This document shows, one piece after another, positions 1 to 42,840 of a DNA stretch of 42,840 bases. The notes under the pieces were generated by a model that saw only the letters and a program-made list of their open reading frames with translations, made no database searches and was not told where the DNA came from. Position 1 is the stretch's first letter. The number at the start of each line of letters is the position of its first letter. The stretch comes from Octopus bimaculoides (taxonomy: Eukaryota). A program made the position numbers and the translations under genes. Where the stretch lies: the NCBI RefSeq assembly GCF_001194135.2, contig NC_068996.1:17971849-18014688 (forward strand), in the 5' to 3' direction.

Positions 1-43
1 TGGAAAGCGGACGTTAAACGATGATGATGATGATGATGATGAT
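1..43 (+). mobile_element. 3' tail of RTE-type LINE/SINE ending in (GAT)n
   Basis: TGGAAAGCGGACGTTAAACGATGATG... matches the tail ends at 15822-15860 and 30988-31015, the latter directly following an RTE RT. Confidence 0.8.
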
Positions 44-559
44 CTCAGGATGTTAATGGAGATTATGACAAAGGACCATGTCAACTGGTGATACACAATG
101 GTGCAGAAGATCTGACTTTATACACAAGCTTGGTGAAATATATGTTGAAACAGTGGGTAATGCACTACACCCCCATGTTATATTGTGTACACATCTTCCC
201 CTGTCTATTGTCGATTTTATACCCTCCCATCCATTAAATGTCTACTCTTCTTCCTGCTAATCTCATTGTCTAGTCTCTCAGCTCATCTTTTATACATACA
301 TGCACAACATACATACACACATACGTGTGTGTAAAAAAATAATAGCTATGAACATGAACTGAAAAAAGAACTCCCTTCAAGCGAAGTATTTTGTCTGATA
401 TTTAAAATCATATTGTCAATAAAAGTATATACTTGTGAGTGCGCGCGAGTGTGTGTGTTTAGGAAGTTGAATAATTCTGTTAAACATAGTTTATTTTATT
501 GGTGTCTTTGAGTAATGGAAAAGAACAGATCCTCATATAGGAAACAAATGCAAATATAA

Positions 560-2950
560 ATAGTGTTTAAAGAGTTAGAAGTTTAGGAATGAATTGGTCA
601 ACGCTTGGAAAATATCTACCGACAACTATAAATGTAATGTTTCGCTTCGTATGTCCCTGACGCGTACTGTACTTTGTGGAGACATTATCCCTGCCCGTAG
701 ATTCGATGATGACAGAATTGCAGTATCTGACTTGATATCTTTTAATGCTGTCATGTGTTCTCGTGCGAGAGAATAAAAATAAATGATACAAGAGAGGGGA
801 AAATATCGCAGAAAAAAAAAAGTGACAGAACATGTATAATACCATTTGCATTGTTAGTTAATAAATAACTTAAGATATTGTTTAATTACGTTAATCCTCC
901 TAGCAAGATAAGAAAAAATAAGTCACAGAAAAAGTTGCATTACTCGTACATAAATATCTTGTAACTTATTTTATTTAGGATATAGAATGAAACGTAAATT
1001 TGTTCACATATATTAATGCCATATAAATCGATTTGTCATTGTGTAACAAGTCATGTTTTCCCAGTTAATATTATTTAGAAATGAACTGACATTTTCCCAA
1101 GCCATTGTCATTACTTTCAATTGACCATATTGAACTGACAGTTGAGTTATTTTCCCAAAACAGCACGAGATTTCTTTCCGCTAGAGCACTTCATAAGCAC
1201 TTAATTAGTTTCAGTTTCCCCCACAGCCTATATGCACGTTTCTTTTTTCAGCTACCAAATTCCAGTTTTTACATATTAAAAGCACGAGACCTGATTGAAT
1301 TTTGTTTTGTTCTATTTATTCAGAGGTTTTGTAGCGAAGCAAGCTCTCAATATTCAGAATCAATTTACCTACGATTTTTATCCTTTGTGATATTAAATTT
1401 CATCTTTTAAAAATTGTCTGTGTATCTTTTTAAAGAAAATGTGAAAAAGCGTTGTTTATTTTTGTACCGGTAAACATTCTTTTTTAATTAACAAATGAAC
1501 TTCTAAAAGAAATGTTAAAGCTTTTATAGGCGAATGTAAAACTCGCATAAATGTGAAAGTTAAAAAGCGAAACTATTAGGTGAAAAACGAAACTGGACAT
1601 CGCGCGCTTTTCTGTAAGAGTACAGCTTATACTAATTAAAAAAGTATCAATCCTAAAAATCTAAAATATCAAAAATTAGTAAATGCCTTGATGTATCTAG
1701 TTACAACCCTTTCCTTTACGTTCTCACTTTAAATCCAACTTAGCTTTGCTATTTATCGTTCCGGGCTTCTTAAATGAAATTCCAGTCAAGTATTTGATTG
1801 ATTTTCATTCCTATAATGCATCCTAAAAATGACATTATAATAAAAAAAAAGAAAAGATTATGTGATTATCCAGATATTTCATAGCGTAATGAAATAGTTT
1901 CGACAACCAGGAAGCAGAAATAGCTTCCGAGGTACTTAGGTACATTTTATTATACACGTAGTAGCAACAGTTTTAATTAGCTAAAAATAATGGTTGTTGT
2001 TGATAAATGGCAGCTGAGACCATAGCAACAGAATGAATAAAATTAATAAAGAAAAACAAATAAATACTAACAAGAAATAGCTGTTTACTTTCCACGTAAT
2101 TATAATCTGATTAATAAATTTCATTTCTTATACTACGCAAAAAGGAAAGTATTATATGACATGAAATTAAATTAGAGAATATTTCTAAATTGTTTAAACG
2201 ACTTCCTATAAATTTAATAACTTTTAGTTTCGTACAAAATAATCCATTCTTCTCTCCTTCCTTCCTCACATTTTCTAATCGTATCACGTGATCAATCCCC
2301 TCCATAATTTAGGCGCCATTACGTCTTTTGTTTTCAATTCCAATTTGACGTTGAATATTATTGAGTTATGACTCGTATGATAGAAGCTTCTCGAATTCTA
2401 AAGCAAATTTAAACTGTCATATTTGCGTTAATGTTTTGACTTTAAGTTTATTGTGTAAAAAAATTAAACAACTTTTCTTCAGCGCAGTATAAATAAACAA
2501 AATAATAAAGTTTTATTTATCTATTTTAATCAAGTCTTAGCCTTCTGTTATAATTCCATTCATATCTAAGAATCCATATGAATTTCATAAAGACAATAAC
2601 TCCCTGCTTGGTGTTTTATCGACCCTAATAAACAAGAAAGAAAAGTGAAGGTTAAAATAATGGGAATGGAATCTGGAATGTAAATGGACGTAGCTGAACT
2701 GTGCAAGGCATTGTACCCGACGTTCTAATGATTTGGTCACACACAATCGCTGGGCTTAGTTTTAAATATTCAACGAGCACAGATTCAGCTATCGTTGATT
2801 TCATCGACAAGCTTTCGTTTTATGTACATATAATAATTATTTTTTTCAACCAGATACCTTTTACGTCACTAGTCACCACGTTCTATCTTTCGTAGATTGC
2901 ACCCTTCTCTTGTTCGATTTTATTGTCATACCGTTGTCCCGATGGCTACT
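560..2950. promoter_or_regulatory. Repeat-poor, CpG-retaining region; possible promoter zone
   Basis: No recognisable SINE/LINE and visibly more CpG than downstream unique DNA. X-box-like GAGACCATAGCAAC at 2016-2029 (1 mismatch to GTNRCC-N-RGYAAC) and palindromic E-box ATCACGTGAT at 2283-2292. Confidence 0.3.
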
Positions 2951-3539
2951 TATGTGTGGTTGTCTGCTGTTGTCAAGTTGGTGAACAAAGATATATTTCA
3001 TTGGCTGCATGATTAATTGAAGTGATACCTTTGCACATTTAACTGAAGAATTTATTGTTGTTCATAAAGACAATATGCATTGGCTATTTACAGTTAACCA
3101 ATAATTAGAGACTTGGGAGAGAGATACTGCTCTGGGATTACAGGAAGCTATTGATACGGCAACATGCAGTCAGCCCTACATATCTGAAACCAACTGCACT
3201 ATCTTTGTGTTGACATAAGTCTTTGGTTGTCCTAGGCTATTTGCCCAAATGTCTGGAACTATCAGAGTGGCAAGAATGGAGGAGTATGTTGCTGAGCTGC
3301 CTTCAGCATTCTGCAGAGTGGTACTAAAAGTGGTCTCAGGTAGAGTACAAAAAAAAATGTTCTAAAAAATGACACCATACATGGCTTCAAGCTGATTGGC
3401 TGCTAAATAGACAGATCATATGAAACTATTGTGTTTACTCATGGTGTCTAACCGATTATCTCGTGGTTGGGATTCAGATCACTACAGCATCATCTTGGAA
3501 GTTTTCCAAATAATTTCTTCTGATTTCTTTGATACTACT

Positions 3540-4150
3540 TGGTGAGGCTGATGCTATTAATATTCTGTTTAAACTGTTGCAGCTCAACACCTGCAGAAAA
3601 GGCATTAGAGGGAAGGGATTCCAGTGCAGCAATGTTCTGGGGATGAAGGATTGGGTATAATGGTTAGAGCAAGGAAAGAAGAACATTGGATACATCAGGA
3701 GTGTTGAAAACAGGAGAGAAGAGTGGGTCAGAAGTACCCGAATGGTAGAGCTCTGAGGAGAAGAGGCCATTGATAGAAAAGACGGAGGGAGGACAGTATG
3801 CTTGTAGGTCAGATGCTGGAATGTGTCAGTGATTGATTGTCAATCAGTCAAGTGATCCAGGATGTTAGTTTGTGTAACAACAGCACTATTCCAGATGTGG
3901 AAGCAGTTCCTTATTATGATTTTCTCTTGAGCTTTATATAAATATCATTGTATGTATGAAATAGGCAAGTTGGATGGCAGTAGTTTTTCGCAAGACTTTA
4001 TATGTATGGTGATAGCAATGCAATGGTGGTTATTGTTAATAGGTTGTAGCAGCAATGATGGTACTAGCCAGAGTTGACAGATTGTTGCACTAGTAAAGTT
4101 ACTGAAACAGCCAATAATGAAATATCCTGTCTTGATGCCAAACATCAACT
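3540..4150 (-). mobile_element. Decayed CR1/L2-like LINE 3' ORF2 fragment
   Basis: Minus-strand peptides YKAQ...CFHIW, CSNHYTQSFIPRTLLHWN and LQQFKQNIN resemble the C-terminus of CR1-group ORF2. Confidence 0.65.
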
Positions 4151-4189
4151 GTCCAAATAACTCTTCATTACTTATTTTATGGTCTTAAA

Positions 4190-4450
4190 CTTTTCTATTA
4201 TTATTGCCACAGGAAATGCTGTGATAAGATTTCTCTCTAAGTTTCAGACCAATTTGTTCCATCTCACCTAATTCAAAACTCACAGCATCTTCATTTAAAT
4301 GCTGGTGTGCTTCCAATCACAGTCGTAACTTATTTTCTTGAACTGCTAGACTTTGGGACTCTCTTTCATCTCATTGATTTCCCCACATATGACCTGAACA
4401 CTTTCAAGTCTAAAGTAAATACATTTTTTTTTTGTCTTCATTTCTCCTTC
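4190..4450 (+). mobile_element. Decayed CR1/L2-like LINE 3' end
   Basis: Frameshifted ..RTARLW.. followed by FPTYDLNTFKSKVN, typical CR1-group C-terminal motifs. Confidence 0.6.
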
Positions 4451-4804
4451 TTCACAGTCCCTTACACTAAGTGGCTTCTTGCGTTGTTTGGGACTTTCTT
4501 GTTACAAAAAATAGAAGTTAGAATGATGAGTTAGTAACAGCTGAAGCAAGAAGAGTCATAAACATTTCTAAATAAAACAAATATTTGGAGAAGAGTGGTC
4601 ACAACCTATCTATTAAAAATACTGAATAAAGTTTTGTGTATCTAGGGTATCCATAAATTATTTCCCTGTAGATAGTTGGCTGCAAAAACAAATCATATGA
4701 AAAAATAAGGTTAGTTTTTATTCATAAATTAAAAATAGCAAGACCATAGTATGCATTTTATGTACCAAGAAGGAGTATCTGAACTTATGCATATGAGAAA
4801 ATGG

Positions 4805-4839
<35 letters not shown>

Positions 4840-4982
4840 AATTCAAAAAGGGATAAAACTCTTTTACAAGAATTTTATCAAGAAGCCAGTATGTAAAAAA
4901 ATTCATAAGGGAAATTTCTATTCCCAAGAATATAATTATTCGTTTATATTTATATAATGGGCATTACTACAGAAAAATAATA

Positions 4983-5137
4983 ATGCCACACACTGGACTT
5001 CTCAAAATAACCACATTTAGTACCGAATGTGAGGAAAAACAACCAACAGAAGATGACCAACTTTCTTTTAAATAACTCAACTATGTATCGACCGATTTCA
5101 CGATTACTAGAATGAATCTAAGTCCAGTGTGTGGCAT
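4983..5137. mobile_element. 155-bp MITE-like element with perfect 18-bp TIRs
   Basis: ATGCCACACACTGGACTT (4983-5000) is the exact reverse complement of 5120-5137; no clean TSD. Confidence 0.6.
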
Positions 5138-5176
5138 ATATATATATACACACACACACATATATATTATCTGAAG

Positions 5177-5421
5177 TGTAGAGTATTATATATCCATTAT
5201 GGCCAATATTACCTATCCGTTTTGTGCTAGAAATTCAACAGTGTGTTAGGTAACAATCTGATTATGTAATCCTGCACTCATCAGAGGTAGCCATTGTTAA
5301 ATGAAGGCTACCTCTGATAAGTGCAGGGTTACATAATTGGAATGTTACTTAACACTCTGTTGATTCACTAGTGCAAAACCGATTGGTAAAGATTGGCTGT
5401 AATGGATATATAATATTGTAC
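5177..5421. repeat. ~245-bp imperfect palindrome (foldback)
   Basis: Arms 5177-5292 and 5306-5421 pair nearly end to end around a 13-nt loop (hand alignment). Confidence 0.9.
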
Positions 5422-5502
5422 ATTTTTGATGAAATACCCACTTTATCGACAGATATACAAGTGCATTTTTTCCTGACTTATGGACTCTTAGATGACTTAT
5501 AT

Positions 5503-5544
<42 letters not shown>

Positions 5545-5545
<1 letters not shown>

Positions 5546-5689
5546 GGCGCAGGAGTGGCTGTGTGGTAAGTAGCTTGCTTACCAACCACATAGTTCCGGG
5601 TTCAGTCCCACTGCGTGGCATGTTGCGCAAGTATCTTCTACTATAGCCTCGGGCTGTAGTAGAAGATGGAAACTGAAAGAAGCCCGTCG

Positions 5690-5728
<39 letters not shown>

Positions 5729-5955
5729 GCATGCATGTGTGTATGTTTGTGTATCTGTGTTTGTCCCCCCTAGCATTGCTTGACAACCGATGTGTTTATG
5801 CTGGTGTGTTTATGTCCCCGTCACTTAGCGGTTCGGCAAAAGAGACTGATAGAATAAGTACTAGGCTTACAAAGAATAAGTCTCGGGGTCGATTTGTTCA
5901 ACTAAAGGCGGTGCTCCAGCATGGCTAGTCAAATGACTGAAACAAGTAAAAGAGT
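5545..5955 (+). mobile_element. tRNA-derived CORE-type SINE (octopus OR-like) with internal (TA)n/(TG)n
   Basis: Head GGCGCAGGAGTGGCTGTGTGGTAAG, B-box GGTTCAGTCC, tail ...GACTGAAACAAGTAAAAG; same family at 22400-22760 and 41670-42060. Confidence 0.85.
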
Positions 5956-5984
5956 ATATATATATATGCTGGTGCTGCAATCAT

Positions 5985-6362
5985 GCGTAACTAGTACCTA
6001 TGTTGGTTGTACATGAAGAGCACCATTCGAACGTTGGGTCTCACTGAGATAATGTTGCCAAAACTGGTGTCACACAACTAGCAGCCATGCTGATGGCACA
6101 TAAAAGGTACCGTTTGAGCATTGGGCCTCATGAAGGCAATGTTGCTGATGCCAATGTCACATAACTCGCCAGTAGCATGTAAAAGCACTCATTACACTCT
6201 CAAAGTGATTGGTGTTAGGAAGGGCATCCAGCCATAGAAACCATGCCAAATCAGACTGAAGTGTGATGCAACCCCTCAATTTGTCAGCCCTGGTCAAACC
6301 GTCCAACTCATGCCAGCATGGATAATGCACATTAAATGATGATTGTGATATTGATGATGATA
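5985..6362 (+). mobile_element. RTE-tail SINE/LINE 3' fragment
   Basis: TTAGGAAGGGCATCCAGC motif and (GAT)n-like end shared with the other tail copies in the window. Confidence 0.75.
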
Positions 6363-6479
6363 TATCTATATATACAGAATGTGATGGGTAAATTGTTGCC
6401 ATTTTATATTTTTTATTTCATGCATGCACATTGTTTGTTTTTGATTTTGTCAACTACATGCTATAGTAGGGTCAGTTGG

Positions 6480-7221
6480 GCACTGTATGAGAAAAACAGC
6501 ACTATGATGCAATTCACTCCACCAGAAATTTGGAAACAACATACTGTACTGCTTGGCATTCGAGTCAGAAGCTCCAATACGAACATTTCAGAGTGTTTGA
6601 GTGTCAATCTCAGGACAGTATAATCTGAATACATGTACCAAGGGTGATAAAAATCAAACATCCAGTCAACATCATGGTGTTTGGAGTGATCACTAGTGAT
6701 GGAGACGTTATGCCTCCATTCATCTTCCAGCACAGCCTCAGACACAACACGGAGGCCTACATCAAGTGCCTGGAGGAGGTAGCGCTGCCCTGGATGGCAA
6801 CAGGACTCTGCACTATTCCACACAAGCAAGAGAACCCAGTCATGGCTGCCATACAATTTCTATGACCACATCATCCCTTATATCTGGCCATCTAACTCCC
6901 CAGACTGCTATCCCCTTGATTATTATGTGTGGGGCACAGTTGAGCAAGAGACCAACAAAACTTGTTGTAACACCGAAGATGAACTGAAGGCAAGAATTAT
7001 GGCAACATTCACCAACTTAAACTAAGAGACCATCCAGAAGAGTTGCAGGAGATTCTGAAGTTGGCCATGATTGAAGCCAATGGCGATTTTATTGAATAAA
7101 TTTACTCTTTAGTATTCCACGATATTCTTATGTAATTTTGGTAAATATATCTGTTAAGTGAGATGTCAGTATTATTTTCATTTTTGTATAATTTAGACAA
7201 TAGTTTATTCTCTGCACCCTG
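6480..7221 (+). mobile_element. Internally deleted maT/DD37D-like mariner transposon
   Basis: Peptides KHPVNIMVFGVITSDGDVMPPFIF and WPSNSPDCYPLDYYVWG; right end ...GCACCCTG followed by TA. Confidence 0.85.
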
Positions 7222-7544
7222 TATCACACAAGCATATAATACTTGAACACAGGCTATATATACATGCACATGCAACACGTATTAACACATGCTACATACA
7301 TGGACAAAGTTAACTTATGCCCACATATATACACCATACACATGCACACTGTTTGGTCACAGACACAGACACACACACATACACATACTACATCAAAAAG
7401 TACACCTCAACTGCTACACTACACACACACACAAGTTACAGACGCACACACTCACACACATCAGAGTCACTAGTACCTATTCACACATACTTACGCATTC
7501 ACACACACATACCATTCTCACATACACATGCACATGCACACACA

Positions 7545-7830
7545 CCTTCATTTGGGATGAACCAGCATTTTATTATCTCCCTTCCTTTCAGTCTCTTCTT
7601 TCAAACTTCTTTTTCTAATCATTTGTCATGCTTGACTGCTAAATCTACAAGTTCTTTTTCATTCTCTCTCTGATTATTTTGACTTAGTCCTTTGTGTTGA
7701 AGAGCATAGGCTTGAAACATAAAAGACTTTTTCATTTTCCCAAGCGTCATACTAAAACACCTGTTTGTTGTTCATACACTTGTCTTTGTCTTTTGTTTTT
7801 CTATAAATTTCAACTACATGTATATATATA
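7545..7830 (+). mobile_element. Penelope-type terminal/SINE-like repeat with decayed hammerhead motif (7687-7727)
   Basis: GTCCTTT..GTGTTGAA-GAGC-ATAG-GCTT-GAAA-CAT-AAAAGAC: stems I and II intact, CUGANGA core degenerate. Confidence 0.45.
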
Positions 7831-9354
7831 TAGCATTGGATTAGTATTGAGTAGTAGTAAAGCAGAAGTGTGACTGTGTTGTTAAGAAGTTTGCTTCTCA
7901 ACCATATGGTTTTGATCACAGTTCTACTACATGGCACTATGAGTGTCTTCTGCAATAGCTCTGGTTATGAACGTACATTGGAGTCAGTCGTAGCCAATGT
8001 GCATATACAAGTAAAGGAAACATTCAAGTGTCCCTGTATATAAAGTAGTAGAAAGTTAATTAAGCTCCATCATGTGCTTTGTATTGAAGGTAGCTGAGAA
8101 GAAAGGCTGATACTCTTTCTACGAGGAAGAATAGGAATGCTTCCAGTAATATGTATATGTTGCTAGGTGTCTGAAGGAAATGAAAGGCCAAATGGGTCAT
8201 TATAGCCATGACCACAAATAATGTTGTTAGAATGCAAGTAGGATAGGTTGTAACAATGCTGGTGTTTTAATACTAGTTTGTTGCTGCCCAAAGCAACTAG
8301 AAGAAAGATGAGTCACACTAAGAGCAGGGCCAAGAAGGGCTGAGCTGACACTTCTGATTGGTTGAAAAATGTTAGCAGATACAAACAAAGATATAGAAAC
8401 AAAGTGTGTGTGTTTGTGCACGTACATGTGTGTGTGTCTATTTATAAGCATGTACATTTATATCAATATATAAATGTGTGTGTTTAAACACACACACAAT
8501 ATTCATAAGGGAACAGCTGGCTTAAGCATACATTATTTGAAGTTTCATTGACATATAAAACATTCTTAATCAGCTTAATCATTCAATTATTTGCAATAAA
8601 GCATATCAGGTATACAGTGTATGAAACTGTAATGCACATTAGAGTCCACAACTGCTCACTAAGAAATGTGAAATCTATACAAGTATGTTGAGTTCTGTTT
8701 TCCTTCCTTTGTACAATTAAATGTATGTGTGTATATAGATATGTGTATACGCACGCATACACGCATGCACGCGCACACACACACACACACACACAAAGGT
8801 CAAGGTGTGACTGTTTTATTACAAAGTTTGTTTCACAATCACATGATTTTGAGTTCAGTCCCACCACATGGCATCATGGGCGAGTGTCTTCTGCTATAGC
8901 ACTGAGCTGACAAAAGCTTTGTTAGAAGAAATATCAAACTTGGAAGGATGGAAGACAAAGATGGCTTTGACTAGATTTGAAATCAGAGATCATGTAACTT
9001 AAACAAGTAAAGTGTAAATAGATGTCTTAATTATAAAGGCACTATGTTATATATTTCAATATAATAACTTGTTTTATTTCCTCCAATTCAACTCCTTTAT
9101 TTAAGAAGGTTGTTAAATATCCTTATTAAGAACTTTAATATATCACTAGAGAACAAATTTTCATTGTGAAAGTTATTACTGTAACAATATATATCACCGT
9201 CACAATGGCATTTTTTTCTGACCAACACTTTTATGATGATGAGTCGTATATTTTAAAGTAATTTACATATAACCTCATGATGAAAGATTTATAAGAACAT
9301 TCAAACTATCCAAACAAATTTGTATGAGCATGTCACCAGAGAATGGATCTTTTA

Positions 9355-9580
9355 TCTTTTACTTGCTTCAGTCATTAGACTATGGCCCTGCTGGGGCACC
9401 ACCTTGAAGGTTTTTAATTGAAGGAATTGACTCCAGTAATTTTTTTCTTTAAAGCCAGGTACTTACTATATCAGTCGCTTTTGCTGGACTGCTAAGTTAT
9501 AGGGATGTAAGCACACTAATCTGGTTGTCAAGTGGTGATGAGAGACAAACACAGACACAAAGACACACACACACACAGAT
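9355..9580 (-). mobile_element. CORE-type SINE 3' half
   Basis: TCTTTTACTTGCTTCAGTCATT... is the reverse complement of the SINE tail at 5930-5955. Confidence 0.75.
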
Positions 9581-10099
9581 ATACTTGATGTCAACACAAG
9601 GAGGCACACACATACACACACACTAGCAGTCTCCAAGTTACATAAAGGTAATATGCCTATGTAGCAGTGATAGAAAAGTATAGATAAATTGAATGGATGG
9701 ACAGATAAGCAGACAGACAGATAAATAAACATAGACAAACAAACAGAGAGAATTGCATGTTTGTGTCTACTTGTCTGAACATCATGTGCTAGTTGTAAAA
9801 GAGTGTCACCTTCATACAAGTTTATTTGGTTCCAATCTTTTGTAGAGACCTAATCAACCATGTGGAAACGATACTTCACATGGAAACAGGAAAAACATTT
9901 CACATTGCTCCAAACTACTCAGTTGGAAACAAATAATTATGTAACGAATTGGTATCCTGTTCAGAGGGGATGTTGTGATCTCAATTGCTTTTATGCCTTT
10001 GAAGTAGGAAACTGTCACTATGTGTCTTAGAATTTGAGACAGAATTGACCAGAGGTTGATGATGATTATAAATAATCTTCATAACTACTACATATATGG

Positions 10100-10385
10100 T
10101 CAGATTAGGGATTTCATCATATGTTGATGAGATCTGCTACTGGAACCATGTAAACAGTACTACTTGTTCCATTGTCAACTGGTCAGAAACTAAACTGGAT
10201 TCCCCATGTGAGTGGCTTGTTACTCTTGCGAGGTGGGTGTCTGGACATCCAGGAACACTAAAAACAAAATCTTTCAAAAGGTAGATGAGCTCCTTGAAGG
10301 CCAACAGCCATCCAGTTGGGGAAGGAAATGGCGAACCACCCAATATCCTCACCATGAATATACTAAAGAGAAAGTCAGAATAAAG
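10100..10385 (+). mobile_element. Possible RTE/BovB-like 5' region remnant
   Basis: GGGGAAGGAAATGGCGAACCACCC resembles the GGAGAAGGAAATGGCAACCCACTCC motif of BovB/RTE-derived sequences (recalled similarity). Confidence 0.4.
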
Positions 10386-10939
10386 TAACGCTATGTCTTC
10401 ATCTGATGACAGAACTCACACTTAATCAGGAAAACTTTTGTTGTAGTATCATCAATACACAGCAAAAAACATATGATAAAGATCAATGATGGTTACATAA
10501 AGGTAATATGCCTATTGTAAACAGTATTGATAAATATCTCTCATAAAATATTAAACATGAATAAGGAAGAGGGAGTTATTTCAAATATTAGTCAACAAGA
10601 CCACAAACATTTTAATTTGTGCTTTGGTTTTAGATAATAACTAGTCCACGAGGAGTGACAGTACCCATATGGTGAAGTCTGGAGTTTAATGTCTGCAGGA
10701 AAAAGGTAGATATGAAAGGAATTGGAGAGAGTCTGGTCTGAATATTTTTAACATTATGAACTTTGTTAAAGTTAATTGGTTTTAGTGTAAGTACACCTAT
10801 GCCTGCATGTGTCAAGGGGTAATCAATACTCTTGATACCGACCTGCCTGTGACCTGGTTCTGTGAAGAAAACTTAATTAAGTTAAAATTCTTCTGTCAAA
10901 ATTTCATGTTAATTTATGTTCCAAACACATGCTTAATAG

Positions 10940-11100
10940 TTCTTTCTTGTACAAGCACAAGGCCAGAAATTTTGGGGGAGGGGGTAAGTCAATTAAGCTG
11001 ACCCCAGTGCTCAACTGACACTTATTTTATCGTACCCTGAAAGAATGGAAAGCAAAGTTGATCTTGATGACATTTTAACTCAGGACATAAAGCTGGAAAA
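10940..11100 (-). mobile_element. Nin-domain tRNA SINE fragment
   Basis: TTATTTTATCGTACCCTGAAAGAATGGAAAGCAAAGTTGA is the reverse complement of the domain in the 38557-38776 SINE. Confidence 0.7.
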
Positions 11101-11191
11101 CACTAGATTAATTATGACAAAGTTATTTTACTAAATTCTTCATTATTTTCAAAATAAATTGAAACCAAAGCAGTGTATTTCAACAGAATTA

Positions 11192-12252
11192 CTGGGCCTT
11201 GCAAAAGTCCTGTTACACTTATGACGCTCTCAGCAAAGGACACAACAATAGTTTTGATGTAGTAAGACATGTTTTTATTGTCTTAACATATAAATATGTA
11301 CATTATTTACATTTGACGGATATTTGTCCTCATCTTGTTTGCTGTTAACACAACGTTTTGGCTGATATACCATCCAGCCTTCATCAGGTGTCTTGGGGAA
11401 ATTTCAAACTGTGGCAACCAAAAGTCCTTCAACCAGAAGTTCATGTTTAACCCCAACCAAGTGGGCTGGGACACTGTCCTGCTGAAAGACATAGTCCAAC
11501 TTCTTTATGACCTTTCTCACTCAAGGTAGGACTTTCATGGCCAAGATATCCCTGCAGTTGGCTGCAGTGATCCTGTAACTGGCCATGAACCACACCAGGG
11601 CATCTTGCCATTTGAAGCCATGGTGCTTGGTTGTGGACATGTAGTGGACCTCGGAGACGTCCTGGCTGAAGTTGATCAAGCAGTTGTTCTGCTTCCTGAT
11701 GACCAGATTGACCGTGAAGGATTTTTCATCAGAAAAAATGAGAATTTGATTGCCATGCCACTTCAAGTCATTGAGAAGGCAGCTACAGTGTTCCCAATGC
11801 TGTTTTCACATATGGTCAGTGAGCAGAGGCCTTTCCACACACCTTAGGCTCTTGCTGCTTTCCTCCTTGACAACCTTGGACATCATGGCCACTGAGATGT
11901 TGTTCTTTCCAAGTGCAATTATTTTCAGCTTTGGTTTATTTTGAAGGCCTTTCTCACAGCCAGATGGTTGACAACTTGATGTCGATCTTTGAGGTATTTT
12001 CCATTCTTGAGCTTTTCTGCAATTTTTGGTGATGTCAGACTTGTTGTGGCCCATGTGCAGGAGAGCAGAAGTCTTGATTCTTTTCGCTTCCATTTCGATA
12101 CACCTGTACACAATGGAAAAGACATTTTAATTATATGTGCTGGAAAAGTAGAACTTTAAGTATGCTTGACAGCACTTTTTCTACAACACACATTAACCTT
12201 TCGAAAGATCAAAGATCAAAACCGAGTGTAACAGGACTTTTGCAATGCCTAG
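11192..12252 (-). mobile_element. maT/DD37D-like mariner with both TIRs and TA TSD
   Basis: TIRs CTGGGCCTTGCAAAAGTCCTGTTACACT and AGTGTAACAGGACTTTTGCAATGCCTAG flanked by TA; transposase remnants LIFSDEKSFTV and FWLKDFWLP. Confidence 0.9.
11290..11410 (-). mobile_element. Short Penelope-type terminal fragment with minimal hammerhead motif (11348-11391)
   Basis: Minus strand ACAC-CTGATGA-A-GGCTG-loop-CAGCC-AAAA-CGT-T-GTGT; the GAAA core reads AAAA. Confidence 0.65.
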
Positions 12253-12660
12253 TATGATAACAAAAGGGATAAAGGGTATGTAGCTATGAAACATCACCTT
12301 AAAAAAGGTAATTTGCTGAGTATGATTACAAGAATATCATGGAGCCCACATGGCTAAGACCTGCTTTTATTGGGAAAATCACTTTAAAACATATTCTGTT
12401 GTTATTGTTGTGTGTTGAATTCTGTTTATAGTCATCTAAGCACTAAGAGTTGGTGTTAAATAGAGTTGAATAGTAGGCCAAAAAGTTTGCTTTAGAACCA
12501 GGTAGTTTTTGGTTCAGTCACACAGCATGGAAACTTGGGCAAGTGTCTTCTTGTATAGCCCCAGACTGACAAAAGCCATGTGAGTGGTTTTGGACAAAAG
12601 CTGATAGAGGTCCATTCTTATATTTATATATTCACACGTGTATGTGTGTGTGTACATGTA

Positions 12661-13926
12661 CAGGGGTTGGACAAAATAATGAAAACACCTTAAAATTTCA
12701 AACAAATTTATTTTAATATGGGATAGGACCGCCTTTGGCAGTAATTACAGCTTGAAGTTCTACAAGGTATGGACTAGTACAAAGTTTGAATTGTTTCCAA
12801 AGGAATTTTTGTCCATTCTTCAGCTAAAACAGTCTCCAGTTCTTGTAGTGATGATGGTGTAAGATATCTACTCCTTACTTGTTTTTCTAAAATGCACCTT
12901 AAATGTTCAATAATATTGAGATCTGGGGACTGTGGTGGCCAGATAAGATGTTCAACTTCACAAGAATATTCCTCGTGCTATTCAGTAACAACTTTAGCTG
13001 TGTGAATTGGTGCATTATCAGCCTGAAAGATTGCGTTTCCCTTCGGAAACAGTTCTGCAACTATAGGATAAATTTGATCTGATGAAATTCTTAAATAGTC
13101 TTGACTATTAATTCTGCCATGAAGGGAAACCATTGGGCCAGCGAATTATAGTATTCCCAGATCATTACAGATCCTCCTTCATGTTTAATAGTTGGAAGAA
13201 GGCAGTCTGGGTCAAATGCTTCTTTTGGCTGTCTCCACATGTATACTCAGCTGGTGGTCGGAAGTAAGGTAAAGGATGACTCGTCCAAGAAAATAAAATT
13301 CTTCCACTACTCTAGGAACCAGTTCTTTAGGTTTTTACTCCACTCTAAATGCTTTGCGACATTTCTTTTTGAAAGTAGTGGTTTTCTGATTGCAGCCCTC
13401 CTGTGAAATCCGGCTTTGTGCAGCTCCTGGCAAACAGTTTTTGTGGAAACTGGGTTCTCGAGCTGGTCATTAATCTCTGCAGTAATTTTGGAGGCTGTAC
13501 TTTTGTGATCCTTTCTAACAATTCGCGTAAGAGTCCAACAGTCCCTAACTGAAAGTTTTGGTTTCCTTCCAGAATTTTGTTTCGATGAGGAGGTTTTTCC
13601 CTCTTTCTCAAAGGCTGTCAATACTTTCCAGACAGTACTTCTTGATACACCAAACATTTTGGCTGTTTCATTATGCTAGCACCTGCCATACAAGCACCAA
13701 CAATTTGACCGCTTTGAAAGTCCGATAGATCTGTCATTTTAATGAATTTTAATTACCTTATTTTGGTGGTATCTGAAAAGAAACAGCAATTTTCGCAAAA
13801 CATATTTAACAACACTAATAATAAATCAAAAACAATAAAAATAAACAAGCTTTTGACGGTTTTATAAATATTTCAAAATTATGATGCTATGATGCTAGGT
13901 GTTTCCATTATTTTGTCCAACCTCTG
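12661..13926 (-). mobile_element. Full-length Tc1 (DD34E-type) transposon, transposase pseudogenised (13737-12713)
   Basis: TIRs CAGGGGTTGGACAAAATAATG and CATTATTTTGTCCAACCTCTG with TA on both sides. Motifs GRKPKLS, FLDESSF, FQADNAPIH and WPPQSPDLNIIEH, with several stops. Confidence 0.95.
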
Positions 13927-14262
13927 TATGATCATGTTTGTTTCTTTGTCTGGATATCAAGTGGTGTTGGTGGTGGTGGTGATGACAACGATGACAATGT
14001 GAATAATATACTTCATTTGTATTGTAATAAATGTTGGGTGCTATCTCTCAATAACATGATGTAAGAAGTGAATGAAAGGGAGTTTCTGGGAGATAGAGGG
14101 AGTGCATAGTGATGCTCTCATTTTGTATCTGCTAATACATCAACATTATATCTTCATAATGGTCACTAGAATTATCATCTTACATGCTCGAAGCAGTAAC
14201 CAAATCTTCCTTATCAATCTCTCTGTCTACCTTCTTAAACATGTGCCTGACATGCTTTAAAG

Positions 14263-14305
14263 ATGTCAGGAGCCGACATTAGACCTCCAGTTCTATTATG
14301 CAAAA
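14263..14305 (+). CDS. Candidate internal exon (CQEPTLDLQFYYAK) of unidentified host gene
   Basis: AG/GT boundaries; ends in phase 0, matching the next candidate exon; acceptor weak. Confidence 0.25.
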
Positions 14306-14816
14306 GTAATTTATTTTAAACTGTCAATAGTTAACCTCCTGTTATGTCAAAACACTTTACTCATTCCAAACAGCAACTACCAATCCATCTGATTCTATCA
14401 TACAAACTATTTAAAATTTTGTGGCTGTGTTATTAGAAACTTGCTTCTCAACCACATGGTTCCAGGTTCAGTCTCACTGCATGGAACCTTGGGCAAGTGT
14501 CTTCTCAGGCCAAAGAATTTAACTCTTTTGATAACAATCCATATAAGACTACCACCTCTTCTTCTATCATCATTTGTTTTAAAGTGTCCAGATATAGACA
14601 TGCTATTGTATAATGCTACTGAGCATGAAAGTCAGGGTATAGATGAGCTGGAAAAGAGAAACTGGGGTATAAGAGGAATCAGTTGGAGTGAGCAAGAGTG
14701 ATTTCTTCATTGCTATAGACATGTAATACATATGGGTGATGGTTGGTGGGTGAAGAAAGAGGAAGAGGAGGAGATAAAACCTTCCATCATAATTTATGTA
14801 AGATCCTTTCATTAAG

Positions 14817-14913
14817 TTATATTCCTACTACTGGAAGAGGAATGAAATTCAAAGAAGACCTACCAACTACAGCTTTGTTTATGGAAAGGGACCAAATCAT
14901 TTCATTAGAATCA
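14817..14913 (+). CDS. Candidate exon LYSYYWKRNEIQRRPTNYSFVYGKGPNHFIRI
   Basis: Open frame ending A|GTAAAC (phase 1), phase-compatible with the 14998 exon across an 84-nt intron; 5' acceptor uncertain. Confidence 0.45.
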
Positions 14914-14997
14914 GTAAACTTTATTCAATTGTTGCAAAAATCCTTGAGAAGAAGGAATAAAAATGTTTTTTTTATTAATTTTTTTTTTATTTGTCAG

Positions 14998-15170
14998 GGC
15001 AACTGGAGCAAGCATGGTTATATTGGCTTCGTTTGAGACATAATGCACCAGCAGTAGTCAGATTCCGAAGTCTTGATAATGTAATCAGTACTCCAAGACT
15101 TTATCTTCATTGCCAGATGAAGACATCAAACTGCGAAAGCAATTCCACTGACGAAAATAAAGTAAAATAA
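14998..15170 (+). CDS. Candidate exon (R)QLEQAWLYWLRLRHNAPAVVRFRSLDNVISTPRLYLHCQ...ENKVK*
   Basis: Strong T-rich acceptor TTTTTTTTATTTGTCAG and an open frame of ~57 codons in non-repeat DNA; ends at TAA 15168-15170 or at a donor at 15162. Confidence 0.55.
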
Positions 15171-15381
15171 AATGAAATAAAATAAGAAATATTTGTGCAA
15201 GCATAGAAAATAGAATAGAACAGTCAAAAAGAAAATTATAATTCAGAAAATCATTTTTCTATGAAAGGTAAAAAAAAACAAAACATCATACGTACTAGTA
15301 CTAATAAATAAATAAGCAAAACAATAAATATGTATATACATACATACATACATACATACATACATACATACATACATACAC

Positions 15382-15422
<41 letters not shown>

Positions 15423-15449
15423 CAATTATATATATTATCATCAAAGCGA

Positions 15450-15862
15450 AATAGTGACGGTACCTGTACCAGTGGAGCACTAAGAGCACCATTTGAGCGT
15501 GATTGTTACCAACATCGCCTTCCTGGCACTTGTGTGAGTGGCACGTAAAAAGACATTCGAGTGAGGTCGTTGCCAGTACCCCTGGACTGGCTCCTGTGCA
15601 GGTGGCACATAAAATACACCATTTTGAGCGTGGCTGTTGCCAGTACCGCCTGACTGGCCTTCGTGCCGGTGGCACGTAAAAGCACCCACTACACTCTTGG
15701 AGTGGTTGGCGTTAGGAAGGGCATCCAGCTGTAGAAACTCTGCCAGATTGGTCAGATTGGAGCCTGGTGTAGCCATCTGGTTTCACCAGTCCTCAGTCAA
15801 ATCGTCCAACCCATGCTAGCATGGAAAGCGGACATTAAACGAGCATGATCATCATCATCATT
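15450..15862 (+). mobile_element. RTE-tail element with internal tandem GTGCCGGTGGCAC-type subrepeats
   Basis: Homologous to 30560-31015, which follows the RTE RT. Confidence 0.85.
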
Positions 15863-17043
15863 TAATGTCCGTCTTCCATGCTGGGATATACGCGCGTGCG
15901 CACACACACATGCACACACACATACGTACACACACACACACACATGCACACACACACATACGTACACACACACACACAAAATATTTTAAATGAACTGAAA
16001 TATATAAATGAAGAAAAAATTAGTGAAATAAATGAGAAAATGTAAAATAAATAAAGGAGAAGAAGATACAAGAAGCTGAAAGTGTATGAAAAGGAGTGTA
16101 TGTGAAGGAAGGGGATAGAAGGAGTATATAGTGATGGTCAGTATTTTAATACAATTCTTGAAGATGACACTTGGAGTTGGTAAAATATTAGTGGATTATG
16201 GCCCTATGCTAAATTGGTAACACCTAGGAGATAAATGAAAAGATGAGCAACATACATAAGTAGGTGTGTGTGTGTGTGTGTATTTATTAGATAAATATGA
16301 ATCTTAAAAGATATATTAATTAAACTGATGTAGATATTCACTGAGAGTACTCCATGAATAGTTAGAAATGAATTGGGGCTATGGTCAATGTCTATGGCAG
16401 GAAACTTTTTAATGTGGTGCACAAAAATTTACATAGAATAAGGTCTGTGGGCAGATCACAAGTTCTAACTCTTATTTCTATGTAAATCTTGTATATATCT
16501 ATGTATACTTTGAGACACATTAATAAAGATAAGTTTAGCACATTAAATTAATGTGAAACATTTTCATTAACGCTGCCACTGAACTTAGGACGTTTATATT
16601 ACTTATGAGGTATTCTATATTTTTCAGCTAGAGTGTAGTTGGGTCTTAAGGAGGTGGTACAAACCTAGCAATATGTGTTTTATAGTGAAAACAAAATTTC
16701 CATTCAAATGGCAATTACCGGCCGATTTTCAGTTCGAGTACATCTGTTTTAAGTCACAATGGAAATTTGACCTATGTTTCAAATAGACATACAAATATTG
16801 TATAAATTTTATAATTGAAAATTTACTATATTTTGTACATACAAGTATACCAGCCTGCAGGTGCAATAAAACGGGTTCATGCAATTGTGCCTGTGGGTAG
16901 GAGTTTCCCCACCCCTAGTCTATGGAAACTAAATAAAGGGAAAGGAATTATGCATATATTTACCTCCTGGAATTGCAATTTCACCAAGTGGGACACAGGA
17001 TTTGCATGGAGGACACTCAGATCAGCAAAGCTATACTTTAATG

Positions 17044-17509
17044 CAGTGGTTTTGAACCTTGACATTAATGCCTCTTTGGAGGTATTGTAAGCACAGAAAG
17101 GGTTGGCAAATGTTAAGGGAGGCCACAAGAAGTGCTTGGTGTTTAGATAAGTCATGATTTTTGTTACAAATACAATAATTAAACCAAGTACAATATTTAT
17201 ATTTTAAACAAGTTTTCAAGAAACTTTGTCAGCATTAAAAATATGAGTCAGATATTGTGATATCAGTGAGAAGAAAACGTAAACAGATAATTCATCAAGA
17301 TCCAATGAAATTTCATTATAGAAGTGGGACATGTATTAGGCAGGATATTATAGGAGCATATGGATAATAAGCTATTGCAGGAAAATAATTTTCATTTGAT
17401 TAAAATATCTCTTTATCTCCCTACAAAATCATATGAAGGGTGGGGCATTCATAAAAGGGCATTCATGAAAGTATCAAGGGGCTGAACTAGTAAAGGTTGA
17501 GAACCAGTG
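17044..17509. mobile_element. hAT-like MITE
   Basis: Termini CAGTGGTTTTGAACCT and AGGTTGAGAACCAGTG form imperfect 16-bp TIRs; TSD unclear. Confidence 0.5.
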
Positions 17510-17942
17510 CTATACAGTAGGCTAAAGTGTGACATCTGTTGAAAAGGGAGATCTGAAACCCTGTTAGTGACATTTCAATGAATTGGATGGTCTGATTGCA
17601 CTGTATAGGAGAAGAGAGAGACTAACACTATTGGAGTGTTACAACAAAAGTATAAAAAGTTGTAGAGTAAAATTGAATGAATAAACAAGAAAGGAAAAGC
17701 GAAATTACTGGAAAAAGATCTGCTACACTGGCTGCACAGGCTATATTTTGTGGCAAAGGTGGATATGAATGTACCAGAGCTTTTTGTCTCCTAGCCTTTA
17801 TAAAAGTTGGGTTGGTAGTTGATGTGTCTTCAAAAATAGAAAAAAACCCCAAATCTATCTGTCTGTCTGTCTGTCTGTCTGTCTTCTGTCTGTCTGTGTC
17901 TCTTTCTCTGTGTGTGTGAAAGTATATATGTATGTGCTCGCA

Positions 17943-17999
<57 letters not shown>

Positions 18000-18155
18000 N
18001 NNNNNNNNNAAAAGACAACAAAAGAAAGAAAGAGACCGTGATATTATGTAAATAGAGGAATTTATCTGTAAAAAAATGTGACAGTTATTCCGTAGCCATG
18101 ATAAAACTCTGAGTTTCGGATGCTGGGGCGGAAACCCACACCGCCATCTCTTCTA

Positions 18156-18263
18156 CTCCAGCTGGCTATACATCTCCAGCTGGCTATACGTCTCCAGCTG
18201 GCTATACGTCTCCAGCTGGCTATACGTCTCCAGCTGGCTATACGTCTCCAGCTGGCTATACGA
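18156..18263. repeat. Six near-perfect 18-bp tandem units CTCCAGCTGGCTATACGT
   Basis: Direct reading; only the first and last units differ, by one base each. Confidence 0.97.
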
Positions 18264-18899
18264 CACAATCTGTGTCCTTATATGTTCAAACAAAGGCGTT
18301 TAGCACCCCCACTCAGCTCAAAACAATATCTGTGTATTGGGTTATTTCCCTTCATCAGCACAGAATAACTTTTTGGCTCCTGGGGCTAAATTACAGCAAC
18401 ATTTGTCCTAAACCAGGACTGCGATGTTATATTGGCAAACAATCTTTACTCTAGAGTACTGTTGCTGAATATCTCTTGTTGAATATCTCTTGATGAGAAA
18501 TTTACAAATAGTAATTTTCTACTTTATAGATCAGTGACTAGTTGTCACTTTGAAAACTATATATTTTGAACAGGAATTTGGTAGCATCACCTCTAGCCGA
18601 ACAATTTTTTGCACCGTGAGTGACATTATGCTATAAAACGTTATGTGAGTTCGTTCCTGTGTGTTTTTGTACATCATTTTTTGTGTTATATTTTGAATAC
18701 TTGTTATTTGAACTGTTGTACGTTGAGAAACAGTAATTTTCACCATTGGGGGCAGAAAATTCTGTTGGATTATTATTTTGAAAAAAAAAAAAAATTATTG
18801 AACTGTTTGTTATACCCATTACTGGGTTTATTTTTTGTGAACTTGTCATTTGCGACAAAGTTTTAAAAAATGTTTTGTGATGGAATTTAATAGTGCATC

Positions 18900-20400
18900 C
18901 TAAAAGGATTTTCCTGCGATGGGAAAAACATTAACAAAGTAATAATGAGGAAGCACAAGAAAAACCAAATTTCTTGGCAACAGTGGGTCAAAACGTGACT
19001 GAGTTAGAAGCAAAAATGGAACAACTGCTCAAGTTCTGAAATTTAATTAAAAAATGTGGCGGCGACACTAAACTGTTGCCACCTCCTGAAACGGTACAAG
19101 CAATTAATGCTTGAAGCGTCGTATATAAGATTTACAACCTGAAGGAAAAGTGAATAATGGAAGCCAAGAATGAAGTGGTGGAGAGGTGCATGGCACCAAT
19201 ATGAAATCAGGTATACTACGTTAGCCGTGGAATGCAAAGCGCGGCTGTCAAAGTGCAGTTCCAAATGGTTAACATAGCTAAGGAGGTGTCAACAAGGACA
19301 CTAAAGAACAAGGAGATAATGCTGCTACCCACATACTTGGGATGCAGAACTGCAAAAATTACAGTCGAAGAAATCTCAGCAGGATATGAAGTTATGTGGG
19401 TAGCAGCAGCAGTGATTTATGACGTAGAGGAGGAGGTGTCCATCTTACAGATGAAAAAGAAGGACGCTATAAACTGGAAAGGCCAGACACTAGAAATGGT
19501 GGTTCAAGCTGCGAATGAAACCCTAGAAAATTTACCCCATAGGGTATTTGTAGGGGAGGGGGCTATCAATGCGAGTGGCTGTGGAGGGACAAGTGTGGAG
19601 AGAAGGGCTACGTTTGCTCCAAGTGTATCAAAAATAAAAAAGAGAATGAGTCCCCTCCCTAAAAAGCTGTAAAGGGGCTGAAAGAAAAAACAGACAAACC
19701 GGAAAATGTTTCAAAGAAGGAACAAAAAGTAGCTGAGGAGAAGAAAGACAAATGAAGAAATGGATTTTACTACAGTCACACACAAATGAAAAAAGACACA
19801 TATTCCCTGACTCCCCACCCCAACCCCATGGTAAAATCATTTATCAGCCACCACCACCCTCCCAAAAAAACAAAAACTGGCTTTTAGAGAGAAAAATGAA
19901 GTGTTGTCTAAAATAATTAGAGCACACCATAAGGCACACGTGTACAAAATATTGAAAGACACACCGACAAGCATTAGATTTGCAATAATGGATGAAAGCC
20001 TATTAACAGACCTGAAAGCAAGTTACGCGAATGGTATAAGAGATGTCAGCACTGAAGTGGCGGGGGTGGAAAATTAATTCTAAACCCGGCAGCCACACCA
20101 ATGAAAAGCCCAGCAGCTTTTTGTTCCTTCTTTGAAACAGTAAGTAATTCCTTTCTATAAATTTTCATCATGTTGATTAAGCTAGGGTGCATAAATGTGT
20201 GTGGGCTGGGGTCGGAATGGAAACAAGCTTGTTTCCTGGACGACCTCAGGTCATGAGATATAGATGTGGCCATTGTAACTGAGTCCAAGATGAGTGGAGC
20301 ACAAGTGTTCTCACCTCTTCTAAATGACTAAATGAGAAATTTATTTCTCCTAGCCAACAAGGAGGAGGGGATGTGATGGTTTTCTTGGGATTAGCCTTGC
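18900..20400 (+). mobile_element. L1/Tx1-like LINE 5' portion: decayed ORF1 and start of AP endonuclease
   Basis: ORF1-like remnant 19232-19672; at ~20180 GCINVCGLGSEWKQACFLDDLRS*DIDVAIVTESK matches the APE N-terminal motifs (N..G, D...TE). Confidence 0.75.
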
Positions 20401-20460
20401 ATTTCCTTCACATTGTTCCTTTATACAATATATGCTACACAATACTTCATAGTAATTATT

Positions 20461-20493
<33 letters not shown>

Positions 20494-21182
20494 NNNNNNN
20501 NNNNNNNNNNNNNNNNNNNNNNNNNNNNNNNNNNNNNNNNNNNNNNNNNNNNNNNNNNNNNNNNNNNNNNNNNNNNNNNNNNNNNNNNNNNNNNNNNNNN
20601 NNNNNNNNNNNNNNNNNNNNNNNNNNNNNNNNNNNNNNNNNNNNNNNNNNNNNNNNNNNNNNNNNNNNNNNNNNNNNNNNNNNNNNNNNNNNNNNNNNNN
20701 NNNNNNNNNNNNNNNNNNNNNNNNNNNNNNNNNNNNNNNNNNNNNNNNNNNNNNNNNNNNNNNNNNNNNNNNNNNNNNNNNNNNNNNNNNNNNNNNNNNN
20801 NNNNNNNNNNNNNNNNNNNNNNNNNNNNNNNNNNNNNNNNNNNNNNNNNNNNNNNNNNNNNNNNNNNNNNNNNNNNNNNNNNNNNNNNNNNNNNNNNNNN
20901 NNNNNNNNNNNNNNNNNNNNNNNNNNNNNNNNNNNNNNNNNNNNNNNNNNNNNNNNNNNNNNNTTTGGTTTATTTTTATGTGTCTTGACTATACTATACT
21001 GATGAGTGAAGATTTATAATACTATAATGATCACGAAATCGGCGATCTATATTTAAGTCTGTTTTTAAAAGGCTAGCTTCTTCGAGGGTTGCATTTCCTT
21101 GCATTCGGTAAAAATGTGTTTATTACGGTAGTTAGCGTGAGGCATTCTTGTATAGTTATGCCCTTATATATGTGTGTGTGTG

Positions 21183-21218
<36 letters not shown>

Positions 21219-21359
21219 TGTATGTATGTATGTATGAGCTAATAGCTTTGCTTTCATTAGTTTCAGTATTAATAGTGAAACTATTAAAACTGAAAGTATT
21301 GTCTCACATTACAACAGAGATGTTATTGTTTCACTTTTGGCATGTAATACTGAAATAAT

Positions 21360-21548
21360 GTAAGAGATTAGAGATTGCTCCAAGCTTGCATTAGGCAAGA
21401 AGTTGAAAATATTTTTGGTTCATGACATTGCACAGACCCTAAGTAAGGCTTGTGTAAAATTTGAATGAAATCGGTTGGGTAGTTCTTGAGCTTTAGTGAT
21501 GCACACATACAGACAGGCACACATTCTCAGTTTTATATATTATATAGA
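21360..21548 (-). mobile_element. Non-autonomous Helitron-like 5' end
   Basis: Minus strand A|TCTATATAATATATAAAACTGAG-(microsatellite)-CTCAAGAACTACCCAACCGATTTCATTCAAATT follows the layout of Lep1-type Helitron 5' ends. Confidence 0.55.
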
Positions 21549-22399
21549 TGTGTGTGTGTATGTGTGTGTGTGTGTGAGTGTGTGCGTGTGTGTGTGTGTG
21601 CGCGCACACATATATGTATGTATACACACATATATATATATATGTATACATACACATGCACACACATATATACATATCTATCTATTACCTATTATCATAC
21701 ACACACACGTACACACAGACAGACATATAGACAGACAGACATATAGACAGACAGACACACACACACACAACAGGATAGAGGAAAAATATGACTGAGGGAA
21801 AGAAAGCAGCCCAGACTAGTCTAAACAATGGAAAAGTGAGAAGGAAAGAAGGAAGGTGAGAATTATGTTGCAATGCTATGTCACATAATTCTCTTCATTC
21901 TAAGAAGAATCATTGTATTTTTTCTTTTTTGTTGTTGTTTGTTCATTGAATACAAGGAAAAAAAGTTGACATGCAGCAGGTTGTGAGGTAGGTTGGTGAT
22001 GGGGAATTTTCCAGCAACATAGGTCATTTAGTTGAATTTTAAATATTGCCTCACTCTCTCCCGTCCTCTTCTTGTTCTGTTTGGCTACATCTGCCTGCCT
22101 ATTGGTTTCTGTGTGTCTCTTTTTCTCCCTCTCTCAGTATTACTTGATCTCTACTTGTTATTGTCTTTAAATGCTGTTGTCAGCCAGCCCTTGGTAAAAG
22201 AGGGGTGACTGTAGCATAGTTTGAGTGTATGTCGCCTGAGGCAACCCTTGAGTGTTACACACTACACCACCACTAACCTCATTCCCCCATCTTATACAGG
22301 CTTGCAAAAGACCCAAAAGCGGCATCCTTATAAAAGTGTTACTCAGGGTGAACTGCTCAACCCTTACTATGCTACTGAGGGTTTTAAGGGATACTTTTT

Positions 22400-22760
22400 T
22401 ACTCTTACTCTTTTACTTGTTTCAGTCATTTGACTGCGGCCATGCTGGAGCACCGCCTTTAGTCGAATCAAATCGACCCCAGGACTTATTCTTTGTAAGC
22501 CTAGTACTTATTCTATCGGTCTGTTTTTGCCGAACCGCTAAGTTACGGGGCCGTAAACACACCAGCATCGGTTGTCAAGCAATGGTGGGGGGACAAACAC
22601 AGACACACAAACAGTTTCCGTCTACCAAATCCACTCACAAGGCTTTGGTCGGCCCGAGGCTATAGTAGAAGACACTTGTCCAAGGTGCCACGCAGTGGGA
22701 CTGAACCCGGAACCATGTGGTTGGTAAGCAAGCTACTTACCACACAGCCACTCCTGCGCC
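22400..22760 (-). mobile_element. Young full-length CORE-type SINE
   Basis: Complete head (…CTCCTGCGCC on + strand) and tail with CpGs retained; homologous to 5545-5955. Confidence 0.9.
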
Positions 22761-23042
22761 TAGAAACTTTTTTCATAAAAACAGTCAAAAAAAAAAATTC
22801 CCTTGTACCATAAAGTCAGAAGTGGTAGGCATGGAAGGACAGGTGTATGACACAGTACAGGAAAGACAAAGGACTAAAAGGATGAAGAATAATAGTTAAA
22901 TATTTTTTTAATGAATTTACTAAATACTTCTCAGACTGGAACAAGGACATATATTTTAAGGAAGGAAATAATCAATAAAATTGATCCTTGTACTTCATTG
23001 CTACTTTATTTTATTGACTTCTAAGATGATGAAAGAAATCAC

Positions 23043-23195
23043 ATGGCCTAGTGGTTTGGGTGTCGCACTTACATATGCAAGATCATTGGTTCAATTCCCA
23101 GACTGAACAGCACATTGTGTTCTTGAGCAAAACACTTCATTTCATGTTGCTCCAGTCAATTTAGCTGTAAATGTGACTGACTGGCATCCTGTCCA
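23043..23195 (+). mobile_element. Second tRNA-headed CORE-like SINE fragment
   Basis: A-box TGGCCTAGTGG, B-box GGTTCAATTCC, then TTGTGTTCTTGAGCAAAACACTTC. Confidence 0.6.
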
Positions 23196-23794
23196 CATTT
23201 TCAGATATACATTTGAATAATAACAAAAAAAGGAAAAAAAAAACATTACTAAATGGTCCTACTCCTCCTTATGTAAAATTAATAATGATTTAATTTAATG
23301 TTTTAATGAACCTTATCTATTTCATATTGAGGAGATCCAATGAGATTGAAATAGCTATACACAAATGTGAAGGACTTCATGATCAAAATTAAAAGAAAAT
23401 TTAATCAAATAAATGTACCCCAACATGGCTGCAGTCCAATGATTGAAATAAATAAAAGATGAAGATATTATTATTCCTTTCACTTATGGAGGGTAACAAA
23501 AAACCTGGCAGGATAATTCTCTCTCCTCCTGTGGAACAACCAATCGACTGAAAGATTACATTGTTATGAAACTTATGGTTGCATATGTAGATATGTGATA
23601 GATGAATGTTGGAACTTGTACATATGAAAATGTTGGGCAAACACATCACTGGAGATGGCTAGAGCTAAACTTCCTTTATCAAACAATTGACTGCTGCTTG
23701 TGATGTAATAATGGTCAGAATTGCAAGACAAGAGACAACATTGATTATATATTCGAAAAAATAAAAAGAAAGTCAGAGAGTAAATTCTCAGGCA

Positions 23795-23947
23795 CAAGTG
23801 TGGCTATGTGGTAAGAAGCTTCCCAACCACATAGTTCCAGGTTCAGTCCCACTGTATGGCACCTTGGGCAAGTGTCTTCTACTATAGTCTCAGGCTGACC
23901 AAAGCCTTGAAAGTGGATTTGGTTGATGGGAACTGAAAGAAGCCTGT

Positions 23948-23990
<43 letters not shown>
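23795..23990 (+). mobile_element. CORE-type SINE 5' half running into (TG)n and a gap
   Basis: GTGGCTATGTGGTAAG...CCTTGGGCAAGTGTCTTC...CTGAAAGAAGCC. Confidence 0.85.
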
Positions 23991-24362
23991 NNNNNNNNNN
24001 NNNNNNNNNNNNNNNNNNNNNNNNNNNNNNNNNNNNNNNNNNNNNNNNNNNNNNNNNNNNNNNNNNNNNNNNNNNNNNNNNNNNNNNNNNNNNNNNNNNN
24101 NNNNNNNNNNNNNNNNNNNNNNNNNNNNNNNNNNNNNNNNNNNNNNNNNNNNNNNNNNNNNNNNNNNNNNNNNNNNNNNNNNNNNNNNNNNNNNNNNNNN
24201 NNNNNNNNNNNNNNNNNNNNNNNNNNNNNNNNNNNNNNNNNNNNNNNNNNNNNNNNNNNNNNNNNNNNNNNNNNNNNNNNNNNNNNNNNNNNNNNNNNNN
24301 NNNNNNNNNNNNNNNNNNNNNNNNNNNNNNNNNNNNNNNNNNNNNNNNNNNNNNNNNNNNNN

Positions 24363-25030
24363 GAGGATAAAAAAGGTAAAAAAGAATTAAGAGAAGGTGA
24401 AAGGATGAAAGGAAAAATGTTCATTCATACCTGTCAGGGACACAATGCCAAGATCAAATATGAGATGTTGCTTCTTTTGTTTCCTAGAGAAGGTGGGGTC
24501 TGTGGTTAAGGCCATTCCACACACTGATAAATCTGCAATAGAATGATTCACAGTGTTGAAGTGGGTGGTGAGTGGTTCGCCTGGCATATGTAACATTATG
24601 CTTTTGATGTGTTCGCAAAAGCAACCCCCAAGGTGTCACCCTGTTTCTCCAATGTAAAGAACACCACAGAGTTTTCATATGATGCAATATATGAGATTCA
24701 CCAAAGTTCAACAGAAGTGGTGTGTTATGTGATATTGCTTCTTGGGCTCCGTGATGGTGGGAGTATTGTTGATGTATGGGCATGTGTTACATTATCGGTA
24801 AGAACATTCAAAGATTCTTGGTTGTGTGGAGCTGGGAGCTGTGAATCTTCTAACAAGGAGATTTCTAAGACTCCTATCTGTTTTAAAAGACAGGTGAGAT
24901 GGTGTGGGAAAGATAGGAGTGATTGTTGGGTCAGAAGGAAGAATGCAAAAATTGTGAGTGAGTTTGTATTTTAGAGGGAGGGTGGATGGGTGGTAGGTTA
25001 ATGAGAGTGGAATATGATATGTGAAAGTGC
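24363..25030 (-). mobile_element. Penelope-like element 3' portion: thumb/linker plus C-terminal GIY-YIG endonuclease (pseudogene)
   Basis: PLSLTYHP...SFKTDRSLRNLLVR...CNTCPYI...NLIYCI..LCGVLYIGETG...EH...HFN...H...LIFDLG...GMN, with stops. Confidence 0.9.
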
Positions 25031-25042
25031 ATGAAGACGATA

Positions 25043-25700
25043 GGAGCCCAAGAAGCAATATCACATAACACACCACTTCTGTTGAACTTTGGTGAATCTC
25101 ATATATTGCATCATATGCAAACTCTGTGGTGCTCTTTACATTGGAGAAACAGGGTGACACCTTGGGGATTGCTTTTGCGAACACATCAAAAGCATAATGT
25201 TACGTGTGCCAGGCGAACCACTCACCACCCACTTCAACACTGCGAATCATTCTATTGCAGATTTATCAGTGTGTGAAATGGCCTTGCACCACAGACCCCC
25301 ACCTTCTCTAGAAAACGAAAGGGGCAACGTCTCATATTTGATCTTGGCACTGTGTCCCTGACAGGTATGAATGAACATTTTTCCTTTCATCCTTTCACCT
25401 TCTCTTAATTCTTTTTTACCTTTTTTATCCTCCTTCCACCCTCTCTCTCTGCCACATTCCCACATTTACTTACCTCTACTTTCCTATCACCCTTTTTCTT
25501 CCTTCTTTCTGTAAGCCCTCTCTTATAACTCCTGCTTCACATTTGCAGCCCATGTTATTCTGCATCCATTATCAGTTGCAGCCAGTTTTTCAAGCTGAGA
25601 GAATGTAAAACTCTGTTTGTCTTTCTTCAACTTCCCTTCTTTCTCTACCTCCAGACGAAGGACTGCATCCCAAATGATGGATATTCTATTCCTCATGGCA
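25043..25700 (+). mobile_element. Inverted second copy of the PLE endonuclease 3' end plus 3' tail
   Basis: 25043-25432 is the reverse complement of 24363-24750 with scattered substitutions; decayed hammerhead-like motif at 25649-25682. Confidence 0.85.
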
Positions 25701-25744
25701 AGTTTACTGTACCACTTTCACTTCTCTCTATATGTATATATCTA

Positions 25745-25950
25745 TGTGTGTTGTTATGTCTGTGTTTGTCTTCCATCATTGCTTGACAACCAGTGTTGGT
25801 GTGTTTCGCAAAGAGACTGATAGACTAAGCACTAGGGTTAAAAATAAGTCCTGGGGTTGAACTGTTTAACAAAAACACTTCATGGTGGTGCTCCAGGATG
25901 GCCACAGTCAAATGACTAAAACAAGTAAAAAAATAAAAGAATAAAAGAAT
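25745..25950 (+). mobile_element. CORE-type SINE 3' half
   Basis: CATTGCTTGACAACC...GGTGCTCCAGGATGGCCACAGTCAAATGACTAAAACAAGTAAAA. Confidence 0.75.
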
Positions 25951-27054
25951 TTCTCAGAAAATATTTGGCAATTAGATTTGTTAGGAAAAAATGATGTGAA
26001 TAATAAAACAAAGAGTTATTTTCTGTTTGAAGTTATTCATTAAAATAAAATGTCATCTGTTTAGAAATTCTCAGACTTAAGAAGCATATTTACAATTAAT
26101 AATCCATAAATACATCAATATCATGTTAAGATAGAGAGAAAATTGTAGTAGATGGCAATATATTTGCCTATTGTAGCATTTTCAAATAGTTACATATAAT
26201 GACCTTTTAAAAGATTTTACAGAAGAAAATAAAACAGTATGATGCCAATAATCTAACTTTATATTAAATGGTTCCATTGAATTTTATAAGTATGTTCTTG
26301 AAATGGATCCTTAATTACTGCATTGTTCTACTCTCAGAATACACAACTGCATGCACCTAAAACCAAATATGTACTTAGGTACTATTCATTGCTTCTTTAA
26401 TTCTTTGCCTGTATACTGTCTAACTCTTCTATTTGTTATGGTAAAACAGTAAATTCTGAGAAAACTAAATATGGTTGTAAAGTGGAATACATCTCCTCTC
26501 TTCCTCATGCACTATGCCTACGTTTCTCTTCCCCCTCCATTCCTGCTACATACTCAACCATATGTCATCTCTCCCCACCTCCCTTTCTTTTATCTTTCTC
26601 CTGTCTACTGCTTCATCATTATTATTCTGCTGTTCCACATTGTCAATCATTTCCTAATCCTCCTCTTTCTTCCCTGACTCATGCACTATTTGTCATCTAC
26701 CATTCAAGACAACTGCCCTTCAACCCTGCACAGGCTTTACAATGGTCACCTACCTCCCCTCCCTTTACCCATTCCTCACCTCCCCATGCTCTCTTGCAAC
26801 CTCTACCCACCTAAACTCTTTGTTCCCCTGTCCCCACTCACTTTTTCCCATCTCTTGCACCTTGAGGGTTCACCCTGACACCTCATCTCCATTATTTTTT
26901 TCATCCTTTTCCAGCTCCACTCAGTCATTTCCATCCTCTTAATATGAGAAACTGGTTCTGCTCTGGTCCTTTATTTCAAAAACTAACCCCTCATCTTGTA
27001 ACATAAAGCTGTTTCCTTAGGATTTGTAGTCATACAAATCTCATGGACATCCCA

Positions 27055-27242
27055 TTAGTACTGGTGTCATGAAAAAGTACCCAGTCCATTCTGTAAAGTG
27101 GTTAGCATTAGGAAGGGCATCCAGCCACAAGCAACCATGCCAAAGCAGATATTAGAATACACTGCAGTCTTTGAACTCTGGATCCTGTGAATCCATCCGA
27201 CCCATGACAGTATGGAACACAGATGCTAAATTATGATGATAA
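27055..27242 (+). mobile_element. RTE-tail fragment
   Basis: TTAGGAAGGGCATCCAGCC...ATGATGAT. Confidence 0.7.
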
Positions 27243-27781
27243 GGTACACATCATATGTATGCACATATTCATATGTGTAATACATATATACATATACACA
27301 CATAAACACACATGCACACAAATATATGTATATGTAAATATGTGAATGCATGCATGTCTCTATGTTGTATTTGTCCCTTCCACCCACCACTTGACAACTA
27401 GTGGTGGTTTGTTTATATCATCATAACTTAGCTGGTCAACAAGAGAAACTTAGAGCAATAGAGTAAGTACCAGACTTGAAAAATAAGTGCTGGAGTCCAT
27501 GCACCAACATGGCTGAAATCCAGTGACTGAAACTTGTAACAGAGTAAAAGATGTAATCATTCTGCCAATGGTCAATAATATTTAAAACTGAAACATAGTG
27601 GAGAGAGGAGGAGGTGTTTTTTTCAAGTATTTTAAGTATTTCAAAGCAAAAGAATAAATTTAATGCATCAGAGAGAAGAGATTCCCTAAGTTTCGGTTAG
27701 AAGAACTTCATCAGACAAAGGGAGAGATGATTTGTTTACTGGTTTTAGTGGAATTGAATAAATTAATTGGAAAGTGGAGAG

Positions 27782-27960
27782 GATGAGGGAAGAGGAGGAG
27801 ATGAGGGAAGAGGAGGAGATGAGGGAAGAGGAGGAGATGAGGGAAGAGGAGATGAGGGAAGAAGAGGAGATGAGGGAAGAAGAGGAGATGAGGGAAGAGG
27901 AGGATATGAGGGAAGAAGAGGAGATGAGGGAGGAGGAGGAGATGAGGGAAGAGGAGGGAG
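27782..27960. repeat. Purine-rich 18-bp minisatellite (GATGAGGGAAGAGGAGGA)~10
   Basis: Direct reading; explains the ORFs at 27763-28052. Confidence 0.95.
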
Positions 27961-28409
27961 GGGAGGAAAAAGGAACAAACAGTGGATGTATAGTTGAAAG
28001 TGTGAATGGAGGAGAGAGGTACCTGTCAGAGTGGAGAGAAAAATTAAAATAAATCTATTGTTTTTTATATTTTCTCTACTATGATCCCACTCTCCCCATC
28101 ACCCATCCACTACTATCACTACCACCACTGCTGCCACTGACTCTTGTCCCTCTCCTTCCACTGACACCTGTTAACTCTCCCTCCTTCTCTTTCTTTGCTT
28201 ACCCTTTCTTTCACCCCCACCTCCAAATATTTATCCTTCAACTTCATTTGAAATTCTTATCTCTTCTCTCAACAATCTGACCTGCCTGCAAATTTTAGAC
28301 TCTTCCTCAAAGCATAAAATTTATTCCGTTATTTCAATTAATTCCACTTCCTATTTGTCATCAGATTCTACTATTATAGAAATATATTAAATCATGCATA
28401 GTTGCTTTT

Positions 28410-31015
28410 AAATACAAAGACCCTCCCTCGTGAAGAATCGACCCCCCCAGCATAGACCAGTTATTAGTGACTTTAGACTCGAGGCCAGAATGATACCAAA
28501 AAGCAGACAAATCAGGAAAAGAGGGACTTGGAAGCTTAAGAACCCTTTACATGGTCAGAGATTTAAGGATATCCTTACCGAGAAATTTGATGAATTCCTG
28601 TGAAATAGCTTGCTGAGCACCACAGACCAAATCTGTGGCTGAGGCAAAGTCTCTTCAAGACCTAGGGTAATGTGGTGGTGGAACAATACTGTAGACAGGG
28701 CCATTAGAACAAAAAAAACAGACCTGGAAGGTCTGGAAGAGTTGGGGTAGCCAGGAACTGTATCGATAGCCGGAAGGGAGTAGCAGAAAAGAAGTTATGC
28801 TCAACAACATAAGAACCAAAGAACTGAAGTATTTCAGATTGCAAGACAGTGTGTGAGAGAAAATCATGATGTCATAGGAGAGAAATGTGTCTGCATGGAT
28901 GATAGCGCACTTTCTTTTAATGATTCTGCAAAGAAAGAGACTTGGAGATGCCATTATAAAAGACTGCTGAATGTGGAGAATGAATGGAAGGAGGAGAGTT
29001 TGCCAAAAGTTAACCCAATTGTGGGACCAGCGACCCGAATCAACGGTACCCTGGTAGATAAAGCATTTAAGGATATAAGGACAGGAAAAGCTCCTGGCCT
29101 ATCAGGAATCACAGCTGAGATGCTTAAAATATTGGGCAGTGTGGTTTATGGTCTAGTCACCCACATCATAAATCAGGTGTTCATGAAGGAGTCGCACCAA
29201 ATGACTAGTGTGAGAGCACCATAGTCAACTGCTATAAAGGTGATGCTTTAGATAGAAATAACTACAAGGGTATCAAATTATTGGATCAGGTGATGAAAGG
29301 TATAAACTTCTGTACTTGGCTTTTGTTGACTTGGAAAAAGCTTTTGACAAGGTCTCCCATTCCCTTATCTTGTGGTCAATGCAGAAACTAGGGATAGATG
29401 ACTGGTTGATAAGAGCAGTACAAACTCTGTACAGGGATGTTGCCAGTAAGGTGAGGGTTGGTAACAAGTATAGCGAAGAATTCCGGGTAGAAGTAGGGGT
29501 TCACCAATGATCAGTCCTCAGCTCCCTTATTCATCATAGTTCTCCAAGCAATAACAGGGGAATTTAAGACAGGCTGCCCCTGGGAGTTCCTCTATGCTGA
29601 TGACCTTGCTCCAAAAGCCGTGCCACTACCAGAACTAGAGACAAAGTTTAGGGTATGGAAACAAGGTCTAGAATCGAAGGGCCTTAGAGTCAACCTAGCA
29701 AAAACCAAAATCCTAGTAAGTAGGAAGGCAGACAAATCACAAACCCCCTTAGGTAGATGGCCCTGCTCAATCTGTAGAAAAGGGCATGGGTAGAAACACT
29801 ATAAGGTATACTCGGTGTAAGTTATGGACACAAGAGATGCAGCAATATCAAAGGAAGGCTAACTGGGAAGATAGTTTTTGTGTGTGGCAAATGCTCAGGA
29901 GCAATAAACACCAAAGGTGTACAAAAAACAGATTCCATCAAATGCTAGGGGGAAAAAACTAGAAGTAGTTGATAGCTTCTGCTACCTAGGCAACCAAGTC
30001 TGTAGTGGGAGTGGATGCTCTGAAAGCATAGATGCTAGAATAAGAATAACCTGGGTGAAATTCAGAAAGCTCCAGCCTCTGCTAGCAACTAAGATCCTCT
30101 TGCTCAGGGTGAAATGTAGACTGTAGGATGCATGTGTGCAAATTGCCATGCTACATGACAGTGAAAAATGGGCTGTGACTCTTGAGGACAAGTGTAGACT
30201 TGAAAGAAATGAAGCTAGTATGCTCTGCTGGATGTGCAATGTCAGTGTGCATACATGACAGAGTGTAAGCACTCTGAGAGAAAAATTGTACTTAAGAAGC
30301 ATCAGATGTGGCATGCAAGAGAGATAATTGCACTGGTATGGTCATGTATTATGTATGGATGAGGACAGCTGTGTGAGGAAGTGCCACACTCTAACAGTGG
30401 AAGGAACCTGTGGAAGAGGTAGATCCAGGAAGACATGGGATGAGGTGGTGAAGCATGACCTTCGAATGTCGGGCTTCACAGAGGCAATGAAAAGAGACCG
30501 AGACCTTTGGAGATATGCTGTGATTGAAAAGACCCAGCAATTAAAGTGAGATCATAGCCATGGCAGATGCCAGTGTTGCATAATTGGCCATCTTAAAAGT
30601 ACCCTTGAAGTATTGAGTGATATGATATGCTTGAGAAGACCTGTCAAGTCAAGTAAAATTGAAATCGTAGCCATGGACAGTGCCACCTTGACTGGCTCCC
30701 ATGCTCGTGGCACATAAAATGCACCATCCAAATGTGGTCGATGCCAGTGCCCCCTGACCAGTTCCTGTGCCGGTGGCACATAAAAAACACCATCCGAACA
30801 TGGTAGATGCCAGTGCTCTCTGACCAGCTCTTGTGCCGGTGGCACATAAAAAGCACCCATTACACTCTCAGAGTGGTTGGCGTTAGGAAGGGCATCCAGC
30901 TGTAGAAACATTGTCAGATCAGATTGGAGCCTGGTGCAGCCGACTAACTTGCCAGACCTCAGTCAAACCGTCCAACCTATGCCAGCATGGAAAGCGGATA
31001 TTAAACAATGATGAT
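28410..31015 (+). mobile_element. 5'-truncated RTE-clade LINE: decayed RT, C-terminus and 3' tail
   Basis: GKAPGLSGITAEMLK, AFVDLEKAFDKV, GVHQ*SVLS, FLYADDL, EVVDSFCYLG, HWYGHV; tail ends in ATGATGAT. Confidence 0.95.
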
Positions 31016-31294
31016 GTTCCTGGTTAAGAACTTTACTTTGCAACCTCATGATTTCTGTTTATTTCCATTGAACGGCAGCTTACATGAGTGCCATCGACTA
31101 TAGTCCCAGACTGACCAATGCCATGCAAAGGAATTTGATAGATGGAAATTTCAGGAAGTGTGTATATGTATACATACACACACACACATATATATACTCA
31201 TATATACATACACACACATGTGTGCATGTGCACACGTGCACACACACACACACGCACACACATTCAACTTACCATATGAACAGATATCATACGA

Positions 31295-34200
31295 CACTGG
31301 TCAACAATTTTTGAAAAGTTGTGTGCTTCTTAAATGAGATTAATTAATTCATATGTATTTTCATGACCTGAGTCCAAATATCACATTGAAAAATGCTTAT
31401 TATCTACAGGCTGAAAGAGACACAGCATGTAATATTTGATTATTTTATTATAACATACTATATGTCATTATGTTTTAAGCTCTAGTCTGTATCAACGCCC
31501 TTCCTTTCTGCTTGACACTTACAGTGGGCTGAAGAATCATCTCTTGCCAATGTCCAGCAATAGTCTGCAAGTATTATTGTGCTCCATTTGCCCTGGTACA
31601 GCTTTTCTATGGTTGAAATATCTTGGTGAAACCTTTCCCCATGTTCATCACTAACTGCCCCACAGTTCGTTGGAAAAAAGTCTAAATGTGAATCCAAAAG
31701 TGGATTTTAAGTGACATGTTACATCTTGTAAGCCTTTTAATGACATGTTACAACCCATGTTCTTGTAAGCCTTGATGAGCTTTTCCACCTATTCTTCATA
31801 GTTTCCTTCCCTTCTGTTTCTGGGAAATCCCTTCACCACTAACTTGAATGCTTCCCAAGCAACTTTCTCCTCCCTATGAAGGGCTGATTCAAAGTCACCA
31901 CCTTTAAGACGCTCTCGAATCTGAAGACCAATGAAAACTCCCTCTTTCATCTTAGCATTACTCAGTGAGGGAAATTTTGATGTTAAACACTTGAATCCCT
32001 GACTGAATTTGTCCATAGCTCTTATAATGTTTTTCACGAGCCCCAGTTTTATGTGTAGTGGTGGTAGCAAAATTTTGTTTGGTTCAGTGAGAGGTAAATG
32101 TTGAACATTTTTCATCCCAGGCTCCAATGATTGACAAGGTGGTCAGTCTCTCCTGATATAGAGGGAACCTTTTGCATGGCTGTCCCATTTACACAGAAAG
32201 TAGCAGTATTTGGTGTATCCACCCTGCAAGCCCATCACAAGAGCAACAACCTTTAAGACACTATAGTGCTGCAACATATGATTTATATTCTCATAAGTTC
32301 CTTTCATATGTGGTGCATAGCCCAGAGGAACTGATGGTTTGCTATTGCCATTATGCAGCAAGATACCTTTTAGACTAAGTTTTGATGAATCTATGAACAG
32401 TCTCCGGTGACTGTGTATGTATTCAATACCAAGTGCTTTCATCAGACCATTAATATTGTTGCAGGTCACTAAATCACCTTCCATTATGAAGAAATTGCTG
32501 AACTGCTACTGACGGCTATGAAATTTTGAAATTTTCATATCAGCTGCTAGGATTTTTCCACTGTTGAAGATGAGATGTAGTCTAGAGGAATGTGCTTCAT
32601 CAAAATTTGGGTCACTCTGTAATCCAGCACTGTCATCCTTCTCTGCTTCCTCCTCATCACTTTCGTCATCTGACTTGAAAGATACCAAAGTTGGTGCATC
32701 AGGAACAGGTGGACCTTCTCCATGTGGAACTGGGTGAATAACTGATGGAATGTTTGGATATTCAGTAGACCTGTAGAGAACGACCGTGCAAACCAAAGGA
32801 GATGGCGACGAATGGAAGAAGCTCCTTTTAACGTGGCGCACAGTCAACACAAAACATGTAATATGACATAGGTGGGCTCGCATGTGAGATGCAAGCAAGT
32901 GCCAGCAAGGAAAGAGTGAGAGAGACAACCGTTAGAGATATATATAGAGTAAGTTTATTAGAGTAGTCAACTGTGTACCTGTGTGTGCATGCAGCAATAT
33001 AAGTAATACAATATGTATGACGGACCGTTGTGTGAACAAGAGTGTTTAACATAATATGTGTGTGTGTGTATGAGAAATACAGAGAATGGAATAAGTTTCT
33101 GTGACATAGACTATAAGAGTCCTGAACACAAAGATAAGAAAGTTCTAGAAGAGTTACACAGTAGGTAGAATGTCTGTATACAAGAGGTTGTGGCCGAATA
33201 GCAGAACTGAGGTGTCACATGTTGTGTGTGAAGTTGAGCGTCGATACTGTGACCAGTTAGTTGGTACAGAAGATTCTCGCAGGTTGTTCTGGCTGTTATT
33301 TTCGAGGTGGAAACAATCCACAAAAACAGTGCTGAGACGGAACTGCGGTTGTTGTTGGTAGCATGTACTCTGGTGGTGGTGTTGGCACTGGCCACGGGAC
33401 AGTAGTAGACAGTAGATCGGTGGTGTTGACTTCGTCGCTGGAAACTGGCTGGAGCTGTGTTCTGTGAGATGGTCAACGACCAGACCTGTAATAGGTCTGA
33501 ATCGAAGACAAACTGGCGTGGATAAAGCAAGACTATTTATAGATAAAAAAGGGGCTCAAGAAACAGCAGAAAAAGCACTCTCTCACATGACCTTAACAGA
33601 AGGCCATGATTGGTCGGCATGCACCCTGGCACGAAACAGAACTGGAGACAAATGCCGCATAAATAAGAGCCAATCATGGTGATGGACACAACAGGGTCCA
33701 AGCGGCCAAAAGCTAGATGTTAGCCGCCACGTTATCATTTGTAAATAAATACCCGAGAGAGAGGTTTCGCTACAGACCCTTTTTTATTCTTTGACAAGCC
33801 TTTTTTACTGGAGGTACCATGCAGAAATAACAATTGTTGGAATGGTTTGTTGGCTCCTGCTACATCATTGGCACAGCAAAAGGCATTTCTTTCCTCTTCC
33901 TGTTTAACCATTATTGAAGGTTAGGAGCACAAATATGGCAGCATATGTGAGGAGCCCACTTCTTATCCTGGTCACCAATCTTGCATTCAAAATATAGGTG
34001 ATGTGCCTTTCTAACCATAACAGTTATACAGTGCTTCTGCGATGCAAAAGTCACCTCATCACAAATGTAGAAGTTGTTTGCCTTATTTACACAAGTGCAA
34101 GGCACCTGAAAGAAGAAAACAACAAACAATTAGAGATAAAGAGAAAATTCATTCATAAATTTATCATTATAATACAGAGTTTGGTAGAAGTATTTATATC

Positions 34201-34530
34201 ATTCAGTAGGAAAATAAAATTAATATAAAATGCCTCCTAAGCATATCAATAGCTTGCTCAATGAATTTTTATTATATGTCTATAAAGTGTTTGACTAGGA
34301 AAATCCCCTACCTTTCATCTCAGTATATAAACTTACACAGCACAATCACCTCCTATGACAACTGGAACAGTGGTAAGAAACACACTGCTGCAAGCCTGTT
34401 GTGATATGTACATGTATCTTGAAAAGTAGTGCTAACAAACAGTTTTAACCATGATATTCCTCATCAGCAACCTAAAATTAGTTGGAAATTGCTACTCTGG
34501 TCTCAGAAGCATTTTGGTTGTTGACCAGTG
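31295..34530 (-). mobile_element. Chapaev3-like (CMC) DNA transposon, decayed transposase
   Basis: 13-bp TIR CACTGGTCAACAA at both ends. N-terminal C..N..FYIC...GDQDKKWAPH.CC zinc finger; LFIDSSKLSLK..LLHNGN, LLPPLHIKLG and HLDFFP..GAVSDEHGERFHQDI. Family name assigned from recalled motifs and CAC...GTG termini. Confidence 0.85.
32772..33774 (-). mobile_element. Solo LTR (probably Gypsy-type) with 4-bp TSD GACC
   Basis: Termini TGTAGAGAAC...GTTTCGCTACA; GACC at 32768-32771 and 33775-33778. Minus-strand TATAAATA at 33534-33541 and AATAAA near 32955. Confidence 0.9.
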
Positions 34531-34699
34531 TAATTCGTATAATTTTTTACTCTTTCTTCAGCTTCTCAATTCTTTATTCCTTTTCTTTTGATAAGGGGTA
34601 TCACCCTATAACTCAGATTAACTTCTGTTTCTTCCTTCAACATATGAAGATTCATTGCTTACACTCTGTCATGTATGCACACTGACATTACACATCCAG

Positions 34700-35335
34700 C
34701 AGATCATACTAGCTTAATTTCTTTCAAGCCTACACATGTCCTCAGCAGCCATGGCCCATGTTTCACTGTGATGTAGCATGGCTGTTCGCACACACACATC
34801 ATACAGTCTACATTTCACTCTGAGCGAGAGGCCCTTTGTTATCAGCAGAGGTAGGAGTTCTCCGAACTTTGCCCAGACTATTCTTATTCTAGTTGCTATG
34901 CTCTCAGAGCAAACACCCCTTCTACTGACTTGGTCACGTACGTAACAGAAGCTATCAACTACTTCTAGATTTTCCCCCCACCATGTGATGGAATCTGTTT
35001 TCTGCACATTTTCAGTGTTTATTGCTCCTGAGCATTTGCCACACACAAAAACTATCTTCTGAGTTAACCTCCCTTTGATATTACTGCACCTCTTAATGTA
35101 TTCATAGCTTACACTGGGTGCATCTTAGTGAGTTTCTACCTATGCCTTTTCTACAGAATGAACAGGGCCATCTACCTGAAGGGATTTGTGATTTGTCTGC
35201 CTTCCTGCTTACTAAAACTTTTCGCTTTTGCTAGATTGACTCTAAAGTCATTCGATTCTAAACCTTGCTTCTGCAACTGAAACTTCTCCTCTAGTTCTGG
35301 TAGTGACTCAGCTATTAGAGCAAGGTCCCAGGGGC
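34700..35335 (-). mobile_element. RTE RT C-terminal fragment
   Basis: LEVVDSFCYV, SLRVKCRLYDVCVRTAMLH and PWDLALIAESLPELE; same family as 28410-31015. Confidence 0.9.
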
Positions 35336-35550
35336 ACATCCACCTTACATGTTGGCATGCGTGGGTGTATGAATATGTCCATATATGCATGGGTATATAC
35401 AGATGTGTTTGTATAAGGTATACACACATGTGCATATCTCAACCCCTGCTTAGTGTCTTGAATATTAAAATATCTTGATTCAAACATCCTACAAATAATT
35501 GCGCTTGTGTGTGTGTGTGCACGACGTGCATGCGTGCATGTGTGTGTTTA

Positions 35551-35594
<44 letters not shown>

Positions 35595-35820
35595 CATACA
35601 CATACACATACATAAATAAATAAAAGACCATAGTTATTCATTTCAGCCATGCTGTCTAAATGTTAAATGCTGCCACCTTGTTTCTTTAGTGTCCTGCATA
35701 TATATATATATATATTGTTAGATAAGATACAGAAATAAATTTATTTCTCAAATGCGTGATAATGCTAATAAATAGCATGATCAGGATAAATTATCCAAAT
35801 AATGCAGAAAAATACGTTAC

Positions 35821-35893
35821 TGGCCAGCCATGAGACTCGAACTCACATCTCTGTGATTACGCGTCAAGTGTTTTACCATTAAACTAAACTGCC
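35821..35893 (-). tRNA. tRNA-like cloverleaf, anticodon position CGT, G33; probably non-translational
   Basis: GGCAGTT-TA-GTTT-AATGGTA-AAAC-A-CTTGA-CGCGTAA-TCACA-GAGAT-GTGAG-TTCGAGT-CTCAT-GGCTGGC; A and B boxes present, T5 8 nt downstream; weak anticodon stem. Confidence 0.5.
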
Positions 35894-36120
35894 CAGCAAC
35901 GAATTCTTCTGCAATTTTAGAACTTATAAATTTAGCTTCATAAGACGCTAACGTTAAATTCAACTTTACAATGAAAGTAAACAAACAAAGTTTGTTCTTT
36001 TTTAGAAGCTTCGAGATGTATTGTAAGATACAGAAATAAATTTATTTCTTAAATGCGTGATAATGCTATAAATAGCGAGATCAGGATAAATTATCCAAAT
36101 AATGCAGAAAAATACGTTAC

Positions 36121-36188
36121 TGGCCAGCCATGAGACTCAAACTCACAACTCTGTGATTACTCGTCAAGTGTTTTACCATTAAACTAAA
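36121..36188 (-). pseudogene. 5'-truncated tRNA-like copy (AGT at anticodon position)
   Basis: Second unit of the left array, cut at the inversion junction. Confidence 0.6.
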
Positions 36189-36376
36189 ATTGATCTCGCT
36201 ATTTATAGCATTATCACGCGTTTGAAAAATAAATTTATTTCTGTATCTTACAATACATCTCAACGCTTCTAAAAAAGAACAAACTTAGTTTACTTTCATC
36301 GTAAAGTTGAATTTAACGTTAGCGTCTTATGAAGCTAAATTTATAAGTTCTAAAATTGCAGAAGAATTCATTACTG

Positions 36377-36449
36377 GACAGTTTAGCTTAATGGTAAAGC
36401 AAGTGACGCGTAATCACAGAGATGTGAGTTCAAGTCTCATGGCTGGCCA
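36377..36449 (+). tRNA. tRNA-like cloverleaf, anticodon position CGT, G33
   Basis: GACAGTT-TA-GCTT-AATGGTA-AAGC-A-AGTGA-CGCGTAA-TCACA-GAGAT-GTGAG-TTCAAGT-CTCAT-GGCTGGC; TTTTT at 36458-36462. Confidence 0.5.
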
Positions 36450-36960
36450 ATAACGTATTTTTCTGCATTATTTGGATAATTTGTCCTGATTGCTATTTAT
36501 AGCATTATCACGCGTTTGAGAAATAAATTTATTTCTGTATCTTACAATACATCTCAACGCTTCTAAAAAAGAACAAACTTTGTTTGTTTACTTTCATCGT
36601 AAAGTTGAATATTGTTAGATGTTTGTCCATTTCATTATAGAATTTTTGATTTTAGAAGTTTTAGGTTTTAGATTGTTGAATGTCTTATCTAGCCTCCTCC
36701 ATCACTATGTTTCTGCCATACAGCTTGGTTGTTTCCCCCAATAAATATCATTTTGTTTACCTTACTTAACTCACATTGGATTGCCTAGACATCAAATATC
36801 TATCATGAATGGGAAAATGTTCAGATAAACCAAATTTTCATTTTTTCCTTGCTTTTTTAATCAGTGTCATAGTATTCATTTCACCTATGCTTTCTTAATG
36901 TTAAGTGCTGCCACCTCACTTCTTTAATGTTTTGAATATATATATATATATATATATATT

Positions 36961-37180
36961 GCTAAAGGCAGCGAGCTGGCAGAAACATTAGCATGCTAGG
37001 TGAAATGCTTAGCAATATTTCATCTGTCTTTACATTCTGAGTTCAAATTCCACAGAGGTCAACTTTGCCTTTCATCTTTTCAGGGTCAATAAATTAAATA
37101 CCAGTTGCATACTGGGATCAATCTAATCAACTAGCCCCCTCCCCAAGAATTTCGGGCCTTGTGCCTAGAGTAGAAAAGAA
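36961..37180 (+). mobile_element. Nin-domain tRNA SINE inserted at a (TA)n tract
   Basis: GGCAGCGAGCTGGCAGAA head, GAGTTCAAATTC B-box, CTTTGCCTTTCATC domain; AATATATATATT-like sequence on both sides. Confidence 0.85.
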
Positions 37181-37799
37181 TATATATATTGTCAGACTTT
37201 TGTTAGATGCTTGTTTCATTTTAGAAGTTACATATTTTTTTAGCTCATTGACTATCTTATCTGGCCTTTTTTATCACAATATTTTTGCCATGCAGCTTGG
37301 TCATTCATAGTACACCCTCCCATCCCATCCTCACCACCTATATTAAAAGTCTTTCTTTTATACTGGAAACCTGTATGGAAAGCTCTCTTCTCCACTTCAC
37401 TAACATCAGCAGCGATGACAGTACTACAATATAAAAATGGCATAGCTAGCTTGCTTGCATCAGAAATATGACAAGTGACTAGTATACTGGCCAATAGGTT
37501 AATTATCAGCACTATTTTATTTATCTTATCTTTGTATAAGCAATGGTGTATACTACATCCTCTTCTGGTAGATGTGCAAATTGTGAAGTGAATGTATGAT
37601 GGTAAATTAAATGCAGGATAACTTATATGAATTTATATGAGATGTCTGGCAAATGTCTTGCAAACCTTTTCAGATGCAAAATGTTATTCTCCTCATGCCC
37701 CTCTTCCCTCTTGCCACCCCTTCCTACCCCTAGAGTTGGCACACTCAATATAGGTACATTGGAAGGTAGGTCTGGTAAAACTGTTGAGATGCTAGAATG

Positions 37800-39260
37800 A
37801 AGGCTGTAAATGTGTGTTGTGGTCAATAAGTAAGGCAGAGAGGGCTTTTACCAGGTTCCTCACAAGCAAAGAACATAGGTATAAAATCTTCTGGGTGGAC
37901 AATTGTAATAGGGCTGGTGGTGTGAGCATACTTCTTGCTAAGAAATGGGTTAAGGGGATCAAGGTTGACAGAATGTGTGATAAGAGACTTAAGCTTAGAC
38001 TAGTTTTGTAAAGTGGAATAGCAACTATCATTTCTGCATACACTCCTCAACTGGGGCTGCCAGATAAATAGAAAGATTGATTTTATGACACTCATTTACA
38101 GACAAACTCTTTGACAATTAACAGTGACCTTCTCTTTGTGGCCAGTGAATTCAATGACTGCCAAAACTAGAGAAGAAATTTCAGGTGTGGAAGCAAGGCC
38201 TGGAATCAAAGGGCCTTAGAGTTAACTTAGCAAAGACCAAAGTCTTAGTAAGTACAAAAATGGACAATCACTAATTCGTTCGGGGAGATGGCCCTGTTTG
38301 ATATGTAGAAAAGTGTAGCAATGGGCACATAAGTGGTACAGTGGTATCACAAGAAGATTAACAGAAAAAGTAGTCTTTGTGAGTAGCAGATGCACAGGTA
38401 CAATAAACACCAGGAATATACTGAAAATACACTCTCTCAAATGTCCAAGAGGATCCTTAGAAACAGAAAATAGTTTCTGTTACCTAAGTGATTGAGTTAG
38501 CAGTGGAGGAGAAAGCTCTAAAAGCATAGTTACGAGAATAAGAATGGGCTAGGTGATTAGGCGGCGAGCTGGCAGAAACGTTAGCACACTGGGCAAAATG
38601 CTTAGTGGTATTTCGTCTGCCACTACATTCTGAGTTCAAATTCTGCCGAGGTTGACTTTGCCTTTCATCCTTTCGGGGTCGATAAATTAAGTACCAGTTA
38701 CGCACTGGGGTCAATGTAATCGACTTAATCCCTTGTTTGTCCCCCTCTATATTTAGCTCCTTGTGGGCAGTAAAGAAATAAGAATGGGCTAGGTGAAGTT
38801 CAGAGAGCTTCTACTGTTGTAGGTAACAGAGAGAAAGACCAATTGTATGATACATGTGTATAAACAGCTATGCTACATGGCAGTGAAACATGGGCTGTGC
38901 CTACTAAGAACATACAAAAGCTTGAAAGAAATGAAGCCATCATGCTTCTCTGGATGGATAATATCAGTCTGCATATGGGACAGAGTGTAAATAATTTTAG
39001 AGAAAAACTGGGCATGCACGGCATCAGATGTAGTGTGCAAGAGAGAGACTGCACTGGTATGGTCACATGATGTGTATAGATGAAGACAGCTGCATAAAGA
39101 AGAGCTGATCACAAACTGTGGAGGAAACATGTGGAAGGAGTAGACCCAGATGTGGGATGAAATAATGATAAGTGATCTTCAGAGGCTGAGCCTCACAGAA
39201 GAGATGACAAGGGACTGAAGCTTTTAGTGATTTGTTGTGCTTGAGAAGAGATGTTAAGCT
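37800..39260 (+). mobile_element. Heavily deleted RTE LINE (endonuclease and RT pieces) interrupted by a SINE
   Basis: RAGGVSILLAKKW, GLRVNLAKTKVL, MLHGSETW and LHWYGH motifs. Confidence 0.85.
38557..38776 (+). mobile_element. Young Nin-domain SINE with 20-bp TSD
   Basis: AATAAGAATGGGCTAGGTGA at 38537-38556 and 38777-38796; intact A/B boxes and CpGs. Confidence 0.92.
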
Positions 39261-39639
39261 AAGTAAAATTATGGCCATCCTTTACAAGCATAACACCCCC
39301 TTCCTCTCTCTCACACACACACATAATTCTCTCTTCTGGCAAAATCCACCCAGAGCCTATCTGCCCAAAACCTCCACCACCCACTGCAGGCACCCTCCAG
39401 TTCCTCTCACTATCACATGCTATCTCTAAATATCTCCCCTCTTATGGAACATCTCCTCTATTCCTTCTGTAGTACATATATTCCCCCAAGAGTTCCTTTC
39501 TCTCTCTTCTACCTCCTTCCCTTTCTTTGCCTCACAAGGTTACCAAGTTGTAAGACATCTATCACTGCTCCTCTATCACACTCCAACCTCTCACTTGCAT
39601 GCAACCACTTCTCTCTGTTCCTCTCCCTCTCTCCGCTGA

Positions 39640-39975
39640 GATGTCTTTGTCCTGCAAGCTACATGGCAACCTTGCAGGTGCTGGTTCCATGTAAAAAGCA
39701 CTCATGCTGGTGCCACATAAAAAGTACCCATCCCCGGCACCATGTGAAAAAGCATCCATGCTGGTGTTTCATAAAAAGCACAGGTGCTAGTGCTGCATAG
39801 GAAGCACCGAGTAGACTCTGTAAAGTGGATGGCATTAGGAAGGGCATCCAGCTGTAGAAACCGTGCATAAACAGAGAACTGGAGCCTGGTGCAGCCAGCC
39901 ATCTTGCCAGCTCCTGCCAAACCATCCATCTCATGCCAGCATGGAAAATGAATGTTAAATGATGATGGTGATGAG
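39640..39975 (+). mobile_element. RTE-tail element with subrepeats
   Basis: TTAGGAAGGGCATCCAGCTGTAGAAAC...ATGATGATG. Confidence 0.85.
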
Positions 39976-40139
39976 GACGCACACACACACACACACACAC
40001 ACGCACGTGCGCGCACACACACACATATGTACACACACACATGTATATGTACACACAGACACACATGCACATGTATATGTACATATACACACACATACAC
40101 ACACGCACTCACACACACACACATGTATGTTTGTATGTA

Positions 40140-40660
40140 TGAAGCTTTGTTACCTAGAAGGTGTAATTAGCAAGGGAGGTGGTTACTCTGAAAGTATAGT
40201 AGCAAGAATAAGAACTAGTTGGAGAAAGTTCAGTGAGAAACTACCACTGCTGGCAACAAAGATTATTTCCATTAGAGAGAAGAGTAGATTGTATGATGCT
40301 TGTGCTAGAATTGTAATGCTGTATGGTAGCATGAAACGTGTCTTGAATACATAGGTCTTGGGAATACTGGAAAGAAATGAAGCAAGCATGCTCAGTGGGA
40401 TGTGCAAAGTGAATGTCTCTGAATGACAGTACAAAAATGCTGAGTGAAAAACTGGGTGTAAGAGGAATCAAATGTAGTGTGTGAGAAAGAAGTCTAAGCT
40501 TGTAAGGACATGTGATACATATGAATGAGGACAGCTGTATATAGAAGTGCTGTTCACTTAATGTGGCTGGAACCTGTAGAAGTGGGAGCCCCAAGAAGAC
40601 ATGGAAAGAAGAGGTGAAACCTATCTCAGGACCCCAAGCCTGATGGAGGAGAGGACAAAG
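40140..40660 (+). mobile_element. RTE RT C-terminal fragment
   Basis: [23 protein letters not shown] and SRLYDACARIVMLYGS. Confidence 0.85.
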
Positions 40661-40858
40661 AAATGAGTTATCTAGCAATATAAAGTTCTTGAAAAGATCT
40701 GTTCTCCTCAATGAAACTGTATTCTGGAAATGCTTTGTATATTGTACCTTCTCTTCACCCATGTTATAGTGACTCAATCCCTCTGCTAGTGAATCAAATT
40801 TATCCCATCATGCACTATACCTAATTCCTCCTTCCGCTCCTCCTAATTATCCAACCCT

Positions 40859-40894
<36 letters not shown>

Positions 40895-41184
40895 CCTTGT
40901 CTTCCTCCTGTCAACTGTATCATCATTATTATTCCTACCACTGCACCCCTCATCCCATACTCTTTTGCATCCCTCTATCTTCCCCAACTCATGGCTCATC
41001 GTTCTTCAACCCTACCCAAATATTACAGACTGCTTCCCCATCCCTTCATCTCCTGCTCCCCATACAATATTGCAAACCACTTCACCCAATCACTTTTACT
41101 CACTTCATGCCTTGTGGGGTCTCCTGGGCATCTCATCATCATTATGTATCTCTTTGTGGCTTCTACTGATCATTTCTCCTTCTC

Positions 41185-41355
41185 ACTAGCGTAGCTAGGA
41201 GGGAGGGGACAGAAGGGCTGTACACCCTGAGTGGAACTTTTATGGGGGTGGCACCACTTTTGGGCCTGCTGTAGGCAGTATATGTTTTTTGTGGGGGCCC
41301 AGGGATAGCAAACTGAAGGGCTGTCCCAGGTAGCACATACTCTAGCAACACTAGT
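41185..41355. mobile_element. GC-rich MITE-like element
   Basis: ACTAGCGTAGCTAGG versus TCTAGCAACACTAGT, 12/15 inverted match. Confidence 0.45.
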
Positions 41356-41494
41356 CCTCCTATTCTCCTTCTACTAAATGTATCCATGCAAATCTACAAG
41401 AACCTGGTCTGACCCTCTTCCCTAACCTTCTCTCATAATTTAACCCCTCATCTCCTAATATGAAGCTGCTCCTCCTACTTCCAGTGTCTGTAGT

Positions 41495-42062
41495 CCTATG
41501 AGTTGCATGGCAACCTCAATAGGACAGGTGGCATGAAAAAAGCACTGATTACCTTTGCCATGTGATTAGTTTTAGGAAGGGCATCTGGCCATAAAAGCAT
41601 GCAGAAGCAGCCCTTGATCTGATTAGATCTTGTCAAACCATACAACCCAGGAATGTTAAATGATGATGGTAAGAAGTTTGCTTCCAAAGCACATGGTTTT
41701 GGGTTCAGTCCCACTGCATGGTATCTTGGGCAAGTGTCTTCTACTATAGCCTTGGGCTGACCAAAGACTTGTGAGTGTATTTGGTAGACGGAAACTGAAA
41801 GAAGCCTGTCGTATATATACATATGTATATATCTATATGTCTTTATGTCTTTGTGACTGTGTTTGTCTCCCTACCATTGTTTGACAGTGGTAGGGAACAA
41901 ACACGGACATTTCTCTGTAACTTAGCAGTCCAGCAGAAAAGATTGAGAGAATAAGTACCTGGCTTAAAAAACAAGTACTGGGATCGATTCATTTGACTAA
42001 AATTCTTCAAGGTGTTGCTCCAGCATGGCCACACTCTAATGACAGAAACAATTAAAAGATAT
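41495..42062 (+). mobile_element. RTE-tail fragment followed directly by a CORE-type SINE
   Basis: TTAGGAAGGGCATCTGG...ATGATGAT then GGTAAGAAGTTTGCTTCC...CTTGGGCAAGTGTCTTC...TGACAGAAACAATTAAAAG. Confidence 0.8.
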
Positions 42063-42493
42063 TTGAAAACACGGTCCTCATCTTAGTTATTTCATTGTTC
42101 ACCACCTGAAAATAAACATCACTCCCTGATGAGATCCGGATATAACTGGGGTCATTTTACATCTAACATCACTTAAATGTTGATGATCAAAAATCAATGG
42201 CTGGATTGGAACATATGTAGAATTCTTTTATGTTTATTTCTTTTGTTGATTCACTTCTTTTACATTCTGAATCTTTTATGTATTATTATTTTTCATCGTG
42301 ATACAAATAAAATTAACCAAGTATCCACTATATTTCTTCTCTATTTTCTTTTATTAATTTTACAAAATATTGGACAGTTTATCCATATATATTGCAGAAC
42401 TTCCTTTCAATATATTTGATAACACACTATTTGATATCCGGATTTTTATAAAAAATCCCTTATGAGGAAATTACATCCTCAATATTTGCATAT

Positions 42494-42840
42494 CAGTCTG
42501 TGGAGCGAATGTCGCTAGTAACTACAGGATTTCCTACTTCCTCTCAATGATCATACGCCCCATAATCCAGATGTCACCTGATGTTTGTGACAGCACGGAA
42601 GATCTCCTCAGCAGGATCAATGACTGCAACAACACTTGCAACCTGACAGGGTGTATAGTGGGTAGCATGGATGTGGTATCACTATACCCATCTATCGACG
42701 TGGATTTTGCAGTGGAAAAGTGCGTGGAGATGATCAACGAGAGCGAAGTAGAGTTCCAAAAAGTCAACACAGAAGAACTGGGCCTCCTACTTAGATTGAC
42801 ATATGACGATGTATATCTAGATAGATACGACCTTAGAGAT
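42494..42840 (+). mobile_element. Penelope-like reverse transcriptase, probably Naiad-type; 5'-truncated, runs off window
   Basis: Stop-free frame VCGANVASNYRISYFLSMIIRP...CDSTEDLL...IVGSMDVVSLYPSIDVDFAVEKC...VNTEELGLLLRL; the (S)xDVxxLYPSI motif is diagnostic of PLE RT motif A. Absent from the ORF track because there is no stop in the window. Confidence 0.85.

What the first reader, a model, noticed from the sequence alone, without database searches (positions are those of the whole stretch)
35712..36620. tRNA-like tandem repeat that appears to have been mobilised as one inverted, TSD-flanked insertion
Seen: a ~301-bp unit containing a full-length cloverleaf with A box, B box and a T5 terminator. 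It is arranged as two arrays diverging from a junction at ~36190, and ATATTGTTAGAT is duplicated at both outer ends (9-12 bp allowing for microhomology). Known: head-to-head inversion plus a TSD is the signature of twin-primed target-primed reverse transcription, and Penelope-like elements also make tandem/inverted inserts. Inference: a multimeric read-through RNA of a tRNA-like unit was retro-inserted, implying a mobile, protein-free tRNA-satellite family unlike the ordinary SINEs here, which have no tandem units. A transcript across it would form a ~355-bp stem (35724-36083 with 36191-36543), a possible ADAR or Dicer substrate.
Basis: partly seen in the sequence, partly recalled or inferred. 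Interest (0 to 1): 0.8.

Follow-up and report, generated by a model that had tools for sequence, protein, structure and literature searches.

The report
Retro-inserted inverted tRNA-like repeat block
An 885-bp block made of about three copies of a 300-bp repeat carrying a degenerate tRNA-like gene was pasted in one event, as two head-to-head halves with a 12-bp target duplication, beside a TA microsatellite in what looks like an octopus genome. Reverse transcription primed from both cut DNA strands is the most likely cause, but whether it belongs to a mobile family could not be tested.

Summary
Window 35724-36608 is an 885-bp insert flanked by an exact 12-bp direct repeat, ATATTGTTAGAT. The left arm (35724-36188) carries the unit on the minus strand and the right arm (36191-36610) on the plus strand. 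Each arm holds about 1.5 units of a 294-301-bp repeat, and the units' 5' ends meet at 36189-36190. Each unit has a degenerate tRNA-like cloverleaf with A and B boxes and a T5 run.

New evidence favours a single insertion made by an endonuclease and target priming:
- An older paralogous flank copy 1.2 kb downstream carries an ordinary SINE whose target duplication ends within 1 nt of the same position.
- The duplicated 12-mer matches the unit 10/12 exactly where the left arm ends.
- The right arm is not a mirror copy of the left.
- CpG is undepleted in the insert (1.25) against 0.24 in the flanks.
- A Penelope-like endonuclease remnant in the same window has the same head-to-head layout.

Against this reading: there is no poly(A) or defined 3' end, every unit has a Pol III terminator, and no hammerhead was found.

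No other copy lies in the window, and two of the three public collections searched, the two checked with a control, lack this host. The claim of a mobile tRNA-satellite family therefore stays untested. Interest is moderate.

The parts
35696..35716 (.). (TA)n microsatellite immediately upstream of, and running into, the target site
   Evidence: Read directly. The left edge of the duplicated target lies in this run.
35712..35723 (+). Left copy of the 12-bp target-site duplication ATATTGTTAGAT
   Evidence: The paralogous flank copy B has (TA)n-TTGTCAGAC at the same place, so this sequence is native to the flank.
35724..36188 (-). Left arm: about 1.5 units with the tRNA-like sense on the minus strand (L1 35724-35779, L2 35780-36079, L3 36080-36188). 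The outer end is unit position 53 and the inner end is unit position 185.
   Evidence: blastn and repeat finder; monomer alignment.
35822..35893 (-). Full-length tRNA-like cloverleaf of L2, followed on its strand by a T5 run at 35808-35812
   Evidence: Rfam tRNA 34.3 bits against a gathering score of 29; T5 run read.
36130..36186 (-). 5'-truncated tRNA-like copy of L3, cut at the central junction, with a T5 run at 36108-36112
   Evidence: Rfam tRNA 24.8 bits, model positions 8-63.
36189..36190 (.). Central head-to-head junction: 2-nt filler AT with no microhomology
   Evidence: Boundaries come from homology to neighbouring units.
36191..36610 (+). Right arm: about 1.4 units (R1 36191-36491, R2 36492-36610). 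The inner end is unit position about 288 and the outer end is unit position 115. The last 2 nt overlap the target duplication.
36377..36448 (+). Full-length tRNA-like cloverleaf of R1 (A box 36384-36394, B-box region 36426-36437), with a T5 run at 36458-36462
   Evidence: Rfam tRNA 38.6 bits; ARAGORN Thr(CGT) at 36376-36449; pair counts.
36609..36620 (+). Right copy of the 12-bp target-site duplication
36868..37301 (+). Paralogous copy B of the flank (85% identity on the left side, about 71% on the right). It carries a cephalopod-type tRNA-SINE at about 36967-37182, with its own target duplication at 36950-36966 and 37180-37196 (14/17 identical). It serves as an imperfect 'empty site' and shows that the same spot was used twice.

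Best explanation
The block is a single, fairly recent insertion made by target-primed reverse transcription, in which both nicked DNA strands served as primers. This could be twin priming on one long RNA or 'dual priming' on two RNAs. It is also the tandem plus head-to-head architecture that Penelope-like elements (PLEs) produce.

The template was RNA from a tandemly repeated unit of about 300 bp. That unit looks like a tRNA (pseudo)gene duplicated together with its flanks.

Proposed steps:
1. An element-encoded endonuclease nicked the bottom strand inside the (TA)n run, and the top strand 12 nt downstream, after TTGTTAGAT.
2. One 3' end primed the cDNA that became the right arm.
3. The top-strand end ...TATTGTTAGAT-3', which is 10/12 complementary to the unit RNA at that point, primed the cDNA that became the inverted left arm.
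4. The two cDNA ends were joined with a 2-nt filler, and gap repair produced the 12-bp duplication.

Shown here: the structure, the duplication, the foreign origin of the insert, the re-used site, and that the arms are not mirror copies. Inferred: the RNA intermediate, which enzyme acted (PLE or LINE), and any activity of the copy.

At this locus the insert is probably inert. Its three tRNA-like units keep Pol III boxes and terminators, so each could still give an RNA of about 85-90 nt. A read-through transcript would fold into a hairpin with a stem of about 355 bp.
For: 1. The exact 12-bp duplication bounds the whole composite. The chance of 9 nt or more is about 2.5e-4.
2. Both arms have their 5' ends at the centre and their 3' ends against the duplication. 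This is the layout described for twin and dual priming (PMC2837659) and for PLE insertions, which form partial tandems plus an inverted 5'-truncated copy (PMC8557442).
3. In the older paralogous flank copy, an ordinary SINE has a target duplication that starts in the same (TA)n run. It ends after TTGTCAGA, within 1 nt of the end of this insert's duplication. For a uniform choice over the roughly 350-bp paralogous unit, that is about 1 in 100. It points to a preferred nick site.
4. SINE target duplications in the window are 17-20 bp and about 17 bp, the same variable class as 12 bp.
5. The 12-mer matches the unit (GTATTGTAAGAT, 36018-36029) 10/12 exactly at the homologue of the left-arm terminus, P about 1.3e-3. 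This is expected if the top-strand overhang annealed to the template.
6. In unit positions 185-293 there are 7 sites where L2 = L3 but R1 differs, 3 sites unique to L3, and none unique to L2. R1 is therefore not a fold-back copy of L2 (p about 0.008). Within-arm identity is 95-97.5% and between-arm identity 91-97%.
7. CpG observed/expected is 1.25 in the insert, against a window median and flank value of 0.24. The sequence is foreign to the locus and not old.
8. The insertion abuts (TA)n, a preferred target of some PLE clades. PLEs and several LINE clades are reported as recently active in Octopus vulgaris (PMC13282606).
9. A GIY-YIG endonuclease remnant with a CX4CxxC motif forms the same head-to-head structure at 24363-25432.
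Against: - There is no poly(A), microsatellite tail or any recognisable common 3' end. The two outer ends fall at arbitrary unit positions, 53 and 115.
- Each unit contains a T5 Pol III terminator, so a multi-unit RNA needs Pol II read-through or leaky termination.
- No hammerhead or other ribozyme was found at E up to 10, and there is no similarity to any LINE, PLE or SINE in the window. No partner element is identified.
- The 10/12 target-unit complementarity is offset by 5 nt from the actual junction, where only 1 nt of microhomology exists. That offset is unexplained.
- The paralogous 'empty site' can also be aligned so that two TTGTYAGAY motifs (8/12 alike) pre-exist there (and my reading). 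It is therefore supportive, not decisive.
- This is a single locus in a gapped assembly that looks short-read-based.
Confidence: 0.5

Rival explanations
1. DNA-level capture. One or two fragments of a tRNA-like tandem array were copied or ligated into a staggered break at the fragile (TA)n site, with no RNA intermediate. The fragments could have come from extrachromosomal circles or from microhomology-mediated template switching during break repair.
For: - The ends fall at arbitrary unit positions and there is no poly(A).
- The junctions show 1-2 nt of microhomology or a 2-nt filler, as in end joining.
- The 10/12 similarity between target and unit fits microhomology-mediated repair equally well.
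- T5 terminators inside each unit argue against a Pol III multimer RNA.
- Dispersed short satellite arrays with abrupt junctions are well known in molluscs (PMC5139131).
Against: - End-joining insertions usually give target deletions, not a clean 12-bp duplication.
- A SINE, which certainly arrived by target-primed reverse transcription, used the same nick positions in the paralogous copy.
- The head-to-head orientation is only one of four possible arrangements for two captured fragments.
- A fold-back or snap-back origin is disfavoured by the 7:0 asymmetry of variants.
Confidence: 0.22
2. Assembly artefact. The insert is real but its internal arrangement (the inversion, the number of units) is a mis-join or collapse of near-identical 300-bp repeats in a scaffolded assembly that looks short-read-based.
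For: - The window has three N gaps: 18000-18009, 20494-20963 and 23991-24362.
- The other long inverted repeat in the window abuts one of these gaps.
- Tandem/inverted inserts are known to cause problems in short-read assemblies (PMC8557442).
Against: - The arms differ at 5-9% of sites and carry arm-specific variants. A hairpin-type assembly artefact would give identical arms.
- There are no Ns within 35400-36900.
- Both outer junctions lead into unique flank sequence and carry a matching duplication.
Confidence: 0.1
3. Two-step local history. A direct array, or a single unit, was inserted and later amplified and partly inverted in place.
For: Within-arm units are more alike than between-arm units, as local homogenisation would produce.
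Against: - Re-inverting the left arm does not restore a continuous array. Unit position 53 would abut position 288, so 234 nt would be missing.
- An in-place inversion would need one breakpoint exactly at the boundary between insert and duplication.
Confidence: 0.07
4. A foldback-type or long-TIR DNA transposon (FB-like or Mutator-like) whose inverted arms are built of tandem subrepeats, inserted with a 9-11-bp duplication.
For: It has long inverted arms made of tandem units, and a duplication of 9-12 bp.
Against: - The two termini are not inverted copies of each other. The outer ends are at unit positions 53 and 115, and 67 nt at the right end have no partner.
- There is no transposase gene nearby and no second copy in the window.
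Confidence: 0.03

Closest known systems
Twin-primed or dual-primed LINE-1 insertions (5'-inverted retrocopies)
   Same: A target-site duplication bounds two oppositely oriented pieces of the same kind of template. The 5' ends meet at an internal junction that has little or no microhomology. The top-strand overhang is complementary to the template near the inverted piece (PMC2837659).
   Different: There is no poly(A) tail and no TTTT/A target. The template is a tandem repeat, so the usual small deletion or duplication at the junction cannot be read. The host is a cephalopod, where several non-L1 reverse transcriptases are active.
Penelope-like element (PLE) insertions and their non-autonomous derivatives (animal 'non-LTR retrozymes')
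   Same: Both show partial tandem copies plus an inverted 5'-truncated copy head-to-head, a variable duplication and a microsatellite target, with (TA)n preferred by some clades. They are small tandem non-coding units without an ORF (PMC8557442; bioRxiv 10.64898/2026.07.22.740005).
   Different: No hammerhead ribozyme, no similarity to the PLE remnant in the window, and no 30-40-bp 'tail'. The unit carries a tRNA-like Pol III gene instead.
Dispersed short satellite-DNA arrays and SINE-derived satellites of molluscs
   Same: A short array of a few monomers with abrupt junctions in unrelated DNA (PMC5139131). A SINE origin has been suggested for one mollusc satellite, PcH-Sat from a Nin-SINE (title of PMC11121367 as listed; the paper itself was not read).
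   Different: Here the array is split into two inverted halves and has a clean 12-bp target duplication. The unit keeps a terminator directly after the tRNA-like part, unlike a SINE.
Tandem arrays of tRNA genes or Pol III units (for example Xenopus and zebrafish tRNA arrays, Xenopus satellite 1; recalled from memory, not tested)
   Same: A repeat unit consisting of a Pol III gene with A and B boxes, its terminator and a spacer.
   Different: Those are long chromosomal arrays. This is a 1.5 + 1.4-unit fragment inserted elsewhere, and the tRNA-like part is degenerate.

Membership tests
Twin-primed TPRT insertion (L1 type) | A target-site duplication flanks the whole composite | tested here: met
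   12/12 identical at 35712-35723 and 36609-36620; the chance of 9 nt or more is about 2.5e-4.
Twin-primed TPRT insertion (L1 type) | Two template segments lie in opposite orientation, with 5' ends at the internal junction and 3' ends outward | tested here: met
   The inner ends are unit positions 185 and about 288. The outer ends are unit positions 53 and 115.
Twin-primed TPRT insertion (L1 type) | A 3' poly(A) lies next to the downstream duplication, and the target is TTTT/A | tested here: not met
   The right end is ...GTAAAGTTGAAT and the left end (reverse complement) is ...CTGTATCTTA. The target is (TA)n-TTGTTAGAT.
Twin-primed TPRT insertion (L1 type) | The top-strand overhang is complementary to the template at the internal priming site | tested here: inconclusive
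   There is a 10/12 match at the homologue of the left-arm terminus (P about 1.3e-3). It is offset by 5 nt, and only 1 nt matches at the exact junction.
PLE-type insertion / PLE-dependent non-autonomous element (non-LTR retrozyme) | Partial tandem copies plus an adjacent inverted 5'-truncated copy | tested here: met
   The feature is described in PMC8557442.
PLE-type insertion / PLE-dependent non-autonomous element (non-LTR retrozyme) | A hammerhead ribozyme in each unit (defining for retrozymes; absent in Naiad PLEs) | tested here: not met
   An Rfam scan of 35600-36750 at E up to 10 found only tRNA and noise hits.
PLE-type insertion / PLE-dependent non-autonomous element (non-LTR retrozyme) | Sequence shared with the pseudo-LTR or 3' end of an autonomous PLE | tested here: inconclusive
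   No similarity to the only PLE remnant in the window or to anything else in it. The genome itself could not be searched.
PLE-type insertion / PLE-dependent non-autonomous element (non-LTR retrozyme) | Many dispersed copies with a microsatellite target bias | not testable with these tools
   This one copy abuts (TA)n. The collections hold no host DNA: the SINE control gave 0 hits.
tRNA-derived SINE | A tRNA-related head with A and B boxes | tested here: met
   Rfam tRNA 38.6 and 34.3 bits; the boxes were read.
tRNA-derived SINE | The head continues into the body without a Pol III terminator, and the 3' tail is LINE-derived or A-rich | tested here: not met
   A T5 run lies 9 nt after the tRNA-like 3' end in all three copies. 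There is no tail.
Satellite / tandem tRNA-pseudogene array | Head-to-tail monomers | tested here: met
   Unit boundaries are crossed three times: L1|L2, L2|L3 and R1|R2. TRF reports no array because each arm holds fewer than 2 copies.
Satellite / tandem tRNA-pseudogene array | Long source arrays exist elsewhere in the genome | not testable with these tools
   Searches found no match. Controls show that two of the three collections lack the host; the metagenome collection had no control.
Foldback / long-TIR DNA transposon | Inverted repeats reach both termini, and the termini are identical | tested here: not met
   The outer ends are at unit positions 53 and 115. Positions 36544-36610 have no partner.
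Functional tRNA-Thr(CGU) gene | A fully paired cloverleaf | tested here: not met
   Pair 2:71 is never paired and the anticodon stem has 3-4 bp. Overall 87.9% of cells are paired, against 35-48% in the slid controls. One compensatory D-stem change is present.

The most novel reading that the evidence does not exclude
The 300-bp unit is a non-autonomous retroelement of a new type. It would be a hammerhead-less counterpart of animal retrozymes, in which a tRNA-like module supplies transcription and/or processing (Pol III boxes; RNase P/Z cleavage into unit-length RNA). It would be copied by Penelope-like or microsatellite-targeting LINE reverse transcriptases into (TA)n sites as tandem plus head-to-head multimers.
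Probability: 0.12. Interest if true: 0.75.

Novelty: new variant of a known kind. Interest (0 to 1): 0.42.

Why it matters
If the reading is right, retroelement machinery in a cephalopod can pick up transcripts of a tRNA-like tandem repeat and paste them elsewhere as ready-made inverted repeats. That would be a concrete route by which satellite-like DNA spreads. It would also create long perfect hairpins de novo, which are potential sources of double-stranded RNA in animals known for heavy RNA editing.

It would also give a clean, datable example of the poorly understood tandem/inverted insertion mode shared by twin priming and Penelope-like elements. Here both nick sites are pinned down, and an independent SINE re-used one of them to within 1 nt.

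If this is a one-off retrocopy or a repair product, it is an ordinary structural curiosity.

Tried and rejected
- Hammerhead or other ribozyme in the unit: Rfam at E up to 10 on both strands found none. Retrozyme membership is rejected.
- Other copies in the window: blastn with word size 7 found none outside the locus.
- Other copies in public collections: 32-mer and 26-mer patterns gave 0 hits in the metagenome, viral and bacterial/archaeal genome collections. A control with the host's abundant SINE also gave 0 in the genome and viral collections, so those negatives say nothing.
- A spurious 55-aa ORF inside the unit, used as a handle to reach other copies through the protein database: no hits.
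- Look-up of a 146-aa window ORF, to find the source record or other assemblies: not on record.
- Full-text search for the SINE sequence, to confirm the organism: no paper. The octopus assignment rests on my memory of the cephalopod SINE and is not tool-verified.
- Pfam on the PLE-like peptide of the window: no hit. Its two database homologues do hit GIY-YIG, one of them above the curated cut-off.
- RNAalifold on the three tRNA-like copies did not return a cloverleaf. The cloverleaf was therefore tested by pair counting instead.
- Fold-back (mirror-copy) origin of the right arm: rejected by the 7:0 variant asymmetry.
- Simple post-insertion inversion: rejected because the re-inverted arm is not contiguous.
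- Helitron or MITE with an internal array: no flanking modules. The array abuts the duplication directly.
Full report
WHAT IS THERE

The window is eukaryotic, at 27-43% G+C per 2-kb window. It has (TG)n and (TA)n microsatellites, three N gaps and many transposon remnants. From memory, the SINE copies at 36967-37182 and 38559-38778 look like the abundant tRNA-derived SINE of octopuses. I could not confirm the organism with any tool.

An exact 12-mer, ATATTGTTAGAT, sits at 35712-35723 and again at 36609-36620. Between the two copies lie 885 bp made of one repeat unit of 294-301 bp.
- Minus strand: L1 35723-35776 (unit positions 1-53), L2 35780-36076 (1-293), L3 36080-36188 (185-293).
- Junction: two filler bases, AT, at 36189-36190.
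- Plus strand: R1 36191-36491 and R2 36492-36610 (1-115).

Each arm therefore holds only about 1.5 units, which is why Tandem Repeats Finder reports nothing here. Unit boundaries are nevertheless crossed three times.

Each unit carries a tRNA-like element. Rfam scores are 38.6, 34.3 and, for the truncated copy, 24.8 bits against a gathering score of 29. ARAGORN calls only one copy, as Thr(CGT). The A box is TAGCTTAATGG, and there is a B-box-like GAGTTCAAGTC. A T5 run lies 9 nt after the 3' end in all three copies.

The cloverleaf is real but degenerate. 87.9% of cells pair, against 35-48% when partners are slid. There is one compensatory D-stem change (C:G to U:A). Acceptor pair 2:71 is never paired and the anticodon stem has only 3-4 bp. 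RNAalifold does not recover the cloverleaf.

No hammerhead or other ribozyme is present at E up to 10.

An RNA across the block folds into the predicted stem of about 355 bp, with a 107-nt loop (L3) and a 67-nt unpaired 3' extension. The energy is -547.7 kcal/mol, z = -61.

IS THE DUPLICATION REAL, AND IS THIS ONE INSERTION?

In 200,000 random placements with the same 2-nt slack, a flanking repeat of 9 nt or more occurred at about 2.5e-4. A 12-mer occurred only when the real locus was sampled.

The flank is itself an old local duplication. Copy A is 35629-35723 plus 36609 to about 36740. Copy B is 36868-36966 plus 37197-37301. The two are 85% identical on the left and about 71% on the right. 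Copy B has (TA)n-TTGTCAGAC-TTTTGT where copy A, with the insert and one repeat copy removed, has (TA)n-TTGTTAGAT-GTTTGT. So the 12-mer is native flank sequence, present once.

This paralogous 'empty site' is not decisive. B can also be aligned so that two TTGTYAGAY motifs (8/12 alike) stand next to each other.

CpG observed/expected is 1.25 in the insert. The window median and the flanks are at 0.24. The block therefore has a different mutational history from its surroundings and is not old, which fits the identical duplication copies.

A later inversion of a direct array is unlikely. Re-inverting the left arm would place unit position 53 next to position 288. It would also need a breakpoint exactly at the edge of the duplication.

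HOW WAS IT MADE?

Five observations point to endonuclease nicks and priming from both strands.

First, the geometry. Both arms have their 5' ends at the centre and their 3' ends against the duplicated target. This is what twin priming, or dual priming with two RNAs, produces (PMC2837659). Penelope-like elements (PLEs) routinely leave the same thing: partial tandems plus an inverted 5'-truncated copy (PMC8557442).

Second, the paralogous copy B carries an ordinary SINE.
- Its target duplication is ATATATATATTGCTAAA / ATATATATATTGTCAGA, 14/17 identical, so it is older.
- It begins in the same (TA)n run.
- It ends after TTGTCAGA, within 1 nt of where this insert's duplication ends after TTGTTAGAT.
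- Two independent events using the same top-strand position in a roughly 350-bp paralogous unit is about a 1-in-100 coincidence. This suggests a preferred nick site.

Third, the 12-mer matches the unit (GTATTGTAAGAT, 36018-36029) at 10 of 12 positions, exactly at the homologue of the left-arm terminus. The chance is about 1.3e-3 for that 25-nt context, and about 5% anywhere in an arm. This is expected if the top-strand 3' overhang annealed to the template. The register is off by 5 nt, however, and only 1 nt of microhomology remains at the actual junction. I cannot explain that.

Fourth, the right arm is not a mirror copy of the left.
- In unit positions 185-293 there are 7 sites where L2 = L3 and R1 differs, 3 sites unique to L3, and none unique to L2 (p about 0.008 under a fold-back origin).
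- CACGCA in L1 and L2 versus CACGCG in R1 and R2 is a further arm-specific variant.
- Within-arm identities are 95-97.5% and between-arm identities 91-97%.

The arms therefore come from two different stretches of a heterogeneous array, or from two RNAs.

Fifth, the context. The window holds a second head-to-head inverted repeat, 24363-24750 against 25043-25432, 96-97% identical and abutting an N gap.
- Its arms encode, pointing outward, a peptide with CX4CxxC followed by LIY...YIGETG.
- Pfam misses the peptide itself.
- Its only two database relatives hit GIY-YIG, one at 24.5 bits against a cut-off of 22.6.
- This motif set is described for endonucleases of Neptune-type PLEs.

PLEs and the RTE, Dong-R4, CR1 and L1-Tx1 LINE clades are reported as recently active in Octopus vulgaris (PMC13282606). 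Some PLE clades prefer (TA)n targets.

WHAT SPEAKS AGAINST AN RNA INTERMEDIATE?

- There is no poly(A) or other tail. The two outer ends fall at arbitrary unit positions.
- Every unit has a Pol III terminator, so a multi-unit RNA cannot be a normal Pol III product. The same feature shows that the unit is not a conventional SINE. It looks like a tRNA (pseudo)gene duplicated with its flanks at the DNA level.
- No partner element shares sequence with the unit in the window.
- A DNA-level capture of array fragments at a staggered break in the fragile (TA)n tract therefore remains a serious rival. Dispersed short satellite arrays with abrupt junctions are common in molluscs (PMC5139131).
- Mis-assembly of the interior cannot be excluded in a gapped assembly that looks short-read-based. 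The 5-9% divergence between the arms does argue against a hairpin artefact.

WHAT COULD NOT BE TESTED?

The key claim, a mobile family, needs a genome-wide survey.
- The unit has no second copy in the 42.8-kb window.
- It has no match in the metagenome, viral or bacterial/archaeal genome collections.
- The host's own abundant SINE is also absent from the two collections I could control.
- Protein-based routes to other assemblies failed.

VERDICT

I put about 0.5 on target-primed reverse transcription, about 0.22 on DNA capture, about 0.1 on mis-assembly, and about 0.1 together on the two minor rivals. The rest is unassigned.

It fails the membership tests for retrozyme (no hammerhead), SINE (internal terminator, no tail), L1-type twin priming (no poly(A), no TTTT/A target) and foldback transposon (unequal termini). 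It works most like a PLE-type or dual-primed retro-insertion.

As a single locus it is a new variant of a known kind, of moderate interest. It would become interesting if a genome-wide survey showed a family.

Noticed in passing
window 24363-25432: A second long head-to-head inverted repeat: arms 24363-24750 and 25043-25432, 96-97% identical, with a 292-nt spacer that belongs to the longer, minus-strand copy. Each arm encodes, pointing outward, a CX4CxxC + GIY...YIG endonuclease C-terminus, probably a Neptune-type Penelope-like element remnant. The left arm runs into the N gap at 23991-24362, so its outer end and any target duplication are unknown.
   Followed up: partly
window 35629-35723 + 36609-36740 versus 36868-36966 + 37197-37301: The flank is an old local duplication with a period of 1238 bp as it now stands. 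Both copies received an insertion at the same (TA)n-TTGTYAGAY spot: the tRNA-like block in copy A and an ordinary SINE in copy B.
   Followed up: yes
window 35724-36608 and 1350-2950: CpG observed/expected is 1.25 in the insert, against a window median of 0.24. The only other undepleted stretch is an AT-rich, non-repetitive region at about 1350-2950 (observed/expected 1.2-1.34, G+C about 29-30%), of unknown nature.
   Followed up: partly
window 36018-36029 versus 35712-35723: The duplicated target 12-mer is 10/12 identical to the unit sequence at the homologue of the left-arm terminus, but shifted by 5 nt relative to the real junction (TTAGAT|AAGAT). The shift is unexplained.
   Followed up: partly
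window 35731-35748, 36032-36049, 36523-36540 (one mismatch at 36228-36245): Every unit contains the perfect 18-nt palindrome AGAAATAAATTTATTTCT, preceded by a second small palindrome, GCTATTTATAGC. The left arm ends 5-6 nt beyond the large palindrome.
   Followed up: no
window 36387/36400 versus 35883/35870: The D-stem pair C11:G24 in R1 is U11:A24 in L2 and L3. This is a compensatory double change, a weak hint that the tRNA-like fold was under constraint in the source repeat.
   Followed up: partly
window 18000-18009, 20494-20963, 23991-24362: Three runs of N, so the window comes from a scaffolded, gapped assembly.
   Followed up: no
window 38540-38796: A well-preserved SINE copy at 38559-38778 with a perfect 17-20-bp target duplication, (AAT)AAGAATGGGCTAGGTGA, and 3 extra bases (TTA) at its 5' end.
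   Followed up: partly
window 13310-13675 (-), 28784-29790 (+), 34656-35327 (-), 42466-42840 (+): Other transposon remnants. There is a Tc1-type transposase HTH (Pfam HTH_Tnp_Tc3_2, 1.5e-15). LINE reverse-transcriptase fragments (weak RVT_1 hits) have an 83%-identical inverted partial copy 0.4 kb upstream of the finding. An open frame at the window's end contains 'DVVSLYPSI', which resembles a reverse-transcriptase motif but has no Pfam hit.
   Followed up: partly
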